This document shows, in pieces, positions 1 through 42,764 of a stretch of 42,764 nucleotides of DNA. The position numbers and the translations under genes were made by a program. The first letter of the stretch is position 1; every line of letters starts with the position of its first letter. The notes beneath the pieces were generated by a model. That model did not search any database and had not been told where the DNA came from. It worked only from the letters and a program-made list of their open reading frames with translations. The DNA lies in the sequence record SRR20825019_1881. One strand, 5' to 3'.

Positions 1-27
1 CGGCTCACCGGGACGGTTCGCCCTACC
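1..27 (-). repeat. REP-like GTAG-tagged palindrome (partner copy may lie outside the window)
   Basis: Minus strand reads GGTAG-GGCGAACCG-TCC-CGGTGAGCC-G: a GTAG tag followed by an imperfect hairpin with an internal GA/GA mismatch. Confidence 0.55.
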
Positions 28-69
28 TTATAGAATACACAGCCATGACCGTTCCATACGTTCTGGTGA

Positions 70-393
70 TCAGACTGAACGTTCGCGCGCAAATTGATGC
101 TCGAGCTCAATCTCACGTGTCAGCCGGCGATTGTAGTAATGACCTCCCGCCAATAGGGCGAAACTTCCAAGAAAGCAGAAAGCACCTGCCTGATAATTTC
201 CATTTCGTGAAATGGTGGCAGTCAGCCCTTTCATATTATTTCCCACGCCTCGCCCAACATACTTCGATTCCTTCGGCGCCTTCATCGTGATGAGACCAAT
301 GATGAAGCCCAGTAATGACAGCGTAACGGCATAGAGCCGGATACTTCGTCGGCGTGCGATCAACGAATCGAGATAACTCGGTTCCTTTTCCAT
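70..393 (-). CDS. Small hypothetical membrane protein (2 predicted TM helices)
   Basis: 107-aa ATG ORF co-oriented just downstream of the sugar SBP; hydrophobic segments LYAVTLSLLGFIIGLITM and AGAFCFLGSFALLAGG. Confidence 0.6.
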   Translation of the reverse strand: MEKEPSYLDSLIARRRSIRLYAVTLSLLGFIIGLITMKAPKESKYVGRGVGNNMKGLTATISRNGNYQAGAFCFLGSFALLAGGHYYNRRLTREIELEHQFARERSV

Positions 394-422
394 CGAATGG
401 CTAAACTCCGGTAATCGAACCG

Positions 423-1397
423 TCAGTTAAGATACTTATCCAACGGCGGCGTGATCAGATCGATCGTCGCGGGTTCGTTGAGATTTTCGAGCGTCACGAG
501 TTCGCAGCCGGTATCGATGTCTTTCTCAACCGCTTCGCCACGCAGGTTTGCTACGAGCGTTTTCACTCCGAGGTAGCCCATCTTGAAAGGATTCTGCACG
601 ACGAGCCCTTGCAGGTCGCCGGTCTTCAACGCCGCAAGCGTTTGGGTTCCCGTATCGAAGCCGACAAACTTCACTTTACCCCCAGCCAGTCCCGCATCGC
701 GCAAGGCGAGCAGCATGCCCGTCGCCGACGATTCGTTGGGGGCGAAGACGCCCGTCACCTCGCGGCCAAAACGATTAAGCAAATTCTGCGAGGCGCGATA
801 AGCCGTATCACGGGTGGCCCCGGCATGTTGATCGCTGGAGATCACTTCGATGTTCGGAAACTCTGCGGCGATGGTATCGAGAAAGCCCGCCTCGCGTTGT
901 TCGGTGCTGGTCGATCCGGCGAGCACGCGCAACAGAATCACGTTGCCTTCGCCATTTAACAGCGAGGCGAGGCGCCTCGCCCCGAGCACCCCGCCCTTGT
1001 AATTGTCGGTTGAGACCGTGCTGACCGGTTTGTCGGAATTGAGGGCCGAATCGATAATCACCACCGGAATCCCCACCCGCGACGCCATCTCCGCCGGCGC
1101 GACCAAGGCCCGGGCATCGAGCGGTGCGAGCACGATCCCACTCACGCGGCGGGCGATAAAATTCTCCACGACCTGCACCTGCTGTTCGCGGTCATCCTCC
1201 CGCAAGGGGCCCTTCCAGATGATATTCACATCGACACCCGCGTCCTTCAACTCCCACGAGGCTTTCACCGCCCCCGCGTGAATTGATTTCCAGAATTCAT
1301 GCGTCGTCCCTTTCGGGATCACGGCCACGCGATAGGACTCGGCGCGAGCAACTAGACCAACACAAAGCAGAACGAGTAAAAGCAGGGATTTTTTCAT
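423..1397 (-). CDS. Sugar ABC transporter periplasmic binding protein (RbsB-like, PBP type 1)
   Basis: Signal peptide MKKSLLLLVLLCVGLVARA; motifs IPKGTTHEFWKSIHAGA, TDNYKGG, STEQREAGF, FVGFD, VQNPFKMGY. Confidence 0.92.
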   Translation of the reverse strand: MKKSLLLLVLLCVGLVARAESYRVAVIPKGTTHEFWKSIHAGAVKASWELKDAGVDVNIIWKGPLREDDREQQVQVVENFIARRVSGIVLAPLDARALVAPAEMASRVGIPVVIIDSALNSDKPVSTVSTDNYKGGVLGARRLASLLNGEGNVILLRVLAGSTSTEQREAGFLDTIAAEFPNIEVISSDQHAGATRDTAYRASQNLLNRFGREVTGVFAPNESSATGMLLALRDAGLAGGKVKFVGFDTGTQTLAALKTGDLQGLVVQNPFKMGYLGVKTLVANLRGEAVEKDIDTGCELVTLENLNEPATIDLITPPLDKYLN

Positions 1398-1460
1398 GGG
1401 GTAATGAGGGAAGTGGAAAACAAGAGAGAACTACGGATGACAGTTTATGTGAAACGATAC

Positions 1461-1536
1461 TGTCGTTGCGAGGTGCGTGATACGCTCCGGGGCGGTCCTT
1501 CTGGATTGCTTCGTCGCGGTGCTTCTCGCAATGACA
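1461..1536. repeat. TGTC/CGTC-tagged palindromic REP-like element
   Basis: Terminal inverted repeats TGTCGTTGCGAG and CTCGCAATGACA (11/12 complementary) enclose GGATTGCTTCGTCGC. Confidence 0.7.
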
Positions 1537-1575
1537 ATCCGTTTCGATCCGCAGCCCTCTCAGGAAGAGGATCAG

Positions 1576-2037
1576 CTAAGCTTTAAGTTCGACCGTCACC
1601 TGAATCTCGGTGGTCGTGCCTTTGGGAAGGCCATTGGTCGCGACGGCGGCCCGGGCGTGCTTGCCGGCTTCGCCAAACACTTTGAGGAAAAGATCGCTCG
1701 CCCCGTTGATCACAGCCGGGCTGTCTTCGAAACCGTCGACCGCGTTCACAAAGCCATTAATCATGACGATCCGCGCGACTTGATCGAGTGAGCCGACGGC
1801 AGCCTTGATATTGGCCATCGTATTGAGGGCACAGATTTCGGCGGCCTTGGCACCGCTTTCGATCGTGTGCTCCTTACCGACCTGGCCGGTATGGGTCATC
1901 TGGCCGTCGATCATGCAGACCGTGCCGGAGCAATAGAGTAAATTCCCCGTGCGCACGGTGGGCACATAGCTACCGGCAGCTGCGGGAGGATTGGGCAAAG
2001 TAAGGCCGAGTTCGGCGAGTTTTTCTTCAGGATTCAT
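1576..2037 (-). CDS. RidA/YjgF/YER057c/UK114 family protein
   Basis: EEKLAELGLTLP, GSYVP, NGASDLFLKVFGEAGKHARAAV; start placed at ATG 2037 because a promoter-like motif overlaps ATG 2046. Confidence 0.9.
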   Translation of the reverse strand: MNPEEKLAELGLTLPNPPAAAGSYVPTVRTGNLLYCSGTVCMIDGQMTHTGQVGKEHTIESGAKAAEICALNTMANIKAAVGSLDQVARIVMINGFVNAVDGFEDSPAVINGASDLFLKVFGEAGKHARAAVATNGLPKGTTTEIQVTVELKA

Positions 2038-2099
2038 CGCCCGCATCCTGCCTCAAGCCCAGGGGGCATGCAAAGCGGATTTTCAGATGACGTAAAAAA

Positions 2100-2176
2100 G
2101 GTGGAGCCTGTTGTCCCTTCGCGCTGTGCAGTCTGCAGCCCTGCTGACGATCAGCGTCTTGAGACAAGCCGCCACC
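2100..2176. repeat. Decayed GTGG-tagged REP-like inverted pair
   Basis: Left GGTGGAGCCTGTTGTC..GCGCT and right AGCGTCTTGAGACAAGCCGCCACC are imperfect inverted copies (GGTGG/CCACC, TTGTC/GACAA, CGCT/AGCG). Confidence 0.4.
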
Positions 2177-2184
2177 ATAGACAC

Positions 2185-3171
2185 TTAATTCTCAACCGGA
2201 ATGAATTCCGAAGTCGCGACTTCGTCTGCCCGCATCGGCTTTTCGAGCACTTCAAACTCCCTAAGCAGTTCGATTTCCCGTTGCACGCGTTCCAGCACCA
2301 ATTGTCCCACGCGCTCGCCCTTCGCCGGATCACCCGCGGCCAGTTGATTCTCAATGAGTGCCTGACGCGAATAGTTTAAGTGCTCCAAAGACATCTGATC
2401 GTTGCGCGACATAATCAGTTGATGAGCCGGCGCCGGATCGCCTTCGAGGTAATCGCGCCAGCCGCGAATCGACGCACTGACAAACGCGCGCACTAATTCT
2501 GGATCATCCCGCACCAGTCCGCGTCGGGTCAGCATCACATGGTAACTGTCGTAGCCCGTATCGCTCAACCGCAACGTGCGCACTTTGGCACCGCGTTGAC
2601 GCGCAAAGAACGGTTCACTGGTGAGAAAGCATTGTTGGATCGTGGTCTTGTCAGACAGGAACTGGGCCAGTCCGTAGCTGGTCGGAATCAGCCCGAAAGT
2701 AATCTCGTATTTCTTTTGAATGTAGGGAATCCACGTCATGCCCACCGCGGCAATCACGGTGCGCCCGTCGAGATCAGCGAACGACTGCACCGGACTATTC
2801 GCGTGCACAAGGATCGCCTGAGGATCATGCTGCAAGGTCGCACCGATCATCATCAAAGGAAGCCCCCGACTCGCCGCGAGAATCGCATCATCGCCACGAA
2901 ACATTCCAAAATCGGCGACGCCTTTGGCGATTTTCAACAACACGCCGGCACCGGGTCCGCCCGCGATAATCTCCAAATCCAAACCAGCCTCGCGATAATA
3001 GCCTTTGGCCAGAGCCTGATAGAACCCTCCATGCTCGGCCTGTGGAAACCAATCACTCTGAAAAGTCACTTTGCGTAACTCGGGAGATTCCGCTGTTATC
3101 TCTTGGCGGCTGCAACCGATTGTGGCCAGCAGGCAAGTAAGCAGGAGAACGAATAGAGAGACGGAGCGCAC
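2185..3171 (-). CDS. NMT1/THI5-like ABC substrate-binding lipoprotein (purine/pyrimidine-type ligand)
   Basis: Lipobox-like ATIG-C; DWFPQAEHGGFYQA, GGPG, QHDPQAIL, FVSASIRGW. Confidence 0.88.
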   Translation of the reverse strand: MRSVSLFVLLLTCLLATIGCSRQEITAESPELRKVTFQSDWFPQAEHGGFYQALAKGYYREAGLDLEIIAGGPGAGVLLKIAKGVADFGMFRGDDAILAASRGLPLMMIGATLQHDPQAILVHANSPVQSFADLDGRTVIAAVGMTWIPYIQKKYEITFGLIPTSYGLAQFLSDKTTIQQCFLTSEPFFARQRGAKVRTLRLSDTGYDSYHVMLTRRGLVRDDPELVRAFVSASIRGWRDYLEGDPAPAHQLIMSRNDQMSLEHLNYSRQALIENQLAAGDPAKGERVGQLVLERVQREIELLREFEVLEKPMRADEVATSEFIPVEN

Positions 3172-3244
3172 GCGATGAAGTTGAGAGTCAAAACGACAAA
3201 CTCAAATCCCAAACAAGGATCCCGCCGTAAGCAGAGTAGTATTT

Positions 3245-3305
3245 TGGAGGGTCCACCTCCGCGTGGACCGGTTCCGGCACGGACGACACGGAAGTCGTCC
3301 CTCCA
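3245..3305. repeat. REPIN-like doublet of GGAG-tagged REP hairpins
   Basis: Two 25-bp units in inverted orientation, TGGAGGGTCCACCTCCGCGTGGACC (3245-3269) and GGACGACACGGAAGTCGTCCCTCCA (3281-3305); each folds into its own hairpin. Confidence 0.75.
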
Positions 3306-3364
3306 TTTCCAAGCCGGCGAGAGATCTCGGGGTATCTAACCCAAAAACACATGAGCCCCGTTTC

Positions 3365-4243
3365 CTACGGCAGCCTCAGCAACTTTTTCGCGTTGTCCCG
3401 CACGATCGATCTCAGTTGCTCCGCGGTCAGCTCCGACCGATGCACTTCTGCCACCAGTCGGGTCATATTCGGAACGGGATCGATATTCGGATAAAGATTC
3501 AACGGATAGTCCGAACCAAACAGCACTCTCTCAGCGGGAACCTGCTCGCAGAATTTCCGCCAAATTTTCTGATCGTAGAGCAACGGTGATGCCGCCGTGT
3601 CGTAGTAAATATTATCCGGCATCACTTCTTGGGAAACCAGGGGCAACCGCCCTCCCCAATGCGCGAGGATGAAGATCGTGTCCGGGTGCGCTTTGGCGAG
3701 AACCCGAAAATCATTTAAAGGCGTCGTCACTTTCCCGGGGTAATCCCGACTCTCCGGTTCGGTAACGTGCAGATTGACCGGCATGCCCAATTTCCCGGCG
3801 AGTGACATCGCCATCGCGAATGTCGGATCGTCTATCGAGAAGCGTTGCGAATGCGGTGACAGCTCTCCGAGCCCAATCAAGCCGGACTCGTGTGCCCGCG
3901 TGATTTCGTCCATCGTCAAGGCCATTCCTGCCCCGGGATGAAACGTCGCGAAGGCTGACAACCGATCCGGATGCTTCTTCACGCACTCCGCATAAAATCG
4001 ATTCTGCATTTCACAGGTTTCGGGCTTTTCCCAATACCAACCCAAGAGCACACCACGAGCGACCGAGGCCTCGTCCATCGCCCGCAACAGCTCATCCACC
4101 GAAGGAAACGTTTGCACGGGCTGCCCGTCTGGCCGCTTTCGCGTGCACAGGGTGGACCAATGGTCTTCGTTGTGAGCCAAAGCCCAGCCCGCAGGATCAC
4201 GGTTCACCTCCTCGGGATATAAATGGATATGCGTGTCGATCAT
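3365..4243 (-). CDS. Amidohydrolase family 2 metal-dependent hydrolase/decarboxylase
   Basis: IDTHIH metal motif, GLGEL, VNLH, ILAHWGG, YYDTAA, VLFGSDYP. Confidence 0.9.
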   Translation of the reverse strand: MIDTHIHLYPEEVNRDPAGWALAHNEDHWSTLCTRKRPDGQPVQTFPSVDELLRAMDEASVARGVLLGWYWEKPETCEMQNRFYAECVKKHPDRLSAFATFHPGAGMALTMDEITRAHESGLIGLGELSPHSQRFSIDDPTFAMAMSLAGKLGMPVNLHVTEPESRDYPGKVTTPLNDFRVLAKAHPDTIFILAHWGGRLPLVSQEVMPDNIYYDTAASPLLYDQKIWRKFCEQVPAERVLFGSDYPLNLYPNIDPVPNMTRLVAEVHRSELTAEQLRSIVRDNAKKLLRLP

Positions 4244-4311
4244 GGGATAAAAACAATCTCGTTCTCATAGTTATTCTCGTTCTGAATCTCGCAAGCTGAG
4301 AACCCCGCCCC

Positions 4312-5628
4312 ATGCTCGAACGTTTATTTAAACTCCAACAACACGGCACCACGACGGTGCGTGAAGTGCAGGCGGGCTGCACCACATTTGCGGCGATGGC
4401 TTATATCCTCGCCGTCAATCCGGCGATTCTCGCAGCAGCGGGCATGCCCATCGAGGGATTGATCACCGTCACCGCAGTGAGTGCGGCGGTGAGCACGTTG
4501 CTGATGGCTCTCATGACCAACTTCCCGCTCGCGCTCGCGCCGGGCATGGGAATCAACGCCTATTTCGCCTACACCGTCTGTGTGGGACTCGGTGTGCCGT
4601 GGCAACAGGCACTCGGCCTGGTCCTGGTCAACGGGTTCGCGTTTCTCTTCCTCTCCCTCTCGGGAATCCGCGAGAAGATCATCAACGTGATTCCGTTTCA
4701 ATTGAAGATGGCCATCACCTGCGGTGTGGGGCTCTTCATCGCGTTTATCGGTTTAAAAAACGGCGGTCTGATTACCGCCAGCGACGCCACGCTCGTCACC
4801 CATGGCGCTCTGGGTTCGCCTCCCGTATTGCTTTGTTTCGGCGGCATCTTGCTCACCATTATTCTGATGGTTCGAAAAATTCCAGGTGGAATCATCCTCT
4901 CCGTTGTCGCGATCACCTTGATCGGACTCTTCGTGCCCAATGGACAGGGCGGCTGGGTGACGCAACTGCCTGATCACTTCGTGTCCCTCCCCGCCTCGAT
5001 GGGCGATACGTTCATGCAGTTGAGCTTCGGTTATTTCACCGCTGATCCCGTGAAAGCGACGACCGTCGTGCTTACCTTGTTGCTGATCGCCCTGTTCGAC
5101 AATGTAGGAACCCTGATCGGAGTGACCCAACGGGCGGGTCTGCTCGATAAAAACGGACACCTTCCCGGAGCCGGTAAAGCGCTCACCGCCGATTCACTGG
5201 GAGTCATCGCGTCTGCGATTTTCGGCACCTCGAATGTGGTCAGCTACATCGAATCCGCGTCCGGTGTGGAAGCCGGTGGACGCACCGGTTTGGTGGGCGT
5301 GACCGTCGCGGGACTCTTTGTCGTCGCCTTGTTTTTCACTCCACTAATACAGGCGATCCCCACCGTCGCCACCGCCCCGGCACTCGTGGTCGTGGGCATC
5401 TTCATGTTTCAATCCGTCGCGCAACTCGAACTGAAAGAACTGCGGGATGTGGCACCCGCCTTTATCATCATTCTGGCAACGCCCCTCACCTTCAGTATTG
5501 CCGAGGGCATCGGGCTCGGTTTGGTCGCCTACACAGTGATCTACCTATTCACGGGCAAATCACGGGAAATATCATGGTTGGTTTATGTGCTCGCCGCGAT
5601 CTTCTCCGTGCATCTCTTCGCTAAATAA
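4312..5628 (+). CDS. NCS2/AzgA-family nucleobase (guanine/hypoxanthine-type) permease
   Basis: TTFAAMAYILAVNP, LAPGMGINAYF, FDNVGTL, YIESASGVEAGGRTG, PLTFSIAEG; multiple TM helices. Confidence 0.93.
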   Translation: MLERLFKLQQHGTTTVREVQAGCTTFAAMAYILAVNPAILAAAGMPIEGLITVTAVSAAVSTLLMALMTNFPLALAPGMGINAYFAYTVCVGLGVPWQQALGLVLVNGFAFLFLSLSGIREKIINVIPFQLKMAITCGVGLFIAFIGLKNGGLITASDATLVTHGALGSPPVLLCFGGILLTIILMVRKIPGGIILSVVAITLIGLFVPNGQGGWVTQLPDHFVSLPASMGDTFMQLSFGYFTADPVKATTVVLTLLLIALFDNVGTLIGVTQRAGLLDKNGHLPGAGKALTADSLGVIASAIFGTSNVVSYIESASGVEAGGRTGLVGVTVAGLFVVALFFTPLIQAIPTVATAPALVVVGIFMFQSVAQLELKELRDVAPAFIIILATPLTFSIAEGIGLGLVAYTVIYLFTGKSREISWLVYVLAAIFSVHLFAK

Positions 5629-5659
5629 CGCGAAAAGCGCCTTATCTTGAGGGACCGTT

Positions 5660-7102
5660 TCAAGCGAAGAGCCGCCAGAAAAAGGCCACCGTTCCTGTGA
5701 CCAGAATCCCCAATGCCACCGGCAAGAGAGTGGAAACCGCGGTCCACTTCGCACTACCGGTTTCTTTGTAAATCGTGTAGATGGTCGTGCTGCAGGGATT
5801 GTGAAGGAGGCTGAACAGCATCAGATTGATGGCCGTAAGGAGGGTCCAGCCACCAGCCTCCAAAATGACTTTGGTGGCGGCGTGCGAATCGAGTTCAAAC
5901 ATCACACCGGCGCCCGGACCGACTCCATGCACTCCCGCCGACAAGACCGTAAGCATCAGGATCGTGGGAATCACGATCTCGTTGGCAGGAATCGCCACGA
6001 CGTAGGCGATGAGAATCACGCCATTGAGTCCAATGATCATCGCGATGGGATCGAGTTCACTAATCAACCAGACCGCGAGACTCGCATCGCCCACCGCGAT
6101 GTTGGCAATCAGCCAGATCACCGCACCGGCCGGAATGGCAAAGACGATCGCGCGCCAGAGCACAAAGAGCGTGCGATCAATCAACGAGGTGTAGAGCGTG
6201 CGGAGAATTGCCGGTGGCCGATATGGAGGCAGTTCCAAACTGAAGGCGGAGACCTCGCCCTTCAGCACCGATTTCGACAGCGCCCACGAAACGATGAGCG
6301 TAAACAACATTCCCAGCAGCGCGACGCTGGTGACAGCCCCCGCCGCGACGAGCCCCGCCCAATGAGCCGGCACCATCGTGCCGAGAAAGATCGACGCGAT
6401 CAGGATCTGCGTCGGCCAACGTCCGTTACAGAGCGCGAAATTGTTGGTGATGATCGCAATCAATCGCTCGCGCGGACTGTCGATAATCCGCGTCGCCACG
6501 ACTCCGGCCGCGTTGCAACCGAATCCCATCATGGTGCTCATCGATTGTTTTCCGTGCGCGCCGACACTCTTGAATAGCCGATCGAGGTTAAACGCGACCC
6601 GGGGCAGATAACCAAAATCTTCGAGGATCGTGAACAATGGGAAAAAGATCGCCATGGGCGGCAGCATCACGCTGATCACCCACGCCATCGAAAGATACAT
6701 CCCATCGATGAGCACACCGGTCAGCCATGCCGGGAAACCGAGATTCACGGAACCCTCTCGTAAAATCGGCCACAACCAATCCACCAAAACATTGGCCAGC
6801 CAACCCGAAGGCGCATTCGCTCCGAGAATCGTGATCCAAAACATCAGCGCAAAGAGCAGCAGCATGATGGGGAAGCCCCAGAGTTTGCTGGTGAGAATCC
6901 GATCAAGAGCGCGATCGAATGTCGGCCGCGCGGAATGCCCCGGACGCGTCACTGATCTTTCGGCGATTTTGGCGGCATCACTATAAATCGCTTCGACGAT
7001 ATGCTCATGGACATCACCGGGAATATCCCGCCGGAGCCGCCGGGCGGCTTCGAGAATCCCGTTGGCATCCATAGCAGGATTGGAGCTGTTTTCGGTGGCC
7101 AT
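5660..7102 (-). CDS. feoB: FeoB transmembrane (Gate/FeoB_C) half of a split FeoB
   Basis: [46 protein letters not shown]; no GTPase domain. Confidence 0.9.
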
Positions 7103-7944
7103 TACAGTTGAGGAATTGAGGATTCGGCATTTTCGGTCGCCAGATTTTGGGAAAGCGTCAAATCTCCCAACGTGCCATCACGAAGCGCGGCCGCCAGCGA
7201 TTCGTCACCACCCAGCAAGCGCATCGCGACCCAACGCACGTTGGGCAAACCCGGATAGGCCGTCGTGATCTGGGCGACCAACTGGTTGAGGGCTTCCTTG
7301 AGAGCCGGCGGTTCATTTTGCAGACGATGAGGTTTGCCCGTGACCTTCCCACTGGCGACATCTCCGATCATATTTAACAATTCGGGCAACCCCACCCCGG
7401 CACGCGCAGATGTGGGCACCACCGGCACCCCCAGGTCGCGGGAGAGTTGACGATCATCGATTTCCACGTGATGGCGTTTCGCCTCATCCATCAGATTGAG
7501 GCAGAGAACAACGCGGTCCGTGATTTCGAGCACCTGAATCACGAGATTCAAATTGCGTTCCAAACGGGTGGCATCCGCGACGACCACGGTCACATCGGGT
7601 TGACCAAAGAGAATAAAATCGCGCGCGATCTCCTCGTCGAGGCTCGTGGAGAGCAGCGAATACGTGCCGGGCAGATCCACGATCTTGTAGTTCTTTTCCC
7701 CGTAGGAAAAACCGCCTTCCGCTCGCGTCACCGTTTTACCGGGCCAGTTGCCGGTGTGCTGTCGCAATCCGGTCAGCGCATTAAACACGGTGCTCTTGCC
7801 GGTGTTGGGATTTCCCGCGAGCGCGATCATGTAATCCCAATGATCCATATTCACGCCGAGACGCTTTAAATTGGCCGCGCGATAAATACCGCAATCGGCA
7901 CAAGCTTCACTGGGAGCCGGGCTCTGTTTTGTCGTTGCGTTCAT
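7102..7944 (-). CDS. feoB: FeoB N-terminal GTPase half of a split FeoB
   Basis: G1 [16 protein letters not shown]3 DLPGTY, LERNL, G4-like NLMDE; stop overlaps the next start (TAATG). Confidence 0.92.
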
Positions 7945-8975
7945 CGGGATAAGGCAGGGTCGGAAATGGAGACGCGTTGGCCGATTCGAATCATTCGCGC
8001 CTGTTCACGGCGCAGGGCAATCATCGTGCCCCGCACGAGATATGCAGTGGGATCACCGGTCGGGCTCGGCAATTCAACGGAGATGACGGTGCCGGGCACG
8101 AAACCGAGGTCGAGTAGCCGACGACGTTCGGCCCCGCGACACGCGGCACTCAGACTGAGGACGTGAGCCTCTTCACCAACTCGCAGATCGGAAAGATATT
8201 CCTCCTCCAGGAGATCGGCAGCCGTCACATCAGGAATCGGTTTAATTCCAATATTGTTGGCGAGGATCGGAGCCAGCACGAGTTCGTGACCTTCCGCCCA
8301 CAGTTTTAGGAAATCCGATTCCTTCGAAAGAATACAGGTTCGCATCCCCGGGCGCAATCCCAGGGCCAGAAGCTGACGATACACCGCGAGGGGCTCATCT
8401 TCGATGTGCACAATCTCCAGTGGCTTGTTGATCGGAGCCGTATTGAGAGGCTGACCTTCGTCCGCATCCAAATCCCCGCCCAAGACCGGAATAATATCCC
8501 CATGCGGATCTGCGATCGGGTGTCCGAGTTTGGCTTCCAGATCACTCGCCTGGGCCGGCGTGAGTTGATGCTCCTTCTGTTCGGCCAACCGATGCCATTG
8601 CGCTTCATCCACTCCGGTTTGTTCCGCCAGATAACTCTCCCACAAACGGTGGGCCCGCACGATATGCAACGCGAGTTCACGACCAGAATCCAATAATGAC
8701 AGGCGACCTCCGGCATAGGAGATCAGTTTACGGCGCTCCATCGCGCTGAGGAGTTCCGAAGCGGCATCATCACTGATGTGCAACGCACCCGTCACGCTGT
8801 TCAGAGTCGGCACCTGCCCATTCACTTCGGATTTCAGGATATGCTTGAGAGCATCCTCCCGACGCACCCGGTCGAGTCGGCGCTGGGCCTCACGCCAACG
8901 CGAAATGACCCCAACGCCGGGCCAAAAAAGAAGAACCGCAATGGTCAGGAGAGACAGTGTTAACAGCCAGGACAT
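7941..8975 (-). CDS. Membrane-anchored DtxR-fold protein fused to two FeoA (SH3) domains
   Basis: N-terminal hydrophobic helix; [33 protein letters not shown]; FeoA signatures [10 protein letters not shown] and [34 protein letters not shown]. Confidence 0.85.
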
Positions 8976-8987
8976 GAATAAGAAATA

Positions 8988-9653
8988 TTAGGAAAGTGCT
9001 CCCACCACTATTTTAGCCGCCGCGGGTAACCCCAGCGTCACTTCTGTGCCCGCCGTCAGCTCGCAACGCAGCACGCCGCTAGTAACCTCGCGTCGGACGA
9101 CTTTCACCTTCGCGCCGGGTTTCAGTCCGTTGTCTTGCACGTAATCGAGAAAATCCGGGGATTGATCGAGAATCCGGGCAACCCTCAACGATTTGTTTAT
9201 CGCACAACTCTGCATGGTCACCTGCATCGCCGCTTCGGCGATCCGACCTTCCACATCAGGAATCGGGTCGCCATGGGGATCCACCGTCGGATGCCCCAAG
9301 TATTCATCGATCCGCTCCAACACGCGATCGGAGACAGCGTGTTCAAGTGCTTCGGCTTCTTCGTGAACTTCCGACCAATCCATCTTCAAGGTCTGCACCA
9401 GAAATGTTTCGACCAAGCGGTGTTTGCGCAGCACGCCCAGCGCCAGGGCGCGGCCCACCGGAGTCAAGCGCACCCCCTGCCGTGATTCGTGCTCCATCAA
9501 CCCCTGCGTCGCCATCGCCTTGACCATCGTCGTGACAGTGCCCGGAACCACTCCGAGGGCTTCCACCAAGGCACCCATCGGCACAATCCCCTCATTCTCC
9601 TGTTCATGCAGGAGCGTCGCTTTCAAGTAGTTTTCAACCGTGCTGGTAGCCAT
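8988..9653 (-). CDS. mntR: DtxR/MntR-family metal-dependent repressor with C-terminal FeoA-like domain
   Basis: TVENYLK, HTH LGVVPGTVTTMVK, RKHRLVETFL, VHEEAEALEH, HPTVDPHGDPIP; Glu where DtxR has Cys102 points to the Mn-type subgroup. Confidence 0.9.
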   Translation of the reverse strand: MATSTVENYLKATLLHEQENEGIVPMGALVEALGVVPGTVTTMVKAMATQGLMEHESRQGVRLTPVGRALALGVLRKHRLVETFLVQTLKMDWSEVHEEAEALEHAVSDRVLERIDEYLGHPTVDPHGDPIPDVEGRIAEAAMQVTMQSCAINKSLRVARILDQSPDFLDYVQDNGLKPGAKVKVVRREVTSGVLRCELTAGTEVTLGLPAAAKIVVGALS

Positions 9654-9690
9654 GAATAGGTATGTAAAATGAATTAAACGGGAATACGCA

Positions 9691-9715
9691 AATTATAATT
9701 TGACTAATCAAAATA
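9691..9715. promoter_or_regulatory. Back-to-back -10 boxes plus a candidate DtxR/MntR-family operator
   Basis: AATTATAATT (9691-9700) gives TATAAT on both strands; adjacent dyad TTTGACTAATCAAA (9699-9712, one mismatched pair). Confidence 0.65.
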
Positions 9716-9749
9716 GAAACCCACCGCTCTTTCTTTGAATACTCAAATT

Positions 9750-11891
9750 ATGAATTACTTACGTTCGTATTCCAAATGCTCTCTGCGTCTTGCGCTGCTC
9801 GGTGGACTCACACTCTTAACGCTGACCAGCTCGGGCGAGGATCGTGCCACGGAACTACAGGAAGACGGCCGGATCGTTCAAATGGAGGCCTTCGTTTCAA
9901 CCGGAACGAGAACCAGACAAGCCGCTGATACCACCCCTGTTCGCGTCGAGGTAGCCTTGGCCGAAGACTCCACGCGTCTCGGATCCATGTCCTTCGCGGA
10001 CACAATGGAATACATCCCCGGCGTGCAGGTGGAAAGTAACTGTCAAAACTGCAATACGACGGAAATCCGTCTCATGGGTCTGGGTGGTGCCTACAACCAA
10101 ATCGCGTTTGATGGACTCCCGATGTTGTCATCGTTGGCCGGAGTTTACGGAGTCGAACAGGTTCCCGCCGCGTTTATCGAACGGATCGAAGTGGTCAAAG
10201 GCGGAGGCTCCTCCCTTTACGGAGCCAATGCCGTGGCCGGGGTGGTCAACATCATCCCCCGGCGCCCGCGGGAAAGCGGAGAAACTCTCGATTATCGTTA
10301 CGAATCCACCCACGGCGCCCCCACGCATCAAGCGGGATTCGTGAGTAACACCGTCAGCTCTCACCTCACGGTCTCAATCTACGGCCAGGCATTGCATATC
10401 CATGAATTGGATCTCAACAACGACGGCTATACCGAACGCACCCGTCGACGCATGCAGGTTGCTGGCATCCGTGGCCAATACACGGGCACCCACTTCATCG
10501 TTTCAGGAGACGTGAATTTTACGCATGAATACCGGCGTGGTGGTAACTTTTTGGATCGCCCCGCCCACCTGAGTAACATCACAGAGCAACTCGATACCCG
10601 TCGAACCGCGGCGACACTTTCCTTGGAATCCAAGAGCTCACCACAATTCGATTACAAAATTGTCCTGGCGGGAGCATGGACTCAACGCGACAGCTATTAT
10701 GGAGGACTCGGCGAGGTGATCACAGATCCTGAGGAAGCCGGTTTCGATCAGAACGCCTATCACCAGAGCTTGGCCCTTTCCGAAAACCAATACGGCGTGA
10801 CTGATAATCCACTCTACGTCTTCGACGCCCAATTCAACCACTACCGGAATGGCCAAACCTTTTCGTGGGGACTCCAGGGCGAGTATGAAGAAATCGACGA
10901 CCGAAATATTTCCGCGACCGGAGGTCCGACACAGGTGTCCCCATTAATCGAAGACTTTTCCAATCTCGCCTTATTCGGACAACACGAGTGGTCAGTCAGT
11001 GATCAGATCACGATCCTGTCAGGCGTCCGGGTGGATAAAAACAATCAGTTGGATCAAGCCATCCTCTCACCACGACTCTCCCTGAGTTACCGGGCGAGCA
11101 AGTATTTCACGCTGCGCGGTTCGTTGAGCACCGGCTTCAGAGCACCCCGGATTTTCGACGAAGATCTCCACATCAACACGCTGGGTGCAGATCCCATTGC
11201 GATCATCAACACCCCTGGTCTGAAAAAGGAGAACGCGATTGCCGCCAATTTCGGCGGTGTGTGGACCCCACGGCCCTGGGCAGAGGTGTTGGCGTTCGAA
11301 TTCAACGGCTATCTCACCCACCTGCGCAACGCGTTTCAACTGTCGCCCATCCGCACCAACTCCGCTGGTGACCTCGTGCAGGAACGATTCAATGCGGGAA
11401 CCCTTCGTGGCACTGGCCTCGAATTCAATGCCGCCTATTCCTTCACCTCGAAGCTGCGAGCTGATCTCGGGCTGGTTTGGCAACGAACGCGTCACGACAA
11501 TCCGGTCGAGCTGTTCAATGACGGCGTCGGCAATGTCATCCGGACCACTCATCTGAACAAGACCCCGGATCGATTCGCGGTGCTCCAACTTCAGTATGAA
11601 AACCCCGAGGGCTTCGATTTGGCCGTGGGCATCCGTCACATCGGCTCGATGCGCGTCCTGAACAACACGCATGGCACGTTTCACCAGACCTCGGCTTACA
11701 ACCTATTCGATCTGTCGATTGGTAAACATCTCGCTCTGGGTCGAGCCGAGGCTGAGGTCCGTCTGGGTATTCGCAATCTGACGGATGATCGCCAGCACGA
11801 CTTTGAAAGTGGTTCCTTACGTGACAGCACCTACGTCTACGGTCCAAGGCAGCCACGTTCCTATTTTAGCAGTCTCCGGGTGAATTTTTGA
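9750..11891 (+). CDS. TonB-dependent outer-membrane receptor with CxxC in the plug
   Basis: Signal peptide; TonB-box-like EAFVSTGTR; plug IPGVQVESNCQNC..IERIEVVKGGGSSLYGANAVAGVVNII; GFRAP; NLTD; C-terminal Phe. Confidence 0.93.
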   Translation: MNYLRSYSKCSLRLALLGGLTLLTLTSSGEDRATELQEDGRIVQMEAFVSTGTRTRQAADTTPVRVEVALAEDSTRLGSMSFADTMEYIPGVQVESNCQNCNTTEIRLMGLGGAYNQIAFDGLPMLSSLAGVYGVEQVPAAFIERIEVVKGGGSSLYGANAVAGVVNIIPRRPRESGETLDYRYESTHGAPTHQAGFVSNTVSSHLTVSIYGQALHIHELDLNNDGYTERTRRRMQVAGIRGQYTGTHFIVSGDVNFTHEYRRGGNFLDRPAHLSNITEQLDTRRTAATLSLESKSSPQFDYKIVLAGAWTQRDSYYGGLGEVITDPEEAGFDQNAYHQSLALSENQYGVTDNPLYVFDAQFNHYRNGQTFSWGLQGEYEEIDDRNISATGGPTQVSPLIEDFSNLALFGQHEWSVSDQITILSGVRVDKNNQLDQAILSPRLSLSYRASKYFTLRGSLSTGFRAPRIFDEDLHINTLGADPIAIINTPGLKKENAIAANFGGVWTPRPWAEVLAFEFNGYLTHLRNAFQLSPIRTNSAGDLVQERFNAGTLRGTGLEFNAAYSFTSKLRADLGLVWQRTRHDNPVELFNDGVGNVIRTTHLNKTPDRFAVLQLQYENPEGFDLAVGIRHIGSMRVLNNTHGTFHQTSAYNLFDLSIGKHLALGRAEAEVRLGIRNLTDDRQHDFESGSLRDSTYVYGPRQPRSYFSSLRVNF

Positions 11892-11955
11892 AGAACAGCG
11901 CTGAATCCACACTTACGCCTTGCCGCAAAAGGATCGACCCGAACACACTCCGTCC

Positions 11956-13650
11956 GTGTCGAAGTCCTTTGCGCGCATCGTCTTTGCCCTGACGGCCACG
12001 TTTTTCGCTGCCTTCTTTATCTGGCCGATCATCCAGATTCTGAAAGGTGGATTCATTGACGCCGACGGACACTTCACCGTCGCCTACCTCGCGTCACTTT
12101 TAAGCGACCCGCTTTATCTCGGCGGCCTGAAAAACTCCTTCATGCTGGCCTGCGCGACGACCGGGCTGACGCTCATCATCGCCCTGCCCCTCGCCTTCAT
12201 CTCGGATCGGTTTATCTTTCCAGGGAAAGGCTTTCTCGGATCCCTGATTCTCGTGCCGATGATTCTACCGCCTTTTGTGGGGGCGATTGGGATCAAACAG
12301 ATCTTCGGACAATACGGCGCCGTGAACAGTTTCATCATCCAACTCGGTTTGCGCCCCGAGGGCTGGACCTTCGATTGGTTTGCCGCGAATCAGTTTTGGG
12401 GCGTCGCCGTGATCCAGGCTCTTTCACTTTACCCAATCATCTACCTGAATGCGGTGGCCGCTTTGGCCAACATCGATCCCGCCATGGAGGAAGCCGCGGA
12501 AAATCTCGGCTGCACGGGCTTCCGACGGTTTTTTAAGATCACGATGCCCCTGATTAAACCGGGGTTATTTGCCGGCGGCACTATCGTATTTATCTGGTCG
12601 TTTACCGAACTGGGAACGCCGTTGGTCTTCGATTACGCGAAAGTCACCTCGGTGCAGATTTTTTACGGTTTGAAAGATATCGGCGGAAATCCGTTTCCCT
12701 ATGCTTTGGTAGCGGTGATGCTGTTCAGTTCGATCGCGCTTTATGCGATCGGTAAGGGAATCTTTGGTCGCAATGCCCATGCGATGATGGCCAAAGCCAC
12801 GAGCACCGGCGGCCCCCGTAAACTCCCGCGTTGGCAAAGTCTGCTCTGCACGGCGATGTTTGCGGGAGTCACCATGATCGCCGTGCTGCCTCACTTCGGC
12901 GTGCTGCTCGTGTCACTCTCCAAGGACTGGTATGGCACGGTGATACCGCAAAGTCTCACCTTGGAGAATTTTGACATCGCGCTCAGCCACGATCTCACTG
13001 TGCCCTCGATTGCGAACAGTCTGAAGTTTGCGAGCATCTCCACGATCATCGATATCATCCTCGGCATCGCCATAGCCTATGTGGTGGTGCGGACGAAAAT
13101 CCGCGGACGCCAGGTGCTCGATTTTCTCGCGATGCTCCCCCTTGCGGTGCCCGGCCTGGTGCTCGCGTTCGGCTATCTCGCCATGTCGCAGGAAGGTAAG
13201 TTTTTCGATTTCATCAACCCGGTCACCGATCCGACGGTGCTTCTGATTATCGCCTATTCCGTGCGACGATTACCCTATGTGGTGCGCTCCGCGGCGGCCG
13301 GTTTTCAACAAACCAGCGAGACGCTCGAAGAAGCCGCCCAGAACCTCGGTTGCCCACCGCTCAAATCCACTTTCAAGATCACCTTGCCATTGATCACCGC
13401 GAATCTCATCGCCGGTGGTTTACTCGCGTTTGCCTTCGCGATGCTGGAGGTATCCGACTCGCTGATCCTCGCTCAGAAGCAGGCGTTTTACCCGATCACC
13501 AAGGCGATCATGGAACTCTTCCAGTTACTCGGCGACGGCAAGTTTATCGCCAGCGCGCTCGGAGTCTGGGCCATGGTTTTCTTGGGTGTGACCATCGTCG
13601 GCATGAGTCTGCTGCTCGGCAAAAAACTGGGCGCGATCTTCCGCGTTTGA
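11956..13650 (+). CDS. Fe(III)/FbpB-type ABC transporter permease (two fused TM domains)
   Basis: Two EAA motifs (MEEAAENLG, LEEAAQNLG); GTG 11956 preferred because TTG 11920 falls in a -35-like box. Confidence 0.9.
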   Translation: MSKSFARIVFALTATFFAAFFIWPIIQILKGGFIDADGHFTVAYLASLLSDPLYLGGLKNSFMLACATTGLTLIIALPLAFISDRFIFPGKGFLGSLILVPMILPPFVGAIGIKQIFGQYGAVNSFIIQLGLRPEGWTFDWFAANQFWGVAVIQALSLYPIIYLNAVAALANIDPAMEEAAENLGCTGFRRFFKITMPLIKPGLFAGGTIVFIWSFTELGTPLVFDYAKVTSVQIFYGLKDIGGNPFPYALVAVMLFSSIALYAIGKGIFGRNAHAMMAKATSTGGPRKLPRWQSLLCTAMFAGVTMIAVLPHFGVLLVSLSKDWYGTVIPQSLTLENFDIALSHDLTVPSIANSLKFASISTIIDIILGIAIAYVVVRTKIRGRQVLDFLAMLPLAVPGLVLAFGYLAMSQEGKFFDFINPVTDPTVLLIIAYSVRRLPYVVRSAAAGFQQTSETLEEAAQNLGCPPLKSTFKITLPLITANLIAGGLLAFAFAMLEVSDSLILAQKQAFYPITKAIMELFQLLGDGKFIASALGVWAMVFLGVTIVGMSLLLGKKLGAIFRV

Positions 13651-13657
13651 TCGACAC

Positions 13658-14527
13658 ATGGCATTACTGATTCTGACCTCACTGGTCTGGGCATTTTCCT
13701 ACGGACTAATCAAGGGGCAGCTCACGGGAATCGATTCGAGTGCCGTCGCCGTCATGCGGCTGTGCTGTGCCGCGATCGTCTTCCTGCCATTTCTCAAGAT
13801 TAGGCGGATCCCCACGCGCCACTGCTGGCGACTCGCGATCATCGGGGCCGTGCAGTTCGGGATCATGTATGTGCTCTACCTGCGTGCCTATGCTCATTTG
13901 CAGGCTTTCGAAGTCGTGCTGTTTACCATCTTCACCCCGGTCTATGTGGCACTCCTTGATGCTGCTCTGGAAAAACGATGGCAGTGGAAACATCTGAGTG
14001 CGGCGGTCATGTCCTTTTTCGGAGCGGGAATCATCTTGTGGAAGCAAGAGCCCAGTAGCGACATCGCCATTGGGTTTCTCCTGATGCAATTTTCCAATCT
14101 CTGTTTTGCCGCCGGACAAATTGCCTGGAAGCGGGAGCGCACCCGTTTGCCTGAATTACGGGAATCTCAAGTTTTTGGCCTTCTCTATATCGGGGCGATG
14201 ATCGCCGCGCTGATCGCTTCGTTTTTCACCACCAATTGGCTGCAATTTAATATCACCTGGACCCAAGCGGGTGTCATCTTCTACCTCGGCACCATCGCCT
14301 CAGGACTCGGTTTCTTTTGGTGGAATATGGGCGCAACCCGTGTCAATACTGGGACTCTGGCCGTCATGAATAACGCGAAAATCCCGGTCGGAATCGCCGT
14401 CTCAATCCTCTTTTTCAATGAGAGTTCCGATGGCCCGAAACTATTGACCAGCGGTCTGATCATGTTTGCCGCGATCGCGCTGGCTGAAAACTGGTTTGGC
14501 CCGAAGCCCGCCTCCAAGACCGACTGA
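13658..14527 (+). CDS. EamA/DMT family transporter
   Basis: LVWAFSYGLIK, GAVQFGIMY, LFTIFTPVYV, GLGFFWWNMGA; about 10 TM helices in two repeats. Confidence 0.88.
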   Translation: MALLILTSLVWAFSYGLIKGQLTGIDSSAVAVMRLCCAAIVFLPFLKIRRIPTRHCWRLAIIGAVQFGIMYVLYLRAYAHLQAFEVVLFTIFTPVYVALLDAALEKRWQWKHLSAAVMSFFGAGIILWKQEPSSDIAIGFLLMQFSNLCFAAGQIAWKRERTRLPELRESQVFGLLYIGAMIAALIASFFTTNWLQFNITWTQAGVIFYLGTIASGLGFFWWNMGATRVNTGTLAVMNNAKIPVGIAVSILFFNESSDGPKLLTSGLIMFAAIALAENWFGPKPASKTD

Positions 14528-14532
14528 CCTTC

Positions 14533-16005
14533 ATGCCCTCAAAACCATCCCCGAATCTGTCTGCACTAGGCAATTGGTTGCACTCGTGGGTGCAGCCCGA
14601 AGGCGCCATCCATGGTTTTCATAATCATCCCGTCTGGGGCACCAATCCCTATCGGCTCGGTGATATGACCGCCGGTCATACGACTTGGGCGTCTCCATTC
14701 CTCGCAGGTTTGGCCCAGGCCATCACGCAGCAACCCGATGATCGCGCCAAGGCGTTACTTGAACGGCTCGTCAATTTCCAGACCACCTCATTTCATCCGG
14801 ATGGCCAATACGCACACATCGGTTTCAACGCCGGCGAGATTTGCCAAAAAGGGCTCATCCACAACGCCCTGCCCAATTGCTCCCTGGGTCTCACCGCGCT
14901 CCATGCCCGCGATTGGTTGCCTGCTGATCTCCTCGAACAAATCCGCACCGCCATCCTGCGCAATCTGAACGAAGGTTGCCAACAATACGGCACCCATGGC
15001 CGCCCGGACGAAACTTCGGTATGTAATCAGGATTACGCACGTATTTGGGCAAAACTCCTCTTCATGCAGGCCTTTGATGATCGTCATTGGCATGACGAGG
15101 TTCGGGAGGACATCGATTACATGATCGAGCATTTCCACATCAATGGGATGCCCGATAGCGAGTCATCAGGCACTTTGCGAATCCAGGGAATCAAAGACAT
15201 TCTCGAGCCCTCCGAATACTACGGACTGATGATCTGCCCGTTGATCCTTGCCGCCGAGATTTACGGCGAAGAACGTTATCTTGATGAGGCCGGAAAATTC
15301 TGCCGTCACGTGGCGCGTTCCCAATGGACTGATCACAACGGTCAAACGCGATGCCACCGTATCTGGTATTACGCCGACGAGCAATGGCATCATAACAAGG
15401 GGCCCATGCTCATCGCCGGCATGGGCGATTCACTTGAAGGCATTCAGCGCTATCTACGCCTCCGACCCGATGAGGAACTTTCGACATTTCTCGAAGCCAC
15501 TGACCGAACTTACGCGCATTACCAACATCCGCGGGGCTTCCTCGTTTCCGGCACGGGTTGGCAAAGTGAAATCGACATCGCGCCGAGCACTGGCTGGCAA
15601 AGTCATGACTTCCGCTATCTCGTGAATCGTCACGGGATCGACGAAACCTTCTGGGAGGCATTTTTCGCCAGCGATGATCGCACCTCGGTGCTGATCGGCG
15701 ATCAATGTATCTGGTTTGAACGCGGTCAGCATTGGGCGATCGGAGATTTTCTCTGGCAGGATGTTTTTAATCTCGTGGGCCGGAAAGACAGCGTGGAATT
15801 CGGTCCGAATCTACCCGATTGGATTGAAGGGGGTTGGCATGCCCCGGCGAATTACCCGATGCCTGATCGCCCCGTATTCATTAAGACCGACGAACAGATC
15901 GCCCTGTGGAAAGGAAGCTGGGATCAGCTGGATGCCACTTCCATCGCCCAAACCCCGCTCGTGATCGCACCCGCTATCTCAAACTCCGCCCGAACAAGCA
16001 CCTGA
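14533..16005 (+). CDS. Hypothetical cytoplasmic protein, possible (alpha/alpha) toroid enzyme
   Basis: 490-aa ORF 5 bp after the EamA gene; repeated helix-end motifs (QPEG, HPDG, QHPRG; EIYGEERYLDEA). Confidence 0.7.
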   Translation: MPSKPSPNLSALGNWLHSWVQPEGAIHGFHNHPVWGTNPYRLGDMTAGHTTWASPFLAGLAQAITQQPDDRAKALLERLVNFQTTSFHPDGQYAHIGFNAGEICQKGLIHNALPNCSLGLTALHARDWLPADLLEQIRTAILRNLNEGCQQYGTHGRPDETSVCNQDYARIWAKLLFMQAFDDRHWHDEVREDIDYMIEHFHINGMPDSESSGTLRIQGIKDILEPSEYYGLMICPLILAAEIYGEERYLDEAGKFCRHVARSQWTDHNGQTRCHRIWYYADEQWHHNKGPMLIAGMGDSLEGIQRYLRLRPDEELSTFLEATDRTYAHYQHPRGFLVSGTGWQSEIDIAPSTGWQSHDFRYLVNRHGIDETFWEAFFASDDRTSVLIGDQCIWFERGQHWAIGDFLWQDVFNLVGRKDSVEFGPNLPDWIEGGWHAPANYPMPDRPVFIKTDEQIALWKGSWDQLDATSIAQTPLVIAPAISNSARTST

Positions 16006-16027
16006 TCTCCCGAGGCCGTCTCAGCAT

Positions 16028-17167
16028 TCACGATGCTGAATAGTGTGCGTTGATCTTGGCCGCGATATCACGGAAACCGATATCCTCGGTGTAAATTTCC
16101 TTAAATTCGGCGATGGCCTCATCAGCCTGACCAACGGACTCATAGCAGCATCCGAGTTCGTAAATGATTTCCTTTTTCAGCGTATTCATCGCGCCTTGTT
16201 CCGTTTTGGCCGTGCTGAGTTGACCGATCGCCAGATCGGTCAACCCACGGGCATGAAAACATCGGGCCATCCCCAGTAGTGATGCGGCGCGATGCTTGGG
16301 GTTTTTCTGAGTTTGTTGATACTCCGCGATCGCCGCCTCGGAATTCCCCGATTCGAAAAGCAACTCCGCCAGACGAAAGCGACCGTCCAAATCACCGGGA
16401 TAGCGCGCCACAAACTTACGCGCTTCATCCAGAGGGTTTTTAACAGGTTGAGGTGCTTGCGATGCAACTGATGCCGGCTCGCTCGTGCTCACTTCTGCGG
16501 GAGCAGCCTGTTTCTCCAACGCGATAGATTCAGCTTCATCTTTGAGCTTCTCACGATAATCACCCGCCCCGTCCCACCGACCTTGATCCGTGGTTCGCGC
16601 AATCGATGCTTTCCGCATCAAACTCTGCGCCTCACCATCGACCGAATTTTTGCGCAACAACACATCGGCAATCTGCAAAGCCTTATCCGGCTTTTCCGCC
16701 AAAAACCATGCCTCACCCAATGCCAGCAAATTGGCGCGATCATCCGGATCGATCTCCCGAATCGCTTGCAGGGCGAAGGCCGCTGTTTCCGGCCAATCCA
16801 ATTCACGACTTGCCTCGGCCAGTAATTTTAAGGCCGGCACGTTTCGGGGATTATCCGCCAAAAGCTTTTCCGCCCGCGCGAGGGTTTTCTTAGGATCATT
16901 CCCTTTGCTCCCCAACGAAAATGGCAGGTTAGTGAGGCCACTCACCGCTTTCTCCATCCAACCGCCTTTTTTAACGAGCCGGAGTTGGGCTACCCGTTGC
17001 AATTGGCGGACGGGCAAACAACCGGGATGCGCATGAAGAATTTCGCCGCAAGCGGTGACAACATATTCAGGGTTTCCCTTTTCCAGAGCCCGTCGCGCAT
17101 TCGACAACAATCTTTGTTGTCGATCATCCAGTGATGACAGGGGCGAATCGGGCATGGCCCTATCCAA
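16028..17167 (-). CDS. Tetratricopeptide-repeat protein
   Basis: Multiple TPR-like helices (LLALGEAWF, RFRLAELLF, IYELGCCYESVGQADEAIAEF); start may be ATG 17155. Confidence 0.85.
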   Translation of the reverse strand: MDRAMPDSPLSSLDDRQQRLLSNARRALEKGNPEYVVTACGEILHAHPGCLPVRQLQRVAQLRLVKKGGWMEKAVSGLTNLPFSLGSKGNDPKKTLARAEKLLADNPRNVPALKLLAEASRELDWPETAAFALQAIREIDPDDRANLLALGEAWFLAEKPDKALQIADVLLRKNSVDGEAQSLMRKASIARTTDQGRWDGAGDYREKLKDEAESIALEKQAAPAEVSTSEPASVASQAPQPVKNPLDEARKFVARYPGDLDGRFRLAELLFESGNSEAAIAEYQQTQKNPKHRAASLLGMARCFHARGLTDLAIGQLSTAKTEQGAMNTLKKEIIYELGCCYESVGQADEAIAEFKEIYTEDIGFRDIAAKINAHYSAS

Positions 17168-17191
17168 CTGATCGCCAATCCCAGCGCAATC

Positions 17192-18565
17192 CTAGAGGAC
17201 GTCCAGGTCCGCCCTCGCCGCATCAAGTAAACGAGCCATTCCCTCATCGACAATCTCTACGGTAGGGCCTTCCACGAGTAGTCGCAATTTAGGCTCCGTC
17301 CCGGAGTAGCGAACCAAGAGTCGTCCTTCCTTCCCTAACTCGCTTTCCAATGCGGACATCGTGGCGGTCAATTGCGCACACTCAGCGAGATCGCGTTTCT
17401 CTTTCACCTTAATCGCCGTGGAGGCTTGCGGAAATTTCTGCAGGACTTTGCGCAATTCAGAAAGCGGCTGTCCGGTAGCATACATGACTTCGATCACTTT
17501 CAACGCGGCCATCAGACCGTCGCCGGTCGTCGAAGTATCGCCACAAATGATATGTCCGCTGGATTCACCTCCGAGTTCGGCTCCCGTTTCCCGCATGCGT
17601 TCAATCACATAACGATCCCCCACCGAAGTTCTCAGCACTTCACCGCCGAGCGCGTTGATGGCGGCATCCACCCCGAGGTTGCTCTGCACGGTCACCACGA
17701 GGGTCTTTTTCGGCAGGCGATTCTCTTTGATCGCATGGACCGCCAGCAAGGTGAGGATTTCATCGCCATCAAGCACCGCCCCAAATTCATCGCACAAGAC
17801 GCACCGGTCTCCATCGCCATCATGGGCCACACCCAATTTCGCACCCGACTCGATTACCTTTTTGGCCAACAATTCCGGGTGTTCACTGCCCACATGGGCA
17901 TTGATATTGGCGCCATCGGGAGTATCGCCGATGCCGATGACTTCGGCTCCCAGACCACGCAAGACCGCGGGGCTGGTCACACTCGTGGCACCATTCGCGG
18001 TATCGAGAACGATCTTCCAACCAGTGAGTGCCCTCTCCGGCAAATAGCGTTGTGCACTGCCAATGTAGTCATTGATCGCCTGGTCGGAGGATTCCATCGG
18101 TGCCGATTCCAAATCGATTCTTTCCCCCAAAAGACTCTCGATGATCACTTCATCTTCGTCCGTGAGTTTCACCCCATTGGGTCCGAAAAATTTAATCCCG
18201 TTATCACTGGCCGGATTGTGTGAAGCGGTAATCACGACACCCAGCCGAGCACCACTCGCTTTGGTGGCCAACGCGACCGCCGGGGTGGGCAAGACTCCCA
18301 GCGAAATCGGGAGAGCTCCCACCGAGCGTAAACCGGCAGCCACCGCCGCCTCCAAGGCAGCTCCCGATCCCCGAGTATCGCGTCCAATCAAAACTCGACC
18401 AATGGAATCTCCGGCCCCCTGTCCACGGGTAGACTGTCGCCGCTCTCCGGCTCCTTTCAACCAACCGACCACAGCCGCACCGAGTCGGGCCGCAAATTCT
18501 TCATTGATCACGGGACCGCCATAGGGCCCACGCACGCCATCGGTGCCAAAGTAAAGTCGTTTCAT
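17192..18565 (-). CDS. glmM: Phosphoglucosamine mutase
   Basis: YFGTDGVRG, TASHNP, DGDGDR, VGDRYV, GGESSGH, RYSGTEP. Confidence 0.96.
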   Translation of the reverse strand: MKRLYFGTDGVRGPYGGPVINEEFAARLGAAVVGWLKGAGERRQSTRGQGAGDSIGRVLIGRDTRGSGAALEAAVAAGLRSVGALPISLGVLPTPAVALATKASGARLGVVITASHNPASDNGIKFFGPNGVKLTDEDEVIIESLLGERIDLESAPMESSDQAINDYIGSAQRYLPERALTGWKIVLDTANGATSVTSPAVLRGLGAEVIGIGDTPDGANINAHVGSEHPELLAKKVIESGAKLGVAHDGDGDRCVLCDEFGAVLDGDEILTLLAVHAIKENRLPKKTLVVTVQSNLGVDAAINALGGEVLRTSVGDRYVIERMRETGAELGGESSGHIICGDTSTTGDGLMAALKVIEVMYATGQPLSELRKVLQKFPQASTAIKVKEKRDLAECAQLTATMSALESELGKEGRLLVRYSGTEPKLRLLVEGPTVEIVDEGMARLLDAARADLDVL

Positions 18566-19608
18566 GAGCTATAAAAGTCTTTCGTATCGGCGATTTTCTG
18601 ACGCACCGCACCGCCGACCAGAAGATCCCGGGCAGTCGGAATCCCCTCTTCCACCGAATTGGTTTTACCCACGATCCACATCGAGACCGCGGTATTCAGC
18701 ACAATCGTATCGACCAACCCTTGGGGACCTTCCCCTTTAAAAATCGATTCCACGATTTCCAGGTTGGCCGCCAAATCGCCACCAACCAAATCCGAGAACG
18801 GCGAAACGGTCAGACCATGATCCTCCGCAGTCCATTGTGCCTCAAGATGTGCCAACCGGCCGAATCCACGCACCCGGTTGGTCGTCGCGGTCGTGAGTTC
18901 ATCGATCCCTTTACCCGGTTCGATCACCCCATGCGATGCCAGTCCCGATTTGACCCCGAGTGAACCCAACGCCTCCGCCAGACGCGGCACCCAAGCTTCC
19001 GAAAACGATCCCAAAAGAACATGCGCGGGCCGGCCGGGATTAATCAAAGGACCGAGAATATTGAAAACCGTGCGCTTGCCTTCCGCTGCGAGCGCCTTGC
19101 GAACCGGCACGATGTGCTTGAAAGCCGGATGATAATTCGGCGCGAAAAAGAAGACATAGCCCAACTCCTTCAAAGCGCGTTGGAGTTTCTCCGGAGGGGC
19201 CGCCAAATCCACGCCGAGTCCGGTCAGCAGATCGGCACTACCGCATTTCGAGGTAATCCCACGGTTTCCATGTTTCATGGCCGGAACCCCTGCTGCGGCC
19301 AAAGTCAGCACGACCATACTCGAGATATTGAAGCCTCCCGAATGATCGCCTCCGGTTCCCACGACATCGATCGCTTGATCCGACCAAGTCTGCACCTGCG
19401 GATCGAGGGCACGTTCACGAAATGCCCGGGCGAAACCCGCCACTTCCTCTGCGGTTTCCCCTTTTGCGGCGAGCGCGCTCAAAAACATCATCTTATCCGC
19501 TTCCGATACCTCAGCCTGGGTGAGCGCCGCGGCGGCCACTTCCACTTGATCGCTTCGTAAATCGGTGTTCGCGGCAAGTTGCGCTGACAAATCTGTGAGA
19601 GTCTCCAT
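18562..19608 (-). CDS. trpD: Anthranilate phosphoribosyltransferase
   Basis: DVVGTGGD, FNISS, KHGNR, GSAD, RTVFNILGPLINP, GIDE; ATGA overlap with glmM. Confidence 0.96.
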   Translation of the reverse strand: METLTDLSAQLAANTDLRSDQVEVAAAALTQAEVSEADKMMFLSALAAKGETAEEVAGFARAFRERALDPQVQTWSDQAIDVVGTGGDHSGGFNISSMVVLTLAAAGVPAMKHGNRGITSKCGSADLLTGLGVDLAAPPEKLQRALKELGYVFFFAPNYHPAFKHIVPVRKALAAEGKRTVFNILGPLINPGRPAHVLLGSFSEAWVPRLAEALGSLGVKSGLASHGVIEPGKGIDELTTATTNRVRGFGRLAHLEAQWTAEDHGLTVSPFSDLVGGDLAANLEIVESIFKGEGPQGLVDTIVLNTAVSMWIVGKTNSVEEGIPTARDLLVGGAVRQKIADTKDFYSS

Positions 19609-19686
19609 GAAGACCCGATGCAGTCAGCCAGACAGGTTGGCGGCAAATAAAATTGCTCCCTTCGCAAATTCCTTCACCACAAACCC

Positions 19687-20685
19687 GTGCGCGTCTTTTT
19701 CGTCTTCGTTACCCTGATAATCCTCGCTCCGCTCTGCTCAGCAGAGGGACGCGAGCAACTGGAACGTGAGCCCATCGCCGAGCTGAGTCCGACCGATGCC
19801 ATCATCCTTGGTATTGTCGAAGGCGTGACCGAGTTTCTCCCGATTTCTTCAACCGGTCATCTGATAATCGCCAACCATGCCCTCGGCCTTGAAGGTGAAA
19901 AGCCGCTCATTGGCGTAAATGGAGAACCGCTCTGGCACAAAAAGCCGTCGGAAAAACACCCTTCCGGCGAACCCCTGACGCTAAAGCTCGCAGCAGACAC
20001 CTACACAGTAGTCATTCAGGTCGGTGCGATCCTCGCAGTCGTGCTACTTTATCGTGCACCGCTACTCAGCATGTTCCACGGGTTACGCGGTCGGGACAAA
20101 TCCGGCGCCCTCTTGCTCCGCAATGTTATTCTCGCCTTCATCCCCGTGGCAGCCATCGGCCTGGCGGCCAGCGGCTTCATTGAAGAGCACCTGTTCTCCA
20201 TCGAAACCGTCATGATGGGTTTGGTGGGCGGAGCCTTCCTGATGATTTTCATCGAACGTTGGCGCAAGACCCGGATCACAACCGATTCGAATAACAAATC
20301 TCCCTCGGAATTAGGTGTGAAAGAAGCACTTGGCGTTGGTTTCATCCAATGTCTGGCGCTTTTCCCCGGCACATCGCGATCCATGGTCACAATCGTCGGA
20401 GGCTACCTCGGAGGGCTGACACCGCCTCGCGCCGCCGAATTCAGTTTTTTGGTGGGACTTCCGGTGCTGGCAGGTGCGGCCGTCGTCAAAGGGTGGCGAT
20501 CCGGTCCCGCGATGATCGAAGTCTTTGGTTGGAGCCATGTCTTACTGGGGATCCTCGTCGCGGCAATTTCCGCCGCCATCGCCGTGAAATTTCTGGTTGG
20601 TTTTCTCTCCCGGCACGGGTTGCTTGCCTTTGCGATCTACCGGATCGTGCTGGCTGGCCTGATCGCGTTCTTTTTCTATCTGTAA
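19687..20685 (+). CDS. uppP: Undecaprenyl-diphosphate phosphatase (BacA/UppP)
   Basis: GIVEGVTEFLPISSTGH, IQVGAILAV, PGTSRS, AAEFSFL, FAIYRI. Confidence 0.94.
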   Translation: MRVFFVFVTLIILAPLCSAEGREQLEREPIAELSPTDAIILGIVEGVTEFLPISSTGHLIIANHALGLEGEKPLIGVNGEPLWHKKPSEKHPSGEPLTLKLAADTYTVVIQVGAILAVVLLYRAPLLSMFHGLRGRDKSGALLLRNVILAFIPVAAIGLAASGFIEEHLFSIETVMMGLVGGAFLMIFIERWRKTRITTDSNNKSPSELGVKEALGVGFIQCLALFPGTSRSMVTIVGGYLGGLTPPRAAEFSFLVGLPVLAGAAVVKGWRSGPAMIEVFGWSHVLLGILVAAISAAIAVKFLVGFLSRHGLLAFAIYRIVLAGLIAFFFYL

Positions 20686-20705
20686 CTCATCGGCACTTAT
20701 AGCGC

Positions 20706-20733
20706 TTGACGCGACTGAAACCCACCCTTTACT
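20706..20733 (+). promoter_or_regulatory. Candidate sigma70 promoter of the rpmF-plsX-fabH operon
   Basis: TTGACG, 16-bp spacer, TTTACT, about 65 bp upstream of rpmF. Confidence 0.4.
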
Positions 20734-20798
20734 CCCAATCTTTTCACAGCAATCATAGCCGTTTTTAAACGGTCAGACACACTCAATAACCACTTCCC

Positions 20799-20978
20799 AT
20801 GGCACAACCAAAACGCAAGCAATCCAAACGTCGCAGCGCTAACCGTCGCGCAGCCAACGCTTTTCAGGCACCTGAGTTCGCCACCGATCCGACCGACGGC
20901 ACCTTGTTCCGCCCTCATTGCGTGAACCCTAAAAACGGCATGTATCGCGGTCGTCAGGTCCTCGACGTCGAGGTCTGA
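20799..20978 (+). CDS. rpmF: 50S ribosomal protein bL32 (59 aa; absent from the ORF track)
   Basis: Translated by hand: MAQPKRKQSKRRSANRRAANAFQAPEFATDPTDGTLFRPHCVNPKNGMYRGRQVLDVEV; canonical position before plsX-fabH. Confidence 0.95.
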   Translation: MAQPKRKQSKRRSANRRAANAFQAPEFATDPTDGTLFRPHCVNPKNGMYRGRQVLDVEV

Positions 20979-21010
20979 TCACCCTGTCATAAAGTTTCAC
21001 CATCTCCACG

Positions 21011-22069
21011 ATGGTTACCTCCTCCGGTGAATCCGGGCGTATTGCCATAGACGCCATGGGCGGGGACCTCGGTCCATCCGAGGTGGTAGAGGCAGTTAAA
21101 CTCGCGTTGGCCCAAATCGATGGGCTCAACCCGATTACTTTAGTGGGCGATGAAGAGGTCTTGAATCCGCTCCTCGCCCGGGCCGGTTTGACCGGCAATC
21201 CGCACGTCGAGGTATTACATGCCTCCGAAGTCGTCACCATGGACGACAAACCGCTGCACGCGCTGAAGCGGAAAAAAGATTCCTCGATGGTCAAGGCCAT
21301 CGAATTGGTGAAGGAAAACCTGGCCAGCGTCGTCGTGAGCTGCGGCAATACCGGCGCACTTATGGCTGGAGGCACCCTCCGATTGAGAACGATGGAAGGC
21401 GTCGCCCGTCCAGCACTTGCCGCCGTCGTTCCACGTGAAAACGGACACTTTGTGCTGATCGATGCCGGTGCAAATCCTGACGCGAAACCCGAGCACCTCC
21501 TCCACAATGCGATTTTGGGCAGCCACTATTGCTCGGTGATGCTGGGGATCGAATCCCCTCGCGTCGGACTGATGACCATCGGCACGGAAGAAGGTAAGGG
21601 CAATGCCCTCACCGCAGATACGCACCTGCTCCTGAAACGCGCTGAGGGCATCTTAAATTACGTCGGCCCCATCGAAGGCTTCCAAGTCTTCGCCGAACAT
21701 GTCGATGTGGTCGTGTGCGACGGATTTGTCGGCAACATCATGCTGAAGAGCTGGGAATCGCTCGTAAATTTTTTCTCCTCGGTGCTCAAGGAAGAACTCC
21801 GGGCGAATCCCGTGCGGGCGGTTGGAGCGATGCTTTCCAAAGGGGCGTTCAACGCCCTGAAGGAACGCGTCAATCCCGAGCGCTACGGTGGTGCGCCACT
21901 GCTCGGATTGCGGGGAAATGTCCTCAAAGCCCATGGTTCCAGCAATCGACTCGCCATCTGCAGTGCGATTCGGGCCGCCAACGCCACCATTAAGGGCGAC
22001 CTCAACCACCGGATCGAAGCCGATGTGCTTCGGGCCAACGAGCTCCTCTCCCCGACCACTCTTTCTTAA
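21011..22069 (+). CDS. plsX: Phosphate acyltransferase PlsX
   Basis: [45 protein letters not shown]. Confidence 0.97.
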
Positions 22070-22113
22070 TTATCGACGCAGAGCCCTCTCCTGCCTCTCA
22101 ATTACTTTCATTC

Positions 22114-23106
22114 ATGGCCACTCAATCCACTGTCATTCTCGGAACAGGATCCTTTACTCCAGAACGCGTGCTTACCAATGACGATCTTTCCAAAATGATC
22201 GACACCTCGGACGAATGGATTCGCACCCGCAGTGGCATCAGGGAGCGGCATATTGCCGGTGACCATGAATCAACCTCCGACATGGCCGTCGGGGCTGCCC
22301 AGGCCGCGCTTGATGACGCCGGGCTGACCGCTGCTGATATCGACCTTTTGATTGTTGCGACCATCACGCCCGATCTGCCGCTCCCCGCTGCCGCTTGTTT
22401 GGTGCAGAACAAACTGGGCGTTCCGACCCATGCCGCCTGTTTTGACGTGAATGCCGCCTGTTCCGGATTCATCTACGGATTGGACACCGCCTGCGCGATG
22501 ATTTCATCCGGCCGCTACCGCAAGGCTCTTGTCATCGGTGCCGAAAAACTCTCTCCGATCGTCGATTGGAAGGAACGCACGACCTGTGTCCTCTTCGGCG
22601 ATGGAGCCGGTGCCGTCGTCGTCGGGGCTTCCGATGAGCCTAATCGCGGTCTGATGGGCACGAAGTTGGGAGCTTATGGAGACAGCGCTGAATTACTCTG
22701 GATCCCCAAGGGAGGCAGTGATTCACCCGCAACCGCCGAATCAATCGCCGCCGGAGATCACTTCATGAAAATGAAGGGCAAAGAGGTGTTCAAACTCGCG
22801 GTTCGGGCAATGGATGAAGCCGCCCGCGATATCTTGGAACAACATGGCCTCGCTGCGGATCAGATAAGCTTGGTCATTCCTCATCAAGCCAATCTCCGAA
22901 TCATTGAAGCCATTGCCAAATATCTTTCCCTCCCAATGGACCGTTTCTTTGTCAATGTCGATCGCTACGGCAACACCTCGGCGGCTTCGATTCCACTCGC
23001 TTTGGATGAAGCCAAGAAAGCCGGGAAAATTAAACCCGGCGACATCACTTTACTCGTCGCGTTCGGGGCGGGCTTGACCTACGGTTCTGCCCTGATTCGT
23101 TGGTAA
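22114..23106 (+). CDS. fabH: 3-oxoacyl-ACP synthase III
   Basis: [43 protein letters not shown]. Confidence 0.97.
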
Positions 23107-23126
23107 CTCGTTTAAATCTTTTCTTC

Positions 23127-24179
23127 ATGCTGCGTCATATCACTTTCAGTCTTCTGGTCGCTCTGTTGGCCCTTGCGATTCCTTCCCAGCTCTCCGCTGA
23201 ATTGGTCTGGACTCCAGGTGCGGGTTGGCGAATCGAGGGCGGTTCTCTTTCCGGGCTCACCGGTCTCGAAGGCCGCAACGCACTCGATCTCATGAACAAG
23301 GCCCGCGAGAAGGAAGAACGCGGCAATTATGGGGCGGCACTCAAGTCGTATAAGAAAGTCATCAAGAAATACGCCACGTCCATCTACACTCCCGAAGCGC
23401 TTTACCGTTCCGCCAAGCTTTACCTCAAGCGCAAACAATACGCCAAGTCCTTCGATGCCTATGCAGGGATCATTGCGCGTTATCCCAACACCCCCCGATT
23501 CAATGAAATCGTTGGCGAACAATACCGCATCGCCAGTGCTCTCCTGGATGGCGCTCGCACGCACTACTGGGGTTGGTTGCCGGGCTTGCCCGACCGCCCG
23601 AAGGGGATTGAACATTTCGAACGCATCCTTCTCGAAGCTCCTTACAGCGATTATGCGCCGTTGGCGCTGATGAACATTGCTCGTGGGCATCAGAAAATGA
23701 ACAATACGATCTACGCCATCGATGCGCTGGATCGAATGATCAACAATCATCCTCAGAGCCTCCTCTCATCGGATGCTTATCTGAAGCTTGCGCAAACCCA
23801 CGCCTCGCTCGTGCAGGGTCCCCATCACGACCAGGCCGCGACCCAGGAAGCGATCACCTATTTTCAAGACTACATGATCCTCTTTCCGGGTGATCCCAAT
23901 GTCGGAGCGGCCGAAACGGGTCTGGATGACATGCGCACCATGTTGGCCAAGAGCAAGATCGTGATGGCCGATTTCTACTTCTACAAACGGGACAATTATA
24001 CGGCCGCCCGCGTCTTTTATAACGAGGCGATCACCGTTTATCCCGATTCCGAGGTGGCCTCATTGGCAAAAGAACGACTCAACGAAGTCGAAGCCGAAGC
24101 CTCCCAGCATGCACCTGAAGCCGAAGACGATGATTCCGAAGCGGCTCCCAAGAAAAAGAAACGTTTCTTTTTCTTTTGA
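23127..24179 (+). CDS. bamD: BamD/YfiO-like TPR outer-membrane assembly protein
   Basis: Signal peptide; TPRs; HDQAATQEAITYF and ADFYF..NYTAARVFY match BamD TPR3-5; located next to lptE. Confidence 0.75.
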   Translation: MLRHITFSLLVALLALAIPSQLSAELVWTPGAGWRIEGGSLSGLTGLEGRNALDLMNKAREKEERGNYGAALKSYKKVIKKYATSIYTPEALYRSAKLYLKRKQYAKSFDAYAGIIARYPNTPRFNEIVGEQYRIASALLDGARTHYWGWLPGLPDRPKGIEHFERILLEAPYSDYAPLALMNIARGHQKMNNTIYAIDALDRMINNHPQSLLSSDAYLKLAQTHASLVQGPHHDQAATQEAITYFQDYMILFPGDPNVGAAETGLDDMRTMLAKSKIVMADFYFYKRDNYTAARVFYNEAITVYPDSEVASLAKERLNEVEAEASQHAPEAEDDDSEAAPKKKKRFFFF

Positions 24180-24208
24180 TCTGATTACCGGGGCACGAAG
24201 CGATTTCC

Positions 24209-24724
24209 ATGCCTGGCATTCTCCTTCGGTTCATTCCACTCTGGGCGATCCTTTTCGGGATCTCCGGTTGCGCTAATTATCAACTGGGCACCAGCGGTGA
24301 ACTCGCCTTCACGACCCTCCACGTCGCGCCGGTCAAACTGGTCGCCCTCGTGCCACAAGCCGAATCGATCATCAGCGCGCAACTTCGCACCGCGTTTATC
24401 AACGATGGCCGCCTGAAACTCGACAATTCGCCCGATTATGCCGACGCCACGCTGTTAATCGTCGTGAAAGATTACCACCGCGAAGTCGCGACCGTGCGTC
24501 CCGGTGATACCGGTTTGGCCCGCAAATTCATCATCACCATGACGGCCGAGGCCACGCTCACGGATAATCGCAACGGTGAACCGTTTTTCACCAACCGTAA
24601 GTTGATCGTGAAACGCGATGTTTACACGGACAGCGGGCAACAACAGGCCGAATATCAAATTCTGCCACTCCTCGCAGAGGACTTGGCAGCCAAGGCCTCA
24701 CATGCTGTGCTCGACACATGGTAA
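24209..24724 (+). CDS. lptE: LPS assembly lipoprotein LptE
   Basis: Lipobox ISG-C followed by ANYQLG; ADATL; C-terminal helix LAEDLA..W. Confidence 0.75.
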   Translation: MPGILLRFIPLWAILFGISGCANYQLGTSGELAFTTLHVAPVKLVALVPQAESIISAQLRTAFINDGRLKLDNSPDYADATLLIVVKDYHREVATVRPGDTGLARKFIITMTAEATLTDNRNGEPFFTNRKLIVKRDVYTDSGQQQAEYQILPLLAEDLAAKASHAVLDTW

Positions 24725-25395
24725 CTCCCGTTTCCGCTCATACTCCGATTCTCGCACCATCACTTCTGGCTGGTGACCATGCCAACCTCGCCGCGAGCGC
24801 ACGCGACGTGGAATCACTCGGGCTTGAATGGTTACACGTGGATATCATGGACGGCCATTTCGTCCCGAACCTCACCTTTGGTCCGCAAACTCTCGCAGCG
24901 CTGCGCAGTGCCGGGAATCAACTCTTCTTCGATACCCACTTGATGCTGTCCGAACCGCATCACTATGTGGAATCATTTGCTCAAGCCGGAGCCAATCTCA
25001 TCAGCATCCACATCGAACCCGATTACGATCATCGCTCCACCCTCGCAAAAATTCGCGAACTGGGCTGCCAGTGCGGGATCGTCCTCAATCCCGGCACACC
25101 TGCTGATTCGGTATTATCGCTTCTGAAAGAAGTGGACTTGGTTTTGGTGATGACGGTTCAACCCGGTTTTGGTGGACAATCCTTTCAACCTGCCATGGTT
25201 GAAAAAATCACCAAACTGCACCAATGGCGCCTCGAACATGGCCAGAATTGGCGCCTCGAAGTCGATGGCGGCGTCGATCTCAATCACGCCCGCACCTGCC
25301 ATGCCGCCGGTGCTGATACTTTCGTGGCTGGAACCGCTTTTTATAAGGCCCCGGACCAAACGGCCTTCGCGCAAGCGATTCACTCACTCACCTAA
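24718..25395 (+). CDS. rpe: Ribulose-phosphate 3-epimerase
   Basis: LAPSLL, HVDIMDGHFVPN, DTHLM, MTVQPGFGGQ, EVDGG, VAGT. Confidence 0.97.
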   Translation: MVTPVSAHTPILAPSLLAGDHANLAASARDVESLGLEWLHVDIMDGHFVPNLTFGPQTLAALRSAGNQLFFDTHLMLSEPHHYVESFAQAGANLISIHIEPDYDHRSTLAKIRELGCQCGIVLNPGTPADSVLSLLKEVDLVLVMTVQPGFGGQSFQPAMVEKITKLHQWRLEHGQNWRLEVDGGVDLNHARTCHAAGADTFVAGTAFYKAPDQTAFAQAIHSLT

Positions 25396-25400
25396 GCGGA

Positions 25401-27017
25401 TCACCGGGAATTGCGAGCCAGCTCGGCGGCACGGCGATATTGCTCACGCAGCTTGGCCCCAAGCGAACGCGCCATCCGCACTTCTTCCACCCGATTCTTC
25501 GCCTGCAGGGCATCCCGAATCGATCCGCCGACTTCATCGTAAGTCAGGAGCGACATATCGTTAAGCACGGCCATCGCGTCAGCCGGCATTCCGGCGTCAA
25601 TAATCGCCCGCCACGCCTCGACTAATTCCTCATGGGTATCCAGGCACATCACACGAATGCTAAAAGCCATTTCCCGAAAAAGGCGCCCCGTCCATTCCGG
25701 ACGATAGACGAGTTGATCTTCTCCTTCATAGGGCTGCGCGTCAGGATCTGAACGCAACTCCAGCCAATCCTGATGCGAGTAGTATTCACGACGAACGGGC
25801 AAGCGACGTAACGCGAAACGCTCCGGACCCTCGGGCGTGCCCACTTTGAAATTCCAGAGCTTCTGCCCTTCCATCGAGAGCGTATATTCGATGAATGCTT
25901 CGGCGACTTCCGCATTGGGCGCTCCTCGCAAAATACCGATCGGATCCACCGAACTCACCGTGCCGCCCTGAGGAGTCACATAGACAAGACGGGCCGAATC
26001 ATCACGCCTCTTTACAGCTTCAGCCTGATAGCGACCATAGAAATCAATACAGACTCCGGCGGCTGAATTTCCCTGCGATACGTCGATGGGCGGCTTCTGT
26101 GATGAATCGGTGAAATACCGAGCGTTCGCACCCAACAGGCGCAGAATACGCATACCTTCGATCCAACCCTCGCGCACCGCCTGCGCTTCAAGATCAGCGG
26201 TCACGACACCATTATTCGCCCGCGCCAACTCCACCAGCCGCGCTTGCATCTGTTGTTGGATCAAATTTTCAAACGCTTTCGTGATGGATCCACTCTTGGT
26301 CGGATCACAGACCGCCACTTCACCAATCAGTCTCGGATCAGTCAGATCACTCCATTTCACAGGCGCGCGCTCAATCCCGAGGCGCTTGAATGAATCCTTG
26401 TTATACAGAATGCCGTAGCTGCTCAGCACATTTCCGATCCAACGCGCCTCTTTATCCCAATACTGCTCACCGGCAAATGTGTAGGGAATCGTGTCATCGT
26501 TGAACCATTCCGGATGTGTTTCCAGAATCGTGGAAGGCACTAAACGACCGGCCTGAGCCTGACGGATAAAATCGTAGCTGCCGCCACCGAAGAACAAATC
26601 GATTCCGCAACTCACTTCGGATTCAAGGAAGACCTGCCGCGCTTCTTTTTCCTGCTCGGTCGCATCATCAGCCAGTCGTCGATTCGCGAAGGCTGCCTGC
26701 ACGGCGATGCTCCACGGTTTGTCCAGCGTTCGCGTCCAATAATTTTGAAACGCCGCCACATATTCGGAATCCAAAAAACGGGCGATTTCACTGGTCCCCC
26801 CAATTACGCGCCAATCGATCGCCACGGTTTTCCCTGTCTTCTCGCGATACCATTCCTCAAACCCTACCGTGAACTCGTGACGAATCGCTTCGTTGTGGGG
26901 GGTGATGATCACGAGACCAACATCGGCTTTGCCGGTGTGCTCCTTGGCCGGGCGCAAAATAAAAGGCAGCGCGACCGTCGCGACCAAGGCCAACAAGATG
27001 AGCACGCGTTTCGTCAT
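25401..27017 (-). CDS. Fe(III)/AfuA-type ABC substrate-binding protein with insertions
   Basis: IITPHNE, IDLFFGGG, GILYNK, WSDL, DPTKSGS, DPIGILRGAPN..AEAFIEY. Confidence 0.85.
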   Translation of the reverse strand: MTKRVLILLALVATVALPFILRPAKEHTGKADVGLVIITPHNEAIRHEFTVGFEEWYREKTGKTVAIDWRVIGGTSEIARFLDSEYVAAFQNYWTRTLDKPWSIAVQAAFANRRLADDATEQEKEARQVFLESEVSCGIDLFFGGGSYDFIRQAQAGRLVPSTILETHPEWFNDDTIPYTFAGEQYWDKEARWIGNVLSSYGILYNKDSFKRLGIERAPVKWSDLTDPRLIGEVAVCDPTKSGSITKAFENLIQQQMQARLVELARANNGVVTADLEAQAVREGWIEGMRILRLLGANARYFTDSSQKPPIDVSQGNSAAGVCIDFYGRYQAEAVKRRDDSARLVYVTPQGGTVSSVDPIGILRGAPNAEVAEAFIEYTLSMEGQKLWNFKVGTPEGPERFALRRLPVRREYYSHQDWLELRSDPDAQPYEGEDQLVYRPEWTGRLFREMAFSIRVMCLDTHEELVEAWRAIIDAGMPADAMAVLNDMSLLTYDEVGGSIRDALQAKNRVEEVRMARSLGAKLREQYRRAAELARNSR

Positions 27018-27023
27018 GATCGA

Positions 27024-28097
<1,074 letters not shown>

Positions 28098-28216
28098 GCG
28101 TGCGCGAGGATTTCCGAAGCAAGAATCGCCCCTCTTTGAAGTCAAAGGAAATACTCCCTTTATCAATGTAACGCATTGCCACCATGGGCTCTTTTCGCTC
28201 CCCTCAGAGACAGATT

Positions 28217-28792
28217 ATGCCTGTTTCCAAGACCAACATACCACACCCAGACCTCGAAAGTGTTCTGGTCACCCAATCTCAAATCAAAAGCCGCATCAAG
28301 AAACTCGGGAAACAGATCAAGGAAATCTACGGCGACGAGGAGATCACGATCATCTCGATCATCAACGGTGCAATCATGTTTACGGCCGATCTGATGAGAG
28401 AGATCGACAACCCGGTGCGTTTGGACTGCATCCGTATCTCCAGTTACCGTAATGAGACAAAATCAAACGGCACCCCCAAACTCATTCACAGTCTGACTCT
28501 CGACATCACCAAACGAAACGTCCTGCTCATCGACGACATTCTCGATACCGGCAAGACCCTCGAGATGGTCTCCGGAATGATCCGGAAACTCAACCCTGCC
28601 AGCCTGACCGTCTGTGTGCTCCTCGACAAAAAAGGACGTCGCGAAGTCGACTTCGACGCCGATCTCGTAGGTTTCAATATTCCCGATAAATTTGTCGTGG
28701 GCTACGGCCTCGATTTCGCGGAACGTTATCGCAATTTATCGAGCATCGGGGTGCTTAAATCCCACCTGCAAAATCCGCCCGAGTGGGCCTGA
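28217..28792 (+). CDS. hpt: Hypoxanthine phosphoribosyltransferase
   Basis: VLLIDDILDTGKT PRPP motif, LLDK, FVVGYGLDFAERYRNL. Confidence 0.95.
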   Translation: MPVSKTNIPHPDLESVLVTQSQIKSRIKKLGKQIKEIYGDEEITIISIINGAIMFTADLMREIDNPVRLDCIRISSYRNETKSNGTPKLIHSLTLDITKRNVLLIDDILDTGKTLEMVSGMIRKLNPASLTVCVLLDKKGRREVDFDADLVGFNIPDKFVVGYGLDFAERYRNLSSIGVLKSHLQNPPEWA

Positions 28793-28819
28793 AGTGGTCG
28801 TCAAGCCGGGTTGCTCGCC

Positions 28820-29518
28820 ATGTGCGTCCGCTACAATTTGCTCAAAACGAGCGCGACGATTGAGGCCATCGCCGACTACATCGCCAGCGAGCTCGCCGCC
28901 CCTCCAGAGGATACGGCCCGCTATAATGTGACGCTCACGCATACCATGCCAGTCGTCGCACTGAAAAACAGCATCCCGCGGGTGCAGCCCATGATGTGGG
29001 GTCTCGTGCCGTATTACGAGAGATCCAAGGCGCAAAAACGCATGCTCCCCAACGCCAAAGCGGAAACTGCACGAACCCTCACCCCTTTTAAAGATGGCGT
29101 TGCGAAACGACGCTGCCTGGTTCCGGCCACCGGATTCTACGAATGGGAAACCAAGGGAAAGCTCAAACTCCCCCATCTCTTTACACTGAGGGACGATGCC
29201 CCCTTCGCTTTCGCCGGTTTCTGGGAACCGGGTGACGAAACTATTCCCGAGTCCTACACCATCCTCACGACTGAACCGAATGCGTTGGTTGCCCCGATTC
29301 ATCACCGAATGCCCGTGATCCTCACTAAGAAGACGATGCGACCGTGGTTGGGAACCTCGGCCCTGTCCGATTCCGATTACCGTGAGCTGACCCAACCCAT
29401 CAGTGCGGATGATATGCAGTCGCGTGCCGTTAATCGCTACGTGAACAACAGTCGTCATGATGGGCCGCAATGCCTTGCACCTCCCGATGAGGAACCGCGC
29501 GAATTGCAGTTATTTTAA
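28820..29518 (+). CDS. SRAP (YedK/HMCES) abasic-site protection protein
   Basis: Start M-C (catalytic Cys2) at ATG 28820; RYNV, WGLVP, NAKAET, RRCLVPATGFYEW, IHHRMPVIL. Confidence 0.92.
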   Translation: MCVRYNLLKTSATIEAIADYIASELAAPPEDTARYNVTLTHTMPVVALKNSIPRVQPMMWGLVPYYERSKAQKRMLPNAKAETARTLTPFKDGVAKRRCLVPATGFYEWETKGKLKLPHLFTLRDDAPFAFAGFWEPGDETIPESYTILTTEPNALVAPIHHRMPVILTKKTMRPWLGTSALSDSDYRELTQPISADDMQSRAVNRYVNNSRHDGPQCLAPPDEEPRELQLF

Positions 29519-29523
29519 CACGC

Positions 29524-30729
29524 ATGAGCTTCATCGGCAACCAACGCGAAACCTACCTCCGATTAGTCGAGGCAATCCGCCCCCATTGGCGAAACGATAA
29601 CCGCCTGCCCGAACGGATCCAGAAACTACTCGCCCGCGACAAACGATTCGGCTCACGCGATCGTCGGCTGTATCGCGAGCTGCTTTACACCACATTGCGA
29701 TTTTTACCTTGGGTCGATTCTCTCCTAAAAAACGCTCCTCCCAAAGGTGCCGCAACGGTCGCCTGGCTCGCGGCAGATTCCAAGGCTACCCATCAATATC
29801 GCGCAGAACTGACGGCTGGTTGGCCGACGCTTCCCGCATCCTTGGACGAAATTGCCGCCTATCTGGAAACCCGCGCTGAAACGCTGCTCCCGAATTGGAT
29901 GCGCGAAGAATGCCCCGCCATTTTCGAACCATCAGAGTTCAACCAACTCCATCAACGCGCCTCCCTCTGGCTTCGATTCCAGACTGATACACCGACTCGA
30001 ATCACCAATGAATGGGACGAACGCGGTTGGTCTTGGAAACAATCCAATATTCTCCCCGACGCCTATGAAATCACGGCCGATGTGGATGTCACCAAAACCA
30101 AAGCTTACCGAGAAGGACTTTTTGAAATTCAAGATCTTGGTTCGCAGATGATTCTTTCCAGCATCGACGTCGAACGCGGGCAACACTGGCTTGATGCCTG
30201 TGCCGGAGCCGGCGGGAAAACCCTGCAATTGGCACGACTCCTCGGTCCGGACGGACATGTCACCGCCCATGATGTTCGGTCCCAAGCACTCGACGAGCTG
30301 TTGACGCGTGCCCAGCGAGCCAAACTATCGAATGTCACGACGGATGCCACGCCTCGTAACAACGAAGAATACGATGGCATTTTAATCGATGCACCCTGCA
30401 CCGGCACCGGCACTTGGCGACGCGCCCCACATCTCAAGAATATCACCACCCGGGAAAACGTCTCACAACACGCCCTCCTCCAAGCTCAACTCCTCGACGA
30501 TTACGCCTCGGTGCTCCGATCCGGAGGTCGGCTCGTTTACGCGACCTGTTCGCTCGCCCGGAGGGAAAACGAAAGTGTCATCACGGGATTTCTCGAATCG
30601 CATCCCGATTTCTCGATTCGCGAAGAGGACCGTAATTTCGGGTTCACTCCCTCGCCTTACGGTCTACCCATTCTCCCGGCCCGTCACAATACTGACGGAT
30701 TTTTCGTCGCCCACCTCACCCGACGGTAA
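29524..30729 (+). CDS. RsmB/NOP2-family RNA m5C methyltransferase
   Basis: EIQDLGSQ, DACAGAGGKT, DAPCTGTG, YATCS, TDGFF. Confidence 0.92.
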   Translation: MSFIGNQRETYLRLVEAIRPHWRNDNRLPERIQKLLARDKRFGSRDRRLYRELLYTTLRFLPWVDSLLKNAPPKGAATVAWLAADSKATHQYRAELTAGWPTLPASLDEIAAYLETRAETLLPNWMREECPAIFEPSEFNQLHQRASLWLRFQTDTPTRITNEWDERGWSWKQSNILPDAYEITADVDVTKTKAYREGLFEIQDLGSQMILSSIDVERGQHWLDACAGAGGKTLQLARLLGPDGHVTAHDVRSQALDELLTRAQRAKLSNVTTDATPRNNEEYDGILIDAPCTGTGTWRRAPHLKNITTRENVSQHALLQAQLLDDYASVLRSGGRLVYATCSLARRENESVITGFLESHPDFSIREEDRNFGFTPSPYGLPILPARHNTDGFFVAHLTRR

Positions 30730-30770
30730 ATTTTCATTGCCCGAATCCTCAGCTCAGCAAGCATCCCCAA

Positions 30771-31550
30771 GTGGTTCCCGACGCCGACTATCGAATCAAA
30801 CTCCAGGTCTTTGAAGGGCCTCTTGATCTGCTCCTTTTCCTGATCCGGAAAAACGAGCTCGATATCTATGATATCCCCATCGAATCGGTGACGCGGCAAT
30901 ACATCGAGGCCCTCCACGCGATGAAGGATCTCGATCTCGAAGTTGCCGGAGAGTTTTTCGTCATGGCGGCCACCTTGATGGAAATCAAGAGTCGGATGCT
31001 TCTGCCCAAAGGACAGCACGCCATCGACCCGAATGCCGAAGATGAGGATATGGATCCTCGCTGGGAACTCGTGCACCAGCTCCTGCAATACAAGAAATTC
31101 AAGGAAGCCTCCCTCAAACTGGACGAACTCATCACCACCCGTCACGACCTGATGGAACGCTATGTTTCCTCCATGAATGCCGATGCCAGCGAACGCGAGC
31201 TCCTGCCTGTCGATCGCATCGATCTGTGGAATTCCTTCAATCTCGTGCTCCGTCGGCTCGCGGAAAAACTCGTCGTGGGCGAAATTCGGGACGAACAGGT
31301 CACGGTGGCCGATCAAATGGAGTATCTGCTGGATTACATGCGCACGAAGAAATCGTTTAACCTCACGGATATTTTTCCAGGCAAGGTGACCTTGCGTTTT
31401 CTCGTTTCGACATTTTTGGCCGTCTTGGAACTGACTCGCCTGAAACGATTGCGCATCCGCCAAGACGAAGCATTCGACGATATTTTTTGCGATGCCGTAG
31501 ATGAAATCCCGCTTGAAACAGCAGAAAACCCGAACACCGTTACCGCGTGA
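30771..31550 (+). CDS. scpA: Segregation and condensation protein A (kleisin)
   Basis: FEGPLDLLLFLI, EFFVMAATLMEIKSRMLLP, TFLAVLEL. Confidence 0.95.
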   Translation: MVPDADYRIKLQVFEGPLDLLLFLIRKNELDIYDIPIESVTRQYIEALHAMKDLDLEVAGEFFVMAATLMEIKSRMLLPKGQHAIDPNAEDEDMDPRWELVHQLLQYKKFKEASLKLDELITTRHDLMERYVSSMNADASERELLPVDRIDLWNSFNLVLRRLAEKLVVGEIRDEQVTVADQMEYLLDYMRTKKSFNLTDIFPGKVTLRFLVSTFLAVLELTRLKRLRIRQDEAFDDIFCDAVDEIPLETAENPNTVTA

Positions 31551-31798
31551 CCAATAATCGCAATCAACCAGAACCCAAGGCCGGCCTCCTCGGTATTGGC
31601 CTCGACAATAAGGACGGCCATAAACGCGTCACCACGGGTGAACAGTTCGCCATCGTCGGAGGTTCCGAGGAAACCCACGGCCGCATGACCGAGACGGTTG
31701 TGAAAACGTTCGAGACCCTCAAGGAACGTGGAAAGCATCTTCACCAAGTTGAAAAGAAGGAGCTTCACGACATTATCAAGGAGTCTACTCCCGAGTAA
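31547..31798 (+). CDS. Small hypothetical protein translationally coupled to scpA
   Basis: 83 aa, GTGA overlap with the scpA stop; GLDNKDGHKRVT..GGSEETH. Confidence 0.75.
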   Translation: MTNNRNQPEPKAGLLGIGLDNKDGHKRVTTGEQFAIVGGSEETHGRMTETVVKTFETLKERGKHLHQVEKKELHDIIKESTPE

Positions 31799-31873
31799 TC
31801 GTGTCATCGCAGATGTCCCCATTTGCAATTCAGCCGATTCTCGTTCACTTCACTTTCAAATATACAAATAATC

Positions 31874-32197
31874 ATGTCCGAAAATATCACGAACCTCACC
31901 ACCGATACATTTAAAGACGCCGTCGCAGGCGATACGCCCGTCCTCGTGGACTTCTGGGCTCCTTGGTGCGGTCCCTGCAAAGCCATCGCCCCGATCCTCG
32001 ACGAACTTTCCGGCGAACTCGGTGACAAGATCAAGATCTGCAAAGTAAACGTCGATGAGAACGATGCCATTTCCGCTGAGTATGGCATTCGCGCTATCCC
32101 TACCATGCTCGTGTTCAAGGGTGGTCAGGTCGCCGAACAAATCGTCGGCATGCTCCCGAAGGACGCCCTCAAAGCGAAGCTCGAATCGCACCTCTAA
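31874..32197 (+). CDS. trxA: Thioredoxin
   Basis: VDFWAPWCGPCK, IRAIPT; start at MSENI. Confidence 0.97.
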   Translation: MSENITNLTTDTFKDAVAGDTPVLVDFWAPWCGPCKAIAPILDELSGELGDKIKICKVNVDENDAISAEYGIRAIPTMLVFKGGQVAEQIVGMLPKDALKAKLESHL

Positions 32198-33090
32198 GCA
32201 CGACTGAGGATCAGTCCTGCGGAAAGCAACAGCGCATAGAGCGCCAGTAACTTTCCGGTATCGCCCAGCAACTCGATGAGTTCGCTGGGCGTTTTGCTAT
32301 CCCGCAGTCGACGACTATGCCGCCACGCTTTCGGGATCAGGAATAAGGGCAACAGGACCCAAAATTCCCTTTCAATGACCGCAAACCAGATTGGTGTGAA
32401 CAACGCGATTAACAGGGAGACATTGAATTGGTAACGGGCGAATCCTCGTCCCCACCTCACCACCAGAGTGCGCTTGCCGGCCACGCGATCCGTGTCCACA
32501 TCGCGATAATTATTCACCACCAGAATATTCGCCGCGAGCAAGCCGACCGGCACCGACCACGTGAGCACTTCACCGCTCACCCAACCCAGCTGCACATAAA
32601 ACGTCGCGCCTACCGCCACCAATCCAAAAAAGATAAAAACGAAGACATCGCCGAGCCCATTATAGCCCAGCGGATAAGGCCCACCCGTGTAAGCGATCGC
32701 ACAAAGGACACTCGCCACTCCGATCACCAATAGCCACGGCCCGCCCCAGGAAATCAGAGTCAACCCAACGACAAATGCCGTCGCCAACACGATAGACATC
32801 GCAGCACGCATCACTTCCGGTTTGATCAGCCCCGCCGCGACCGCTCTGACTGGTCCCACGCGATCAGCCGTATCAGCTCCATTGATCGCATCGTAGTAGT
32901 CATTCGCAAAATTGGTCCCGATTTGAATCAACAGTGCGAACGCGAGACAAAGTCCCGCGGCCAGCCCATCAAACCCTCGCGCCTCCCACGCCAGCGCACT
33001 GCCCACCAACACCGGAGCGACCGCGGCCGGCAAGGTGCGAAGGCGCATCGCGCTGATCCACACCCGGCAGCTCTGCTCCGATTCCTTCAT
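32194..33090 (-). CDS. menA: 1,4-dihydroxy-2-naphthoate prenyltransferase
   Basis: RLRTLPA, NFANDYYD..GAD, YTGGP, NNYRD..D..GKRTL. Confidence 0.95.
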   Translation of the reverse strand: MKESEQSCRVWISAMRLRTLPAAVAPVLVGSALAWEARGFDGLAAGLCLAFALLIQIGTNFANDYYDAINGADTADRVGPVRAVAAGLIKPEVMRAAMSIVLATAFVVGLTLISWGGPWLLVIGVASVLCAIAYTGGPYPLGYNGLGDVFVFIFFGLVAVGATFYVQLGWVSGEVLTWSVPVGLLAANILVVNNYRDVDTDRVAGKRTLVVRWGRGFARYQFNVSLLIALFTPIWFAVIEREFWVLLPLFLIPKAWRHSRRLRDSKTPSELIELLGDTGKLLALYALLLSAGLILSRA

Positions 33091-33094
33091 CAGG

Positions 33095-33769
33095 CTATTT
33101 GAATTTTTTACTGAACAACGCCAATGAGCGTCGCGCCATCAGGCTGATCACGACGGGGAGCCCAAAGAGGATGGCCGCAGCATAAACGTAGTGATTGCTG
33201 ATTCCCTGAAAGACCATCCCGAGAAGACACAGGAAAACCGTATAAACGGAAAGAAAGCCGACCGGTGGAATCGGTAATGCCGAGTTTAGCGTCCAAACCA
33301 GCAAAAAGGCAAAAAGACCGGCCCCAAACCCGCACAGGGCCAACGCCAGGCCTGAAAAATAGAACAGTGGTGCAAAAAAAGTTACCCGTCCCTCAATCCG
33401 CACAAATTGTCTGATCACACCGACCGCGACGATGAAGATCTGAATTTCAAAGATAAACAAATTCTCCTTCACTGACATCAGGGCTTCCGGGTCTCCAAAG
33501 CATGAACTCACCCCCCAATCAGGATTCCCAATCAGAATCAATCCCCCCGTAAGCGCGCGCAGAAAATCCACATAATTGCGCGCTTTCCCAAATTCTTCCG
33601 AAAAATTGACCCGGTTATCTCCCGATTCACGGATTCGAACAAATTCCCGTTTTCGCGATCTGCGGTTTAACCCGATCTTTCGTGCCGCCTTGCGCCCCAC
33701 TCGAAGCCAATGCCGCGGCATCCACAGAAGTATAATTGCCAGAACTAGATAGAAATAATTTATACTCAC
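33095..33769 (-). CDS. Hypothetical integral membrane protein
   Basis: 224 aa, about 6-7 hydrophobic segments, 4 bp upstream of menA. Confidence 0.7.
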   Translation of the reverse strand: MSINYFYLVLAIILLWMPRHWLRVGRKAARKIGLNRRSRKREFVRIRESGDNRVNFSEEFGKARNYVDFLRALTGGLILIGNPDWGVSSCFGDPEALMSVKENLFIFEIQIFIVAVGVIRQFVRIEGRVTFFAPLFYFSGLALALCGFGAGLFAFLLVWTLNSALPIPPVGFLSVYTVFLCLLGMVFQGISNHYVYAAAILFGLPVVISLMARRSLALFSKKFK

Positions 33770-33837
33770 GATATTTGCTCACTCTGGCATGAGAAAATTC
33801 ATGTGATTGTCAAAAGCCAACATGGTGCGCGATCGGT

Positions 33838-34113
33838 CTATCGTATTTCAAAGCCATGAAAAACAGGCTCACGCCGATCCGATTCACGCTCGGTTTTTCG
33901 GATATAGCCATGCATCCGTTCTTCCAGCACACATACAAAATCTGCCAACTCACGGGTCTCTCCCTCGATCTCCAGGAGCACCCGGCCATCAGGCAAGTTT
34001 CGCACATAGCCCGACACTTCAAACTCCCGCGCGACTTGCATCGTTGCATAGCGAAACCCCACTCCCTGAACATGCCCTGTAAAATGGACGGTTTCATGCT
34101 GTATTTGCGCCAT
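33838..34113 (-). CDS. acyP: Acylphosphatase
   Basis: GHVQGVGFR, GYVRNLPDGRV, C-terminal FEIR. Confidence 0.93.
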   Translation of the reverse strand: MAQIQHETVHFTGHVQGVGFRYATMQVAREFEVSGYVRNLPDGRVLLEIEGETRELADFVCVLEERMHGYIRKTERESDRREPVFHGFEIR

Positions 34114-34245
34114 GGTGGGGCCAGCTAACAGTCAGTCAAAACGGACATCAATCCGCAAAAAAACCGTCTTTTCCCCGAGACAACTTCGTCCAGATCGATT
34201 TATTATTTGCACTTTTCGCCACCTCCTACTCAGTTTTCACCATCA

Positions 34246-34938
34246 ATGAGTAATTTCGAATCTGACGGCTCTTCGGAAAACGAATGGAACGATCGAGGAG
34301 AATTGGCATGGAACGAATTCGATTGGGAACGTTACCTGCGCGAGCAAGACGAAACCATCAATCGCTACCTCGCCTTCTACGAATCCTGCATCAGTAATCC
34401 ACAAAGAATTGATGAAGTGGCCCGCTATATGGGCTGGGACGACAGCCAGTGGGATTCCGCGGATTCTCTCGAATCCGATGATGGTTCTGCCGGTGATATC
34501 CTCGCTGAGGACTACGCCTCCGAACCCGAAATTTACACCCTTCACAAGAACCCGATTTTTATCGCCACCAAAGCGATTTATCTGCGGGCACGCCGGAACT
34601 GGGAATTGATGGCGGCCGATCCCCGGAAAGTCCCTCAGGGGCTCGCCCTCGCATATCTCAGTTCATTGAACACCGGCGAAGATCACGCGGTGCAAGCCAT
34701 TCACGCACTCGAATTCGGCGACTATGCGATGGCCATCAGTCTCTTCAAACGCGCCCTCAGCTCGCTTAACCATACTCTCGCCCTGCTCAACAAACCCATC
34801 GAAATCGAAGCCCGTCATATTATGGGCTATCGCGATGACGTCCTGATGAGCATCTTTGATCTTCGTGAAATCTGGTTGCGCGTGATCAGCGAATGCCGTG
34901 GCGAATTACAGCGTCCCGTCGACGAAGACGAAGACTAA
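34246..34938 (+). CDS. Hypothetical acidic, helical protein
   Basis: 230 aa from ATG 34246; acidic Trp-rich N-terminus, helical C-terminal half. Confidence 0.75.
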   Translation: MSNFESDGSSENEWNDRGELAWNEFDWERYLREQDETINRYLAFYESCISNPQRIDEVARYMGWDDSQWDSADSLESDDGSAGDILAEDYASEPEIYTLHKNPIFIATKAIYLRARRNWELMAADPRKVPQGLALAYLSSLNTGEDHAVQAIHALEFGDYAMAISLFKRALSSLNHTLALLNKPIEIEARHIMGYRDDVLMSIFDLREIWLRVISECRGELQRPVDEDED

Positions 34939-35002
34939 ACAGTTTCCCGTCAGAAAACGGCTTGCACTTTGCGTGATGTCCGTTTGCTTCTGACCTCGAT
35001 TT

Positions 35003-35092
<90 letters not shown>

Positions 35093-35119
35093 GTTTCGTT
35101 GTAAAAGCCGCACAAACAC

Positions 35120-35150
35120 AAAAAAACCGCACTTCTCAGTGCGGTTTTTT
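35120..35150. terminator. Bidirectional intrinsic terminator (tRNA-Ser / ahcY)
   Basis: AAAAAA-CCGCACT-TCTC-AGTGCGG-TTTTTT between convergent units. Confidence 0.88.
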
Positions 35151-35188
35151 GTTTAACCAACCTCGGGCTAATCAAGCCCTGACATCGC

Positions 35189-36622
35189 TTAGTAGCGGTA
35201 ATGCTCAGGCTTGTAAGGGCCATCAACCGGCACACCGATATAATCGGCCTGCGCTTGAGTAAGTTTGGTCAATTTGACGCCAATCCGGTCCAGATGCAGA
35301 CGCGCGACTTCCTCATCAAGATGCTTTGGCAGACGGTAAACACCCACTTCATAGGTATCGCGGTTTTTCCAGAGATCGATCTGTGCGAGCGTCTGATTGG
35401 TGAAGCTGTTCGACATCACGAATGATGGATGCCCCGTGGCGCAGCCCAAGTTCACCAGACGACCTTCCGCGAGCATATAGATGCTGTGCCCATCGGCGAA
35501 AGTGAACTTGTCGTATTGAGGCTTAATATTGGTGCGGATGACCCCCTTGGCCTTCAGCAAACGATCCACTTGGATTTCGTTGTCGAAGTGACCGATATTA
35601 CAAATGATCGCCTGATCCTTCATCTTCTCCATGTGTTCGAGCGTGATGAGATCGCGGTTGCCGGTGGTGGTCACGTAGAGGTCCGCCACCCCGAGTGTGC
35701 TTTCGGTTGTGTTCACCTCGAAGCCTTCCATTGCGGCCTGAAGCGCGTTAATCGGATCAATTTCCGTCACGATGACGCGCGAGCCAAAGCTCTTGAGTGA
35801 ATGGGCACATCCCTTGCCGACGTCTCCGTAGCCGCACACAACCGCGACTTTACCAGCCAGCATCACGTCGGTGGCGCGCTTGATTCCATCAGCGAGCGAT
35901 TCACGACAGCCGTAAAGGTTATCAAATTTCGATTTGGTCACCGAATCGTTCACATTGATCGACGGGATCAACAATTTGCCCTGCTCGTGCAATTGATAGA
36001 GACGATGCACACCGGTGGTCGTTTCCTCGGAGACACCCCGCCATTCCTTGGCGATACGACCGAAGATGCCATCGTCTTCGGCGTGGATTCGTTTGAGGAG
36101 ATTTTTGATCACCTGCTCTTCTTCGGTATCACCGGGTGAATTAACCCAATCGGAACCATTTTCCAATTCCACGCCCTTGTGCAGAAGCAGTGTGACATCA
36201 CCGCCATCATCGACGACGAGTTGAGGTCCAAGACCATCGGGTCCGACCAGTGCTTTCCAGGTGCAATCCCAGTATTCCTCGAGAGTTTCGCCCTTCCAGG
36301 CAAAGACGGGCACGCCATCGTCGGCGATGGCCGCGGCCGCGTGATCTTGAGTCGAAAAAATATTACAGGAAGCCCAACGCACGACGGCGCCGAGTTTGAC
36401 GAGCGTTTGGATGAGCACCGCCGTCTGGATCGTCATGTGCAAAGATCCGGTGATGCGCACGCCCTTCAGCGGTTGTTCAGCCCCGAATTTTTCGCCGACC
36501 GAGATCAAACCGGGCATCTCGTGCTCGGCGATAGCGATTTCCTTGTGGCCCCATTCAGCCAGTGAAATATCCTTAACGTGGTAATCCTGATTGGCAGGAG
36601 CGGAAGTGTTGTTTGTTCCCAT
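35189..36622 (-). CDS. ahcY: S-adenosylhomocysteine hydrolase
   Basis: [59 protein letters not shown]. Confidence 0.98.
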
Positions 36623-36650
36623 AACGAGTAATCTGATTAAAACTGATAGC

Positions 36651-37868
36651 TTATTTAGTGAGCTTCTTCACGGCTGCCTTCAGAGCGCCGGTCTTGTTGG
36701 TTTGCTCCCACGGTAGACCCTCTTTACCAAAGTGACCGTAGTTGGTCGTTTCCCGGTAAATCGGACGGAGCAATTTCAGCTGCGAAACAATGTCCGCAGG
36801 CTTAAAGCTGAATACCTGCTGAACGGCGTTGGTGATAATTTCATCATCAACCGTGCCCGTGCCGAAGGTTTCAACGCGGACCGAAACGGGTTTCGGATAA
36901 CCAATCGCGTAAGCGAACTGAATCTCCGTATGCGTGGCCAACCCGGCCGCTACGATATTCTTGGCCACCCAGCGCCCCATATAAGCCGCGGAACGATCCA
37001 CCTTGGAAGGATCCTTGCCGGAGAAGGCACCGCCACCATGACGTCCCCAACCACCGTAGGTATCCACAATAATCTTACGACCGGTAAGCCCCGAGTCGCC
37101 CTGAGGGCCACCAATCACAAATTTACCCGTCGGATTGATCAGATACTCGGTCTTCTTATTGAGCATCTTCGCAGGCAGCACCTTCTTGATCATGCTGATC
37201 AAAAATTTCTCGATTTTGGCGTGCGAGGTGCCTTCCGCGTGCTGCGTGGAGATCACCACATTGACGATCTCGACCGGCTGATCGTTTTCATAACGCACGG
37301 ACACCTGGGTCTTCGCATCAGGACGCAGCCAAGGTGCTTTGCCGGACTTGCGAATCTTCGTCAGTTCACGTCCGAGCAAATGAGCCCAAATGATCGGCGT
37401 CGGCATGAGCTCCGTCGTCTCGTTGCACGCATAGCCAAACATAATCCCCTGATCGCCCGCACCCTGCTCTGCGGTCTTCTTCCCCTGGGCCTTCTTGGCG
37501 TCCACACCCTGGGCGATGTCCGCCGACTGGGCCGTCAGGTAATTATTGATGAAAATCTTGTCGGCATGAAACACATCATCGTCGTTGACGTATCCGATTT
37601 CCCGAATCGCCTCACGCACGACTTGATCCACATTAAACGCATCGTCCAAAGGACGAGATTTTCCCGTCTTCTTATCCTGCAACTTGGGAATCGTGATTTC
37701 ACCAGCGAGGATCACGACGTTCGACTTTACCATGGTCTCACAGGCCACCCGGCTCGTCGGGTCCACCTTGAGGCAGGCATCCAGAATGGAATCTGAGATA
37801 AAATCGGAAACTTTGTCGGGATGGCCTTCACCAACCGACTCGGAAGAAAATACAAAGGAATTTGCCAT
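36651..37868 (-). CDS. metK: S-adenosylmethionine synthetase
   Basis: [45 protein letters not shown]; start at MANSF. Confidence 0.98.
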
Positions 37869-38121
37869 AAGAACCTCTAGGCCAACCTTCCCTAGCGTTC
37901 TCCGCAAGTAAATATCAACATATGTGCCAACCATGATATAAGTGTGAATCACGGTCGAATCACGCGCCCTTCACAGAAAATCGAGTCAGCAAGCAGGCCG
38001 ATTTCAAGAAACCACTCTGACGATAGTTCAAAAATATCCCCCCAAAAGTGACCTACCATTGACGTCATTAAGCAAAAGACATCCCTTGAACGGGAAACCT
38101 AAACCGTTTAACTTCACTTTC

Positions 38122-38481
38122 ATGCCTGATCTCCCTGTAATCGACCCCGAAGCGATTAAAAGCCTGCGCGAGCTTAGCCCGGACGACGATGAATTCCTCA
38201 TCGAAATAATCGATATTTTTCTGGATGATACGCCTCTGCGGATCGCGGAGTTGGAGAGCTCACTTGCTTCCCAAGACGTCGAGGTATTCGCCCGGGCTGC
38301 TCACAGTATCAAGGGGAGTTCCGCCAATCTCGGCGCCCTCGCCCTCCGAGGAGTTGCCGAGAAACTCGAACATCACACCCGCGACCAAGGACTCGCGGAT
38401 ACGGGCGAAATGATCACCGAAATCAAAACGCGTTTTGCCGAAGCCAAACTCGAGTTGGACAAAATCGCCGGCCGCGGCTGA
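38122..38481 (+). CDS. Stand-alone Hpt phosphotransfer protein
   Basis: AAHSIKGSSANLGA; four-helix bundle size. Confidence 0.92.
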   Translation: MPDLPVIDPEAIKSLRELSPDDDEFLIEIIDIFLDDTPLRIAELESSLASQDVEVFARAAHSIKGSSANLGALALRGVAEKLEHHTRDQGLADTGEMITEIKTRFAEAKLELDKIAGRG

Positions 38482-38670
38482 TTGCCGCTATTCTCATCGA
38501 GAATCGGCCCATTTGGGAAAGGCCGCTCCGTGATGGGTCAGGGCTACTCCCGGGGCAGCCCGCCCAACATACCAAGGAAACTGGGGGAGCACCTCCGAAA
38601 CCAAGGTGACTGGGCACGTCCCTGCGGCCATTTTTATATCGTTACTCGTGGTGGTCGGAGAATCCGCAAT
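38481..38670. ncRNA. Candidate structured ncRNA (6S-like architecture), strand unresolved
   Basis: Nested complementarity across the whole convergent intergenic region (details in findings). Confidence 0.45.
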
Positions 38671-38673
38671 GCT

Positions 38674-39582
38674 TTAGCGGCCTAGAAAATAGCCGCGCTG
38701 TTTATCGGAAACGGGCATGGCGACTTTTTCCATTACTTGGAGTAAGTCTTCCCAAATCGCCCGCTTTGATCGATTCGATTGATTGCGCAATATGTAGCTC
38801 GGATGATAAGTGACCATCAAGGGAGTCCGGGCAAATTCATGCCACTTTCCACGCACTTCGTCCAGAGTCCGGAAGGCATCCAACCCGAGCAAGCCACGTG
38901 CGGCGGTTGCTCCAAGCGCGACGATCACCCGGGGTGCGACGATTTCGATCTGAGCGCGCAAAAATGGTAAGCAGAATGCCATTTCCTCGGGACTCGGCGG
39001 GCGATTTCCAATCTGCTCCGCCCCATCCTGAGTCGGCATTTGCGGACGCCAGTTCATGATATTGCCGATATAAGTTTCTCCACGCTGGAGCCCCATCGCC
39101 CCAATCATTTTCGTGAGCAATTGACCGGCCGGCCCCACGAAAGGCTCGCCCTGCACTTCCTCGTCGGCACCGGGCGCTTCTCCGATGAACATGATTTTTG
39201 CATCAAGATCACCCACCCCCACCACGAGCTTTTTACCAGGACGCACCTGATCACGGCACGTCTCATTTTGCAGCACCAGCTCGCGCAAGGCCGCCCAGCG
39301 CGTTTCCTTTTCCCCTTCCGGTAAAGTCACAATCGGAGGATTGGGTAAAGTCGGTGCAGGGGCTTTCGCTTTCGGCATGGAGGCCGGGGCGGTTCGAGAA
39401 ACCACCTCTGTCGGCATCCGAGGCATGGACTCCCTCGGAAGATCGACCTTCCCCTGGCCGATATGTTTCCCCACGACCGCATGCAATCGCTCCAAACTCT
39501 CTGCTGATATCGAGACATTGGTTACCCCTGAGGCCTTCAGCCGTCGCAATTCCTCGGTAAGAGCTGTGATCGCTGTGCGCAT
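38674..39582 (-). CDS. Uracil-DNA glycosylase, family 4-like
   Basis: [40 protein letters not shown]. Confidence 0.93.
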
Positions 39583-39590
39583 AATTTCAG

Positions 39591-40181
39591 TCAGGAACGA
39601 ACCGTGAGTTTCTCCACGTATTTCCCCAGAAGATCAAACTCCACATTCAAGGTATCGCCGACTTGCTTTGATCCCAGATTAGTCAGTTCCAGCGTAGTCG
39701 GTATCAACCACACCGCGAAACTCTCTGCCTCAACTTCAGCGATCGTGAGAGCGACGCCATCGAGCGCGACACTCCCTTTATGGACGATCAACCGGCGCAC
39801 GGCTTCACCACCATTAACCCTGAGGTAATAATCGTCACCGCGTTGCTCGAATAGTTCGATGTGACCCTGTGTATCGATATGCCCGGTGACGAAATGCCCG
39901 CCGATTTTTCCATCGAATCGCAAACTGCGTTCAAGATTGACCGAATCGCCCGGACTCAACGCCGCAAAATTAGTCAGACCCCGCGTTTCTTCGAGCACAT
40001 CAAATGACATTCCTTTTGAGTCAAATTCTGTGATCGTCAGACAACAACCATTCACCGCGATACTGTCACCCAAAGCAGCTCCTTCGAGTGCTGCCTTCGC
40101 GGCTATCCGCAATACCCATGCCTGATCCTCCTGTTCAAAGGAAATGACTGAGCCTGTTTCTTCAACAATTCCGGTAAACAT
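39591..40181 (-). CDS. ribE: Riboflavin synthase
   Basis: MFTGIVEE, GDSIAVNGCCLT, VNLERS, GGHFVTGH, KGSVALDG. Confidence 0.96.
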   Translation of the reverse strand: MFTGIVEETGSVISFEQEDQAWVLRIAAKAALEGAALGDSIAVNGCCLTITEFDSKGMSFDVLEETRGLTNFAALSPGDSVNLERSLRFDGKIGGHFVTGHIDTQGHIELFEQRGDDYYLRVNGGEAVRRLIVHKGSVALDGVALTIAEVEAESFAVWLIPTTLELTNLGSKQVGDTLNVEFDLLGKYVEKLTVRS

Positions 40182-40189
40182 GATCGGGA

Positions 40190-41584
40190 TCACTTTAGTT
40201 TCACACGCAGGACGGCCGTATCGCCTCCCCGTTTCACGAGGAGCACGAATTCACTGCGATCACGATCTTCGTCAATGGCCTCCAAAATCGAGGACGCCTC
40301 TGCGAACGAGGTAATTTCGGTTCCATCGATTTCCTTGATCAAATCATCCGTTTGCAGCCCCGCGGTGCTGGTCGGGGCATTGGCTTTTACGAAATGCGCA
40401 ATCACCCCGTGGTGATCTTTTACGGTCAGCCGACGCTGCACGCCGTCAGCATAAGTAAAATCCCGAATCGTCATGCCCAGGGATTCGAAATAACGGCGAT
40501 CGACTTCGCGGGGATCTAGCGGAGCGTCCTCCAATTCAACTTCGATATTCTGGCGGGTGCTACCGCGCAGGATCCCCAAGGTGATCTTATCGCCCGGCAA
40601 ATGACGGCGGAGTTCGCGTTGAAAATAAACCACCCCAACTTGATCGGGTTTTAATACCGGCAACGGTGATCCGTCCAAAGAAAGAATCACATCGCGCGCC
40701 TGCAATCCCACCTTCTCAGCCGGACTGCCTTCGAGGATTTCGCTGACAACCAATCCGGCCTGATCTTCGAGGTCCAGATAGCGTGCCACTTCGGGATCTA
40801 GCGGCTGAAGTCCATTCGCCCCCAACCACACCATCGGCCGTCCTTCGATATTCTGGGGAATCCGATCGAGATAAGGTAGGATTTCGTCTCCCAACATCAC
40901 GGCGGCACTTTCGTCGGGATTAACCAATACCACCGGAACACCACCCCGGATCCGTGCCGAGTATTGCAGATAAGACTGCCCGAAACCTCCAATGGAAAGC
41001 CCCACAAATCGCCCTTGCTGATCATAGGCAGGCAATCCCAGCCCCGACACTTCCTGCATCGCAATTGCCGTGGTCTGCGGCAACCGCTGCAACACAGAGA
41101 CGCGACTACTCATATAATAGGGTGCAAAATTCTCCTCCTTCTTTTTTAAGCCGATGCCCCAAAGCTTATCCGTGACGATGGGATCCGGTGCCACGTCGTA
41201 GGCTGAGATCGGCACGAGCCGCGCACGGGCACTCGCTTGATCAACGCGGATAAATTCCCAACCGGTAAACACGTCGCGTCCCAAATAGGTCGCCGTGTGC
41301 TTTTCAGTGGTCGGTTCACCGGGAAAGTAGATCCGAAAATCCTTAAGTTGCTTGGGCGAAACCCGCATATCGACTGCCTGCACGGGAAAAATAATCGTGC
41401 CCTGATCATCGATCACCACGCCGAAGGTGTTCGTCGGACGCCGATCCAATTCTGTTTCCGTGAAAAATTCCACGGCCACGACTGATTTGATGCGTTCCTG
41501 CCACAGTTCGGCCACCGTGGGAGCAGCCCGCGCCATTATCGTGGAGAGAGGTATCAGGAGAAAGACGAGAAGACTTCGGATCAT
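40190..41584 (-). CDS. HtrA-like secreted protein with a degenerate trypsin domain and two PDZ domains
   Basis: Signal peptide; SVVAV..GVVIDDQGTII trypsin-like strands; PDZ motifs GSPAEKVGLQARDVI and AGLQTDDLIKEIDG; no TNAH or GNSGG. Confidence 0.85.
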   Translation of the reverse strand: MIRSLLVFLLIPLSTIMARAAPTVAELWQERIKSVVAVEFFTETELDRRPTNTFGVVIDDQGTIIFPVQAVDMRVSPKQLKDFRIYFPGEPTTEKHTATYLGRDVFTGWEFIRVDQASARARLVPISAYDVAPDPIVTDKLWGIGLKKKEENFAPYYMSSRVSVLQRLPQTTAIAMQEVSGLGLPAYDQQGRFVGLSIGGFGQSYLQYSARIRGGVPVVLVNPDESAAVMLGDEILPYLDRIPQNIEGRPMVWLGANGLQPLDPEVARYLDLEDQAGLVVSEILEGSPAEKVGLQARDVILSLDGSPLPVLKPDQVGVVYFQRELRRHLPGDKITLGILRGSTRQNIEVELEDAPLDPREVDRRYFESLGMTIRDFTYADGVQRRLTVKDHHGVIAHFVKANAPTSTAGLQTDDLIKEIDGTEITSFAEASSILEAIDEDRDRSEFVLLVKRGGDTAVLRVKLK

Positions 41585-42764
41585 GGTTTGAATACGTAAA
41601 GTGACACGCGATGATTGCGACTGGTTTCAACTAAAACGGCCGCAGGGTCATGAGTATAGGCCTCGTGTTGCTCCTTGGCAATTTGCAAGGAAGTGACCGC
41701 GAGACGGTTGATTTTCAAAATGATATCACCGGGAGTCAGACCCGAGACCGCCGCGGGAAACCCTGCCCGCACGCCGATCACAACCATCCCATCCGCATTC
41801 TCTAATTGATGCTCCCGGGCGTAAGTGCGCGATACTTTGCGCACGCTTAATCCCCACTCCTCGAACGCTTCCTCCTCGCCCACGCGACTGATCAACTTCT
41901 CCGTCGTTACCGTTTTCGTGTGCGAGGCGCCATTGCGGAAAATCTCCAGCCGCAACTGTGCCCCCACCGGACGCGAAGCTATCTGGTTTTGAATTTCCGG
42001 CAATTGCTCCGGAAACCGGCCATCCACTTTCACCCCATCAATCGACAACAGAATGTCGCCACCCCGAAGACCCGCCAAAGCCGCGGGTGATTTGGTATCA
42101 ACACTCTTGATCAACATCCCCGTATTCTGAGCCAAATCGTAGAACCGTTCGAGATCCTGGAGCACGCCGGGAACAATCCCGATATAGCTTCGCGTGATTT
42201 CACCATTTTCAACCAGTTCACCAATAACTTGGCGCGCCACCTTCGCGGGAATCGCAAAAGCCAGATTGTCCGCGCCGAGATACCCTCGGGAATTGATCCC
42301 CACCACCCGGCCATTTTCGGTGACCAGAGGACCTCCGGAATTCCCCGGATTGATGGCCGCGTCAGTCTGCAGCCAAGTATTAAATGCACCGGTTTCATAG
42401 CCACGCACTCCACTCGAATCCTCAAAGTGCCTCCGTTGGTTGGAGATGATCCCACGGGTCACTGTTCGGGTGAGACCATAGGGTGTGCCGACCGCATAGA
42501 CCGTCTGGCCCGGATCCAGTTTATCACTGTTACCGAGTTTCGCCACGGTGAAGCTCAGCTTACGCTGCTTGATCTCCTCCATATTCAACCGAATCAGCGC
42601 CAGATCCGTCCAATGATCCCATCCGACCAAAGTCGCGCCAACACGTTCGAGATTCGCGAGCGTCACATTGATTTCCACCGCCTCAGGACTCACCACATGA
42701 GCGTTGGTAAGCACCAAGCCGTCTTTGGACAAAATCACCCCGGAACCAATCCCCGAACCGAATC
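41581..42764 (-). CDS. HtrA/DegP-family serine protease with two PDZ domains (5' end outside the window)
   Basis: Frame open to the window edge (GSGIGSGVIL); catalytic triad in TNAHVV, TDLAL and TDAAINPGNSGGP; two PDZ domains. Confidence 0.95.
   Translation of the reverse strand, partial: FGSGIGSGVILSKDGLVLTNAHVVSPEAVEINVTLANLERVGATLVGWDHWTDLALIRLNMEEIKQRKLSFTVAKLGNSDKLDPGQTVYAVGTPYGLTRTVTRGIISNQRRHFEDSSGVRGYETGAFNTWLQTDAAINPGNSGGPLVTENGRVVGINSRGYLGADNLAFAIPAKVARQVIGELVENGEITRSYIGIVPGVLQDLERFYDLAQNTGMLIKSVDTKSPAALAGLRGGDILLSIDGVKVDGRFPEQLPEIQNQIASRPVGAQLRLEIFRNGASHTKTVTTEKLISRVGEEEAFEEWGLSVRKVSRTYAREHQLENADGMVVIGVRAGFPAAVSGLTPGDIILKINRLAVTSLQIAKEQHEAYTHDPAAVLVETSRNHRVSLYVFKP

Follow-up and report, generated by a model that had tools for sequence, protein, structure and literature searches.

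A putative manganese uptake locus combining a split FeoB, a membrane-anchored MntR-FeoA protein and a CQNC receptor in an Opitutaceae bacterium

Five genes at positions 5660-11891 of a 42,764-nucleotide stretch of DNA (record SRR20825019_1881, hereafter the window) from an Opitutaceae (Verrucomicrobiota) bacterium raise the question of which metal they serve and whether they act together. Four lie on the minus strand and the fifth, a TonB-dependent receptor gene, diverges from them on the plus strand, as defined by open reading frames and Pfam and NCBIfam models. We consider it reasonably probable that the locus encodes an uptake system for divalent metal, with Mn2+ as the likeliest substrate, operating by the mechanism proposed below.

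Gene arrangement and the split FeoB

Transcription of the minus strand would pass through a soluble three-domain DtxR/MntR repressor (8988-9653, 221 aa; Fe_dep_repress, Fe_dep_repr_C and FeoA/SH3), a membrane-anchored DtxR/MntR-fold sensor with FeoA (7941-8975, 344 aa; Fe_dep_repr_C and two FeoA stretches), the G-domain half of FeoB (7102-7944, 280 aa) and its membrane half (5660-7102, 480 aa). The first two genes are separated by a 12-bp gap (TATTTCTTATTC), the 344-aa gene and the G-domain half meet in an ATGA junction at 7941-7944 (CCGATGAAC), and the FeoB halves overlap by one base at 7102 (CTGTAATGG, TAATG); reading these junctions bears out the five-gene order given in an earlier note on this DNA. 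The same note called the module self-contained, which we do not uphold. There are no TonB-ExbBD genes in the locus, and a two-domain ABC permease gene (11920-13650, plus strand; BPD_transp_1 twice, top NCBIfam model PhnU2, under its cut-off) follows the receptor gene after 28 bp; the locus is therefore not self-contained. No terminator-like site was found between these two genes, which may be transcribed together; whether the permease belongs to the module is uncertain. The ORF list leaves no room in the locus for a separate feoA gene.

The membrane half of FeoB begins with a cytosolic stretch of about 65 aa, followed by a permease with two Gate motifs (Pfam Gate 3e-25, FeoB_C 3.8e-12), and corresponds to positions 236-594 of TIGR00437 (174.9 bits, cut-off 315.65). 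In the G-protein half, an N-terminal extension (about 35 aa, containing a CxxC motif) precedes the GTPase domain, which is followed by a portion of the helical domain (FeoB_N 1.4e-60, FeoB_Cyto 5e-4; TIGR00437 positions 1-176). Since both halves fall under the TIGR00437 cut-off, and extra breaks occur in related loci L010, L019, L026 and L028, a frameshifted pseudogene or a sequencing error had to be considered; we regard either as highly improbable. Of 80 related loci, 59 have a split FeoB and 13 a fused one, the remaining 8 being undecided or truncated where the contig ends; the split loci, which span several phyla, break at one common point to give ORFs of about 255-320 and 465-525 aa; the split FeoB is therefore not a pseudogene. 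Furthermore, both halves are highly conserved, with mean column identities of 61% (G-protein) and 70% (membrane), C15, C18 and the G motifs invariant in 38 sequences, and the membrane half 54-71% identical to 37 homologues from other phyla, while the TAATG overlap is typical of coupled translation. Judged from its sequence, the inner-membrane importer is of the Porphyromonas gingivalis FeoB2/PgMntR type, with the G-protein and the permease of FeoB made as separate polypeptides.

This Feo core is ancient and widespread. Relatives of the module occur in at least 586 species genomes and form at least 363 clusters at 50% identity, and FeoB follows the 344-aa gene in 79 of the 80 fetched loci, the contig of the 80th stopping there. 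Anaerolinea is among these loci, as it is among the full-length homologues in the available part of the PgMntR paper (PMC4805248).

Two DtxR-fold proteins and a control region

The 221-aa repressor contains EEAEALEH at residues 98-105 and the Mn-type ligand residues N8, H78, E82, H97, E101, E104 and H105. As the earlier note had recognised, Glu replaces Cys102 of the DtxR motif Cys102-x-x-Glu105-His106, the i, i+3, i+4 spacing being kept. The closest solved structures, 5zr4 (1.2e-42)/5zr6, DR2539 (8pvt), ScaR (3hrs) and SloR (5cvi), are all Mn-dependent repressors, to which the protein aligns over its full length with a shared HxxxE...HxxxExxEH pattern; in contrast to them it lies under NCBIfam equivalog cut-offs (180.7 bits against 350 for the Thermus-type MntR model), and its operator and metal response are predicted only. 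Across 44 homologues E101 predominates (at least 90%), and position 8 is evenly divided between N (22) and D (22). An apparent FeoA hit in this protein was rejected as the usual C-terminal SH3-like domain of the DtxR family.

The AlphaFold2 model of the 344-aa protein (mean pLDDT 95.2) consists of a helix at residues 2-17, a winged helix-turn-helix (wHTH), dimerisation helices and two SH3-like domains, and has a Foldseek TM-score by target of 0.88 against 5zr6. Residues 261-331 match FeoA chains of both the stand-alone and the fused kind (7r7b, 2k5f, 2k5l), and this C-terminal domain is the sole true FeoA of the locus. Its ligand positions are D41, E132, E135, H136, H109, E113, H128, D156, H158, H190, D193 and E194, and, with the exception of 132, each is conserved in 77 or more of the 81 alignment rows. 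Position 132 is Glu in 65 rows; the others carry Asp (9), Cys (4), His (2) or Gln (1). Cys is confined to L050, L051, L060 and L069, of which two are labelled Bacteroidales and the others Draconibacterium and Saccharicrinis.

The 344-aa protein could be a plain repressor of its own operon, its helix merely localising it and its FeoA having no role in transport. That is how PgMntR is published: in the portions of that study available to us, PgMntR binds the promoter of the FB2 operon, Mn2+ increases its DNA affinity, and loss of the last FeoA domain abolishes both DNA and Mn binding (PMC4805248). The predicted wHTH fold is intact in the 344-aa protein, and no second repressor lies nearby in 36 of the 80 loci (27 of the 59 with at least 2.5 kb upstream). 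Mean column identity across the wHTH is nearly equal in the two families (0.50, against 0.51 in the soluble repressor), which, together with promoter binding by PgMntR in vitro, argues against a purely non-DNA role. Against simple repression, all 79 complete homologues have a hydrophobic N-terminal segment, which leads, after about 5 residues, into helix 1 of the DNA-binding domain; in the recognition helix conservation is lower (about 0.33, from per-column digits, against 0.51 in the soluble repressor) and the net charge is -0.5 rather than +0.8; FeoB here has no other FeoA; and a separate soluble repressor gene adjoins the 344-aa/Feo operon in 39 of the 80 loci (35 co-directional, 4 divergent). 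Simple repression is thus a serious possibility that we nonetheless hold to fall short of probable, and we prefer a membrane-tethered sensor that presents FeoA to FeoB. The anchor hints that the reading of PgMntR, the best-studied relative, as a simple gene repressor may be mistaken.

The 96-bp divergent control region (9654-9749) has 29% GC, against about 56% for the window. The palindrome core TTTGAMTAMTCAAA, a pattern written only after both sites had been seen, has two matches in the window, both in this gap, where 0.06 would be expected. Candidate operator O1 (AATTTGACTAATCAAAAT, 9697-9714) is an 18-bp near-palindrome, and it alone in the window matches the 18-bp palindrome from locus L001 when up to 3 mismatches are allowed (0.01 expected); a longer palindrome of O1 type is kept upstream of the Feo operon in three relatives (L001, L004 and L017). 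The operator-like core O2 (TTTGAATACTCAAA, 9734-9747) ends 2 nt ahead of the receptor ATG and is part of both a direct and an inverted repeat. A dyad operator had been proposed for this gap, and a 12-bp palindrome is indeed present at 9690-9701 (AAATTATAATTT), reading TATAAT on both strands; the better-supported operator is O1. TATAAT also lies next to the palindrome in L001, and the 12-bp element possibly represents back-to-back -10 elements abutting O1, with a putative promoter role. The arrangement supports O1 and O2 as predicted sites common to the promoters of the Feo operon and the receptor. Control appears to be of DtxR rather than Fur type: the best match to an E. coli Fur box is 11/19, and 157 other window positions do as well or better.

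The receptor, the metal and a proposed mechanism

The receptor gene (plus strand) runs to 11891 from an ATG at 9750 (713 aa) or a TTG at 9735, and we adopt the ATG because the N-termini of close homologues agree with it. The protein has plug and barrel domains (Pfam 1.5e-20 and 1.3e-34), and the CQNC motif of the plug (C98/C101 in ATG numbering) is invariant in 19 of 19 aligned homologues. It belongs to a 7-member clade (support 100/99) whose sister is a clade of Sphingomonas, Xanthomonadales and Termitidicoccus (92/92).

The five genes do not form a conserved unit. Such a receptor adjoins the Feo operon in just 2 of the 80 related loci, and a family HMM found no other TonB receptor in the flanks of the 80. 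Of the two observations that the earlier note had jointly named, beside a response only to Fe through Fur, as telling against it, a receptor not conserved beside the Feo genes and one not co-regulated with them, the first is thus what we find in 78 loci; what stands is that a CxxC-plug receptor beside the operon recurs in three distant lineages, represented by the window (Opitutaceae), L040 (Saprospiraceae) and L077 (Flavobacteriaceae). The linkage is probably also present in two close relatives, where 344-aa homologues P0005/P0006 have the same source and the same length of longest contig (5390 and 10131) as receptors P0127/P0126. On gene neighbourhoods, the adjacency is lineage-specific.

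Such rarity favours a receptor that is no working partner of Feo, serving the ABC permease or acting alone and sharing only a regulator and a promoter region, as do the short, terminator-free gap to the permease gene and the Stenotrophomonas maltophilia receptor of the same type, which adjoins MntH, not Feo, in a report whose available part mentions FeoB 0 times (PMC13217887). We think this somewhat unlikely, given the recurrence in distant lineages, the operator-like sites that would serve both promoters, and the PF13557 outer-membrane barrel that 5 other loci of the 80 carry in or beside the operon instead, suggesting that the importer benefits from an outer-membrane partner. Our preferred reading is that this partner is exchangeable: a CQNC receptor takes the place here and a PF13557 barrel in some other lineages, and most loci have none nearby.

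The choice between Mn and Fe bears on every component. C196, C225 and C437 of the membrane half are invariant across homologues and presumably form the counterpart of the cysteine-lined pore postulated for Fe2+ FeoB; the pore therefore offers no argument for Mn. An iron system, in which a DtxR/IdeR-type iron repressor governs an ordinary Fe2+ Feo and an iron or siderophore receptor, would also fit with every FeoB model naming ferrous iron and with the receptor's weak NCBIfam matches, all heme or siderophore receptors far under their cut-offs. Furthermore, according to the accessible portions of the sources, PgMntR has high (nanomolar or better) affinity for Fe2+ too (PMC4805248), the DtxR regulator and Feo cluster of Akkermansia, also a verrucomicrobium, respond to iron, and the S. 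maltophilia CQNC locus requires Fe limitation besides Mn limitation (PMC13217887). We nevertheless judge an iron system unlikely. Both DtxR-fold proteins have Asn/Asp and Glu in place of the Met/Cys ligands of the iron-specific DtxR site, as that site is described in excerpt; the nearest solved structures are Mn-dependent repressors; and the sole characterised transporter encoded with a PgMntR-type protein, in the text available, carries Mn (PMC4805248). In addition, the membrane half of FeoB shares 65% identity with the operon copy of L077 and 24% with the canonical FeoB paralogue retained in that genome. Regulation of the CQNC receptor type by MntR in S. maltophilia, as far as the available text describes it (PMC13217887), backs the Mn link, and we infer that the locus is probably specific for Mn.

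Under the preferred reading, with enough Mn2+ in the cytosol the 221-aa repressor in its metallated form would occupy O1 and O2 and switch both promoters off. When Mn2+ is scarce, the receptor would carry the metal over the outer membrane, energised by TonB, and the split FeoB would then take it over the inner membrane. Tethered next to FeoB, the 344-aa protein would present its FeoA domain to the G-protein, and once the cytosol is replete its DtxR-type metal sites would tune or shut transport. If true, such metal gating would constitute a fast feedback layer on top of transcriptional control.

Comparison with known systems

Canonical FeoABC/FeoAB systems (E. coli, Vibrio) share with the window the G-domain, helical domain, Gate motifs, FeoB_C and the FeoA SH3-like domain; in the window, however, FeoA sits on a membrane-anchored metal sensor rather than being free or fused to FeoB, FeoB is split and 24% identical to a canonical FeoB, and there is no FeoC. 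For the P. gingivalis PG1044/FB2 system, Dashper 2005 and He 2006 are reportedly the works cited. In Bacteroides fragilis the ferrous iron transporter is a FeoAB fusion (PMC8980893).

The PG1044 operon, as far as the available text goes, encodes PgMntR, a DtxR-like protein with twin FeoA domains, and the Mn transporter FB2/FeoB2 (Zhang et al. 2016, PMC4805248), so that P. gingivalis FeoB2 was correctly described to begin with as a Mn transporter linked to a FeoA-bearing MntR. A PgMntR-type protein is present in the window, but the counterpart is the 344-aa protein and not the 221-aa repressor. Both share the wHTH, the dimerisation/metal domain, two FeoA-type domains and an operon with a FeoB-family transporter. 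Compared through the published residue list (Asp19, Cys108, Glu111, His112, His85, Glu89, His104, Asp132, His134, His166, Asp169 and Glu170), 11 of 12 predicted ligands are identical at an offset of +24 (+22 for the first), the exception being Glu132 in place of Cys108. In contrast to PgMntR as published, the window protein has an N-terminal membrane helix (about 24 extra residues), and its locus has a split FeoB, a second, soluble MntR-type repressor and an adjacent TonB receptor.

In S. maltophilia, the available text describes an MntR-regulated CQNC TonB receptor adjoining mntR-mntH, with a periplasmic thioredoxin-fold protein (Argueta-Zepeda et al. 2026, PMC13217887). The plug CQNC, a neighbouring gene for a DtxR-family Mn regulator and a palindromic promoter-region box are common to both; the window receptor, in contrast, belongs to a sister clade at 39% identity and stands beside a Feo-type importer, not MntH. 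No thioredoxin-fold partner of that type was found downstream of the receptor or elsewhere in the window. A TrxA-like CGPC ORF without a signal peptide lies at 31823-32197. Burkholderia MnoT, a TonB-dependent receptor, and Bradyrhizobium MnoP, a channel, provide outer-membrane Mn routes in other bacteria (PMC9334652, in part), and, likened by description alone, share with this locus the idea of a dedicated outer-membrane Mn step under scarcity. The locus thus unites two recently described parts, a PgMntR/FeoB2-type Feo system and a CQNC receptor.

Gene order and the split FeoB

The host of this locus is placed in the Opitutaceae (Verrucomicrobiota) by its best protein matches. The five-gene arrangement claimed in the earlier note is borne out by the ORF map and the domain scans: four minus-strand genes encode, in order of transcription, a 221-aa three-domain repressor of the DtxR family (8988-9653), a 344-aa protein that combines a hydrophobic N-terminus with a DtxR-type metal-binding/dimerisation domain and with two FeoA-type stretches (7941-8975), a 280-aa FeoB G-protein (7102-7944) and a 480-aa FeoB permease (5660-7102), and a TonB-dependent receptor (9750-11891, plus strand) is divergent from them. 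The junctions described there are also present, namely a spacing of 12 bp and overlaps of the ATGA and TAATG kinds, the ATGA one joining the G-protein gene to that of the 344-aa protein. For the receptor, a start at the ATG at 9750 agrees better with the N-termini of close homologues than one at the TTG at 9735, and the divergent gap is therefore 96 bp long.

A scan of one genome per species returned at least 586 stretches encoding relatives of the 344-aa protein, and the counts that follow come from the best 80 of these loci, which are spread over Verrucomicrobiota, Planctomycetota, Chloroflexota, Ignavibacteria, Bacteroidota, Gemmatimonadota, Acidobacteriota and Calditrichota. The gene for the 344-aa relative is followed by FeoB in 79 of the 80, and the contig of the 80th ends at that point. 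FeoB is split at one common point in 59 loci and fused in 13; in 5 the contig stops after the G-domain, and 3 are undecided. A repressor gene of the 221-aa type adjoins in the same direction in 35 loci and divergently in 4, lies nearby in 5 and is missing from 36; for the 59 loci whose upstream sequence reaches 2.5 kb or more, the corresponding counts are 25, 3, 4 and 27.

The two FeoB halves carry the GTPase motifs, two Gate motifs and FeoB_C, and jointly cover positions 1-176 and 236-594 of TIGR00437; as two polypeptides they score 205.9 bits (G half) and 174.9 bits (permease half), below the cut-off of 315.65. No solved structure matched the permease half at E ≤0.001. We rejected a pseudogene on the grounds that one split point is found in 59 of the 80 loci. 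Because the halves are conserved across phyla (54-67% identity to the window for the G-protein and 54-71% for the permease) and the permease shares only 24% identity with the canonical 703-aa FeoB of the Flavobacteriaceae locus L077, the sequences argue that the split is old and has been selected, in a distinct FeoB subfamily. Canonical 703-aa FeoB genes also lie near split-type operons in two Bacteroidota loci, L035 (14340-16451, minus strand) and L077 (11302-13413, minus strand), in the latter a few hundred bases from the operon copy. Since both are kept in these two genomes, the two kinds of FeoB coexist and are not redundant copies.

The G-protein begins with an extension of ∼35 residues (window 7840-7944; consensus CETCPxHNxxNLxKLG), after which the canonical FeoB models begin and in which Cys15-x-x-Cys18 is invariant in 38 of 38 homologues; this pair may bind metal or act in redox chemistry where the G-protein meets the sensor protein. 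Genes grouped by sequence with an HMA-domain P-type ATPase, a label taken from a Pfam scan of the L028 representative, flank the operon in 9 of the 80 loci, mostly from Chloroflexota (L005, L006, L011, L012, L014, L020, L028, L075 and L080), where metal import and export may be encoded side by side.

The 344-aa protein and the 221-aa repressor

The 344-aa protein has the N-terminal and dimerisation domains of DtxR and, after them, two FeoA/SH3 domains, as in the type represented by PgMntR, the regulator linked to the manganese transporter FeoB2 of Porphyromonas gingivalis. PF02742 and PF04023 occur in all 120 matches listed for it; relatives equal to it in length and domain content number in the thousands, with 5899 proteins at E ≤0.001 among 8000 candidates scored, and the family forms 363 clusters at E ≤1e-30 in a library clustered at 50% identity. 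An AlphaFold2 model (mean pLDDT 95.2, pTM 0.88) has an N-terminal helix (residues 2-17) that is joined by a five-residue turn to a full DtxR fold, and two SH3-like domains. The DtxR fold superimposes on 5zr6 with a TM-score by target of 0.88 and an rmsd of 2.1 Å over 215 columns, and residues 261-331 match the true FeoA chains 7r7b, 2k5f, 2k4y and 2k5l in sequence.

Passages of Zhang et al. 2016 (PMC4805248) list twelve predicted metal-ligand residues for PgMntR. Mapped by published residue numbers alone, with 24 added to each (22 in the case of Asp19), they would correspond to D41, E132, E135, H136, H109, E113, H128, D156, H158, H190, D193 and E194, with 11 of the 12 identical and Cys108 replaced by Glu. 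At least 77 of the 81 aligned rows keep each mapped position except 132. That position, which corresponds to Cys108 of PgMntR and Cys102 of DtxR, is occupied by E in 65 rows, by D in 9, by C in 4, by H in 2 and by Q in 1, the rows with Cys being L050, L051, L060 and L069 (two labelled Bacteroidales, Draconibacterium and Saccharicrinis). PgMntR of P. gingivalis was absent from the best 120 matches to a profile of four Cys-type sequences. Anaerolinea, named among the full-length homologues in the same passages (PMC4805248), is also among the related loci here.

In all 79 aligned rows with a complete N-terminus, the protein begins with a hydrophobic segment (maximum 17-residue Kyte-Doolittle mean 1.59 to 3.57) followed by a basic stretch, and by the positive-inside rule the remainder of the protein would be cytoplasmic. 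A minority of library members, 300-320 aa long and starting at about residue 31-36 of the window protein, are without the membrane helix, like the published PgMntR (P0416, P0420, P0427, P0440, P0457, P0480, P0485, P0492 and P0505); these may be truly soluble forms, or late-start or truncated gene calls.

The ORF map shows no further FeoA domain to serve this FeoB. The columns of the recognition helix are less conserved in the 344-aa family than in the soluble repressor (∼0.33 versus ∼0.51, from per-column digits), and its mean charge is slightly acidic (-0.5 versus +0.8). Because the sole FeoA is tethered to the membrane, a separate repressor is often adjacent and the recognition helix is less conserved, we favour a division of labour in which the 221-aa protein represses transcription and the 344-aa protein acts as FeoA adaptor and metal-sensing brake at the transporter. 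The 344-aa protein may instead be a plain transcription repressor, a reading that we keep alive: PgMntR binds DNA in vitro, according to passages of PMC4805248, and the winged helix-turn-helix as a whole is equally conserved in the two families (0.50 in the 344-aa family versus 0.51 in the soluble repressor). A complex prediction for the G-protein with residues 165-344 of the 344-aa protein (score 0.00, mark 0.32) counts neither way.

The division of labour could be extended to PgMntR types in general, which would then be membrane-tethered metal sensors, using the DtxR fold as a transporter regulator in post-translational feedback on Feo, and not primarily transcription factors; we regard this extension as speculative and rather improbable. 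Under it, the anchored dimer would hold its FeoA domain against the free-standing FeoB G-protein, the split, Mn2+-importing FeoB would be switched on and off by cytosolic Mn2+/Fe2+ occupancy, and some lineages would add a TonB-dependent CQNC manganese gate in the outer membrane. If true, post-translational feedback on Feo-type transport would be conserved across several bacterial phyla.

The 221-aa repressor (PF01325, 2e-09; PF02742, 3e-31; PF04023, 2e-11) combines a winged helix-turn-helix, a dimerisation/metal-binding domain and a C-terminal SH3-like domain, and aligns over its full length to 5zr4. Its nearest solved structures are 5zr4/5zr6 (E 1.2e-42), named "manganese-dependent transcriptional repressor", DR2539, ScaR and SloR, with IdeR and DtxR ranking lower. 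It scores below the cut-offs of both the MntR equivalog NF047407 (180.7; cut-off 350) and the DtxR equivalog NF053665 (111.1; cut-off 290) of NCBIfam. The ligands at its primary site are O/N donors, Asn8 and Glu101-x-x-Glu104-His105, for which passages of PMC4805248 give Met10 and Cys102-x-x-Glu105-His106 as the DtxR counterparts; the Glu proposed earlier at the position of DtxR Cys102 is Glu101 in an alignment to solved relatives. Position 8 is evenly divided among 44 homologues, with N in 22 and D in 22, and at least 90% of them keep E101. This pattern suggests a Mn-type repressor, as a correlate of metal specificity only. Weighing against a Mn-only reading of the locus, the FeoB permease retains three invariant cysteines. 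Passages of PMC4805248 describe PgMntR as binding both Mn and Fe, and excerpts of published work on Akkermansia describe a DtxR regulator and Feo genes that respond to iron.

The divergent control region and the receptor

The earlier note had described the divergent gap as AT-rich, about 96 bp long and carrying a dyad operator; the gap is as described, with 29% GC versus ∼56% for the window, and it contains a conserved palindrome whose role as an operator is that of a candidate. A 12-bp palindrome, AAATTATAATTT (9690-9701), reads TATAAT on either strand and adjoins AATTTGACTAATCAAAAT at 9697-9714 (O1). Comparison with related loci identifies O1 as the conserved element of the gap: in L001 a perfect palindrome, ATTTTGACTAGTCAAAAT, precedes the repressor gene by ∼45 bp, L004 has a close variant in the space that separates its 344-aa gene from the divergent repressor, and in L017 the core is found again immediately ahead of the operon. 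The L001 palindrome has 1 match in the window at up to 3 mismatches, which is O1, versus 0.01 expected. A second core, TTTGAATACTCAAA (O2, 9734-9747), ends 2 bases before the receptor ATG, and the pattern TTTGAMTAMTCAAA, written after both sites had been seen, matches the window twice (O1 and O2) versus 0.06 expected. O1 would fall between a possible -35 element and the TATAAT that serves the repressor gene, and would cover the likely transcription start of the receptor gene. A promoter/terminator scan gave 5 promoter-like sites versus 4.6 in shuffles, no excess. The best match in the gap to an E. coli Fur-box consensus agrees at 11 of 19 positions and is equalled or bettered at 157 other window positions, a negative outcome of a weak test.

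The receptor has a Plug domain and a barrel, and both cysteines of the ESNCQNCNT stretch in its plug are invariant in 19 of 19 aligned homologues. Twelve close relatives share 53-78% identity with it, followed at 38-43% by a group from Xanthomonadales (including a 1607-member Stenotrophomonas maltophilia cluster), Sphingomonas and the opitutacean Termitidicoccus. In a tree, the window receptor belongs to a clade of 7 members (support 100/99), whose sister comprises S. maltophilia, Sphingomonas and Termitidicoccus proteins (support 92/92). Two close relatives of the 344-aa protein coincide with two of the receptor in source and in the length of the longest contig (5390 and 10131), which counts in favour of the receptor belonging to the module.

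The expectation that the receptor would regularly stand beside the Feo genes did not hold, as a profile of the receptor family found it at 2 of the 80 loci and detected no other TonB receptors in their flanks. In L040 (Saprospiraceae) a CQNC receptor lies between the repressor and the 344-aa gene, and in L077 a CSVC receptor is divergent from the repressor, as in the window. CxxC receptors are thus found at L040, L077 and the window, and the linkage therefore arose in three distant lineages. In L001 and L004, the two Opitutaceae loci, the upstream sequence is too short to show a receptor, and the 108 bases upstream of the L001 operator contain no recognisable receptor start. Outer-membrane barrels of a second kind, PF13557 (Phenol_MetA_deg), occur in or beside the operon in L003 (6742-7767), L004 (3-683), L023 (11731-12501), L027 (11325-12077) and L035 (11206-11964), and two fragments of such a barrel, detectable by phmmer only, in L001 (4117-4983). 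PF13557 barrels beside the Feo-type operon span Verrucomicrobiota, Ignavibacteria and Bacteroidota, and may provide an alternative entry route through the outer membrane. Because CxxC receptors recur in distant lineages and PF13557 barrels in five other loci, an outer-membrane partner seems to be useful to the importer and yet exchangeable.

Beside the Mangrovimonas CSVC receptor of L077, the stretch 2205-4879 (plus strand) holds an ORF with a borderline match to sigma-70 region 2 (24.1 bits; cut-off 24) and a 706-aa protein with a weak match, below cut-off, to a TonB C-terminal domain; these two may form a dedicated energising or signalling pair.

Downstream of the window receptor, the next gene encodes an ABC permease (11920-13650, plus strand) and no periplasmic thioredoxin-fold (CAPC) partner is present, nor was a CAPC-type thioredoxin-fold ORF found anywhere in the window. 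A TrxA-like thioredoxin (WCGPC; 31823-32197, plus strand) has no signal peptide and is not this partner. The ABC permease has no binding protein or ATPase adjoining it; a binding protein and an ATPase are encoded 12 kb away on the opposite strand (25401-27017 and 27024-28166, both minus). The best NCBIfam matches of all three belong to one PhnS2/PhnT2/PhnU2-like group, all below cut-off, and one ABC transporter may be encoded in two places of the window. An EamA transporter gene, downstream of the receptor and ABC permease, is directly followed by a 490-aa ORF (14533-16005, plus strand) with no Pfam or NCBIfam match.

Relation to known systems

Since each of its parts has a published relative, the locus is not a new kind of system. 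In the open-access papers searched we found no account of a membrane anchor in the PgMntR family, of a conserved split of the FeoB associated with it, of the breadth of the Feo module with a PgMntR-type protein, or of the pairing of this module with a CQNC receptor. The Bacteroides fragilis FeoAB study (PMC8980893) left DtxR-FeoA fusions out of its survey, a 2022 paper on Feo evolution makes no mention of DtxR or split forms, and a 2022 review of Mn homeostasis makes none of FeoB; the module is one that has been set aside in Feo work. Hundreds of species keep its sensor-FeoA fusion and separate G-protein beside the permease, and this natural dissection, with FeoA fused to a sensor, the G-protein separate and the permease adjacent, makes the action of FeoA and the shut-off of Feo transport testable. 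If the module is a Mn2+ importer, it would represent a major Mn route in Verrucomicrobiota, Planctomycetota, Chloroflexota, Bacteroidota, Ignavibacteria, Gemmatimonadota and Acidobacteriota.

A canonical Fur-regulated Feo operon has a free FeoA, with or without FeoC, and a Fur box, whereas this locus leaves no space for a small gene such as feoA or feoC. The PgMntR type is characterised as a soluble dimeric DNA-binding repressor; for the 344-aa protein a membrane helix is predicted at the N-terminus, and PgMntR as published begins at about the end of this helix (passages of PMC4805248). The closest precedent for the receptor is the "CQNC-type" receptor of S. maltophilia, which, in the passages of Argueta-Zepeda et al. 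2026 (PMC13217887) drawn on here, is MntR-regulated, adjoins mntR-mntH and is always followed by a periplasmic thioredoxin-fold protein, a partner that the window receptor is without. These passages trace the synteny of CQNC receptors through Lysobacterales, Sphingomonadales and Opitutales, treat the role in Mn transport as putative and contain no mention of FeoB. That CQNC-type TonB receptors belong to manganese regulons is a new proposal of that work (PMC13217887), which the present locus supports independently at the genomic level, in a different phylum and beside a different inner-membrane importer.
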